Positions 1 to 64,000 of a stretch of DNA of 64,000 nt are shown piece by piece. Origin of the DNA: Octopus vulgaris (Eukaryota); contig OX597814.1 in the NCBI GenBank assembly GCA_951406725.2, positions 154,938,001 to 155,002,000 on the forward strand, given 5' to 3'. Within the stretch, counting starts at the first letter, position 1, and the number at the start of each line of letters is the position of its first letter. The position numbers were made by a program, and so were the translations under genes. The notes under the pieces were generated by a model. It did not search any database and was not told the DNA's origin. It saw only the letters and a list, made by a program, of their open reading frames with translations.

Positions 1-740
1 TGTTGTTCAGTCTTTTTCCCTTAGCCTTTTTCTCTCCATCACTTGTCACCTCTTCCTTTTGTCCTTCTCTCCATCACTTGCTTGCTTACTTTCAACTTTC
101 TTCTCTAAATACTTATGAATTAACTCGCCATATGTCTAACATCCTATAATAGGATGCAATAAATTCCCTTAATGATCTATTGCAGTTAGGCATCCAAATG
201 GTCTTGGAACATCCAGTGTTGAGTTCTAAATAACTGCAGTGGTGAAATTACACGGCTTAAAATATAAGGGTTGATATGCAAACAGACGAAAAAATCAGAA
301 TACAAAAAACTTTAAAGTCTGAAAGCTCAGAATAACAAATTCTGAAATGCTTTAAGACAAAAAAAATATTATTATAAATATTTGTATTGGTATTTATTAT
401 TTATGTAAGTATACACACACACACACACACTATAATTTATATATATATATATGTATATATATATGTACATATATATACATATACATACATATACATATAC
501 ATATACATACACTCACATACACAAATATACACACACATACTTGGAGTTATTTCATTGAAGTTTTATTCGGGCAAAATAAATATATGAAAAGTTTACCTTT
601 GCAAAGGCCTGCAAAAAATTATGAAGATTATGCTTCAAGATTATGCTTAATTTTCAACCAATTTTTAGTCAATATACTGTAAAATATCAAGTGTTAACAT
701 TTTGACTCCCGTTTGTCATTTGCTTGAATGTCACTCACTA

Positions 741-870
741 GACGTTTTTCTGTGTATTTACCGTCCAATTTTAAATATTACAAAATTGCTGTTAACAACA
801 GTATCGACGTTCCTTTGTGTATTTACCATCCAATTTTAAGTATTACAAGATTACTGTTAACAACAGTATC
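741..870. repeat. 65-bp tandem duplication (2 units)
   Basis: GACGTT...GTTAACAACAGTATC at 741-805 is repeated with a few substitutions at 806-870. Confidence 0.9.
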
Positions 871-2519
871 AGCTTATCAAACGGCTGAACTTATTTAGTA
901 ATCAATATGTAAAATGCATAAAAGTGAGTGAAACAATTTAATTATGATCGTAAGATTGAGTCAAACACATAATGAATTCAACCATTTTGATGATGTTTGG
1001 TTTATCGAAAAGATATAAACACAAGGGGATTTTATTTGTAGGGAATGGCAATCAGATTTTATGTTTCATATTTTCTCGAGAGAATTAACGACAAAGAAGA
1101 GTAAATGCATGTAGCAAGGACCGTAAAGATATTGCTTTGTCAGTTTGTTTGAGAGGGAGACTATTTGTGCTGCATAGCAATTTCAACCACTCTTAGTGAA
1201 ACAAACAAATCATTTCTCTGATTTCTTTATTCGTAGTATGGTCACGCCAAGAAATTCTTAGTATGATCCTAAAGCAACGACTGTGGAAGACATCTGCAAT
1301 TGATTGTGCTTGTCTTATTCCTCGTCTTGCGGGCATTAGTCATCGTCAGTACAACGATTTTGATTTATATAGATGAAGTTTGGTGCCTCGGTTGATAGTC
1401 TGGTGTGCTTTATGACTTGTGAGAGATTTATCTACAATTTTTAGCTGACCGAGCAACTACATAGAGAGGCTACACGTTTGGCTTTTCAAATTGATACTTG
1501 TGCTTTTTGTTTCTTAGTCCCTAACTCAGTCGTCGTTTACTGTCCTTGCTACATGCATTTATTCTTCTTTACCTTGAGAAAATGAGACAATTCTTTTGAG
1601 ACAATTCCCTTGAGAAAATGAGACAAAAATCTGATTGCCCCTCCCTGCAAATAAAATTCCCCTGTGTTATAGCTTTTCGATAAACCAAAGCCATTCCATT
1701 CTACCCTCCAGCTTTGCTCTGCAGTCATCCTAATTCGTTTCATGATGATGGGTTTTGGTTCAAGTAAAATTTTGGAGCTACTTCTAGCAGATCATACGAG
1801 CGATGCACCATTGCATCATTCTTCGTCCAGGAATGCTCCATATAGATCGCTTCTTGGCTCATTTTATTAAAATCAGTGTAATACATTTCTAACTTGCATT
1901 TTGATCTCCAGCTTTTCATATCTTTTATATGATGTCAATACAATGATTCTCGTAACTTTCGAGAATAGAAGTAATGTGTATATGTTTTTGATATCTCACT
2001 TAACTACAGTTTAAATTTGAAATTGTTGAATGAATCCAAACAACAATAATCAGTTCATCATATTATACTATAAAACAGTTTTGCTTTTATGCAACGAATT
2101 ATGATTTAACCTTAGGGAGAAATTTGTAAATCTAAAACGTGGTATTTCCGAATATGTGAGGAGAGCAATTCATTTTCCAATTTTTGTCTATGCAGCTCTA
2201 TATGCAATGTTGTATACCTGTGGTTTTGTATTTTATTGTCGAGATTAAGGATAAAGATATAGCTTATAAATTTACAACTTATACAGCTATTGCTGTAGAA
2301 CGTATCTACCATTTTTGAAATATGAGGCACTGTTGTGCTACTTCAGTTATGCTGTAAAGGTACTTGAGAAAGTTTGGCTTGATATCACCTCATGGTAAAC
2401 CATAAAATTTATGACCTTTGTCCATTTTGAAAAGAAAGTAAGCAATATTTTTATAAATTTGCAATTAAAAAATGTATATATATTTCTGAATAGATATATT
2501 TATATGTATCACACACACA

Positions 2520-2607
<88 letters not shown>

Positions 2608-3542
2608 CTTAACCAGGAATATTACGTAAGATGAAACATTAATTTACGCTTGTACATAAACTAAATTTTTAAACTATGTAGTGAAGGCAACCTTACACCC
2701 ACCACCACATTTCCGAGTTAATATATTTCAAAATTAGTAATATAAACCACACTTGATGACATAGATCTTTCTTCCGTTTTTTAAAGTATTTTATTAGATT
2801 TAATTTCGTTTCATTTTACTTGCATGACACCGAGTAGAAAGTGCTAAAATGTGCCATAATCTTTTATAAATCATTAATTTACACCGAAAGTACAAAATAC
2901 TTTATAAAAGAAAATGAAGTCGTTATCTATTCAAATTAAACTGTTATTTTTCATAAACCTTAACCTAAGCCGGTAATAATAAACTTGTGGCTTTAAACTT
3001 CGGGTGAAAATATTTAAACAGATGAAAAACAGATTTATGCATATTTTTTTTGAAAATACCTAGTTGTTAATCTAATATTATTATTTTAAATATTAAGATT
3101 ATTATTTTAAACTAAGTTTAAGAATAACAACGGCATTTACTAATGGAGAGAATCAGTGCTAAATGTAGAGTTAAAACCCGGTTGATATTCAGACGAAACT
3201 TAATTCCATTTTAAAACAAATTTATTGTGTGTGTGTGTACGTCTGTATGCGTCTGTATGTATATATTAATGTTTGTTTTTATATGAAGTTATGTATAAGT
3301 GCACAGTACTTTACAGTGGAGTCCATATATGTTAATTTTAACGAGAGAATGTTGACAATAATTTCGAAATTTCGGTTGAACTGAAGCAATCAATCTCGTG
3401 AGAGCTAGAAAGATGAAACTTTGAGTCGCTGCCAAACTTTTCCTTTTATAAATTAATATGTACATATTATGTATGCATGCATTTATGTATGCATGTAGGT
3501 ATGCATGCATGCGTGTGATTATATATATATATATATATATAT

Positions 3543-3700
3543 CCTTTTTTTCTCTCCTTGTTTTTTCTGTGTCCCTTTCTGTAGGAGAGCGTAGGCTCGA
3601 AACGTAAAATACTTTTTCTATTCCTGAGCGTTATACGAATACATCTATTTGTTTTGTACACCACCTGTCATCGTCTTTTGTTTTTTTCGTAGACTCTCCC
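3543..3700 (+). mobile_element. Penelope-like 3' tail module in (TA)n with degenerate hammerhead motif
   Basis: CTTT-CTGTAGGA-GAGC-GTAG-GCTC-GAAACGTA at ~3575-3606; related to modules at 32381, 35262 and 57560; flanked by TA repeats. Confidence 0.55.
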
Positions 3701-3706
3701 TACATA

Positions 3707-4077
3707 TATATAAGACAAGTTATAGATAATGGTCATTACATATTTTTCCTTTATTACTGCAAATTTGGCTTACAGCTGTTTCCAGTAGTCATTATAGGTG
3801 CCTTACTGATGCGTTTATTGATCAGTTGAGAAAAATCGAACTACCTAAAAAGTTAAAGTTACATTCGTCTGAGCCATTTCTGGTTATACCCAGAAATGAC
3901 TCTGACGAAAGTAGCATAAACTTTTTTTAGATCGTTCAAATTTTCTCAAACGATCAGTAAACCGAGTAAACCTATTGATGAGGTACCTACTATGACTACT
4001 GGAAACAACTGTAAGCCAAATTTGTTCTAATAAAGGACAAATATGTAATGACCATTATCTATAACTTGTCTTATATA
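3707..4077. repeat. ~370-bp imperfect palindrome (foldback element)
   Basis: TATATAAGACAAGTTATAGATAATGGTCATTACATA... mirrors ...TATGTAATGACCATTATCTATAACTTGTCTTATATA; centre TTTCTGGTTATACCCAGAAA at ~3886. Confidence 0.9.
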
Positions 4078-4396
4078 CCACTCTGCATGCAAGTTGACAG
4101 ATGACAGCTCTACATCCTGTGTGTGTGTGTATAGGTACGGTGTTTTTGTATGTTAATTATGTTTACGTTTACTTATTTTGAGTTACAGTTTAACTTACCA
4201 AATTCTTAGCAAGTCGAAGAAGAAATAGTTTTAAAAATTAGATTAAGCGTTGGAATTTTTATAAGATCGATTAAAAGAGGTAATGGTTGTGGACCAGTAA
4301 GTTATGACCATAACATATAAAAAAAAAACAAAGGATGTACATAATGAAATTCGCGAGCAAATTGTGAATACTTAAAAAAATTATAATTATTCACAT

Positions 4397-4558
4397 AGGC
4401 GCAGATGCGGCTGTGTGAGAAGAAGCTAGCTTCCCAACCACATGGTTCCTGGTTCAGAGCAAGTGTCTTCTACTATATCGTGGCACCTTTTACTATAGCC
4501 TCAGGCCAACCAAAGCCTTGTGGGTGAATATGGTAGACGGAAACTGAAAGAAGCCTGT

Positions 4559-4610
<52 letters not shown>

Positions 4611-4808
4611 TATATTTGTGTGTGTATCTTTGTGTTTGTGTTTGTCCCCCGCCATCACTAATCAGTTCGGCAAAGTGACCAATAGAATAAGTACTAGGCT
4701 TTAGAAAATGAAAATAAGTCTCGGGGTCAATTTATTAGACTAAAAATCATACAAGGCGGTGCTCCGGCATGGCTGCAATTAAATGACTGAAACAAACAAA
4801 GGGATAAA
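4397..4808 (+). mobile_element. tRNA-derived SINE, family B
   Basis: GGCGCAG..GGCTGTGTG..AAG head, B-box-like GGTTCAG, GTAGACGGAAACTGAAAGAAGCC, internal (TA)n, ATGACTGAAAC tail; more than 10 similar copies in the window. Confidence 0.85.
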
Positions 4809-5298
4809 AAAATATTAATTGCATAAACTGATCAACTCTAACCCAAGGTTTTTATATTCACGTATTTTGTATAGCGGAAGTGGACCTATGTAAATGCGAC
4901 CAATGTACACGCGCGCGCGCGCACAAACAGAGACTCACACATATACACCTATGTTAATGAAGTGACAGCAAGGCACACTATTTGAGAAGATAAGCAAGAA
5001 ATATACAATTCGCGAGGAGTTTTTTATAATAAAAAAAGTAGTGTGAATATGAAGTATGCACACAAACATTATACTAAGAAAATAACATGATTGCTTTATT
5101 ACAAAACATTGATTCTTCGAAATGCAAGGCCTTATCAAATATATTTATGCCAAGTTATATCTGAAACAAACCACTAATCCAACTCTCCAGGTATGCAGTA
5201 CTTTTTCCAAGTGGAAGACCTCACCGCCTACGATTGCATGCAGTGATTTTTTGTTGAAATGTCGCTCAAGATTTTATGTACACCGTGACGTACCAAAC

Positions 5299-5622
5299 TG
5301 TTGTGCAAGGATACAACGCCTCCTGTCGAGAATGGACTGAACTCAATACATATAAATAATAGCGGTCTGAGGAAGTGAGGCAGTTCGTGCTTGCTCCCTC
5401 TTTGTTTAACCCTTGTGGTTTGAATAAAATCATCGTGCTAGTTCCACAGTAACTGTGCTGATAGTTCAAAGCTGGAGTTCAAAGTTCACAGTTCGAGTTT
5501 GCGTGTTGTATTGTTGGTTCTCAAAAGATTGTTGTTACATTACGTGTGGTTACTACCGTTTGTCTCTATTATATTGTTATTACACTGTTGCAGCGTATTC
5601 GTATATCCACAAGGATATAACA
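5299..5622 (+). mobile_element. 5' LTR of Gypsy/Ty3 element
   Basis: Begins TGTTGTG and ends TATAACA; internal TATA-like motif (~5350) and AATAAA (~5423); PBS follows immediately. Confidence 0.7.
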
Positions 5623-5624
5623 TC

Positions 5625-5637
5625 TGGCGATGAGGAT
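5625..5637 (+). promoter_or_regulatory. Primer-binding site, tRNA-Ser(GCT)-like
   Basis: TGGCGATGAGGAT 2 nt after the LTR end; complementary to the tRNA-Ser(GCT) 3' end ATCCTCGTCGCCA with one CpG-type change. Confidence 0.7.
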
Positions 5638-5770
5638 CGTTCGAAACTCACATTGGTTATTTAACAATTTCTGCGCCATAGAAAACCTATTAGCCGCAGT
5701 AGTACAGCTTTAAGAGAAGCAACATGAACAACTACAGGAGTTGCATAAACAAATACTATACTACAACAGT

Positions 5771-6135
5771 GGAGGTGCAATGGCCCAGTTGTTAGGGCAG
5801 CGGACTCGCGATCGTAGGATCGCGGTTTCGATTACCAGATTGGGCGTTGTGTGTGTTTATTGAGCGAAAACACCTAAAGCTCCACGTGTTTCCGGCAGGG
5901 AGTGGTGGCAACCCCTGTTGTACTCTTTCGCTCCAAATTTATCTCACTCTTTCTTCCTGTTTCTTGTCCCCGACTTCCTAAGCAACCGATGAGCCTGGAT
6001 GTGCATTCATCTATCCGTCGATGCTCTCGGTGTCGGAGGTTGACCTGCTTTCTCTTCTGCGGGTCTTACGAATAGCAAAGGACCACGTTTCGGACTTCTC
6101 CCATCTTGCGAGCTCTGGGACGAAGACCGTTCGCT
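5771..6135 (+). mobile_element. tRNA-derived SINE inserted in Gypsy gag
   Basis: A-box TGGCCCAGTTG, B-box GGTTTCGATTACC, CpG-rich body, ends at a (CAA)-rich tract; interrupts the Gln-rich gag N-terminus. Confidence 0.8.
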
Positions 6136-9100
6136 CAAAAGAAACAGCAGCAACAACAACAACAATTAATTAAGTTACAATCGACGAAGTTCGAAAGTCC
6201 AGTAAACGCGTTTACGCCAGACGCCGTGGCTAACACAATTACTGAATTTACATATAATCCGGAGGAGGGTATTATATCTCCTGCGTAGTATAAAGGAAAT
6301 TAAAACAACTAGTGCAAATCATGATCAGAGTAGTAGAAATGAAGGCTTTTACTACGAAAGGTAGCTCCTGCCGAGAATGAGTATTGCTGTAGCTTTATTC
6401 TGCCCAAAAAGTCGAGTGAGATTTGTTTCCAAGAAACAGTGGAACTGCTTTCAAAAATTTGCGAGCAAATTGGGAATACTTAAAAAATTATATTTATTCA
6501 CATAGGCGCAGACGCGGCTGTGTGATAAGAAGCTGGCTTCCCAACCACATGTCTATACAGTTAGACACAGGTGGTGACATCTCGATTATAAGCGCGGTTG
6601 CTCAGAAAAAAAATTGGTAAACCGAGGTTATGTAAAACAGCAAAAAATAGCGCGTGGTGTAACTGGCGATAAATTACATTTCTTGGGCAAAACATGTATC
6701 GATGTCACATTTCGAGGAGAAACACGCGAAGTAAAATTATTCGTTGTGGATAACATAGTCAATCTATTTGACTCAGATTAGTTAGGATTATTTGATTTAT
6801 GGTACCTCCACATAAACCTTTACTGCAGTTTAGTAAATGATTGTCTCTTTAAAAACAAACCTTCGGAAGAACTGAAAGAAAAATTGAAAAAATGTTTCCA
6901 CATGTGTTATCGGAGGATTTAGGTCTATGTAGAAAGACGGAAGCCTATTTACAAGTAAGTGAAAACGCTGTACCTGTATTTAAAGCAAACAAAAAAGTAC
7001 CGTTCGCGGCAATTAAAACCGTTAATGAAGAGTTGGACAGACTCAAAAAGAGTGGAGTCATCAAAAAGATGGATTACTCGGAGTGGGCAGCACACACTGT
7101 TTGTATTTAAAAAAATAATAAGATTAGACTGTGTGCTGATTTTCTACATGATTGAACGACTGCTTTAAAACATATCACCATCCACTCCTGACTGCAGAGG
7201 ACATATTTTCAAAGTTAAATGGTGGAAGATTTTTTTCCAAATTAGATCTGTTTAAAGCTTATTTACAGATAAAAGTAAAGGAAAAATGCTCAAAGTATTT
7301 GTCACAGATGATTGTACAGATGCACACGATTACCTTTTGGATTAAAAGTTCCACCAGCAATATTCCAGCAAATCATGGATACTATGTTATCTGATTGCAA
7401 ATTTGTAATCCCGTACGTGGACGATATTTTGATCAAGAATAATTCTCGTGAACAGTATGTGGAACACATAAAAGTTGTGTTTAAGAAAATTAAAGTTTTC
7501 GGGTTTAGTTTGAGTGAAGAAAATTGCAAATTCTTTCTACCCCAAATTAAGTACTTAGGGCAAATAACTAATAAAAGTGGTAGATATCCTGACCCGCCGA
7601 GGGCAGACGCATTAAGGAATATGCTTGCGTTGACAAATATTCCAGCTTTACAAGCATTTCTAGGGCTGGCAAACTACTAACAAAACTATGTTCCTAATAT
7701 GCACAAGTTGAGGCTCCATTGAACGATTTATTTAAAAAAAAAAAAAGGAATAAAGTAGAGTTGGTCCACGAAATCCCAGAACACTTTTGAAGAAAGAAAA
7801 ATTTCTAATCTCAGACCTGTCGTCAGCATATTACGATCCCGAAATGGACATCATTATAGCGTCTCTATGCTTCCGAGTACGGCTTACAGATTACAGTTCT
7901 ACTTCATAAATACGAAGATGGAAGTACAAAATCAGTGGTTCATGTTTCGCGCTCGCTAATAGCGGCGGAGAAGAGATATAGTCAAATTGAAAAGTAGGCT
8001 CTTGCAATTATTTTTGCAGTTAAAAAATTTCACAATTTCTGCATGGCAAAAGTCTTTTTATTGCAGACCATAGACCTTTACTGTTTAATTATGGGTCTAA
8101 AAAAGGGTTACCGACTCATGCTGAGAACTGCCTGCAACGTTGGGGTGTAATATTACTAAATTATAATTTCAAAATGCAATACGTTCCATCGAAAAAGAAT
8201 CGGTCATGCGGACTGCCTTTCGAGATTAATTCCAAAAAATATGGAACCACTAGAAGAGACTGCTATAGCCGTACTGCAGGCAGAAAGTGAAATTAAAAGT
8301 GTTATGACGAACCTTATTCAAGAACTACTAGTGACTACTCAGGCTATAAGAATGAAAGCTCTAGGTGATGAGTATATTAAGAAAATGATAGAAGCTTTTA
8401 AAAGTAAACAGAATAAAAATTCAGATGGCTGTAGTTTTCCAGTTTGCGACGATATTCTGGTGTATGCCCATAGAGTGATGGTTCCAACTACATTACAAAA
8501 CAGTATATTGCAATAATTTCACAGCGGACATCCAGTAATGGCAAGGATGAAGACTCTGATGAAGAGTTATGTGTATTGGCAGTCTATGGACTGAGATATC
8601 GAAAACTTGAGAACTGCCGAGGTTGCGCGCTCGCGGCCAAAGCCCCGCTGGTGAAACATCAATCGTGGCCAGAGACAGAGAACCCATGGTCTAGGTTGCA
8701 CATTGACCATGCTGGACCGGTAAGCAGCGCTTACTACCTAATCGTAGTAGGTAGCTGTACTAAGTGGCCGGAAGTTTGCAGGTGCTATAGACCAACCTGT
8801 AAGACAACTCTAAAGATTCTTATACTTTCTCATGTTGGTTTACCAATGATTTTAACCAGATATTGTAACGTACTCACGCTCACAACTTCTGTTTAATATA
8901 CTACTCTTTTATAGCAATTACCTCGAAGAATCCTAATATTTATTGATACAATCGATGTGGTAGTATTGAGAATGATAAAGCCTGTTGAGTGATAAATATC
9001 TATCCTAATGATATATAATTATGTTCTGAAATCCCACAACTTGATTGACTTTGTTTTTCATCATCCTGGAGTGGGTTATTCTTTTTCCTCTCTTTATCTC

Positions 9101-9806
9101 GGAGGCCCTGCAAAACAAGAAAAGAAAATCGTCATTGACGTTGCTCTTTATATATATATCACCTGTCTATGACATTCATGTGTTTTAATACCTGGCACTT
9201 TGAGAGAATATTCTCTACCACGCTAAATCGCAGCCAGCCAGCAAATACACGAAACATATATCTTATGTAATGTGGTGGATAGTATTTATTACACTAGTGC
9301 TGCTTCTGTATCCTATTTGAATTTATTCTTACGTATGCAGGGTCCGAAAATTCCTGCACATTGCTTGTACGCTATATGCATATAAATCGTGGATTGGCGG
9401 CATGATTTATCTACGATCCTGTTCAAGTACAAGAAGTTGGTAGGCCACAGAAATGGTGGAACATCGATGTCCATTTCTCCTGAATGTGATTTGGGGTGTG
9501 TTGTCTCACTTGTCCAAGACTTTCAGGTGTTTTTAACACTCGGCGCTTTGAGAGAGTAATCTCCACCATGCCAAATTGCAGCCCACAGATAAATGCAAGC
9601 AACATATTCGTTGAGTATGCGTGGTTAATAATGCCACAGCCAACATGTAACAAATCAGTTTACAACATATTTATAATTATGTGACATACTGAAGAGAAAT
9701 GTAAGTATACATTGCCAATAGCCAATCTTTATAAAGACAGCTCTCACAACGCTGGAGCACTTATTGTATTTATCATATGTCATATAACATCTTATCACCA
9801 ACAACT

Positions 9807-9933
<127 letters not shown>

Positions 9934-10454
9934 TCCCATGTGTTTGTGTGCGTATGTATGCGTACTTGTGTTTGTGATAGAACTCAAATTGTCGATGCAC
10001 TTCCTTCTTTACTCTATCCACTCGAGCAACAACCTCTGTTGGCTTCCTCCACAGACTCTGCGCTTCAAAAAGAACTTTTCGAAGTAGGTAATGAATACTG
10101 AAGCCAATTTCTTTCCTCTGGATATTATTTCTATAAGACACCATTTTGGCGGTCAAATAGAAACAAGTCCACTTCTTCCTGGGTACTTCGAACGTAAAGA
10201 GCCAAAACAAATATCGTAAATAATTTTGTCCAAAGTCTTAAAATTTCCGCAGATAAACCCTCGTGGACTAACGATATTTGGGTTTACTTTATTTTATTGA
10301 CCTGGAAAGGCTGATAGGAAAAATTTGACCTTGAACTTAGAGAGTAAAGAGCCCGAAAAAATAGCTTTACCGGTTCTTCACATCCACCACCTTAGAATAC
10401 AACATATTTTAAATTCCTTTCTTAGTTTTTCTGTATTTTAAATTAATATCTGTT

Positions 10455-10649
10455 CTTTTCATTTTCTATTTGCTTCAATGATTCGACTGTGGCCTTGCTG
10501 GGGTAACCTATTTTAAGTGTTTGGCCGAAAAAATAATCAACTTTAGTTCTTATTGTCTTAAGTCCCGTACTTATTCTATGGGTGACTTTTATCGATCCAC
10601 TATGTTACGGGGAAACAAACAAAAACCAGTTGTTAGGACAATTACAAAT

Positions 10650-10703
<54 letters not shown>

Positions 10704-10850
10704 GACAGGCTTCTATGCAGTTTCCTTCTAACAAATTTACTTAAAAGGCATTAATCGTTTTGGGGCTATAGTGGAAGACATTTATTCAAGGTGCTACGCG
10801 ATGTGATTGAATCTGAAACCACATTCTTAAAGCAAGCCATGCTTGCGCCT
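10455..10850 (-). mobile_element. SINE family B, degraded
   Basis: Reverse complement matches the 4397 family (CAGTTTCC..CTA..AAATT, CTATAGT.GAAGACA, GACTGTGGCC..GCTGG). Confidence 0.7.
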
Positions 10851-11506
10851 AAAGTAACCACGCAGTCATACCCTGAGCTTTTTTTAAAAAAACAAATGTT
10901 TAAAAGCAAGTGCCTCGAATGCAATGTAAAAAAAAATGCCTCAGATGTTTCCAGCTTATCTGGTCCGTGAAAGTTTCTTTTTCTTTTCCACTTGACGAAT
11001 GTTAGAGAGGGAGAGAGCGGGAAAGAGAGAAAGAAAAAGGAACAGAGAGGGAGACAGAGGGAGAGAGGGAACTGTTTGTTACAACATAAATCCAATTTTT
11101 TTTCCTTGTCACGAATATTCCTCGTCAGTTCACGGCTATTACCAACATGGTTCCACAGCCACTACCACCAACACCAGCACCACCACCACCACCAGCAACA
11201 GCACCACCATGATCATCATCATTGCCATCACTATTTCCATTGCCAACACAATTACTAGCAGCTTCAATAAAGAGGATCATAAACAAGCAACAAGTCAACA
11301 ACAACACCAACATACAGAACTACGTAAACAACACACATCAACAACAATAACAACAACAGCTGTAACAATAACAATAAAAACACAAAAGCAATAGATAACT
11401 ACCGTACGATCCTGTTTCCTGCAGTCACTCGACACCAGTAATGATTCCAGAAAGAGACACTAGCTGTATCCCAATACCGTATAGACAATACTTATTAGAA
11501 ACTCAC

Positions 11507-11554
11507 CTCTGACGCCAGTCCTGGCGCCGATCTGTCCGGAGTTAGTACGCTATA
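11507..11554 (-). CDS. Candidate 48-nt internal coding exon (YSVLTPDRSAPGLASE) of an unidentified gene
   Basis: On the minus strand: polypyrimidine TTTTTTTTTAATTTTCAG acceptor and GAG|GTGAGT consensus donor; length divisible by 3; only the phase-0 frame is open. Confidence 0.55.
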
Positions 11555-12746
11555 CTGAAAATTAAAAAAAAAATTATAATAATAAAAAAGAAGAAACAAA
11601 AAACAAGCAACGTACGCCACCGAAACTGCTAATGAAGAAGTGAAGTTATCTTGGTAAAGCTGTAGCCAGTCAATTTGACAACGAAACAAATGTGTATTTG
11701 GTTAATTTTGGTTGAACATTTGCGCAATTCCTGCACTGAGTAACGTCTGAGGAGTCTCATGGTTCAGCAATACTGAAAGGTTATCCGACAGTGGTTGGCT
11801 GTTAATGGTTCTATTCTACAGCAGTTACCTTTCAAACTTAGCAATTAAAATATAGAGCCAACGAGGGAGCCTGTACCTTATCGCTCAGTCTGCTAGAAAT
11901 GGTAACTAAATCTGCTTCAAATCACATCCTGCCTCCCCACCCAATTTTTTTTAATGTTACAAACTGTAAAGTGCAACTGTTGTTACACTGTGTGTGGAAG
12001 AAGATGGGGTGGCCGTATCTGGAACACTTATGAACATAGATCTGTTTCATTAGTGCTGATATGATTTTAGTGGACGGCATTTATGCTGAGACTAGGATTG
12101 TTAGAAATAGCAACCATCACTACATCAACTCATGATCTGCTGTCGTTAAATAAAATGTACATTAGCTAATGCAGTCTCTGGATATGCGACATGATTAAAT
12201 ACCACGACTAGAATATATACGAAATGTCTGAAATGAAGAAAAAAAAATTCTGCGACTTCATATTTTCAACTACAAAAGACGACTTACAAATGTAAAACAG
12301 AAAGATGAAACACTAGTCATCTAGTCATTAGGGATAACCGAACATGAATCAAACACGTTAATCGACCAAGTTGTACAACGATGTGCATACAAATTTACAT
12401 TCACTACAGCAGACATAACAGATATAACACTCAGTAACAATACATAAACAATACGTAAGCAGTAACGAATACGAATACATCATTCCAAATTTCATATAGA
12501 GAGAACACTAAGTGTTCTCACTATATGGTTTATCTAGCCTAGTGGTTTTCAACCGGGTTCATATTATGGACCTTAAGGGCCATAATATGAACTTATGGAT
12601 CTAAAGGGCCACAAGACTTTGTTGTTAAACTTTATGTGCAATTCGGACATGGCTGTATGGGAAGATGCTTGCTTCATAACTAATGTTTCCAAGTTCAATC
12701 CAACTGCGTGGAACCTTGAGCAAGTGTCTTCAGCAATAGCTTTGCC

Positions 12747-13553
12747 ACAGGTCGGGGAGTTTTCGTCTCATCGTGTCGCCCAAACGCTTCAGACTGCCAA
12801 GTAAAATGTCTGGTTAATAATTTGACCAGGAGGAACAAAGTCTATGCGGACAACTCCTTTCGCATCGATGAAACAAATCAGCATTGTCGTGACATTGGAC
12901 TTCACTTGGCGTGCTTTGGGGGAAAATTGTGACGTTGAATGCTTCTATTGACTTGATTACTGCTTCGTTTCCGGGTCGTAGCCGTAACACCAGCTTTCGT
13001 CACCAGTGATGACCTTCGAAAAAAGGTCTGGATTAACTTTGAACTGTTCTTTCAGTTCACGACACGCTTTCAGTCATGACTACTTTTGATCTTCTGTGGG
13101 CAAGTGAGGCACAACTTTTGCTGCAAGTGTTTTCATTCGCAATTCCTCGCTCAAAATTCTTGGTAGGAGCTCCAGGATACACCATATCAACAAGTTCGTC
13201 AATTGTTCGGCGACGGTCCTCTAAGATCAGTTCATGAATTTTCGTCATGTTTTCAATTGTTCGGGAGGTCGACGGTCGCCCTGAACGAGATTGGTCTTCA
13301 AGCAGCAAGTGACCATATCCAAAGCGTGAAAACTACTCGTAAGCTTGAGTTTTGCTCATGGAGGCCTTGTAAGCTGTCTGAAGCACTGCAAAACAAAGAC
13401 GTACCACGTGGCTGTATGGGTTCACTCAACGGCACCAATTGGCAGACTGATGTCTGAGGGACGCATCAAGTGGCTTCTAGCGGCAGAAGCCTGAACTATT
13501 ACGGGCTTGTCACAGAGAGCATATTTCCGATTACTTTTGGCTACCCCCTAGTA
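12747..13553 (-). mobile_element. Mariner transposon remnant (5' TIR plus partial transposase)
   Basis: RSGRPSTS..IHELILEDRRRTIDEL HTH region, VITGDESWCYGYDPETK, GVVRIDFVPPGQ; TIR-like TACTAGGGGGTAGCCAAAAGTAATCGG at 13527-13553. Confidence 0.9.
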
Positions 13554-14042
13554 TATATTTTGATTTTTTAAATACTTTTATTGTGTTTTCTTATCCTTTG
13601 TGCCAACTGTCAAATTTAGCCCGAAAACTCTATGTATGTACGTACGTACGTACGTATGTATGTATGTATGTATGTATGTATGTATGTATGTATGTATGTA
13701 TGTATGTATGTATGTATGTATATATATGTATGTATCTATCTATCTATCAAATTAAAGTAATATTGAATAATATTACATTTAGGCAGTTGATGTTTAACCC
13801 AAGGTCGGTTGTGACCAAAGAGGATTATGATAAAGGCCATCTCAACCAAAAACCATTGCATCTATTTGTTTTTTTTTAAGCAGTGTGGTTATACTTTTAT
13901 TTACACGGAAGTGAGAGATACGAGGGAGATTTAACTATTATAAATGTTAGGTCAAACGACTGAAAAAGTTCCTTCGATAGTTCATTGCATTCTAATTTAT
14001 ATATCTCAAAGTTGAAAGAATGGTTGGTATTCGAAGACGAAG

Positions 14043-14100
<58 letters not shown>

Positions 14101-14582
14101 ACAATAAAAAGCATTAAAACATTGTACATTCAATAAACATTGATACTTAGGAAAGAACGAACATCCTGTCACCTCATACACGAAACTTATGTATATTCAA
14201 ATCCCTTATTGCAATATAACTGGGCTGGTTATCAGTAAGTGCATAATATTTTCGAAGGAAAATTAGCAATCTGGTTTTAACATCTGCTATACGTCAGAAT
14301 TTTTTCTCAATGGATCTGAACGACATCTGGTGAGTACTTTTGAACTGAACCACACCAAAACAAGAGAAAATCGGGCAGATTTTCCATTTTTAACTCATTG
14401 ATAGTAAACAGTTAACATTTCAAATTGTTGAGGTTTTTATGTTATTTTTGTTTTATTCTATTTATTTTTGTTTTTATTGTTTTTGTTTCAGTTGTGTTTT
14501 AGCTGGATTCCCTTAATTAGAAATTTTTGTCAAAAAGCGTGTGTAAATTCTGTTATGAGTAAATTCGGCCTATATTAACGTC

Positions 14583-14792
14583 AAATTTTGGCACAAGGCC
14601 AGCAATTTCGGAGGGAGGGAGAGAAGTCGATTACATCGACCTCAGTGTTTTACTGGTACTTATTTTATCGATCCCCGGAAGGATAAAAGTCAAAGTCAAT
14701 CTCAGTGGAATTTGAAGTCAGAACATGAAGACGGACGAAATGCGCAAAGCATTTCGCCCGGTGGTCAAACGATTCTGCCAGCTTGTCGCCTT
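14583..14792 (-). mobile_element. tRNA-derived SINE, family A
   Basis: Reverse complement AAGGCGACAAGCTGGCAGAATCGTT..GACTTCAAATTCC..GATCGATAAAATAAGTACCAG. Confidence 0.85.
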
Positions 14793-14841
14793 AAATTCGT
14801 CTTATATTGGTTATATGTAATATTCACTTCAAAAAATCTAC

Positions 14842-14891
<50 letters not shown>

Positions 14892-16592
14892 TATTGAGGC
14901 ACATTCAAAATATTCTGAGATGAGCCGATACAAAAATGTTTATGGTGTCATTCGCCTTGCCAGAAATAACTGGCAGATATTCCTCAATTCACGACCTATT
15001 GTCTTCGAAAAAGAAAGAGTAAAGATGAATTGGATATCAATCCTAAATCTGATCTAGAAAGACAGGATGGTGGCGACTGGAGCGATTTATTCCATAGGAA
15101 AGCTCATTTGTTTAGCTCTAACCGGGGGAGCTGTTCTAGGACTAAACAAGAGCAAATTCTCGCTAGAGGACACAGACATATCTCAGACGCAGACCACACA
15201 CATACATTCATACTTATATACATGAATATCTGTGACCCCCACCCACCCCCATATATACATATGGAAGTAGATTAAAGGTTATCACGGCATTATTGCATTG
15301 GTAAAGGAAAATGCCGCTATGCATTGGCTCCAAACTCTTAATCAATCCTGAAACAACACGTGATTTATGGCTTGAGAGCTAATTATAAATTAATGGCTAT
15401 TCGGTTTTTTCCTTATATTAAAACCCACTCATTAATTTTTTGTACAACGAAATTAAATATACCCAAATAAGATTTACAAAACAACCCATAAATGTTACTC
15501 GAACCACGCATCTATTACTTACTGGATGACTAGGTTACAAATCACATCACACTGAATTCGTAACCCCTTAGTTTTTCAAATTAGGTATGTAAATATTTAT
15601 CTGGCTTATTAACTGAACTTTTCAGTCTCCAAAATCATGTTATTTATTTTACAGGAAATTGTATCAGAAACGTAGCGCCACATACAGGAAAGATCATATT
15701 TATTACGGCCCAATAAAGCTAGATATCACACTTTGTTGTTTCCAGAGAAAAATTAACTCCATGAACACAGAAAAATAGATGAATAAGTTGTTTGATACCT
15801 TATAAAAGAAATGATATTAGACATTTTTACCCATTTATGAATTTTTGATTGGTGTAATCGGTAAAATAATTAAATCATAAGCGATGAATACACATTTTGA
15901 AGTCTTTCGTATTTCGGTTTTGCGATGATTGAATGCAGTAATGTTCTGTATTCTAATGTAGAAAGATAATAGGCGGGAGGTTTCAAGATAAAGTTCAGTG
16001 TCAGTTTAGGTGAGCAATGGTGGTGTCACCTTCACGCATTTTAGAAGGTACAATTTTGTACACTACCAAGAACATTCTAATCTTTTATATATCTGTCTTT
16101 CCTTCCTATTATCCTCCTGGACTCACTGTAACCGTCGCAACTCATTATGTAACCGTATAAATTAACATATTACTTTTCTGTTTTTCTATTTCTTTATTTT
16201 GTCTTGTTTCTATATATTTTCTTCGTTAATCCTTATTTTTAGTCCCTTAAATCACGTTATTTTCTAGTTGCCCAAGAGAAATATTTTACTCCCTATATGT
16301 GTGTGTGTGTGTGTGTGTTTATCTAAATATATTTACACATACATATATATGAAAATAGGAGATGGGTAAATGTTTTGGTACCGTGTATTCATCATTACAT
16401 GTGGTTCGTTTGCTAATCGGAGTTACAAAATTGTTACATGTAGTAGAAAACATGTAAGGGGTCTCTTAGAAAGTTTTCGGACAGAGAGAATGGAATAATA
16501 ATTTGGATGAAGCGTTTATATATAGCTAGTGATCAGGAGTTCTTGAGATAGTTAGAGGGGGAGGAAAACACATCTCGTAATATAGAAGAGAA

Positions 16593-16642
<50 letters not shown>

Positions 16643-16834
16643 GGTGGTCAGAGAATGAAGTAATAAGTGTACACATACAGAAAATATTTTCCTGCATGTT
16701 TAACTCTTGTGCATACGTCACACAAATATAACATCTACATACGGATCTGCAATACTAAATAAACAACATTTGCTTCGAGAGGACACATCTTGAATTTTAA
16801 CCATATCTATAATATATATATATATATATATATA

Positions 16835-17089
16835 TCGATAAAACTTACTTGGAAAAGGATGCGTGGCGTTCGATCATATAATAATATAAATAATATATAA
16901 ATATATGCGTATATACATACATATATGTACATCCCTACATATATATGTATATATACATGCATATATGGGTACAGGACATAAAAAAACGTTGAACACCATG
17001 AGAAACGAAAACATAAACGCAAAAACATAAAAGTTTTCATTTTTCATTGTGTTCAACGTTTTATTTTGATGTCTTGTACACATATATGC

Positions 17090-17090
<1 letters not shown>
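16835..17090. mobile_element. TA-embedded foldback repeat, family shared with 47900-48270
   Basis: GTACAGGACATAAAAAAACGTTGAACACCATGAGAAACGAAAAC / GTTTTCATTTTTCATTGTGTTCAACGTTTTATTTTGATGTCTTGTAC arms; same upstream block as at 47911. Confidence 0.7.
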
Positions 17091-17134
<44 letters not shown>

Positions 17135-17277
17135 TATGTAGGTATGTACATATATGTATGCATATATACATATATTTATATATATATATACATATATATG
17201 TAGGTATGTACATATGATTTTGATTTTTCCAGTTTCAGCTAATGAGCTGTGGCCATGCTGGGGCACCGCCATATATG

Positions 17278-17342
<65 letters not shown>

Positions 17343-17656
17343 TAGTGCCTCTGTTGAACTGGACGGACGTCTTTTGTTTCTCTCTCCCAAAGTCAGTAGC
17401 AAGCTACACAGCTTCAAAACTTAACTGACCTTAAATATATATATATTTGTAACCACGTGTTTGCCTACAAACCCGTAAGTACGTTTTTATTTAACTACAA
17501 ATTGTTATATACACTTGTTTTTCTTTTAATATCTTCAAACAACCAAATAATCAAAAACTCACACCCTCAAGAGAGAACATTTATATATATATATACACTT
17601 CTTTAACTCCCAAGAAAGAATATATATATATCAAAAAAATCAAAAGAAAAACAAAC

Positions 17657-18868
17657 ATGACTAACTTGCAGGCCTGCAACAGACGAAATTGGTCCGATAA
17701 TGAAATTGATGTTTTAATAAACACTTGGTTCTCTCTTTCCTAAACAGATAATTTAAATGTTTTGTGTTTGAATGAGATTGCCGAAAAAACATCACAAGTG
17801 ATCAACACACGATTCGTCAAACAGATTCGTAGTAAACTGAAACATATCGAAGTATCTTTCAAACTGACAAAAGGCCATTTTGAAAAGCTTCTTTATATTT
17901 TCACTGTTCAAGAACAGCAACAGCTAGAAAATCAGCAGCCACAACAACAACAACAACAGAATGAGCCACTCCTGGTTCCCAGCACAATGGCTGACTCTAA
18001 CATCGGTCAAGCACAACAACAACAACAACAGCAACAAGAACAACAACAGCCACTCCTCAACTCTAGCATACTAGACAATTCACTAAATGCCAGTATCTTT
18101 TCACCGCTCTCACGGCAACCACTACAATTATCATCATCATCATCACCACCGCTGCCACCATCGTCTTCTATCACCAAAAAACCAGAAAGGAAACCACTGC
18201 TCTCTTCCCCCACATCACCACCTCAATACCACTGCAGTAACAAAAACTTAAAGAAACATAGGAAGCAGAATGCGCCCCCCACGGCACAAACAAGAAACCC
18301 CAGAATATGCCGCTATTCACTGCGCCAGAGACTCTGCACAAATAGTGACTGCATCTTCACGCATCTACCTGGCACTAGACGCACTACCGGCCAAGGCCAA
18401 AGCACGCATCCCACAATAACATCAACACCACCAAATAGTAAATCGAAATTCAAAACACACACAACTCGGAATCCCAAAATCTGCCGGTATTCCCAACGTG
18501 AGAGAACATGTCTGCTGAGTGACTGTCCCTTCACTCATCTTCCAGGGACCCGACGCACAAACAGAAACGGGGCTTCAAGCCAACACACAAACCTGAATAA
18601 AAATAAAAATAGAAACACACCATGCTGCAGTGATGCTGGTCCAGTCTTTTCAGGAAGACACAAAAACAACAACAACAAAAGTGGAAACTACAACCCTATC
18701 CAACAGTGCAACCACACCTCCAGTCAAAAACTGCTCCCTAAGCAGGAAAATTCTTTTTTAGCCATGTTGAACATGGCAAAAGAGATACACAAAAATATTC
18801 TAGCCATCACTCAACACCATCCTATGCTATTACCCCAGTGCACCAATTCCCCACATTGCTGCCACTAG
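17657..18868 (+). pseudogene. LINE ORF1 with two CCCH zinc fingers, poly-Q tracts and a Myb/SANT-like N-terminus; one in-frame stop
   Basis: ATG 17657 is in frame with the 368-aa ORF, with TAA at 17741; CRYSLRQRLCTNSDCIFTH and CRYSQRERTCLLSDCPFTH (C-x8-C-x4-C-x3-H). Confidence 0.75.
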
Positions 18869-21510
18869 CACACACAAAAAATCCAAGCCCCCTTACACTA
18901 ACCTCCACATTTCTACTCAATGCACGAGGTGTCAGCCCTTCCATCAATGCACAAAAATGGAAGGTCCAATTCATTGAAGACTGGGTTGGTAACCATCCAC
19001 ACCACATCCCTTTCTTCATTCTCACTGAGACCCACCTTGACAACTCCCACTTGGAAGCCGAAGTGAGAGTAAAGAATTTCACAACCATCCGCGCGGATCG
19101 TATCGGCAGAAGGAAGGGTGGAACTGCCATTTTCCTGCATGATTCGTTTACGGCAGATGGAAATAGTATATTCTCCAACGGCTACTGTGAATCAGTCACC
19201 GTGCACAACAAAGCCAATGACCTGACAGTAATTGGGCTCTATAGGCCGCCCCAAACACCCATACTGTGCTTTAAAGAATGCCTCAACAGCATTAAGTGCT
19301 TTATTCAACAGTGCCATTCTAGCAACTTACTCATGATGGGAGACTTCAATCTACCCTGTGTTGACTGGACTACAAACTGTTTGAAACCAAGCACTCCCGA
19401 CTCAACCGCTGACAAAGAAGCAGCAGAGTCACTTTTCGACTTTATGAATGAGTTTTTCTTGTCCCAACTTGTCCTTGCACCAACAAGACATCAGAACATT
19501 TTGGACCTAGTGTTTAGTAACCACACTAACACTATACATAACGTTACAGTGGAAAAAACCCTTCTTTCAGACCATGACATGGTTCTCTGTAACATGAAAT
19601 TCCACCAGCCGAAAGCTAATCCTAGTGACCTCCCTCCAGCCCACCCATTTGACAACATGGATCTCCATAATGCCAACTGGGATGCAATCAGGAACGAGCT
19701 ATCACATGTTGACTGGTCCTTTACACATACACACATCTCCACCAACCATAAAACATCTTGGCAGATCTTTGTAGACACCGTCACAGACATATGTGCAAAA
19801 CACTCCCCACCAAGACCTGTGAACAAAAAGTGCAGAATCCCCCAAAACAGAAAAACCATTATCAGAAAAATAAAAAGAACAAACAAAAAAATTAACAAAC
19901 TAAAGTACTGCCAACAGCAACACACACATTCGATGGCTATCGCACTGCTTGAATCCAAAAAATATAACCTCCAACAATGCATGAAGACCCTCATCAATAA
20001 CCAAAGATCAGCTGAGGAGAAGTGGGCCATTGAAAAAATCAAACTCAACCCCAAAGTGTTCTTTTCATTTGCGAGGAAACGCAGGGTCACTGTCTCCATT
20101 GTTGGCCCTCTAATTGATGAAACTGGCACTCTCCAAGATAACGCCAAATCCATGGCCGAGATACTGCAGAAACAATACTGCTCTGTTTTCAGCAATCCTG
20201 ATATGGCCGATCTGGGCTGTATCAGTGATGTCAACCCCCAACACACTATATCGGACATAACGTTTAGTGCCCCTGATGTCTTAGCGGCGATAAACGAAAT
20301 AAAACACAATTCAGCAGTAGGCCCCGATAGGTTCCCTGCTTGTGTCCTGAAGGTGTGTCGACACCAACTTGCATCTCCCCTTGCTAATCTGTGGAGAAGC
20401 TCACTGGATGCTGGCTATATTCCAAAAAACCTTCTGTCCCAGTCTGTTGTCCCAGTTTTCAAAAAGGGAAACAAGTCCCTTGCAGTGAATTACCGTCCGA
20501 TCTCACTCACCTCTCATATCATCAAGGTATTTGAGAGGGTGGTGAGATCTCGAATAACCCAATTTCTGGAAAGCAACAGACGGCTGATCTCCAACCAACA
20601 TGGGTTCCGTAATGGAAGGGACTGCCTAACGCAGCTCCTGCATCACTTTGAGGACATTTTGAGAGCTTTGGGAGAGGGCTCCAACACCGATGTCATCTAC
20701 CTTGATTTCAGTAAGGCCTTCGACAGGGTCGATCACAAGATCCTATTGAAAAAACTATCCAACATTGGTGTCTCTGGAAAGTTACTGAAATGGATCAAGT
20801 GTTTTCTGACAGACAGATCTCAACATGTTGTAGTTGAAGGGGTAAAATCAAGCCCAGCCAAAGTCAGTAGTGCTGGGCCCACTTCTTTTCATCATTTACA
20901 TTAATGACATTAATGACATCATCAAGCACAGCAACATAAAAATCTTTGCAGATGACTCCAAGCTACAGAAGGTCATAAATGAGGCGAGTGACCGGACATG
21001 CCTTCAGTCAGATCTACTGGCTGTTATCCAATGGGCAGAAAAAAACAATATGCTGCTGAACGAGGATAAATTTGAGTTAATCCACTTTGGAAAAGAGGAT
21101 GCCCTGAAACTCCCATACTCCCTTCCTTCAGGTGAAACTCTCGCGGCGTCCAACAACATCAGAGACTTGGGAGTAATTGTGGACAACAACATAAGCTGGG
21201 CCACTCATATAAACACCAAAGTTGACATGGCCCGCAGAATGTGTTCCTGGATTCTCAGAACTTTCCAGTCGAGAGATATCCACACCATTATCCTTCTCTT
21301 CTCCACTTTTGCCCGACCCCACCTTGAATACTGTTGTCCACTGTGATCTTCCCACACAATACAAGGTATCATAAAAGTTGAAGCACCTCAAAGGGCAATC
21401 ACAAAAAAGATAGATGGCATGACAGGTCTCGACTATTGGGGTCGACTAGAAAAGCTAAAACTCTATTCTCTCCAACGTCGTCGTGAGCGCTACATCATCT
21501 GCATGATGGG
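18838..21510 (+). pseudogene. LINE ORF2 apurinic endonuclease-reverse transcriptase, frameshifted
   Basis: LTETH, GLYRPP, MGDFN, LDLVF, SDHD endonuclease motifs; YRPISL, QHGF, LDFSKAFD, FADD (20945-20956); PQG motif missing at ~20868 with frameshift; TGA at 21344. Confidence 0.93.
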
Positions 21511-21860
21511 GAAACATCAAAATGTATGTAAAAACAAATTTGTCAAGTTCGTGTCAGATAGAAGAATATATCTAATTATGCCTCATTATTTTTTCCTGTG
21601 TCTAATTTTTAAACAACTTATCACATGTACTAAGAAAGAGCACTGTATACAATAATTTCATTATTATATATTATAAAGTGTATATATATGTGTACATCTA
21701 CACATAAAATACAAAATACAAAGTTATATCTTGATATCGCTAGTGATAACAATACTCAAAATATATCCAGCCTACCTCTACTTCTAGGGGGACATTTAAA
21801 ATTTTTATCCGGACGTCCTACGTCCCAGATATAAAGGTGAAAATAAAATATTTCCACTTT

Positions 21861-21912
21861 GCAAGGTTCGAGTCGAGGACTCCCTTGCACGCTCCGTTGA
21901 CTCGAACCTTGC
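21861..21912. repeat. Perfect 14-bp stem hairpin
   Basis: GCAAGGTTCGAGTC ... GACTCGAACCTTGC with a 24-nt loop. Confidence 0.9.
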
Positions 21913-22301
21913 TTCTATTGTGGCGAATTTACCGCCTCTGGTTAGATACTTGATATCTTTCATAGTCGCACCAAGACACTTTTCGATGGTGCTTTCCTTC
22001 AGGTGTTCAAATCTTCTTTTTTCTCTACATTGTATACTTTATAGACAATAGTCTTTTCTTTAATTTAATGGACTATTCCATTTCTGCGCATTAATTCTAT
22101 TTTTAATTTATTCCCATTCATGTGAAACCACTTATTAAAGTTCAAGTCATTGATGCAATTTTATACCAATTGCTATTTTTACTTTTGTTATGTTACGATT
22201 ATATTATACTTTAGTTTGATTTTAATTATTACTTACTACATATAATTCAATTGTTATTATTATCTCTAATTTTTATTGTTAAAGTGAAAGTATCTGATAT
22301 A

Positions 22302-22556
22302 AACTAGAGACATGTTTTTGCTTTACTTTTAATACGTAATACTGAAATAGTGGAGAAGATATGATATTGCTATGGGCTCGCCCTAAGCAATAAGTTGAAC
22401 ATTTTTTTTTTTGCCCATGAAACTATATGGACCCTAAGTAAGGCATGTGTAAAATTTGAATGAAATTGATTGTGTAGTTCTCAAGTTTTAGGGAAACACA
22501 CAGACAGACAGACAGACAGACAGACACACATTCTCAGTTTTATATATAGAGAGATG
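22302..22556 (+). mobile_element. Helitron/Helentron-derived non-autonomous element (DINE-1/Lep1-like layout)
   Basis: ACTAGA start, TGTGTAAAATTTGAATGAAATTG block, (GACA)n and TTTTATATATAGAGAGAT end. Confidence 0.45.
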
Positions 22557-22869
22557 ATATAAACGTTCTGAGAAAAATGTTTAAAAGTTTCAAAATAGAT
22601 CGAAATCATGAATGAATAAAATAAATGCTAGTTGATTGCTTTTAATCTAAACTAAATTATAGATTCTTTAATTGCAATAATCCATAAGTTATAAATAGCT
22701 AATAGTGACAAAACTTATAAAAATTATTTCTGTATATACACACATATAAATGCATATATAAGCGCACACTTACGTATAATATATTATGTGTATCTTGGCG
22801 AACCAGAGATTAAATGATATTGTACCCCTCCGTGAAACTGCAGTGTATCGGAATTACGATCATCTCACT

Positions 22870-23020
22870 TTCACAAATCAACTGATAGAAAGATGGTAAC
22901 AAGTATAAACTCTGTTAGTTTCAACGAAACTAGTTGGATGCAGGCCACCCAGTCAATACGCATGTTAAACCTGAGAATCAAGGGATCATTTCACCTAGCA
23001 CAGCCGACGTATATCAATGT
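22870..23020 (+). repeat. Inverted copy of the PLE pLTR
   Basis: CAACGAAAC..ATGCAGGCCACCCAGTCAATA..ATGTTAAA..GAATCAAG.GATCA..CACAGCCG matches the reverse complement of ~23370-23460. Confidence 0.8.
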
Positions 23021-23344
23021 ACGCTACAGCAACATTCATTGTGAGGCTTATTTCTAAAACTACAAGATCAAACTTATTCCTATACTACATACTGTCTCTT
23101 TTGGAGAAATGGATGAATTGTTTTGATATCAAAACTATTATGACATAGAGAAAGAGACAATAAACTGAAATGGTACAGATGCTGAATAAGTTACAGAGAA
23201 TGTTATTGCAGACACAAACGCACATACAAATAGAAGATCAAAATCAAGTACAGTTGGCAGACACATTGATCTAAGGATCAATGCTTGGCTTGTTTATTTC
23301 CATGTATGTGTGTGTGTGTGTGTGTGTAAAAAAATAACTTAAAG

Positions 23345-24950
23345 TATATTAGTCTTCAAATATGTTATGCTGTTGATATGCGACGGCTGTGATCTCTTGA
23401 TTCCTAGTTTTAACATTCTTATTGACTGGGTGGCCTGCATTCAAATGGTTTCGTTGTAGGCTTTTAACCAAAACTGATTCCGCTGAGGATCGGTAAAAAT
23501 AAATTTTGAACGACATAATGACTATCTGCATTAAGATATATTTTTCAGACAAACATAAATAGCATTCCTTCACTATATGTGTAAGTCCCGTTTCCATAAC
23601 CGACTAATATTCCTTGAATCCATTAATATTTTTGTCTTCCAGACTTCAGATATAGTAAGACATCAAGTCGTCTTTGGCTTTTCTATATCAGAAAGAATGT
23701 GTTTCTTGTGTGTAGGTGTTTAAATGTATTTCTGGTTAGACCAATATCAATTTGTTCATACCTTCAATTTTCAAGGAAAACTTTTGCTCGGTAAGGCAAC
23801 GTGAAATATCGACTTCCATGGGAAGGAGGATTTTGCATGACTTTGACAACATAATTACTTTAGTTCATTTTAACTTTTGAAGTAGAATGGTTTTGCAGTA
23901 CAACTATAAATAACATACTACCTATCTTTATTGAATACCTTCTGATATTCGTACCACCGCACGTGCATCTTTGTATCTAATATAGAAAATTCTTTACAAT
24001 ATTATAAATTCCTTCACATATTCTTATTAAAATGATGCCTTTGCACATAATGTATTTTGTTCTTGTAGCAACTAACCTTCAATCCATTGCAACACGATAA
24101 ATAGAGTCTTCATAAAAATTGTATATTGCAAATACTTCTAGTAAAATTTTAAGGCATTGGAATGTCTAGAGATGACTAAATCGAATAACATAAATCGTTG
24201 ACCTTCATTTGAAGACTACACAGCTGTCTTTAATACTTTTTTATTTTGTCTCATTAAGTGTATACTGATGTAAGAATTTGCTGAAGTTCTTGTGCTGAAA
24301 TATTGGCCAAAAGCCATATATTTCCATTTGAAACTTAAAACATATTCCGGAATAGTTACCGTTTATATTATTTCTTTATATACCGGTTGTAATTGAGATT
24401 TTAAGAATGAAAATATAGTGTTACTTCATTGTAAACATTATTACCCGGAAACCTTGAACTGAAGGTATCGTAATATTTATGATCGAAGAAGAGATTGGTA
24501 TCTGAATTTTTGTATGTTTGGAATTTGGTTAACTGGGTGAATATTGGAGTCTCCATTCCCAACTGTCATTTTTAATTTTCTTTGAAATTCTGATTAACAA
24601 ACAGTTTCAAAATTGTAAAGATAATGGTAAACAATTTTCTGCCTCGGTCTCGGCCTCTCAAATAAGAACTATTCCTTGATAGTGCCTGGGGAAATATCAT
24701 GGCTTGTTTTAGTATTCAGTAACAAATATGTACATCTGATGACTACTTTAATACATTTGCCATTTAAGAAAATAACTGGTTACTCTCATATCATTTTACT
24801 TCGAATGACAACCAGCATTATTAAGAGTCGTTGGCAATCTAACAATTTTCACATCCGGTTATAAATTCACACTTTGACTTACCATCTTTTTCAGAGGTTC
24901 CTTAATACAAAGATAAGCACATAAATACATTCATTAACAACATACAAAAA
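23345..24950 (-). mobile_element. Degraded Penelope-like element (GIY-YIG end plus pLTR)
   Basis: Minus-strand IGLTRNTFK (~23725-23750) and CYLCLSEKYIL (~23535-23570) resemble the PLE GIY-YIG C-terminus; the 3' block is duplicated in inverted orientation at 22870-23020; upstream boundary uncertain. Confidence 0.6.
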
Positions 24951-25397
24951 GTAATAACGAATCCTTTCAATTTACTTCGCTACTAATTCCCTTTTGAATA
25001 ACTTTCCGAAGGCTTCATATCGTTTGATCAATATACTGTTTCTAACAGTTCATTACAGATAAACTGACATTTACTAATGTCATCATTCCCAAAAGATTTT
25101 CTTATACAATATATGCTTTTATTATGTTTCCGTAGCATACTCTCTTTCCCCATCTCTCTCTCTATCCCATTGCATTGTCTTCCTTATCTATCTATTTTTC
25201 TATATCCAGCTTTATATGCATACATATATACATTTATATGCATACATATATTATATGCATACATATATTTTGTCTATGACTTACTGTATCGACCTCGTAA
25301 AGTGGGATAAGTGAACTAAATATCGCAAAGTATTTTGCCTGTCACATATCACCGATCAAACAAGTTCATCCCCATCAGCTACATGTAAAATACTGGT

Positions 25398-25603
25398 CTC
25401 AAAGTTTAGTACAAGGCCAACAATTTCGGGGAAGGAGGTAAGTCGATTACATCGACATCAATGCTCAACTGGCACTTATTTTATCGATACCGAAAGGATA
25501 AAGGCAAAGTCGACCTCGACGGAATCTGGACTTAGAACGTTAAGTTGGAAGAAATGCCGTTAATCATTTTTCCTGTCATGTTAACAATTCTGCCAGCTCG
25601 CCA
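25398..25603 (-). mobile_element. SINE family A
   Basis: Reverse complement GGCGAGCTGGCAGAATTGTTAAC..GTCGAGGTCGACTTTGCCTTT. Confidence 0.85.
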
Positions 25604-26267
25604 CATTAGACTACATATAAAATATTATCTTCTCAGCTGTGAGCAATAATAGTATTGTTCATATCACGGAACAGAACTTATGTTAATTTTGTGTGGCATT
25701 ATGTAAATGAGAGCCACTATAATTTCTGGATATGTGGGGATTATATGGATTAAAAATTACTTTGGTTAAGATGTGGATTTGAAAAATATTTCTAAGGCAA
25801 GTGAAACAAGAGTTCATCCATTATATGAGTGAAACGCATATGAATATCTCAAATGTGGGCCTTGAGATGTTTATATGGTTGTAAATAGATAGCTAGAAAA
25901 CGGTGCAACATTTTGATTAACCATCCATTTAGTGATCTCTGTAGAGAGATAGAGAAAGATAAAGAGGAAGGGTAAGAGAGAGTGAGAATATAAAAGAGAA
26001 AGAGAGCGGGAGAGTAAGGGAGACAGGGGTAAGAGTGAGAGAGAAAGAGAGAGTGAGTGAGAAAGAGAGAGCAAGACTATAACAAAAACAGGGAAAAAAA
26101 GGAAAGAGTCGCATGCTGGTTTTTCTCCGTGTACTCAAGGTCTGTCTCTATAACCACGAGACAGCAGGCTACCCTTCTGAGGTAACATTCCTTTCCACTG
26201 ATCTTCAAATGCGAACATCCATTCATCATACACGTATGCGTATATGTGTGTCTTGTATATTTTATCT

Positions 26268-26637
26268 CTTCTTTGATTCAGTTGCTAAACTGCAGCCATG
26301 CTGGAGCACCGCTTTGAAGGCCCACTACTAAATGTGTTAAAGCTTGGTACTTATTTTATCATTCGCGTTTGCCGAACTGCTAGAACACGAGGATGTAAAC
26401 CCACAAACACTAGTTGTTAAGCGGTGATGGGACACAAACACAGGGTCAAAGACACACACACACACACATACACATACACGACGTTGGCTATTTTTCAGTT
26501 TACGTCTACAAAATCCACTTACAAGACTTTGGTCGGACCGAGATTACAGCAGAAGACATTTGCCCAAGGTGTCCACACAGTGGGAATGAACCCGGTACCA
26601 TGTGGTTAGGACGCAAGCTTCTTACCACACAGCCACG
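26268..26637 (-). mobile_element. SINE family B
   Basis: Reverse complement CGTGGCTGTGTGGTAAGAAGCTTG..ACCTTGGGCAAATGTCTTC..GCGGTGCTCCAGCATGGCTGCAG. Confidence 0.85.
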
Positions 26638-27653
26638 TCGTCTGGGACATATGCTAATACGCATGCGGTACGGGAGTGTACATGTTTGTGCTTTTGTGGT
26701 GTAGCTGGTGGTGTTTGAGTTGGAATGAGTGAGTGGCTTTGCAGAGTGACATTTCTTTTATTTCACTGTGACTGCGAAAAGTCAGACTTTTTAATTTGCA
26801 ATATATAAAGTCCTCTGTGCGTAACATATATTTTCCGGTACTACAGATATTACACTTTGATCATAGCCAAAAAGCCGGCTAGAAATCCCTGTATAAAGTA
26901 CTATCATAACTAACTGGGAGACCTTTTATCTTTCTGTGAACGGTAGTTATGATAAAATTAGTTAAGTAAATAAAGCGTGGTGCTACTAATTCTTTTGCCT
27001 ATACCTTGACCTCTAAAAGAAATCACAATGATGTTAAAAGTTAATAATACCATTTCAATTAATTAATAAAATAACATTAATCTTATTTACGGAAATATTA
27101 ATATGTTGATAGTTATTACTGATATTTAACAATTTTAGAACAATTCATACACAATGCAATTAAACAGCTGAAATTATAATGGGGAACGCTGCCAGTTTTC
27201 TGTTTTGTTTTGTTTTCTTGTTTTTCTTATTCTTTTCATTAAACATTTACACAGATTGAAATCTCATTAAGTTTAGTTATTGTTTAAAATAAATAATTAA
27301 TGAATTAGTTAATTTAAGATTAAGCCAAGATTGTTCAAATAATACATTTGTAATACTCAGATGGAAGTGACTGTATACAGATTGTAGTGTGGTTAAGAAA
27401 AGCATGTCAGCAACGCAGGTTCGCATCTTTATTCTCCATACCTACCCGTTTAAAGATATGAATTTTGCCCGGCTGAAATGCTCAAGACTGCGATAAACAT
27501 TGAAACATTTTAAAAAACTTTATTACACGCAATCATGAATGGTGAAGGACATGTGGAATGAAAAGTAAATAACCAGTTTCTTTTCTCGATGCACTTTAAA
27601 TCCACATTTACGTATTGTTTTAAACACAAAGCATTCTATTGGAAGTTGTTGAC

Positions 27654-27750
<97 letters not shown>

Positions 27751-27828
27751 ATTTGTATGACAGTTTGTATGTATATATGTGTGTGCGCGCGCGTTGTCGC
27801 TCATATATATATATACATATATATATAC

Positions 27829-27859
<31 letters not shown>

Positions 27860-28000
27860 GGTACATATGCATGCATGTGTTTATGTATGTATGTATGCAT
27901 GTATGTATGTATGTATGTATGTATGTATGTATGTATGTATGTATGTATGTATGTATGTATGTATGTATGTAGGTAGGTAGGTAGGTAGGTAGGTAGGTAT
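27654..28000. repeat. Compound (CTAT)n/(TA)n/(TATG)n/(TAGG)n microsatellite
   Basis: Direct observation. Confidence 0.95.
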
Positions 28001-28019
28001 GTTTAGACTTAATGCTTCC

Positions 28020-28315
28020 ACTTCTTCCACTTTTGAGTTCAAATCCAGCTGATGTCGATTTCATCCTTTCGAAGTCGATAAAACACAAAATAAGTACCTG
28101 TCAAGTACTGGTGGTGGTGATGGGGCGGGTGTGTAATCAGTTCCCCTCCCATCAAAATTGATGGCCTTGTACAAAAATTAGAAAGAACATTTTTATGTAG
28201 ACGCAGCCGTGGCTATGTGGTAAGAAATGTGCTTCCCAACCACGTGGTTCCAGGTTCGGTCCCGCTGCATGGTAGCTTACACAAGTATTTTGCGCCATAA
28301 CTCTGAGTCGACCGA
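28020..28315 (+). mobile_element. Adjacent degraded SINE A fragment and SINE B 5' fragment
   Basis: TTGAGTTCAAATCC..CATCCTTTCGAAGTCGATAA followed by CGTGGCTATGTGGTAAG..CTTCCCAACCAC. Confidence 0.7.
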
Positions 28316-30014
28316 TACGTGTGTATTACCAGTTAGTTGTCCATAAGTCAAAAATAAAGCTACACTCAATATAAGTAAGAGGGCAGGTATGTTTTCATAT
28401 CATCAAAAATACATTAATTGTTATGGCATAAGACGGGTGAGAATGTTACTAATAGTTTTGCACCAATATTGCCACGAGACTGATGACTCTTCTGTCAACA
28501 TGTTGGCTAGGACTCCAGAGCCTCTTTTATGCTTGAGGTATATGGACTCTAGGTTGGCTTGATGGTGATAAACAAGTGAGAACGAAATCGAGAGTAGCAT
28601 TATTTTAGGGTAGGAAAGAAGTATTATTCTCTATGGATTGATGTTAGTCATAGTTGAATTGTGTAAGCTGCATATGTATCGTTCAAAAAACATACATGAC
28701 CACACCACCAAAATGAATTTGTGTTTGTCATACCAAGCATCAAAAATGTTAGTTAACATTCCTAAACCTCTGAAAAAGGCAGGAAGCTCATGTTGAGGTC
28801 ACAGAAAGTACCCATTAATCGACGACTCATATGCGGGAATACGACGGGATCAGGGTGAATAATCACGGAGACTGTTTTAGGATTCAGAAAAGGCGTAATA
28901 TCAAAAATTTAGCCAGATACAAATATAGTTATTGAAAGGGGAAGCAACGCCATATAACATAAAATAGAGGTTGTTTGAACAATCAAAGTTGTACTTTGAT
29001 AGAAGCAAGTCATGCATGCATTGTTTGGTGGACCATAGAATTATTCTAAAATAATAATACGATGTGGGCGCCTTCCTGAGCACGAAAAGTGAAATATTCG
29101 GATACTGCCTTTATGAAGGGTAATTTTATTTGGTAGGGTTTTGAACTCGGGAATGTTAAGGCACACAGCTTTCGCAATTCACCCATGGATAATACTAGTG
29201 GGAAAGAGCTCTTACTTTCTCTTCACTAATGTTTTCGACGAAATTTCGTTCCACGCTTTTGATACCATGGTGCCAAACTCTTGCCTAAAAATGGCTATGC
29301 TCTTCCGGTAGCATGACTGAAGTGTTGTGGACATGGTCCAGTACGAGATATTCTGACAGTTGTATGGCATAATCAGACAGTTGTATGGTATAATCATGAT
29401 ATCAACTAATGTGTGTGTGTGTGTGCGTATGTGTGCGTGTGTGTGTGTGTGTGTATGTGTGTATGTACGTGCGCGTGTGTGTGATGTTGTTAGGTAGGGT
29501 AAAATCTCAGCTGTTTCCTCTAAAAGCACATCTGCTTATTCAGTTATTACAATATGCAGTTGTCGTTTTTGTACAGATGCAAAGTAAAGCTAAAAATCCC
29601 GAAAACATTGTTTGCAGAGTTATTGTATAACAAAACAGGAAGTCGGAAAATTTATTGGTATTTTTTAAATCACCATTACACATGTTTCATTTGCTAATAG
29701 GAATTGCAGAGTTTTACGTTTCAGACAGAAATGTAAGCGATTTCAGAAATTCTTCAGACAGAGAAATTAGGTTATATTATTTAATTTTTCATTTGATGTT
29801 ATTTAATTTTTCTGTCTGCAGAATTTCTAATAGAAAACTCTTTATATAGCTATTTAACATCTAAAACTCTGTAATTACTATAAGCAAATGAAATGTGTGT
29901 AATGTTGGTGAAAAAATAATATCAAGAAATTTACCAACTTCCTGTCTTCTTACACAATAACTCTGCAATATATATATATATATACATACATACATACATA
30001 CATACATACATACA

Positions 30015-30048
<34 letters not shown>

Positions 30049-30064
30049 CATATTCTAACAAAAA

Positions 30065-30134
30065 CTGTCCGATGAACGGCAACGGGAAACTCAGAGTAAC
30101 AGGTTTTGTTGAATTTTCTGCTGCTTTAAATAAA

Positions 30135-30135
<1 letters not shown>
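30065..30135 (+). ncRNA. Minimal hammerhead-like motif in a PLE-type tail
   Basis: CTGT-CCGATGA-ACGGCAACGG-GAAAC-TCAGA-GTA-ACAG; 4-bp stem I CTGT/ACAG; core U4C change; AATAAA then (TA)n. Confidence 0.5.
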
Positions 30136-30189
<54 letters not shown>

Positions 30190-30299
30190 ATAAAATATTA
30201 GGGAATAAATCTAAACTTACAGGGGAAAAATCAGATTTAGGATTAAATCCAATTTTATAGTATAAATATATTATATTATATTAAATTAGAGATAAAAAT

Positions 30300-30333
<34 letters not shown>

Positions 30334-30385
30334 ACATGCATATGTATACCTACACATATATATATATGAAATATATATATATGAA

Positions 30386-30618
30386 AAGGCGACGAGCTGG
30401 TAGAAACGGTAGCACGCCGGGCGAAATGCGTAGCCGTTTTTTGTCTGCCGTTACGTTCTGAGTTCAAATTCCGCCGAGGTCGACTTTGCCTTTCATCCTT
30501 TCGGGGTCGATAAATTAAGTACCAGTTACGCACTGGGGTCGATGGAATCGACTTAAACGCTTTGTCTGTCCTTGTTTGTCCCCTCTGTGATTAGCCCCTA
30601 GTGGGTAGTAAAGAAATA
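30386..30618 (+). mobile_element. SINE family A, well preserved
   Basis: AAGGCGACGAGCTGGTAGAAACG..GAGTTCAAATTCCGCCGAGGTCGACTTTGCCTTTCATCC..AGCCCCTAGTGGGTAGTAAAGAAAT. Confidence 0.92.
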
Positions 30619-30858
30619 TATATATATATGAAATATACGTATATGTGTATGTGTGTGCGCCTGTGTGTGCATGCGTATCTATCTCTAAACAAATAAATAG
30701 ATAGATATAAACACACTCAGCAAGATAGATCCGATGTAATCCACAATAGTTCTCCGAAGCAATCCGAAACGGCAATCCAGGAGAAACCGTCTTGGTATTC
30801 TAGGAGATATTTATAGCATAAACAACACATACAAAAATACACACGAATAGACTGACAG

Positions 30859-30890
<32 letters not shown>

Positions 30891-30892
30891 AA

Positions 30893-30923
<31 letters not shown>

Positions 30924-31393
30924 CACACACAGACAAACACACAAACACGCACACACACTCACGCATGTATTCATATGTACATATGTACATAAAACTGTTT
31001 ATATATATGTATACACAAATACTCGCATACAAACACACACATAAATGTCAATATCAATATACATATAAATACATATAAATACCAATATCAATATGCATAT
31101 AAACACACACGTATATACACGCACATACTTAAATGTGTGTAACTATATGTAGATTTTTGTCTGTGTGTGTGTGAACGTAAGAATGAAACAAACGGTGCGA
31201 TGTAATATGTCCATAAAATCTGTAAGAATTTCGAAGCAAAATTTCAAAACCTATCCTTTTCTCTTAATACGGCGGCGTTTAAGTACAGCCTCCATCACAG
31301 TTCCTCAATATCATTGGCGTTATACCTCCACCCGTCTTCGCAAAGCCAAAAAAGTCATTGCCACAAACGGTATCATAACAGACTTCAACTATC

Positions 31394-31548
31394 GTGGTGG
31401 TGGTCGTGGTTGTGGTCGTCATCGTCGTCTTTGTCATCATGATCATCATCATCATCACCATCATCATCACCATCACCATCACCATCACCATCATCATCAT
31501 CATCATCACCATCACCATCATCATCATCATCATCACCATCACCATCAC

Positions 31549-31589
<41 letters not shown>

Positions 31590-31662
31590 CCATCACCATC
31601 ATCATCATCATCGTCACCATCACCATCACCATCACCATCATCATCATCATCATCACCATCAC

Positions 31663-31715
<53 letters not shown>

Positions 31716-31762
31716 TCATCATCAACAACAACAACGACGACAACAACAACGGCACCACCACT
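31394..31762. repeat. (CAT/CAC)n trinucleotide repeat
   Basis: Direct observation; source of the poly-His, poly-Met and poly-Ile ORFs. Confidence 0.95.
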
Positions 31763-32056
31763 ACCTGAGTTATTTCCACATTACTCTTTCTCCATAGCTG
31801 CAAGTCTAATTTCTCTATGCGTCCGTCTGTCTGTCTCCACCGTTGACTATAATTACGGATTGCCAAAAGTGCTATATTGTCTCATCCCCCCTCCTCTCAC
31901 CCCACTCCACACTTCCAATGTTTTGCTGTTTCTTACAAGAATCCAATTTTACTTGGTTATTATTGGAAATATTAATGTTTGAAACGGATTATGATTACTA
32001 ACCTCAGCTGTTGGCGATAAATAATTAAGATACATAAGCATTTCTTTTTATAAATG

Positions 32057-32127
<71 letters not shown>

Positions 32128-32380
32128 ATATCTTAGTATTCTCAGTTCCGCTAGGTTTTTCAAAACTTCCATTTTGCAAATTCTTTAGAACCTGGAATGT
32201 TGAAGGCATTTTTAAATATTAGCACATATACACATATGCATAGCCGTATGTAAAACCATAAACACATATAATCAACACACAAAGCCCCCTCCCCTCTTGT
32301 ATGTACGTATACGTACACGAATGTGTGTGTATGTGTGTGTGTGTGTGTGTGTGCATGTATATGTATATAATATATATATA

Positions 32381-32465
32381 TCTGAGCGTCCAATAACACT
32401 ATACTTGTTCCACGTCCTCGCGTTGTTGTGTTTTCTCTTTGTGTTTTCATGTTTGGATTAACTAT
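32381..32465 (+). mobile_element. PLE-type 3' tail fragment in (TA)n
   Basis: CTGAGCGTCCAATAACACT..GTTCCACGTCCTCGCGTTG..TTTGGATTAACTATA; near-identical to the reverse complement of 35262-35343. Confidence 0.7.
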
Positions 32466-32499
32466 ATATATATATATATATATATATGGGTGGGAGGTA

Positions 32500-33760
32500 T
32501 AACTTCTTTCTGAAATGTAAACCTTTCATCTCATTATCTCTAACCTATCTTTACTACTCAGGCTACACTTCAAATTCTAACTTTTGTTTCACGAAGTTAG
32601 TGTCTACAATCACGGAGAATCAACATTCTCAAAAACTCATTTCTTGTCTGTCGCCTGTTTTTTTTCCCTCTAGATTTTTCGCCATCATTCCCAATTGTAT
32701 ACATTGTTTCTTTTACTCATCTCCAAACTTTCTCAACAAACATCAATTGTTTCAATACCTCTCATTATGGATCAGTTCTGATGTCATCACTTCGGTGACT
32801 TTCATGCATATACTTCCTCTCTCTCTCATATTCTTCCAACGCTGGCAGTGAAACATTTGCTATCCTGAATTGTCTCTATACTAACTATATTCACGTTTAA
32901 CTGTCTTTAAATGAAACGCTGACTTTCACTTTCTCTATCTCTTCTACCTATATCCCTAATCCATCAATTATAGCCCGTTCACAGTTTCTGTTATTATCGA
33001 ATCCACTTATTCCTAGTCATTCAGCTTCACATCATTTTATGGTGCAATAAATTTTGTCACACAAACCCATTAGTCCTTTAAATCGCTTAACTAGTTAAAC
33101 TATGCTAAATACACGCTGACTACCCATAAAGGTAAATCTGTTTTATCTCTGATCCATCCAAGACAAATAAACAGGGACCCGGTAGCAACCACCTAGGGAT
33201 GTTTCGACAATGTATGCGCTCAACTCCAACTAAATGGTCAGCATGCAACTGCACTGTATCTGTACAAACATGAAAATCTGTTTGCAGCATACACCAGAAA
33301 CATTAACTGAGATGCTTTCCTTTACCAGTATCACCGATGTAAATGATAACAGTGTACGTCGCAGATTGCAATCGAGTTTTCTGCTCTCTAATCATGGTCC
33401 CTACAAAATTTGATAATACTTCTACATTCTGTATTATGAGTATCACTGCTACAGAATAGTCAATATTTCTTTTAAATTTCCCCTGTACTTCTTTGAAAAT
33501 TCTTATAACTATTCTTCACGCACACGAATTCTCCTCTTATCACAAAAGTTCATCCCTGGTTATTCCAGTCAAATAATTCGACTCGTTCTGAGTACCTTCT
33601 TTTTATTTTTCAAACTGTATTACAAAGCAAATTCAATCTCACCATCGACTTCAACTTTTATCTATTCCCGGTTATCTATTATATGCATTAGCAAAACCAA
33701 CAGTGCCTTATATCCCGAAAATGATACTTTTGTCAACATCCCAAAAGGATGAAGATATGA
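32500..33760 (-). mobile_element. Highly degraded RTE-like LINE fragment
   Basis: Minus-strand EGK..GDRQ..F-like C-terminal segment near 32640-32680; purine-skewed decayed coding texture. Confidence 0.35.
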
Positions 33761-34469
33761 CTATTCTCATTATTATTATGAATTTCTTCCCCTTTCTTTG
33801 TGGTTAGCCGCACGTCTTTATGAGGTCAAATCTTTTACTTAGAATCATATGATTCTGGATAAAAAGCAATCGGAAAACTTGAAATAATTATTAACAAAGG
33901 CAAAGTCTGACCTAAGCAAAAATGACGAATCATTCATTGTATCTAAATGCAATGATGATCGATGTGGTACATGTCAGCTCATACATACCAGTCAATATAA
34001 GAACACAAAAACCGGAAGAATATTTACAAATGCAAATATGAACTGCAAAATCAGAAATTTAATAACTGCATCAAATGCCCGAATTGTGAAGAGATATACG
34101 TTGGCCAGATTGGGAATGCATTATCGGAACGTTCACGTGTGCTACACCAGCAAATTAGGGACCTTGATGCCCAACAGATCCCTTTCAGCAACCATCTGGC
34201 AACATGAGGTCAGAAAAAGTTTATAATATTCGCTTTCTACAAACTACGTAACCCAATAATAATGACATTAATAAACAAGCTTTCTGGATGTACAATTCTC
34301 CGTCCTTATTTTAAAGTTTTACACACACATATGTATATATAAGGAGAGAGACAGAGAGAGAAAGAGAAGAGAGGAAGAAAGAGAGATTAGGTCGTTGGAC
34401 AAATGCACTTCATTCCACCCCCACCCCCATTAATATTAATCCTTATTTTCCATCAACAATTTTAACAAA

Positions 34470-34625
34470 ACAATCAATAGTATAATATTCATCCTTGTTC
34501 ACTTCTTGTCAATATTCCACAGGCTTGTCAATGCCTTGATGGTAGAAATCACCGGGTCTTAACCACAAGAATTCCTCGATCCACCTTTTCAGCTTCTTAA
34601 CTATGTTGAACGAAACGTCTAGCAG
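34470..34625 (-). mobile_element. Mariner transposase C-terminal remnant
   Basis: Minus-strand LKRWIEEFL..FYHQGIDK..EYYTID resembles the mariner FY..GI.KL..RW tail. Confidence 0.5.
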
Positions 34626-35209
34626 ACTTTTGGAATGCGACCGAGAAAGGTGATAAACTGAAGGTGCTTTATAAGCAGAATACGGTTGGTGCGCTGGAAT
34701 TTCCCAATGTTCTTAAGAACTCAGAATACCAAACATTCTTTGAAGAAAGGACAGGGCGCATATTGAAGAGCCAAACAACTATTTCTTTTGTGTTCACGTG
34801 AGTGCATTTGTGTTCATGTGAGTGTAATGAGTGTATATGTATACATACTTACAGATGCATACTCATATTCATTGTCGATAAGGCTCAACTACATATTTTT
34901 TCATGCCCTTTGCCTTGTCTGTTCCAGTGATTAAGACTTGACTACGTATCCGTTCCTGTTCCTTGCGTCTTGACTTTACCATACCAATGACTAACAAGTG
35001 CATCGGACGTTTGTTGGCGTCCATAATATTAGTGATATGGTCTTATGGCGTTGAAACTGAGAAAATACGACACACACATCCTCTTTCCCTTACACATCAC
35101 ATTATTGTTTAAATTGCGTTCACCATGCTCTCTGTCTGTCTATCAGTCCGTCCGTCTGTTTGTAGTTTGTCTGTCTGCCTCTCTCTCTCTCTATATATAT
35201 ATATATACA

Positions 35210-35258
<49 letters not shown>

Positions 35259-35261
35259 TAT

Positions 35262-35468
35262 AGTTAAGCCAAACATGAAAACACAAAGAGAAAACACAGC
35301 AACGCGAGGACGTGGAACAAGTACAGTGTTATTGGACGCCCAGGAAAGAAGGAAAGAAGGAGGGTTTAACGTTTCGAGCGGAGCTCTTCTTCAGAAACAT
35401 ATGAAAAGGAAAGATCCAAAGAAGAGAAGACAGAGAAAAAAAATCGCCAACAGTACACACGCGGTCAC

Positions 35469-35470
<2 letters not shown>
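35262..35470 (-). mobile_element. PLE-type 3' tail with minimal hammerhead motif
   Basis: Minus strand GTTT-CTGAAGA-A-GAGC-TCC-GCTC-GAAAC-GTT-AAAC (35364-35398); flanked on both sides by (TA)n. Confidence 0.7.
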
Positions 35471-35514
<44 letters not shown>

Positions 35515-35539
35515 GCTCAAATATTTCCTCTCTCTTGTG

Positions 35540-35873
35540 GAGATTGTTGCTGGAGCTGGAATCAGCCATGGGTCCGTTCACGTTCGTCAGGCTTCCTACT
35601 CCCACAACTTGACTCTGTGTAACTGTTGGTTATTCCCAAAGCTCAAAAAAATAAAAACGCTGGAAGGGAGAAAATTTGAGGCAACAGATGACATTAAGCA
35701 AAATTCAACGGCACAGCTCTACAGCATCCCCAAAATTGATTTCCGGAAGTGTTTCCTGCAGTGATAGGGACGGTGGCACAAGTGTGTATATTCCCAAGGT
35801 GAGTACTTTGAAGGAGACTAAGTTAAAAATGTTTTTTGGCCAAAGGGTGGGTACTTTTTGATTAGACCTCATA
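35540..35873 (+). mobile_element. Mariner 3' remnant with TIR
   Basis: YSHNLTLCNCWLFPKLK (YSPDLAP.D motif), RKFEATDDIK, YSQGEYFEGD*; TIR-like GTACTTTTTGATTAGACCTCATA. Confidence 0.85.
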
Positions 35874-36300
35874 TATGTATGTATATATATATATATATAT
35901 ATATTCTAAGCGACATATTAATACTTATATATACATGTGTGTGTGCGTGTGTGTGTGTGTGTTTGTATACTTGTGTGTGTATGTGTGTGTGTGTACATGC
36001 AAGTATATTATATAAAACTGCTTGTAATGTATCCATAAGCAGTGACTGTAACAAATATTCGAGCTATTAATATGCTAACAGAAAAGTCAGTGAGAGGAAG
36101 AGAGAGAAGGGGGAGATAGATAGATTTAGAGAGGAAGAGAGAGGGAGACACACAGAAAGTGGAAAGGATATATAAGTTGGAAGGAGAAGATGATGATGGT
36201 GGCGGTGTTCTTATTGTTGTTGGTGGTGATGTTAGTGGTGGGTAGAGGAGATAAATTAATAGAAACGTTATATTGAAATCAAAAGTAAAAGAGAAGTGAG

Positions 36301-36347
<47 letters not shown>

Positions 36348-36369
36348 CGTGAGAGAGAGGGTGTGTGTA

Positions 36370-36400
<31 letters not shown>

Positions 36401-36596
36401 GAGAGTGAGAGAGAGTGCGTGAGAGAGAGGGTGTGTGTATGTGTGTGTGTGTGTGAGAGAGAGAGAGCAATGAATGAAAGAAGAAATAAGTGCAAACGTG
36501 GGATTTGCAGAGTGTGGAGGACGGGGCAGAGCCCATGACTCTTGCAGCCACTAAAAAACTGGTGAGATTGATGTTGTTGACGTTTTGTGTGAACTG

Positions 36597-37323
36597 ATGG
36601 TGTGATTGTGTGCAAGAAACTTCCTTCCCAACCACCTGGTCCCGGATTCAGTCCTACTCCGTGGCACCTTGAGCAAGTGTCTCTACTATAGCCTCAGGCC
36701 TACCAGTTGTGAGTGCATTTGGTAGACGGAAATTGAAAGAAGCTCGTCGTATATATATTATATATATATAAGATTCAGTTGAATTAGGTACTTAAATTGA
36801 TACACCTTGCTATTTCGGTATAGTCCGCACACCTCAACAATATTATTTCAATATTGAATATCAAGACTTCGTGTAGGGGTGTTTGTACCTAATATTCCTG
36901 TCGTATGTACAGACAACTCAACCCAGCTAACTGAAGATATCCGCTCTTGGTATTTCGGACATGTACTTTTTTATATAAAGATACTTTCTATAGTATTTCC
37001 GAAGTACAGATTCCAAGTTAGGCGAACAGAATATAAAATAATTACAAAGATGTACAGGTGTCTATTCATTACGGCCGTTTCAAGCCGCGTGAGTGTGTGT
37101 GTCTGGGTGTGTGTGTGTTTCTGTCTGCGGTTGTCCCACCACCACCACTTTGCAACCAGTGCTCGTGAGTTTACAGCCCATTAACATTAGTGGTTCGGCA
37201 AAAGAGATCGATAGAATAAGTACCTGGTTTAAGACAAAAAATAAGTGCTGGGGTCGGTTCATTCGGCCAAAATTTCTTCAAGGCCCCAGTATGGCCGCAG
37301 TCTAATGACTAAAACAAGTAAAA
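36597..37323 (+). mobile_element. SINE family B split by a ~330-bp insert in its TA tract
   Basis: 5' half at 36597-36750 and 3' half at 37083-37323 match the family. Confidence 0.75.
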
Positions 37324-37329
37324 GTAGCA

Positions 37330-37990
37330 GGTAAAAGGTAATATCTCACACAAAGACATGAGCGGGGACAAGATTCCAAGGAGACGATGTTCTAGGAAAG
37401 AAGAATTGAATATTTTGATAATTACAAGAATTGGTGCGTTGAACGCACTCAGAGTTACGAGAGGTGGGAGGACGGATGAGTCTGGCTTGTCAGAATAACT
37501 TAGACTTGAGACGGCGAGCTGGTAGAAACGCCGGGGGAAATGCTTAGCGGTATTTCGTCTGCCGTTACGTTCTGAGTTCAAATTACGCCGAGGTCGACTT
37601 TGCCTTTCATCCTTTCGGGGTCGATTAAATAAGCACCAGTTACGTACTGGGGTCGATATAATCGACTTAATCCGTCTGTCTGTCCTCTCTGTGTTTAGCC
37701 CCTTCTGGGTAGCAAAGAAATAGGTATTTCGTCTGCTGTTACGTTCTGAGTTCAAATTCCGCTGAGGTCGACTTTGCCTTTCATCCTTTCGGGGTCGATA
37801 AATTAAGTACCAGTTATGCACTGGGGTCGATGTAATCGACTTAATCCCTTTGTCTGTCCTTGTTTGTCCCCTCTATGTTTAGCTCCTTGTGGGCAATAAA
37901 GAAATAAGAATGACTTAGACTCGAGACCAGTGACTCTGAGGAGCGGAGGCCATTATAGTAGCTGATAAAAATGTCAGATTTTGTAGTGCG
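37330..37990 (-). mobile_element. CR1/Jockey-group LINE 3' fragment (host of the SINE dimer)
   Basis: Minus-strand YNGL.SSE and F.PRTS..WNL.P.HVF-like C-terminal motifs on either side of the SINE. Confidence 0.5.
37507..37906 (+). mobile_element. SINE family A with partial tandem duplication and ~15-bp TSD
   Basis: Second unit restarts at GGTATTTCGTCTG (~37723); TSD AGAATAACTTAGACT (37492) / AGAATGACTTAGACT (37907). Confidence 0.9.
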
Positions 37991-38214
37991 AAAAACGTTA
38001 TGAGAAAGACTGACAAATAATGGGAGAGAGTGGAAGAGATAGAATTATAGATAGATATATAAAGAAATAGAGAGAGGGGATAAAGAAAGAAGGAAAGAAG
38101 GAAGAAAAGAAGGGGAACAGTGACAGAAACATAGAAAGTAGGAGAGTATGTGTTTGTTTTTGGTCTTTTATCTTTTGCTTGTTTCAGTCAGTTGACTGTG
38201 GCCGTGTTGGGACT

Positions 38215-39628
38215 GGATCCTTGTGGCTTGAATCCACAAAATTTGTTCGCCAAAATTTGTTCCAGTTGTTTTCAAATTTGGTATATGGATTAAGTTGTTT
38301 TTTTTTTTACTAATTATGAAAATGAAAATTATTTTGCCTATAAATTTATAATTAAGAAGTTATTAGCCTTCAAAATTTACAAACTTTGGGTATTTTAGCC
38401 AATCAGAACTGAGTATTTTACGCATCACCGTGAAGTTTAGCACAATAAGCAAAGAACTCTGTTTCCATGTTTCCATAGTAACCAAGGAGTATAACCACCA
38501 CGTGTTCCATAACTGTTTGCATAGTAACTAAAGATGCTGCGCATGCGCACAAGGTGTGTAACCACCACGTGTTCCATATCTGTTCGTTTTCATAATAGTA
38601 GGAATTCGATTCGAGAACGGTATAGAGATTTTAGAACAGGGACGAGATGGTTTCAACTTTAAACCTTCCCTGTTTGATGGAATTAATAAAGACATAAGAG
38701 GATGCAGCATATTTCTTCCAAGAGAAAGGAATAATACCAGAAAAGATTTGTAAGAAAGAACATCCCATGGAAAAAAAATCAAAATAAAAAGTGGAAATTT
38801 GTACCGGCGTTGCCAATGGAGAGGCTGCAAAATGTCTGTGTCTCTCCGAAAAGATACATGGTTGGAAGGTGGCTCCCTTTCTCTGAAAACAATACTTCCT
38901 TTTTATACGCCTTGGTGAAGGAAATGGGTCAAGGAAATAAGACACTCGGTTCTTCCAGGAGCCATTATCTTCAGTAATCTGTGGCGAGGTTATAATCAGA
39001 TCCCAGAAATCGATTTCAGACATAAAACTCTGAACCATTGTATTGAATTTATAAACTCAAAAGATGGAACTCACACTCAACAAATTGAGTGCACATGGAT
39101 GTCTTTAAAGCGTGGAAACAAACGCCGACGTGAGACATACCGTTCCATGGTTGACTCTTATCTTTGCGAATTTATATGGAGAAGGAGTTATGAGAAAGAT
39201 AATCTATTTTATAAAATCCTAGAGTGTATTGCAAACTTTCGTTCTTGAAGCTTTTAACTAATAAACGTCTGTCTTAAGCAATGTTATTTCTAGCAACTGC
39301 AGTTGGTTTGCTTGTAGCTTTTATATATTTAATTTGCTCGCGTATGTTTCGGTATTTTTCACTGTTATTTCTTATGCTATGACATGCCGGCACCCCCCGC
39401 CTTCTCGCTACTGTGACAGAGGATGGAAGAAGCAGCGAACGCGCTGGTTTCGATTGGCTGAAAATTCTGAAAATTATAATACTTTGAACACCTGTAACAT
39501 TTTCGCAAAATTTTTCTGGGATAAAGGAATAACAAATTTGGATTCAGCGTCACAAGTTGCACCTATATACCACATTACAAAATCCTTTTAAAGATTTCAA
39601 TATGCAGGAACTCAAACCACGAAGATCC
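38215..39628 (+). mobile_element. Merlin (IS1595/ISXO2-like) DNA transposon, internally deleted
   Basis: Imperfect ~22-bp TIRs GGATCCTTGTGGCTTGAATCC / GGAACTCAAACCACGAAGATCC; interrupts a SINE B 3' end. Confidence 0.8.
38647..39248 (+). pseudogene. Merlin transposase remnant
   Basis: N-terminal C/H zinc region (CKKEH..CQWRGC..SLRKDTWLEG); C-terminal VLPGAIIFSNLWRGY..HKTLNH..F..GTHTQQIECTW..DSYLCEFIWRR; central DE region missing. Confidence 0.85.
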
Positions 39629-39646
39629 CACTGCCTTGACAAATAT

Positions 39647-39753
39647 GTTTACAGCACCTAGATTTCACAAGCAGTCACCCATCTAAGTACTAACTAGGAT
39701 CGACGTTAACTTCGGTGATCGGACGAGAGACGATGTTTTCAACTTCATATGGC
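39647..39753 (-). pseudogene. 5S rRNA pseudogene
   Basis: Reverse complement GCCATATGAAGTTGAAAACATCG.CTCTCGTCCGATCACCGAAGTTAA..GTTAGTACTTAGATGGGTGACTGCTT..GGTGCTGTA; internal deletion and substitutions. Confidence 0.88.
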
Positions 39754-39972
39754 GGATCAAAATGAAAAGATCCGAGGTAAATAATTTGAGCTCGAATGCT
39801 GCGATTTCATTGGTTAAAATTCTTAAAATTAAACTACGTTTAAGTTACGAATTACAATTTTGTTTTCAATTTTGTTTACAATAATATTTTCTTTTGACAC
39901 ATTCTACCAGTATACGAAGTTTCAAATTTTTTAGTTTACTAGGAAAATCTGGCCTTCAAAATGAAAAGATCC
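39754..39972. mobile_element. Short non-autonomous Merlin-type element with 8-bp TSD
   Basis: GGATC...GATCC termini; perfect TSD CATATGGC at 39746-39753 and 39973-39980. Confidence 0.75.
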
Positions 39973-40033
39973 CATATGGCAGAAAAAGAACATGAGTTAA
40001 TGAGAGTGAAGCAGATATTAGTGGATAAATTGG

Positions 40034-40114
<81 letters not shown>

Positions 40115-40266
40115 GGACAGATAGAAATTTTAAAAGAATTAGTGGGAGAGAGAACTAATGTGAATGCGTCTTGCTATGTTTGTATGTGTTTCTGCGTGTA
40201 CCTAATTTTATATATTTGTGAGAGGATATTTGTATGTGTTTGAGTAAAATTAAAAATTTGGCAATT

Positions 40267-40333
<67 letters not shown>

Positions 40334-40484
40334 AGGAGAGAGTTAGTGAGATAGAGAAAGTTTTAAGGATAGAGTAAGTTTTAGGGATTGTAATGGTTAG
40401 AAATTGAAGGTCAAACAGATACATAGACGTAGCAATAGGCAAAAATAGGTAAGCTAAGAAATACAGGCAGACAAATAGATTGAT

Positions 40485-40860
<376 letters not shown>

Positions 40861-40992
40861 TAAATATATAGATGAATAGAAAAAGATAGACAGATAGATA
40901 TAGAGCAAGCGAGGGAGAAAGAAAGTGTGCAAGATAGTGTGTACTTGTGATTGTTTGCCTATGTGTATTTTTGTGTGTTTATGTGTGTGAGC

Positions 40993-41049
<57 letters not shown>

Positions 41050-41699
41050 AGAGAGAAAGAGAGCAGCTTAAGAGAAAACGGGTGTTTGTAACTTTAGATA
41101 GATAAATTGGGTGGTAGCAAGTAGCCAAGAATGATAGACAGAAAGGGTAAAAAATAGAGAGAGTGAAAGAAAAAAAAAACATAGTGGCGGACCAATAGGC
41201 AGAGACAGGAAGGTAAGTACACAGAGAGAAAGAATGAGAGAGAGAGAAAGAGAAAGACAAAGAGTTGTAGAGAAGGGAAGAGAGAGTGGTGGTGGTGATG
41301 GGGAAATGAAGTGAGCTGTAGAGAAATGTTAGTTGAGTTTTTTGCTGGTTTTGTATAGTAAGATCAGGTTTTTTATGTGTCAGAGTGGATTACGCCTGGC
41401 ACAGGATACTCTCGCGAACCAAGTCGACCTGCACCCCCTCTAACAAGCGTCCGTCAGTGCAGTCTGGCGCCACGATTCAACGTCTCGTGGCCCTCCTCCA
41501 GAGCTTTCGTACCCCTACCACTGCTGATGCCCCCATTTCTGGAGCCGGCTGGCGAATTGAGCAAGATTTACTCTTGATACTGTGCTCTTGCCGCAGGAAT
41601 TGAAACAAATCGACTAAAGAGAAGAAAAGTTTTAGAATTATAATTCCTTCTACCAGTTTTCTTAAGCAGAAGGGAGGAAAATAAAGGAGGGGGGGGGAG

Positions 41700-42303
41700 A
41701 AAGAAGAAGGAGAAGAAGAAGAAGATGACGATGATGGTGATGATGATAATGATGATGAAGGAAAATGAAAGAAAGGGAATTAGTTGTAGGAATACCAGCT
41801 ATAGTAAAAATGCGAAGTAGAAGCAAGCGGTCTTGATATAGACAACAATGATGATGATGATAATGACGACGATGACGACGACGACGACGACGATGATGAT
41901 GATGACGACGACGACGACGACAATGATGATGATGATGATGATGATAATGACGGCAATGATGACGACAACGAGGAAGAAGAAAGCGGAGGAGGAGGAGGGT
42001 GGAAGAAGAAGAAGAAGAAGAAGAAGAAGAAGAAGAAGAAGAAGAAGAAGAAGAAGAAGAAGAAGAAAGTGGAGAAGTAGGATGAGAAGGGAAGGTGGGA
42101 GATGAAGTAAAAGCGAAAGATAAGAAAGAAGGAAAATTAGTTGAAGAAATTAAAAACAATGTGAAGAAGGAAACAAAGAAAAAGTAAAGTAAAATTCAAA
42201 AGACAAAAGAAAGGAGGATATGGAAAAGAAGATGGATGGGGAAAGGGGAATATGTAAAACAAGAAGGATGGTGCGGGAGAAGAAATAAAAGGTTTAGTAA
42301 ATA

Positions 42304-42364
<61 letters not shown>

Positions 42365-42401
42365 TGATGATGATGATGAAATAATAATAATACTAATAAT
42401 A

Positions 42402-42437
<36 letters not shown>

Positions 42438-42470
42438 GTGATCATCATCATCATCATCATAATAATAATC

Positions 42471-42516
<46 letters not shown>

Positions 42517-42595
42517 TGATGATGATGATGATGATGAAATAATAATAATAATAATAATGATAATGATGATGATGATGATGATGATGATGATGGTG

Positions 42596-42627
<32 letters not shown>

Positions 42628-42628
42628 A
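41700..42628. repeat. Compound trinucleotide repeats (GAT, GAC, GAA, AAT, CAT)
   Basis: Direct observation. Confidence 0.95.
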
Positions 42629-42742
42629 CAGTGAGGGAAGGAAAAAATGTGATAGAGGTGATGTAGACAATAGAAATAGAGATACGACTATATGCGACTG
42701 AATAAATAAGTGCAGGAAAAAGAGGAAGTTTGAGAAGCATGA

Positions 42743-42785
<43 letters not shown>

Positions 42786-43115
42786 AGAAAAAAGGGTCGT
42801 AGAGACCAAAAGGCAGACACCGATAATAGAAGTGGGCTAAACGACAATAATCACGACAAGTAAAAAAAAATGATATAGAAAGTGTTGAGAAATGTATATA
42901 TATAAACAAACAAAAACAATAATTACGACTCTGTCAGAAATATGGTAAACAAAGTAAGAAGGAATTAATGATTTAATCTCACATTTACCAAATGATGCTG
43001 TTATGATATGCAATATTGTAGTCAATATGGATAGAAATATATCAACAGGATAAGTACATTACATACGCGCAAACGCTCGTACACATCCCTCTCTCCCTCT
43101 GTACATATGCGTGTT

Positions 43116-43166
<51 letters not shown>

Positions 43167-43199
43167 ACCTATCTATCTCTATGAACAGTAAAAATTTAA

Positions 43200-43456
43200 T
43201 ACAAAGAGTAACTTATTTGTAAAAAAAAAATGTAACATGTGACTTCATTGACCGAGGTTACCGTGGTCTTTTCCTTAGGCTTTTCTTTCCACGGGTAAAC
43301 CTCAATGGTCTTCCCCTTTACACTTTATATTGACATTTCTGTGATAACGATCCCTATTGATCGAAAACCAACCCCCATTTTTTATCCCCAAAAGAAAAGC
43401 TCTACCTTGTAATTTCTCCCGTCTGTGTGCAGCCCTGTGTGGCTAATAAAGAAACA
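43200..43456 (+). mobile_element. Probable LINE 3' UTR fragment sharing its tail with SINE family A
   Basis: Ends TGTGTGCAGCCCTGTGTGGCTAATAAAGAAAC versus SINE A TGTGTTTAGCCCCTTGTGGGCAATAAAGAAAT; followed by (CTAT)n. Confidence 0.45.
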
Positions 43457-43551
<95 letters not shown>

Positions 43552-43552
<1 letters not shown>

Positions 43553-43702
43553 GTGGTTGCGTGGTAAGAAGCTTGCTTTCCCGTCACATGATTCCGGGTC
43601 AGTCCCACAGCGTGGCATCTCGAGTAAGTCACTTCTACAATATCCTCGTACCGACCAAAGCCTTGTGAGTAGATCTGGTAGACGGAAACTGAAAGAAGCC
43701 CT
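43552..43702 (+). mobile_element. SINE family B 5' half
   Basis: CGTGGTTGCGTGGTAAGAAGCTTGC..GGTAGACGGAAACTGAAAGAAGCCC. Confidence 0.8.
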
Positions 43703-43844
43703 TCACACACACAGAAGCATGACAGGAGTAAATAGAAACCAATAAAACATCATTTTATGTATATTCTAATTTGTAAAGTTTTATACTTTTCATTAATTGA
43801 CATTTTTATGTTTCAGGTTCTATATGTGGCTGTTTAATCATACC

Positions 43845-44330
43845 ATGTGCAAAAGAAGCCTTGGAACTGTTTGAATTTCAAAGAAGCCGTATTGCAGGTC
43901 ATTCTGAAGGTGGATATCGTCAGCGTAAAATCGCAGAAAGCCTTGGGATCCCGCTTTCTACAGTTAATAGAGTGATTGTGCAATTCACCAGAAGGGGGAA
44001 TGAGTCGACATCACCTCGCCCAAATCAACCAAGACCCTCTGATAAGACCCTTCTCTTTGCTAAGAGAAGTGTGGAGGATACTCCTTGTTACAGAAGAAGC
44101 TGATGTCAGTCCCAAAACAGCTGTCAGGTATCTCCACAAACTTGGTTACTATGGCAGAGCAGCTGGAAGGAAGCCACTCCTTCGACCAGCCAACATCAAG
44201 CGGAGAATATCAGTGAAATGATGGTGAGGCCACTAGCGTTTTGGGACACTGTCATATTCTCTAATGAATCCAGATTTGCTGTATTTCCTGACAGTGGTCG
44301 TGTGTGGGTCTGGAGACTGTGATAAAAAAT
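43845..44330 (+). mobile_element. Tc1 transposase remnant
   Basis: QRKIAESLGIPLSTVNRVI (paired-like HTH), VSPKTAVRYLHKLGY..RKPLL, WDTVIFSNESRF..GRVWVWR. Confidence 0.88.
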
Positions 44331-44957
44331 CTGATGTGAAAATAATGCAGCCAATAAGATGTCCTCAAACATCTTACACACTCTGCATAATATATATATA
44401 TACACCCCACCACCATATATATATATGCCTACTTAACTGGACGACATTTCTTCTCACCTCTCGACATGTTTTCTCTGTCTTCTTTTCTCTTCTAATATTT
44501 TTGCCTCTTGCATCTATTCTATATCCTTTCAAAGTTTCCCCCAGGCGTTACCCATTACAATTCGTTTTGGCTTAACAGCCCTTAATGTTTCTCTTCGTCG
44601 ATTGTTTACTCTGTACGTCCACCCTGTCGTTGTTTGTTCGTTCGAAGCTCTAACCCTCCAGAATTTTTATACTTTAAAAATATCTGGGTGTTGCCGTTTA
44701 ATGAAGTTTTTTTATATTGTCGTTGAAAGCTCGAAATAGGGAGTAATTAACAGTCGACAACTGAGAAGGGGTTAGACTTCTTGTGGTATTTTGTCCCGTA
44801 CTTGATTCTCTTTATGTGTGTACGTAATTTTCACTAGTTGGTGATGTCCTGTTCTTATTGTATATTTTTGGGTAATTTGTCCTGTACTTGTCGCTCGTGT
44901 GTCTACGTATTTTCACTCGTTGGTGATGTCACGTACTTGATATATTTTATATTCATT

Positions 44958-45004
<47 letters not shown>

Positions 45005-45062
45005 ACACACACGTAAATATTTTAGGCGCAGAAGTGATTGTGTGGTAAGTAGCTTCCTTACT

Positions 45063-47087
45063 TCCGCACATGCGCATTGGTGTTTTGCTTCAACACTTGA
45101 ACAAGGATATGAGTTAGTGTGCTCCGTCCTAAAACTGAAAATTAACTGGTGATTTTGTTTGTTTTGAGCTGGGCATGATTTATTGTTTTGGAATTTTTTT
45201 TCAGTAAATTTCGCCCAGCTCTTGGACAATTTCGCCTGCTTTCGGCGGCTATTGTGACTTTCGCTTGTTGAAAAAATGTTTGGGGCGTATCCCCGCACAA
45301 AAATTGAAGTTTGTTCTAGTCATTGAAATTTTTTGTGGCCCATTGTGGCGAAGATTGGTCTTCTGTGGATTTAAGATTCCAGCTCGGAGTACTAGCCAAA
45401 GAAGAGGGCCAGGAAGGAGTACCTGTGGTCGGAATTGAGTAGTTGCCATTTGGAACCATATTTTTATTTCTTCCGTGTTTTTCCTTCTAATTTTTGAACT
45501 GTCCTTTTTGTTTTCTTTTGTCTTATTTTTTTACTGTCTATTTTTCGTTCAGACTTATTTTTTCTAGTGTATTTCTATTTTTGTGGACATTTGAACTTTC
45601 TTCTTCATGGCGATAAAGAATGGTGCCGCTGCTTTGGAGAGGCAGATTGTCCCACCCAGGCATGGTTAAAAGATATGGAGGAGAGGACGGTGGTGGTTAG
45701 AACTTATTCTAAAGTTCTTGATTCCATCACCATCTTCCCAAAACCAGTTATAGAAAATGAACTGAAAGACTATTTGTCCTCTGTGAAATACATATCCCGT
45801 GGTGTCAACCATGCAACTGTATGGTTGCTGTTTGACAACCGGGAAAGGCTTGCAATTTTGCGAGTCAGCCCTTAGAGGGCAACGAAATTAATAAGAGCCT
45901 GGGTATGTGGGTTACCCCCAGGCACCGAGGCGGGTTGGATTGAAGATACCATCCGACGGGGACTGGGAGATAGCGGGCCGAGTCTCTTAAATGTAAGAGT
46001 ATCGCCGGCAGTCGATTGGGAAGGCTCAAAAGCGATTTTGACCCTGTGGACCCCATCGGCCGCAACAGATCTGGTGGCTGGCTGCAATTATCCGGTGATA
46101 CTTGAGGGACGTCCCCCAAGTATCACTCGTGCCTGCAGCCAGGCCACATTAAGAAGAACTGCCCCCAGGACCATGGTAAGGGCTTGGAACAGTCACTGAA
46201 TGCCACCTCCCCATCCCGGTCAAAGGGAGAGGTGGGTGTGGTTGAGAAGGCTAACCCAAAAAGGATTAAAAAGGAAGAAGGTGGGCAACAATGGTTGCCC
46301 GCTGAAGGACCCTAAGGCTTCGGGAGGTAGGGGAGAGACTCCGGACAAAGCGGAAGAGCTCCACTCTCCCGAAGTCAGGAAGAAAAGAAAGAAAAGAAAG
46401 AAGAACGGGTCATTGCAGGTGGGCGGTGATATGCCGTCTGCATGACCCGAAGTTGTGCCCCCACGATGGAAGAAACGACCCTCACCCTTAAAGATGATGA
46501 ATTAATTATCTTTTTCTACAAGGGCGGGGAGGTGGAAAAAATAGTAGAAGAACATAAAGAGACAGTAGATATACCATTCACACGGGATCCCGAATGGCCT
46601 CCGCAGATAGCTGTAGAGGTTATAAGGTTTCCCTTGTGGGAAAGGCTTAAAGGATTTGGGGAAGAGCGTCGCATATGGCCGGGTGGCCCTTACACGACTT
46701 ACATGTCCTGCATGAGTGAGACATGGGAAATGGCGGGATACAGGAACTCAAGCGGCATTGAAGATAACGATGGATATATTGATGGATATATCGATGAGTA
46801 GGAGGTGAAAAAGCCTCGTTAGAGGGTTTGAAACCTCATCTTATTGTATTATTTGTAGTGGTTTATAACTTCAATTGTCTGTTTTAAAAAACATGTTTAG
46901 TAAGAGGTCTTAGTGTCTCCTTCTTGTAAGAGGTTTGAAACCTCATATTGATTTTTAAAAAAAGAAAATATGTTTTCGGGAAAAATCCAGTCGGCGGGTG
47001 TTGGGTTTCGTCTCTCATTAATGTGTTTGTTCAGCCCGCAAAGCTACCCAATCTTTGTACTGTCTTTATGGCAAATTTGATAAAATA
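45063..47087 (+). mobile_element. ORF1-only L1/Tx1-like non-LTR element (HAL1-like) with 16-bp TSD
   Basis: TSD AAGTAGCTTCCTTACT (45047-45062) / AAGTAGCTTGCTTACT (47088-47103); single frameshifted gag-like ORF; AATAAA at the 3' end; no EN or RT seen. Confidence 0.75.
45607..46801 (+). pseudogene. Gag-like ORF1 with CCHC knuckle, frameshifted
   Basis: ATG 45607; ERTVVVRTYS..; knuckle (Y)HSCLQPGHIKKNCP at ~46121-46165; Lys/Arg-rich segment; acidic end at the 46801 stop. Confidence 0.65.
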
Positions 47088-47440
47088 AAGTAGCTTGCTT
47101 ACTAACCACATGGTTCCGGGTTCAGTCCCACTGCGTGGCACCTTGGACAAGTGTTTTCTACTATAGCCTCGGGCCGACCAAAGCCTTGTGAGTAGATTCG
47201 GTTCACGGAAACTGAAAGAAGTCCCTCGTATATATACATGTATATATTTGTATGTGTGTCTGTGTTTCTCCCCACCACAACATCGATGTTGGTGTGTTTA
47301 CATCCCCGTAACTGCAAAAAGAGAACGATAGAATAAGTACTAGGCTTATAAAGAATAAGTCCTGGGGTCGGTTTTTTCGACTAAAGGCGGTGCTCCAGCA
47401 TTGCTGCAGTCAGATTACTGAAACAAATAAGAGAATAAAA
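47088..47440 (+). mobile_element. SINE family B (head at 45024-45062, split by the 2-kb insert)
   Basis: GGCGCAGAAGTGATTGTGTGGTAAGTAGC continues seamlessly after the second TSD. Confidence 0.9.
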
Positions 47441-47454
47441 GAATATGTATGCAT

Positions 47455-47583
47455 ATTTATGTGTGTCCGTCTTTGTGTCTGCGTTTAGCCCCTCACCATC
47501 ACTTGACAACCTATGTTGGTCTGTTGACATCCCCCATAACTTAGCAGTTCGGCAAAAGACAGCGATAGGATAAGTCTTAGGGT

Positions 47584-47641
<58 letters not shown>

Positions 47642-47808
47642 TACATATATACAATAGGCTTTTTTCAATTTCTGTCTACCAAATTCAGTCACAAGGCTTT
47701 GGTTAACCTGGGGCTACAGTAGAAGACACTTGCCCAAGGTGCCACACAGTGGGACTAAACCTGGAACCCTGTGATTGGGAAACAAGCTTCTTACTGTACA
47801 GGCACGCC
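47455..47808. mobile_element. SINE B 3' fragment (+) and SINE B 5' half (-)
   Basis: CTTGACAACC..GTTCGGCAAAAG on plus; CTACCAAATTC..AGAAGACACTTGCCCAAGGTGCCAC is the reverse complement of the head. Confidence 0.75.
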
Positions 47809-47818
47809 TTTGCTTATA

Positions 47819-47899
<81 letters not shown>

Positions 47900-47902
<3 letters not shown>

Positions 47903-48270
47903 GAACAATCTTACTTAGAAATGGATGCGTGCGTTCCGCCATATAATAAATTAATAAATAAATTAAACAATTGCATATATACATACATATATGTATGTAC
48001 CTACCTCTACATGTATATATACATGCATATATGGGTACAGGACACCAAAAAAACGTCGAGCACAATGAGAAACGAAAACATAAACACAAGGCGACTGAAG
48101 AAGGGGAATTTTCCTTGTTTTGTATGTCCTACACTCTATTTTTTCGTTGTTTAAGAAAAATGTCCATTTTCTTGGTTTTGTGTTTATGTTTTCGTTTCTC
48201 ATTGTGTTCGACGTTTTTTTGGTATCTTATGTATATATACATGTTTTATTTATTTATTAATTTATTATAT
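47900..48270. mobile_element. TA-embedded foldback repeat (family of 16835-17090) with PLE-like CTGAAGAAGGGG motif
   Basis: ACCAAAAAAACGTCGAGCACAATGAGAAACGAAAACATAAACACAA / TTGTGTTTATGTTTTCGTTTCTCATTGTGTTCGACGTTTTTTTGGT arms. Confidence 0.75.
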
Positions 48271-49359
48271 ATATATATATATATATATAGGCAAACCAGG
48301 ATTCCTCATGAAAATGTTAACGTTTACTCTTGGGATTTATTGAAATTTGTTGATTCACATGGCCAAACTTAGATATACTTGAAACTGAAGTTTTCCAAAT
48401 CAAAAGGGAATATCTGTTGGTATGAGAAGAATTCTGAACATAATTGTTTCTCCTCCTTCGACAAACCCATTGAGATTAGTACAAGCTAATTAACCCTTAG
48501 CCTTGCGTGGTTGCGTAGTCTCTGATCTAAATTACGGAACCACTTTATGGAGGATTTTTATTTTAAATTGAAATTTGTGTAGCAGTAAACCTGAAGATTC
48601 TAAAGAAACTCTTTCTGAGTCACAACGCTATTGAATGTAAGTTTGCCAGTTGTAAACGATAATCGTATAACTATTTTGCACAGCCTCTGCTGTGTAAAGT
48701 AATGATGTAGGCTGAGGAAGGGAATCTTTCTCTTCCAACTTGCCACAACATTTTTGAAAAAGACGGACTCTCATGTTTGTAGGCATTTTGGCAATTTAAA
48801 CTTCAGTTCAAAATTGATCAGGCTGGACAATTTTGTTCATTTTTGAATTAGTGGTAAATATGACATAAGTCTCATGACAACCATTCAACCAATGTTCTGT
48901 CGAGGGCTTTCAAAGTTCTTTTGTGTATCCCTGTCTATTCATCCCTTACAATCATTTGTGCGTAAATCTAAAAGGCACTTGAAAGCAGAGTATGCTTTAT
49001 GGTTCTTAGCAAGAAGTATGGTGACAATACTTGGAAAAGAAACTGCAATAATTATGCCTTTATGTTGATGAAATTATCAATCAATAGACTGATCGGAGAT
49101 ACTTATTTACACAAGGAATCAAGAAAGGAGAGTTCAGATTCTTCGCGGATCCTATAAACAATAATAATAAGGTTGAATCTTATAAAAAATAATAGTGAAC
49201 CTAATGGATCCATGGTAATTTATATATGATCTCATAGTATTGTCATATCTTTCTCAAACATTCTGTTGAACTTCAGTGACGTTAGATTGTGATAGGCTGG
49301 AGTTTGAAGATCTTCACTATTTATATTATTAAGCTTGTTTGCAATGTCCTCGTCATGTA

Positions 49360-49743
<384 letters not shown>

Positions 49744-49832
49744 GTATGTATGTATATATATATATGATAGAAATAATAAGACAACAAAAGAATGAAAGAG
49801 AGGTCAATATTATGTAAATAGAGGAATTTATC

Positions 49833-49995
49833 TGTAAATGTAATATGTGACAATTATTCGGTAGCCATCATAAAACTCCGAGTTTCGGATGTTGGGATCC
49901 AAAATGCTAACCACTAAGATGCCAGCGTGGATTTCCATCCCGACATCCGAAACTCGGAGTTTCATCATGGCTACCGAATAATCGTCACATCTTAC

Positions 49996-50002
<7 letters not shown>
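49833..50002. repeat. 66-bp inverted repeat with 38-nt spacer
   Basis: TGTAAATGTAATATGTGACAATTATTCGGTAGCCAT..GGGAT / ATCCC..ATGGCTACCGAATAATCGTCACATCTTACATTTACA. Confidence 0.9.
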
Positions 50003-50049
<47 letters not shown>

Positions 50050-50052
<3 letters not shown>

Positions 50053-50195
50053 CAGCTTCCGTCTACTAAATTCATTAATCAGCCTTTGTTCGGTGCGGGA
50101 CTATAGTAAAAGACTCTTGCCCAAAGTGCCAAGCAGTGGGACCGAACCCAGAACCATGTGGTGGGGCAGAAACTTCCTATCACATAGCCACACCT
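50050..50195 (-). mobile_element. SINE family B 5' half
   Basis: CTTCCGTCTACTAAATTC..CTTGCCCAAAGTGCC..GAACCATGTGG..CATAGCCAC. Confidence 0.75.
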
Positions 50196-50879
50196 ATTCC
50201 TATATTTATTTATTTATTTTTATTTTCATTTTTCCTCACTTTGAGTTGCGATTGAAAAGAATATTGACATCATTTTGTCTGAAAGTTTTGTAAATTTTAG
50301 AAATTGTCAATACAATGGTATAAAGTTACATCTGTTTGGTCGCTCGACTTGTAACCCTTCAGATAACATCAAACGGACTTTAGAAAAGACAAGACATATT
50401 CTGCTGTCACTGAAGATGGCTACTCCATCAATGGTAACATGAAATAGTGTTCCCCGATTCCAAGAAGTTACGTCTCTGGGGGATTGTTAAACACCGAATT
50501 ATTTCTCCACATTCCCAAAACCATAAGATGATATGAAAAGTTGTAAACAGTCACGTCTTTTATTACTCGCGTCTGCCTTACTTCACAGTGACCCTCGTAA
50601 CCTTTATGGGAACCATCGGTCCTATAGACGTAGATATACTAGAATCTTGTTTTATGTACAAAGCGAGAGGGAGCCTCGATGTAGTTGCTCAACTAGCTAC
50701 AGATAGCAATGAAATGCTCCGTAAATGACTCCATACCATCCTAGATACAAACTGGATATATCGGACAATGTAGTCATGCATACCTCTAGAAAGACGGAAT
50801 GATCATAGCTGGAAGTCCTTTGCTTGTACTACTTCATAACTAGCATTCCATCGGTTACGACTATGGTACAGCCTGCTCG

Positions 50880-51365
50880 TAAAATTAACATACAAGCGGC
50901 TGAGCACTCCATAGGCACGAGTAATTTTAGCGTAGTTCTCATAGAGATTCAACGTGACAAGGCTGGCTCTTTGAATTACAAGCACTACTCATTTTTGTCA
51001 GATGACAGAACTGGGGGAAACTCAACTAAAGTGTGTTGCTCAAGGACACAACGTGCTGTTGAGTATCGAACTGATGGCCTTACGATTGTGAGCCGAATAC
51101 TCTAACCTCTTTGCAAGTGATAAGGCTCATTACCAAGTCATATAAACTCATAGGACAGATTTTCCGGTTTTCATAACCCTTATATTCCCCACTGGACGGG
51201 ACGCCGCTCCGTCGAAGGATGACTCGTTTTTGACAGCTAGTGGACTGCAGCAACGTGAAATGAAGTATTTTGCTCAAGAACACAACGCATTGCTCGGTCC
51301 AGAAACCGAAACCATAATCTTATGATCACGAATCCAACATGCTAACCACTAAGCCATGCGCCTGC
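50880..51365 (-). mobile_element. Two tRNA-derived CORE-like SINEs (third family)
   Basis: TTGCTCAAG.ACACAACG core twice; reverse-complement B-box GTTCGAT/GGTTCGGT and A-box CATGGCTTAGTGGTTAG. Confidence 0.7.
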
Positions 51366-51849
51366 ACTTGCTGAACCAGGATTAATATGGAATGAACCAA
51401 CATTGATAATAACGACAACGATATCTTCCTACTGAATTTAGAATTAAAAAATAGCCTAAGAATTGAAAGAAAATCTCAGTAATCAAAATCAAACAAAATT
51501 TATGTTTTTACTGCCTCGATATTAGGCAACACACCGACAGGGAATTTCAGCTGTGGCTCAAGTAGAATTGAAAAAAGGAAAATAATCCCTCCCCCCAAAT
51601 AGCGTTGAGTAGAATGCAATTATCACCATGTTGAAATTAATTTCCTGTGTTGTATGCATTTTCAACAAAAAAAAACAAACAAAAAACAATGACCTAAATG
51701 CTTCGTGAAATGGTTGAGACCAATATTTCACGAACTACTTAACTGAGACTCGAAGTCACAATTTTAAGGCACGATGTGGTAACATAGGTTCCGTTGAGTT
51801 AATCTTATTAATCCACTACCCATCACAAACAAACACATAGATACACACA

Positions 51850-51884
<35 letters not shown>

Positions 51885-52200
51885 ACACATACACACACAC
51901 ACAAACACATACACAATCTGCTTGTGAATATTGCTAGAGAGGAGAAATACCCAAGAAGCAAGAACCATGAATATCGTGGGTCATTTGATTTAATTACTGA
52001 TTTTGTAGTCATTGGACTTCCTCCATACTGGGGTAGCCCGCTGGGGATTTTACCAAGAAACGAAAAGCTCTGAACGTGAAGAGACGTAATTAACTAACTC
52101 ACTATACTGTTGTTCGATGCACCAATTCTGCAAGTCTACTGATACTTACATACATATCCACATACTCCTATATGTGTATATATATGTGAGTGTGTATGTG

Positions 52201-52258
<58 letters not shown>

Positions 52259-52427
52259 ATATATATATATATATATATTCAAAAAGCAATAAAGATTCAA
52301 GTTAATTTAAATGAATTTACTTGAATATGGTACCTAACTTAGATGCACCAAAAAAACTATACTGATTTAACAATACAGTAATGTGGGGTGATTATAAGCG
52401 AGAATGAAGCAACAAGAATGGATAGGT

Positions 52428-52518
52428 TTTTAGTACAATCGTTTCATACAAGGACAGGTTTTATTAAAAGTTGCAAAAATTACAGCATATAAACGTGTCC
52501 CGTACTCATCAGCTAAAA
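52428..52518 (-). ncRNA. Type I hammerhead ribozyme motif (mirror copy)
   Basis: Reverse complement of 52753-52843 within the left arm. Confidence 0.8.
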
Positions 52519-52752
52519 TACATGTGAGTTCTCTAGACATCCTAGTGGTTGAGGCTATACTCATGAAGTAATGTAGATAATTAAGTAACATAAACAGATT
52601 TCAAAAGTTCATTAAAGTTCTTTAAAGATGATGTACAGTCTTATCACAGAATTTTAAAAAAAGTCTTAATAGCATCACAGAGAAGGTGACCCAATCCATA
52701 GTGCACATATGAATTTCCAGAGATATGATGAGGGATTACATACTCACATGTA

Positions 52753-52843
52753 TTTTAGCTGATGAGTACGGGACACGTTTATATGCTGTAATTTTTGCAA
52801 CTTTTAATAAAACCTGTCCTTGTATGAAACGATTGTACTAAAA
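52753..52843 (+). ncRNA. Type I hammerhead ribozyme motif
   Basis: Stem I TTTTAG/CTAAAA, core CTGATGA (52759-52765), extended stem II GTACGGGACA/TGTCCTTGTAT, GAAAC (52826-52830), self-complementary stem III ACGATTGT, cleavage triplet GTA (after 52837). Confidence 0.8.
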
Positions 52844-52890
52844 ACCTATCCATTCTTGTTGCTTCATTCTCGCTTATATATATATATATG

Positions 52891-52955
<65 letters not shown>

Positions 52956-53100
52956 ATATATATGTATGTATATATATTTATACAGACACAGACAGACACA
53001 CATACATGTATACATATAGACATACACACCTAAATTTCTATATATGTACTTGCATTTATATATAGGTATGGATATATAATATCGGTATATACATGATTTT

Positions 53101-53151
<51 letters not shown>

Positions 53152-53584
53152 TGTGTGCATTTGTGCATGCAGGTATATATGTGCATGCGTTTGTTTAAGA
53201 AACTGTCTCGATATCTGTTTTTTAGTCAGCATCGCTTGAAAAACAGTAGTTTGTGTTCCTATTTCTTATATTAAAGGTTGCGCGAAGTGACCAATAAAAG
53301 GTATCACAAATAAGCATTAGATATCATATGTTCGACTAGAACCCTTCAACTCCGCCCAGTATGGCTGTTGTCCATAGTTAAAGCAAGTTAAATATTAACA
53401 CACACACACTAAACACATGCACACATACAGAAGCATACACACAAGCACACATATCATGGGCATGGTTCAACAAATGGAGGCAATGAATTCATATGAGAAT
53501 TATAAATGAAATTTTAAAGTTAATAGAAATTTGGCAGCAACTCAAGTTTCATGTTCGTGCAAAATATCTTAGTTCAGTTTAAAT

Positions 53585-54231
53585 CAGTGCTTCTCACCGG
53601 GGGTCCATATGACCCTTTGGGGTCCAATGTAAGATTTTGCTATTAAAATTTATGCGCAATAAATTGGTTAAACTTTTACAATGCACAAAATATTCTAATA
53701 ATTTTTTATAGGCGTGGCTGTGTGGTAAGAAGTTTGCTTCCCAGTCATATGGTTCTGGGTTTAGTCCCGTTGCGTGGCACCTTGGGCAAGTGTTCTACTA
53801 TAACCTCGGGCCGGCCGAAGCCTCTGAGTGGATTTGATTGACAGAAACTGCAAGAAGCCAGTCGTATATATATATATATGTATATTTATGCGTGTGTCTC
53901 TTTGTGTCTGTGTTTATTCCTCCACCATCACTTGACAACCGGTGTTGTTGCGTTTACATCCTCGTAACCTTGTGGTTCGGCAAACGACTGATAGACTTAT
54001 TCTTAGAAAGAGTAACTCCTGGGGTCGATTTCTTCGACTAGAACCTTTCAAGAAATGCCCCAGCATGGTCACAGTCAAATGACTGAAACAAGAAAAAGGA
54101 TAAAAGAATTCCTAATAATATTTAGTTATTGAATGTTTTAGAATTTTTTGAACATCGAATGGCTATGAGGGATCACCTAACAAAAATTGGAATCAAAAGG
54201 ATCCATAGGTAAAAATGACCGAGAACCACTT
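53585..54231. mobile_element. hAT (Charlie-like) MITE containing a SINE B insertion
   Basis: CAGTGCTTCTCA... / ...CGAGAACCACT termini; degenerate 8-bp TSD GTTTAAAT/GTTAAGAT; related 5' end at ~12539. Confidence 0.6.
53709..54105 (+). mobile_element. SINE family B, full length
   Basis: GGCGTGGCTGTGTGGTAAG..GGCACCTTGGGCAAGTG..AGTCAAATGACTGAAACAAG. Confidence 0.88.
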
Positions 54232-55021
54232 GTTAAGATAATCGAAGTTTATTCGTCTCATGCATTGATCGGGTCGCGTCAGGAAATGTTCTAAGCATAG
54301 CTGACAACAATTTACGAGATATTGCGACATTTCAGCTTCCAGCTTTTTCCTCTTTCACCTACATAACAAGCTGCTATTTACTACTCATGACAAACAACAT
54401 CCAGATGCAGCCACAGTTCTAACATGAACCATTATAGACTATCCGAAGAACTATGGCTAACAGTATACCAAAATATTGTAGACCTTCTCAACGACTATAG
54501 GTAATCTCCCATGCGCATACCGTACAGCCAAAATATTTCTTGACACTTAACCAAACATTTTGTGTATGCGAGTTGTCCCATCTCAATTTTATACTTCCTT
54601 GCAGATACCACATTTTCTTGCGTAATTTTGTGAATTACTGCCAGTTACATTTTGTATTATTTTCTGACAATTTGATGATTGAATTCGGAGATTAACTTTC
54701 ATATATCCCAAACGAAGAAAAATATTTCATCCGAACATGAAACTTGAGTCACCGCTAAGATCCCTTTGAATTATTGTACATAAAACACACTACACATATA
54801 TACACATACACTTGCATACACATACACATACATACACGAATTGAATACGAAGTGGATAATGAGACATATTCACAGCCGTTTAAAGTACCACAAGATAAGT
54901 TTTTAAAACTGTTTTAATTCCATAAAATTTATCTCAGGCTGTCTGAAGCCCATCAGCTTGTGTGTGCGTGAGAGAGAGAGAGAAAGAGAGGGAGAGAGAG
55001 AGAGAGAGAGCGTGCGTGTGC

Positions 55022-55085
<64 letters not shown>

Positions 55086-55109
55086 CGTACACTGAATGCA
55101 CACACACAT

Positions 55110-57710
55110 ACACCTTTTTGCATCCAGGCAGCCCCCCTCTTTTCTGCTTTCCGGTTTTGGCTGATGGATCCTCGGTTCCCGCGTAGCGGGGCGTTCGAGG
55201 GCCTTTGCGCTCGCGCGCCTTGGCGCGCGCTGGGGGCTCGGTCGGCCCCTTTGGGCTTGCGTTGCACTGCTTGTGCGTTGTGTGCGTGAGCGCGCTTCGT
55301 GTGTGTGGGCTTGCTTCGGATGTGCGCTTGCGTATGTTTGCATACATACCCACACACTCGCATGCATCCCTACCCACATACATACACGCACACCTACTCA
55401 CACACACACATACACACACACACATACCCGCACACACACACACATACATACATACACACACATACCCACTTCAGACATACACACACACAGACATACACCC
55501 ATACACCCACACTCACACGCATACACACACACACATACACACGCACACGTACACATACACACACACACACACCCACATACATACATTACACTTGTATACG
55601 CACACACTTACATTCATACACACACACACCTACACAGCCATACCCTCACTCAGACACACACATCTACCTACACACACACAAACACACACTGACACACACC
55701 CATACATAGATACATCTACACACTCACGCCTACACACATACATACACACATACATAAACACACACACATACACATACACACACATACGCACACACGCATA
55801 TACTTATACACATGCACACACACACACATACATACACCCATATACATACACACACACATACCTACATACTCCTATACGCACATACATACACACAGACATA
55901 CACACATACACACTCACACAAACATACACACACACATACTTACACACACACTCACCTGCACGCGCACACACATGCATGACAAACACTCATACACTCACAC
56001 TCACATACGCACACACCAACATAAACACGCACACGCACACACACACCTACACTCCCACACACATACACACGCACCTACATACACACACGCACGCATACAC
56101 ACGCATACACACATACATTACACACGTACACACACACCTACATACACATGCACACACACACACACACAAACATGCACGGACACACCCAGACATACATACA
56201 TACACCTATATACACACGCCTACACACCTACATACACACACATATACACACGCCCACACAGCTACATACACACACATACATACACACATACACGGACACA
56301 CCCATACATACTTACATACATACACCTATACACACACGCCTACACACCTACACACACACATGCACACACACACACATGTACGCACATACACACACATATA
56401 CGCACACACATATATACCCACACACATGCACACACACACACATACGCACATACATGCACGCATGCACACGCGCACACCTACACGCATACACACACACACA
56501 CGCACGTACACATACATACATACACACACGCATACATACACCCATACACATACATGCATCCTACACACACATACATACACACTCACACATACATACACAC
56601 ACACGCACTCACTCACACACCTGTATGTTCGCGCACACACATGCACATACACACACTTCCCCACACCCACACGTACATACATACACACTCATACACACAT
56701 ACACACACACACACACACACGGACATACATCTATGCACACACATATATACACACATACTCACATACATTCATCGGACACACTGCCACCCAGACATACACA
56801 CAGACACACTCACACATCCACACGCACACATACGTACGCGCACACTCGCAGGCTCGCGCACACACGCGTTTGCGCCGGTTCGCGCACGCATGCGCCCGCA
56901 TGCACCTCGCCCTTGGATCCGACGAGACCTCCCGCCCGTTCCTGGGATGTCGCTTGTCGTTGGGTTTTCCCACGCCCGTCTCCGCGGGACCACTCCTCCA
57001 TCTTCCCCTCCGCTGGAGTCCTTTTTCCCCCCCCCCCCCTTTTTTTCGTTACACACACGCGCACACATATACACACATTGCTTAAACATATACATCACTC
57101 TTACACACATTCAATCTACTCGCCACTAATACTACCACGACACTGGACACACACACACACTACTACTCAACACACGCTGGCACGCTACATACGCCCCCAC
57201 CCCTTCCCCTCCCTCCCTTCCTCCTTCCTCCCTTTTCTCACTACTGACCTTTGTCTGCTATGCTGCTGCTATGCTGACCACCGTCTCGCCCTACCTCACA
57301 CGCCTACACACAGACGCACACACTAACACATACATATATTTTTTGTTTTTTTACCTCGCCTCACACACACACATACACACACGCACACGCACACACTCAC
57401 ACATACACACACATCTGTTGCGTTACCAACCTTGTCTCCACTCTTTTGCCTTTAAAAACCCACTTTGCTCTTGTTATCGTAAACATCCGCCTTTCACCAT
57501 GTGCTTCTGCTAACACCAGCCGTTTTTTTCTCTATCTCCGTTGCCCGCTCCGGGATCTTTCTTTCCTCTCTCTTCCTTCTTTATGTTTCCGACGAAGAGC
57601 TCCGCTCGAAACGTCATACCTCCCTGCTTCCATTTCCTGAGCGCCTATTAATAATAATACTGTAATTGTTCCCTTGTTGTTGTTTTTTTGTTTCCCGTTT
57701 GGATTAAAAT
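55110..57710 (+). mobile_element. Penelope-like remnant with ~1.5-kb imperfect CA/CATA tract and hammerhead-like tail
   Basis: GC-rich islands at 55120-55330 and 56850-57030; FIGHT..RLRRFAH..LGSDETSRPF resembles GIY-YIG; tail GTTT-CCGACGA-A-GAGC-TCC-GCTC-GAAAC-GTC (57585-57615) matches the 35262 family. Confidence 0.55.
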
Positions 57711-58073
57711 TATATATATATATATATATATATGAATTAATTATTTAATTGCCATGCCAAAAAACGTGCAATAAAAGATTTACTCTTGGCATTATAATTA
57801 AGTTCCAGCTTGTGTTTAGTATAAATAACCATTTGAGGTAATTTATTTTCATTGGCAAATGAATGAGGTGGTATTTGTTCTCTGATGAGTGGTCACCAAA
57901 CCGTAAAATGTCTGGACAACTTTTAAAGATTCCTCTTTGTACCAACAGAATAAGATGTATTCACATGTTTAAAGTTCCAAAGCAAAAGGCTTAAATCTGC
58001 AGCTTAAATCTGTAGTTTAGTAAAATTTGTCTTAGGTTTCCTAAAATACGCCATGTTGTATGTATGTATGTGT

Positions 58074-58165
<92 letters not shown>

Positions 58166-58620
58166 ATGTGTACATATCCAACAGGTTTTTATAGAATATC
58201 CATCTGCCAAATTTCACCTACAAGGCTTTGGTATATTCGAGACTAGAATAGAAGACTATAACTCAAGACCTTGCGCAGCGTTAGCGAAATCGGAACCTCG
58301 TGATTATGAAATGAACCACTGAAGCCTATGGAAATAAGTGTCATATCTGGAAATCACATCTATTAACTTCGCTTGGATACACTCCATTAATGATAATATA
58401 GGAGCTATGTTAGTAGAAATAATGTATAACATGTATATAGGCATACCAAATATTACATTCCTTAACAGAATAATATCAACTAATTGATAGCGCGCCTGAA
58501 TGGCGTTACAGGATAAGTTTTGCTGAACAAAATGTTATGCTTGAAGACACTTATCTTCAGGTGGGCTTGTAAATTGGCTTCGATCTCTGCGTTTGAAACC
58601 TATTCACATTGCAAAACACA

Positions 58621-59374
58621 TATAATGGATGGCAAGGTTTACGATATCTGGAGAATATCGCCTTCCTCCTTTATCTTTTTTTGTTCTTCGAGTAGTTCAG
58701 GCTCCGGCAGGCGAAGAGAGAAGACTTCAAGTACAAATGCTATTTACAACTGGTTTATTTACTAGTTTCACAGGATAGGTGAAGTGTGCTACTCTCAGCA
58801 ACCATTTTTAGCTGTGTGCGTTGTGTAGTAGCTCCGTTAGTGCGGGCACATTGCCTCTGGAGATACAACATACAGACAGGCCCAGCCAAATGGAGTGCGC
58901 TCAGCCAGCGCTGCTGCTAAGAGCCGGAAAGAGAGGCGGCAAAAGAGAGAATGAAACTGTTTCTGTTTTGCTCCTATATACTACAGTTTGCCATCGCAAA
59001 GGCGGTGAGCTGGCAGAAACGTTAGCACGCCGGGCGAAATGCGTAGCCGTATTTCGTCTGTCGTTACGTTCTGAGTTCAAATTCCGCCGAGGTAGACTTT
59101 GCCTTTCATCTTTTCGGGGTCGATAAATTAAGTACCAGTCACGCACTGGAGTCGATGTAATCGATTTAATCCCTTTGTCTGTCCTTGTTTGTCCCATCTG
59201 TGTTTAGCCCCTTGTGGGTTGTAAAGAAATATATATACAATTTGCCATCGCGAGCCTCGTTGTGATCTCGCGCATGGCAAATGGATGCAGGTGAGGTCTC
59301 GCTCCAGTCTCGGAGATGGCAATGGCTGCCGTGGGATCTAATCCAATATGGCGCTGACTGCTTGTGCCGCTACA
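58621..59374 (-). mobile_element. Probable solo LTR (interrupted by a SINE)
   Basis: Minus strand begins TGTAGCGG, then TATATAGGAG (~58975) and AATAAA (~58755); ends TTATA; 4-bp CACA flanks on both sides. Confidence 0.45.
58998..59235 (+). mobile_element. SINE family A with 16-bp TSD
   Basis: TSD TACAGTTTGCCATCGC (58982-58997) / TACAATTTGCCATCGC (59236-59251). Confidence 0.93.
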
Positions 59375-59784
59375 CACATATCATGAACTGCATAGAGAAT
59401 AACAAGAACTACATAGTTTAATTTTTACATCTCTTTAAACTTATGTGCTTTGTACCGAGATTAGCAAGCAACATAGACTCACGTGCAACTTGACAACTGA
59501 AGCTTAGGAGGTTTTGAAGTTACAGAATCATACCCTACAGATATAATCCTTATCTCATCTGGCAAGACTGATCGCATATTTGGAAAAATTAAACATTTTA
59601 ATGTTATGTTATTCTTTAGAAATTTCAGTTACCAGTTTCATATACATACATACACACATACATATATACATAGAGAGAGAGAGAGAGGAGAGACAGGGAG
59701 AGGAGGAGAGAGACTTATATACATGCACAAATACAGACGCTCATATAGGCATACATACATGCACATATATACGTGTATGTATGA

Positions 59785-59830
<46 letters not shown>

Positions 59831-60001
59831 AACACTCACATACACACGCACACACACACACATACACACATACATATACACACGTGCTCGCATATATATT
59901 TCTTTAATAATTACGCAGTTACGTGTGCGAAAGAATGTGTAGTGTATGTATGTGTGAGTTGCTGTGTCTGGCTATGTGTGATCAGCACGACAGTATTCCA
60001 T

Positions 60002-60010
60002 ATAATAATG

Positions 60011-60089
<79 letters not shown>

Positions 60090-60094
60090 TAATG

Positions 60095-60167
<73 letters not shown>

Positions 60168-60168
60168 T
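60002..60168. repeat. (AAT)n microsatellite
   Basis: Direct observation. Confidence 0.95.
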
Positions 60169-60547
60169 ATTTTGGTGGGTTGGTGGTGATGATGGTGGTG
60201 TCATCAACTAAAATTTGTTTTACAGATTCAAAATATTACGAATTCGAGTTTTGTCACACCTGAACGGAAAGATTAACAGAGCGAGATTATTAAAAGAGGA
60301 AACGGTTTAAACCTAATCCCATCAGTAATCAAAGTGCCGGATTACCTTGTAACGAGAAACCGTTCATAATCCAACATAGGAAATGGAAGTATGAGACATT
60401 TTAATTAAGTTCTGTGTAATGACGTAATCAGCGCGAAAAACATTCTCAAGGCGCCTTCTCTAGCAGTGAGGGAATTAGAGATGTGAATCTTAGATACAGG
60501 AATATATTCGGGTTTTATGCAGTAAATATGGCGCTTAAGTGTGTGCG

Positions 60548-60612
<65 letters not shown>

Positions 60613-61032
60613 AAGAAAGAGAAAGAGAAAGAGAGAGAGAGAAAAAGAGAAAGGGAAAAAGAGAGAGAGAAAGAAGAGCCAAATAGAAGAAGAGTTGTAA
60701 AGAGGAGATTGAGAGAAAACGGTGTATGAGCGAGTGAGTAAAATGTCAGAGAATTCGACGGAGAGAGGAAGAAAGGAGGAAGAGGGCGAGAGAGAAAAGA
60801 AGAAAGAAAGAAAGAGAGAGAGAGAGAAAAGAAGAGAAGGGGCGTGGCCCCCAGCAAACCAATCAGTCAACCAACCAGTTGACCAACGAACAAAGCTAAA
60901 GAGATGAATATTGAGAGACAAAGAGAGAGTTACCTAATCCCCTTCATTAGGTTACAGCTGTTTTGCTATGAGAAACATTGCATTTAGCACATATATGTAT
61001 GTATAAATATATATATATACATATATAGAGAG

Positions 61033-61144
61033 AGAATGGTTGTATACTGTCAATCTAACACGAACGTGACAGTAGGGGGTACACCACCGCCCCACCACCC
61101 CCTAATGTCACGTTCGTGTTAGATTGACAGCATACAACTATTCT
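61033..61144. repeat. ~48-bp inverted repeat in TA-embedded insert
   Basis: AGAATGGTTGTATACTGTCAATCTAACACGAACGTGACAGTAGGGGGT / ACCCCCTAATGTCACGTTCGTGTTAGATTGACAGCATACAACTATTCT. Confidence 0.9.
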
Positions 61145-61195
61145 ATCGCCCCACCACCGTACATGTCTCTACGAGAGATTTAGAAATTTAGTATT

Positions 61196-61232
<37 letters not shown>

Positions 61233-61265
61233 TATATGTATACGTGTCCATGCTTGTACGTACCT

Positions 61266-61342
<77 letters not shown>

Positions 61343-61399
61343 TCATAACGAAATGTTAGCGCCGAGGAGTGCTTATTGTTTTGGCATAAGCAAAATGTA

Positions 61400-62275
61400 A
61401 GGTCAATTAAAATGTTTGTGGCATATTTCAACTCCTAAAAGCAAATTGACTGTAGTTTGACGACTCTGAACAAATAGGGTGTCCACAAATATCTGCCAGG
61501 CTGCATTTATACTGCCTGGAGTGAGAGACCAATCAACTGAAAGACCAATCAACGAGTAAAAGATCGTGGGTGATTGCATTTTAGTTAGCATTGTGGAGAT
61601 CCATGAAATCAAAAGGGTGTGTTGGATTGAAATCGTAAGGCGTCACAATTGGTTGCTGGAATCTCAGGCTGCAGAGTACTATGTCATGATCAGAAAGAAG
61701 AATTTTTTCCACTGCATTATTGTGGATAGTGTTAGTATAGTTACCACAAATTCCAATGTGTTTTTGGTGAATCTCGTCGGCGCAAGCACAAGTTGGAAAT
61801 GGAAAAATTAGTCCATGAATTTGAATAGTGACTCCACAGCTACCTTGTGGATTTCAAGGTGTGATTAGACCAGTCAATACTCGGGTAAATGAAGTCATCC
61901 ATAATTAAAATATCAGATTGGTGCTGTTGGACGAAAGGTTTAATATTCATGAGGCATTCACCACTACCATGAAACATGGTAGTGGTGAATGTGGCGCCAC
62001 GTAGAGTCCAATTATTGCTAAATCATTAGATTTGTTGTACACATATACTGATTCACAATAGCCACTGAAGAACGAGGCGTTTGGATCTTCGGCAAATGAA
62101 TCTTGAAGGAAAATGGCAACTCTTCCCCTTCTTCTGCCGGTGCGGTCCGCGCAAATGGAGGTAAAATTCCACACTTTTGCTTTGGCTTCCAAGTAGGAGT
62201 TATCAAGGTGGATTTCATTGAGGACGAAGAAAAGAATGTGATGAGAGAAGTCGGCAATCTAATCTTCAACGAAGT
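61400..62275 (-). mobile_element. Older degraded copy of the CR1-group LINE (endonuclease region)
   Basis: ADRTGRRRGRVAIFLQDSF..FSGYCESV.VYNKSNDLAIIGLY closely parallels ORF2 at 19080-19280. Confidence 0.85.
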
Positions 62276-63416
62276 GAATAAGTAATAATAATAAGGTCCC
62301 TGATTATCACTCTCATTGTCAGTATCATTTATAATAACATCAACCCTAGTAACAATTGTATTAGGACTATGGCTCACCATTTCATAAACGCAGGACAAAC
62401 CTGATAAAAGCATAACTGAATATTTGGATGTAATGGAGTATGTAAAAGCTACTAACAACCTATTCTGCTGTGAATCCTTCTGTATATTATACGAGGATAA
62501 ATTCTGCCTCCTTAATTACTTTTCAGTTGACATCACAAAACTTTCTCTCATTACCCTAAATCTCTGTTCCGACTAAACAAATTAGTTCTTCCTTTCAGCC
62601 TTACATTGTACATCTAAAATTTGCTATACTTAGAATTGTCTTGTTTTAGCACCTATCCACCAATCTTGCACCCATTCTGTCTCTCTAATCAACGCACTAT
62701 TACATCACCTGCCTTCTCAAATTTTACTATTCTTTGCTTTTGACGTGACTGACACAAAATTAGTGTCATTATAATTCATGTTTATTGTTTTTTCCCTATT
62801 TACTGTGACTGATTTGTTGTATACTGTTTGCTTGCTCTATATTGATTGTCCATTACGTTTTTCTCCGGTCTTCCTTTAGTTTAGTTTCCCTCAGCAGTTT
62901 TATCTGTCTCCCATTTTTCTATAATTCTTCTTACTTCAATACCCTTTCTACATTTCTTGTCACTATTTTCCAATTGAACTTATATGTATTTATAAACACT
63001 ACTTTTTACTAAGCTATTTGCCCGTGTCTTCTGACGAGGATAATATGATTCTGCATAAGGAGACACTAAAAAATACGTGGCAGTCCATACACTTACAGTG
63101 TTAATGGACTTCATTAGATAATGTACAAGTTACGCACCAGTCATTGTAAATCGGAAACAATTTGAACTATTAGCTGAACGGTGTGGCTCTATCTCACATA
63201 GATCATACAATCATAAAATATCGGTAGATTTGTAATTACCATTCTTTTGGCAAACGTATTTCACGGGTGTATAGCATCCCCTTTGTGGAAGAGTTTTGAA
63301 AGAGCTTACATATTGGCATACTCAGCTACGAAGTGAATTTTCCATTAAGCTGGTGATGTATACTTCACTGTTATATCAGCAGTATTGGCCTGATAAACAG
63401 TATGGTTACTCAAACA

Positions 63417-63725
<309 letters not shown>

Positions 63726-64000
63726 GATGAAAGAATGTATGGTAAATAAACAAACGGCACAACGTATACTGAGTCTACAACCGGACGGGAGACAAACGCA
63801 GAATGTCCCTAATTCTTCATCAGTTTTCAACTAATTTAGTAATACTCAGCTTCGCACTATTAATGATAAGACTGAGAACTTCCTATATTGGCGGTGCCCG
63901 CAAAACTTTTTTGCGGAGAATTTAGGGCCTAGAGGAAAGAAAACAATATAGAATGGACATACAAAAGTGAATAAGTGAGATTTAGGACGATGGACAAAAA

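Follow-up and report, generated by a model that had tools for sequence, protein, structure and literature searches.

The window is a stretch of 64,000 nucleotides on contig 1 of the Octopus vulgaris assembly, from a 2.8-Gb genome rich in microsatellites. Most of its contents look like repeat debris, and no host exon is evident among its non-repetitive ORFs. On the plus strand, positions 17744-21652 hold what we take, from its motifs, to be a LINE-like element, with an APE- and RT-like ORF of 720 aa (18742-20901) and a 374-aa ORF upstream, and positions 61540-62276 are presumably a decayed inverted relative of it. The segments 7305-8893, 13060-13332, 35405-35761, 38919-39245 and 43801-44100 presumably derive from other transposable elements, as they resemble LTR-retrotransposon pol and DNA-transposon transposases. 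In addition, an older inverted repeat of 183 nt (47088-47270 and 47610-47792, 75% complementary) is probably made up of two copies of a short interspersed repeat.

At the locus studied here, a young Penelope-like element (PLE) has left a truncated insertion, arranged head to head, in a (TA)n tract; the features of the insertion are collected in Table 1. TA homology with the target leaves an uncertainty of a few bases at the ends of the insertion, and no target site duplication is recognisable in this TA tract.

Table 1. Features of the insertion and of its hammerhead motif, in window positions; L105 is a natural full-length copy of the parent element.
Feature	Position	Strand	Remarks
Left (TA)n target tract	52200..52279		
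Whole insertion, 599 nt	52280..52878		two 5'-truncated PLE 3' ends, head to head, inside (TA)n tract
Tail-bearing arm	52280..52748	-	L105 4184-4652, final 469 nt of PLE unit; 3' UTR/pLTR, hammerhead, tail
Tail, 113 nt	52280..52392	-	PLE tail, recurs in other copies
Hammerhead motif, copy 1, minimal type I	52428..52518	-	predicted cut 52434/52433; mirrors copy 2
'Spacer'	52530..52741	-	ordinary parent-element 3' UTR/pLTR, upstream of hammerhead
Microhomology ACTCACA, 7 nt	52742..52748		common to both arms at head-to-head junction
Short-end arm, tail-less	52742..52878	+	L105 4402-4538; abuts (TA)n directly
Hammerhead motif, copy 2, minimal type I	52753..52843	+	predicted cut 52837/52838 after GUA
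Stem I, 6 bp, TTTTAG/CTAAAA	52753-52758 / 52838-52843	+	
CUGAUGA box	52759-52765	+	
Stem II base, 7 bp	52766-52772 / 52819-52825	+	with long extension
GAAA	52826-52829	+	
Stem III, self-complementary 8-mer ACGAUUGU	52829-52836	+	
GUA triplet	52835-52837	+	predicted cut 52837/52838
Right (TA)n target tract	52879..52980		

The original prediction described a foldback element made of two identical 137-bp inverted arms around a 212-nt non-coding spacer. The arms (52393-52529 and 52742-52878, 212 nt apart) were reproduced at those coordinates with 100% complementarity, which can be extended on neither side, but the boundary of the element was misplaced, as the 113-nt tail had been missed. The length given for the spacer is correct, but it is not a separate spacer: it is the 3' UTR of the left arm continuing. 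In other copies this sequence runs straight into the arm on both sides, and it is therefore element sequence. The left flank of the window arm recurs base for base beside one arm per insertion and is then followed by (TA)n. In the tandem copies L022 and L074 the tail runs into the 5' UTR, with the ATG of the ORF about 55 nt further on. The short-end arm of the window stops at a fixed upstream end site. First-look searches of the same genome gave 1132-1199 candidates each for arm, spacer and tail. The locus is ordinary debris of a PLE burst, and the suggestion that the insertion is young and non-autonomous is supported.

Each arm contains all the hammerhead parts that had been listed for it (stem I, CUGAUGA, stem II, GAAA, stem III and GUA). 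The core CUGANGA/GAAA/NUH is accompanied by stems I and II and a palindromic stem III, as in minimal type I hammerheads, and the proposed assignment to this type agrees with both motif and covariation. The Rfam search that had been suggested as a check returned no hammerhead family at E<=10 (52380-52880) or at E<=5 (50000-55000), a miss that is likely explained by the long stem II and the minimal stem III. Folding of the isolated arm was not more stable than that of shuffled sequences (z -0.76 to 0.17). With Rfam and folding both silent, the motif itself and the covariation seen in related families are the basis of the hammerhead call. In an alignment of 7 related rows, which is not independent of the proposed structure, 97.3% of cells are paired and 7 of the 17 pairs have changed on both sides; none of 500 shuffles reaches this level, and slid controls reach 26-51%. 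The conserved core and covarying stems expected of other copies were thus found, with stem I UUUUAG/CUAAAA in this family vs UUUCGG/CCGAGA in related families of the same genome. The self-complementary 8-mer of stem III is kept in four sequence variants, and its self-duplex has a computed energy of -5.8 kcal/mol, with -6.4 to -10.0 for the sister variants.

Judging from the sequences, the parent element conserves the hammerhead as part of its pLTR, and the presence of the motif on both strands at this locus is a by-product of the inversion. Catalysis by the motif is likely to occur, as a predicted activity, only as a dimer or with a protein. In the accessible part of PMC4209133 no cleavage was observed for a single minimal motif, and according to PMC11167929, likewise available in part, the hammerhead motif of an anole PLE required protein. 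A read-through RNA of the octopus locus is predicted to fold into a 137-bp helix of about -290 kcal/mol, in agreement with the duplex originally proposed. Since both motifs lie inside this helix, a read-through RNA would bury both of them, and because they lie on opposite strands, a cis dimer at this locus is excluded. A self-cleaving RNA from either strand, as had been envisaged, is therefore doubtful.

The proposed link to PLEs was confirmed, as a parent PLE with an RT and GIY-YIG ORF is present in the same genome. The genome-wide search for an autonomous PLE bearing this arm identified L105, whose unit of 4652 nt comprises an intact ORF of 952 aa, a 1.5-kb 3' UTR, the hammerhead and the tail. 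The ORF (L105:4660-7518) contains the RT motifs FDINSYY, PMGSS and YRDD and the GIY-YIG motif VIY..YIG, and so combines RT and a C-terminal endonuclease in a single frame, as in EN+ PLEs. Pfam scored GIY-YIG at E 0.0023 on an ORF fragment, below the cut-off, and gave no match on an 816-aa piece of the ORF; PDB gave no match on the full ORF. Its Atlas neighbours are carriers of GIY-YIG, HTH_animal and RVT_1, at 0.95-0.98. Among 14 additional loci fetched, 5 further open ORFs of 949-957 aa were found. These intact in-frame ORFs suggest that the family may be currently active.

The intact ORFs of L105, L175, L176, L177, L179 and L180 (949-957 aa) contain two Asn-rich inserts, one between RT and thumb and one between thumb and endonuclease. 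The lengths of the inserts differ between subfamilies with the frame kept, as described for rotifer Penelopes. Partial tandems forming pLTRs, a feature of PLEs, are found in L176, L178, L180, L185 and others. In the full-length copies L176, L177, L180 and L185 the upstream pLTR starts within 6 nt of each other (L105 4238-4243), ~175 nt before the hammerhead core; this clustering could reflect the start of transcription or descent from one source. The inverted arm of L176 ends at the same point as its pLTR start, though this arm is shorter by one whole unit.

The clade was assigned by comparing motifs with the accessible part of PMC8557442. Like the Hydra clade PLEs described there, L105 has RWK (IRWKT), DKT replacing DKG (PADKTG), a CxCx5C linker (CKCRIKSKC) and CxxC and CxH around E and N (CQLC..E and N..CVH), and it has no CCHH, with only one Cys between VIY and YIG. 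The octopus family also shares with this clade the (TA)n target, a canonical hammerhead near the 3' end, an inverted truncated copy and a tail at one end. It differs in its unit of 4.65 kb, compared with a tendency to <3 kb in the Hydra clade, a length that is due to the Asn-rich inserts and the long 3' UTR. The tail (113-120 nt, compared with 30-40) and the stem II region (~60 nt, compared with short ones) are longer too, and the octopus hammerhead matches none of the sequences in part 2 of the supplement of that paper, one cephalopod entry included. By these motifs the parent is a new Hydra-type PLE family. The Neptune clade, a first guess, was ruled out by the same motif comparison.

At least two further related PLE families are present, with identities of ~88% and ~67% over the RT part; both have inverted ends and hammerheads of their own that covary. 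Their loci are L151, L152, L165-L167 and L170, and L153-L156, L158, L161, L164, L168 and L169. Open ORFs of 842 aa are numerous in the 67% family, which has RW without the K of the RWK motif.

Across the family, 120 loci were compared against L105 and collapsed to 85 insertion clusters, which were mostly chosen as best hits and are thus skewed to young, arm-containing copies. They consist of 60 simple head-to-head pairs, 18 singles and 7 complex loci. The adjacent inverted 5'-truncated copy with a tail at one end, as known from PLEs, is the form taken by the simple pairs: 53 of the 60 combine one tailed and one short end, the other seven have one end damaged or beyond the locus, and neither two tails nor two short ends were found together (0 each). 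Three loci scored as single (L001, L093 and L117) have a tiny inverted short arm below the length filter. Because the clusters were picked as best hits, an exact-pattern check was run on contigs 1-2. There, a tailed arm in head-to-head orientation was found within 10 kb for 36 of the 49 short ends; short-short pairs were absent, and all tail-tail pairs belonged to a single multi-unit locus. Visual inspection of the 66 exact arms listed for contig 1 placed 46 of them in head-to-head pairs. At the complex locus L055 the two inner arms, both tailed, meet head to head, and the outer ends are again one short and one tailed. Copies that end at the short site can be of more than unit length (L179, L180 and L186).

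The 5' ends of insertions were also compared in 30 tail-picked loci. L087, L108 and L119 have an identical 5' end at L105 3962 (3/30), and further clustering is seen near 3922 and 3940; the recurrent ends near 3962 are possibly an RT stop or an RNA end. No locus of the 30 starts within 3 nt of the edge of stem I.

The predicted ribozyme cut is located upstream of both end sites, and a cut RNA would therefore yield copies starting at the cut. Exact 27-mer matches to the arm continue through GUA in 1004 cases, and only 4 differ just before the cut: point changes account for two, a tiny palindrome for the third, and the fourth, L190, begins at the cut. As 1004 of 1008 arms cross the cut site, the template RNA appears to have been uncut nearly always; the hammerhead, on the evidence of these copies, left the RNAs templating these insertions uncut. 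The lone 40-nt insertion L190 runs from the predicted cut to the short site, between two (TA)n tracts, and is the only candidate product of a cut RNA. Since the covariation indicates that the hammerhead is under selection in the family and the template seems to be uncut, the motif is likely to act at another step, as a dimer or with a protein, a function that is predicted here. No RNA run is listed among the public sequencing runs that contain the family. Contigs from three presumed RNA runs and one DNA run cover all bins of the element; no splice joint is listed across the tail and 5' UTR, and one contig bridges the junction unspliced. These contigs show neither starts, strand nor level.

The anatomy, the parent ORF and the family statistics are direct observations; from such genomic products, and from one in vitro study of another clade, we infer cutting, priming, a shared RNA and joining. 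In the proposed mechanism, the element protein would cut both strands of a (TA)n target, and both target-strand 3' ends would prime on one uncut RNA at two fixed TA-like sites, namely the tail end and a site ~113-120 nt upstream of it. Both cDNAs would extend 5'-ward, often halting at the same place, and their truncated ends would be joined, via microhomology where available (7 nt in the window). This asymmetric twin priming, as proposed, would account for the one-of-each rule, the lone short-end copies, the coincident ends and the shared variants. The best explanation as a whole, comprising the anatomy, the parent, twin priming on one uncut RNA and the joined cDNAs, is probably correct. Asymmetric twin priming by itself is favoured with a confidence between even and fairly good, and its obligate form, in which a two-armed insertion would always combine a tailed end with a tail-less one, stands at an even chance. 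In the twin priming of L1 elements, both target strands also prime on one RNA and the junction is made by microhomology, and the two cDNAs span adjacent, non-overlapping parts of the RNA. The octopus cDNAs, unlike those of L1, overlap, which results in long inverted repeats, and their start sites are fixed.

The strongest competing explanation, which we regard as clearly less probable, is a fold-back of the first cDNA, which would snap back at its 3' end and self-prime; an endonuclease would then trim the product at a TA-rich site, and central deletions would make the arms unequal. The 5' ends of the two arms lie within 20 nt of each other in 20 of the 53 pairs, compared with a permutation mean of 2.1 and a maximum of 9 in 10000, and several of these pairs have perfect palindromic centres. 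In addition, a rare variant is common to both arms of the same insertion in 22 cases, vs 0.24 in cross-pair controls, and three of these searched genome-wide gave 2, 3 and 3 matches and are thus nearly private; among singleton variants, 12 are shared by both arms vs 22 unshared. The palindromic centres and the near-private variants are explained by fold-back at least as well as by twin priming. Later gene conversion between the arms would also account for the shared variants at least as well; a single assembly does not separate it from twin priming on two RNAs. Outside carriers of the shared variants were ruled out as source elements, as both are short truncated copies, and A-to-I editing was ruled out, as there is no A>G excess among the 12 singleton shared variants.

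A cDNA begun at the short site would hold no tail, yet in 16 of 53 pairs the short-end arm exceeds the tailed one, by up to 3.7 kb; the tailed arm is longer in 17 of 53. These symmetric differences could have arisen from later central deletions of palindromes. Lone short-end copies, which also count against fold-back, make up 4 of the 18 singles. The short end itself reads TCGCG|TA in 32 of 53 pairs, TCGCT|TA in 9, TCG|TA in 7 and otherwise in 5. The extra G is untemplated, is found in 330 exact cases genome-wide and is about equally common whichever arm is longer (11/16, 9/20 and 12/17); the same signature in either role argues against fold-back. In sister subfamilies the ends fall at the same two homologous sites, which also counts against fold-back.

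Twin priming on two RNAs is a rather improbable variant, in which a protein dimer would hold two RNAs from one source locus, possibly paired through the palindromic stem III of the hammerhead, and each RNA would template one cDNA. The self-complementarity of stem III in all four of its sequence variants is consistent with such pairing, as are the unrelated 5' ends in 33 of 53 pairs, and the shared variants could be variants of the source locus. Alone, this variant leaves the strict one-tail/one-short rule, the excess of coincident ends and the near-private variants unexplained.

A mobile non-autonomous family, MITE- or retrozyme-like, copied as a 599-nt unit of arm, spacer and arm, is very unlikely. 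End-to-end distances of 64-5720 nt mean that there is no fixed unit, and arm lengths range from <100 nt to several kb among copies; with such sizes and asymmetric ends, the insertions do not form the one fixed unit with symmetric TIRs of a MITE. The motifs are on opposite strands instead of bounding a monomer as direct-repeat hammerheads, so a retrozyme circle would not be formed. The MITE-shaped family of fixed layout that the original prediction had proposed was thus not upheld, and the genome-wide search it called for gave 2 exact junctions, the window's included, among ~1000 arms. The second, L172 on contig 22, has unrelated flanks, as a copied unit would. However, L172 is 96% identical and has five variants diagnostic of the L180/L137/L146 subfamily, none of which occurs in the window copy and three of which are present in both arms of L172. 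It most likely arose separately, by an independent joining at the same 7-nt homology, an apparent hotspot, which is the simpler reading of these variants. Microhomology is not the rule in the family: the junction overlap is >=3 nt in 16 of 53 pairs, and gaps or inserts are found in 22 of 53. These overlaps are from BLAST and run slightly high vs an exact-match null (>=3 nt in 5.7%). An assembly or chimera artefact, to which perfect inverted arms beside microsatellites are prone, can practically be dismissed, as dozens of copies share this asymmetry although their junctions vary, the difference between left and right ends follows a rule that a fold-back read would not produce, and 19 public runs contain half or more of the family's words.

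The anatomy that asymmetric twin priming is meant to explain (an inverted 5'-truncated copy, a one-sided tail and dual hammerheads) is already published. According to the accessible part of PMC8557442, both strands of Penelope-13_HM of the Hydra clade (C-terminal EN+) bear a hammerhead, and the 5' end of this element is occupied by an inverted copy that is itself 5'-truncated. In the available part of PMC4209133, pairs of minimal hammerheads that lie on opposite strands at a distance of 100-700 bp are tied to truncated PLEs. Like the metazoan PLE hammerheads described there, the octopus motif is of type I, with a long helix II and a short palindromic helix III; unlike them, it has G-U at position 10.1-11.1, where sister subfamilies have G-C, and its CUGAUGA box is not followed by an additional base.

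In the sections of PMC11167929 at hand, the PAc protein of an anole Poseidon element cuts and extends both strands, is a predicted dimer and uses uncut RNA, and RT starts at two internal RNA sites, which delimit the tail. The AT-rich target is common to PAc and the octopus PLE, for which two RT start sites, extension on both strands and an uncut template would apply as well. PAc belongs to another clade: its hammerhead overlaps the start codon and its RT start sites lie inside the ORF, whereas the octopus sites are upstream of the ATG. Those sections report no strand difference in the start site for PAc and do not treat inverted insertions, whereas the octopus ends always differ. For head-to-head PLE junctions, the part of PMC3846280 consulted favours self-priming on an antisense template. 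The Penelope of Adineta vaga described there resembles the octopus family in its inverted pLTR overlapping the direct one, one-sided tail, palindromic junctions and Asn-rich ORF inserts, and differs from it in its low copy number.

Non-LTR retrozymes and MITEs are likewise short, non-coding and hammerhead-bearing or foldback-shaped, and the octopus insertions differ from them in having no direct hammerhead repeats, no fixed length, asymmetric ends and no TSD. Retrozymes have been presented as PLE derivatives in a 2026 bioRxiv preprint (10.64898/2026.07.22.740005), as far as its accessible part goes. Neither the one-tail/one-short rule nor twin priming in PLEs was found in the literature searched, and subscription papers and supplements may hold either.

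Section 15 of PMC8557442, in its accessible part, leaves open how tandem and inverted structures are formed, what underlies the bias to microsatellites and which role the hammerhead has. The octopus family is very young and present in high copy number, which allows this unexplained PLE insertion geometry to be counted. The strict genomic rules (one-of-each ends, coincident truncation, an untemplated base and no ends at the cut site) are testable by reconstitution. If true, one rule of twin priming would cover the one-sided tail, the inversion and the palindromic centres without an antisense template, and obligate twin priming would put the conserved hammerhead outside template production. For the host, ~1000 arms, many in perfect inverted pairs of up to several kb, may be a source of long double-stranded RNA and may also form unstable palindromes in the genome.
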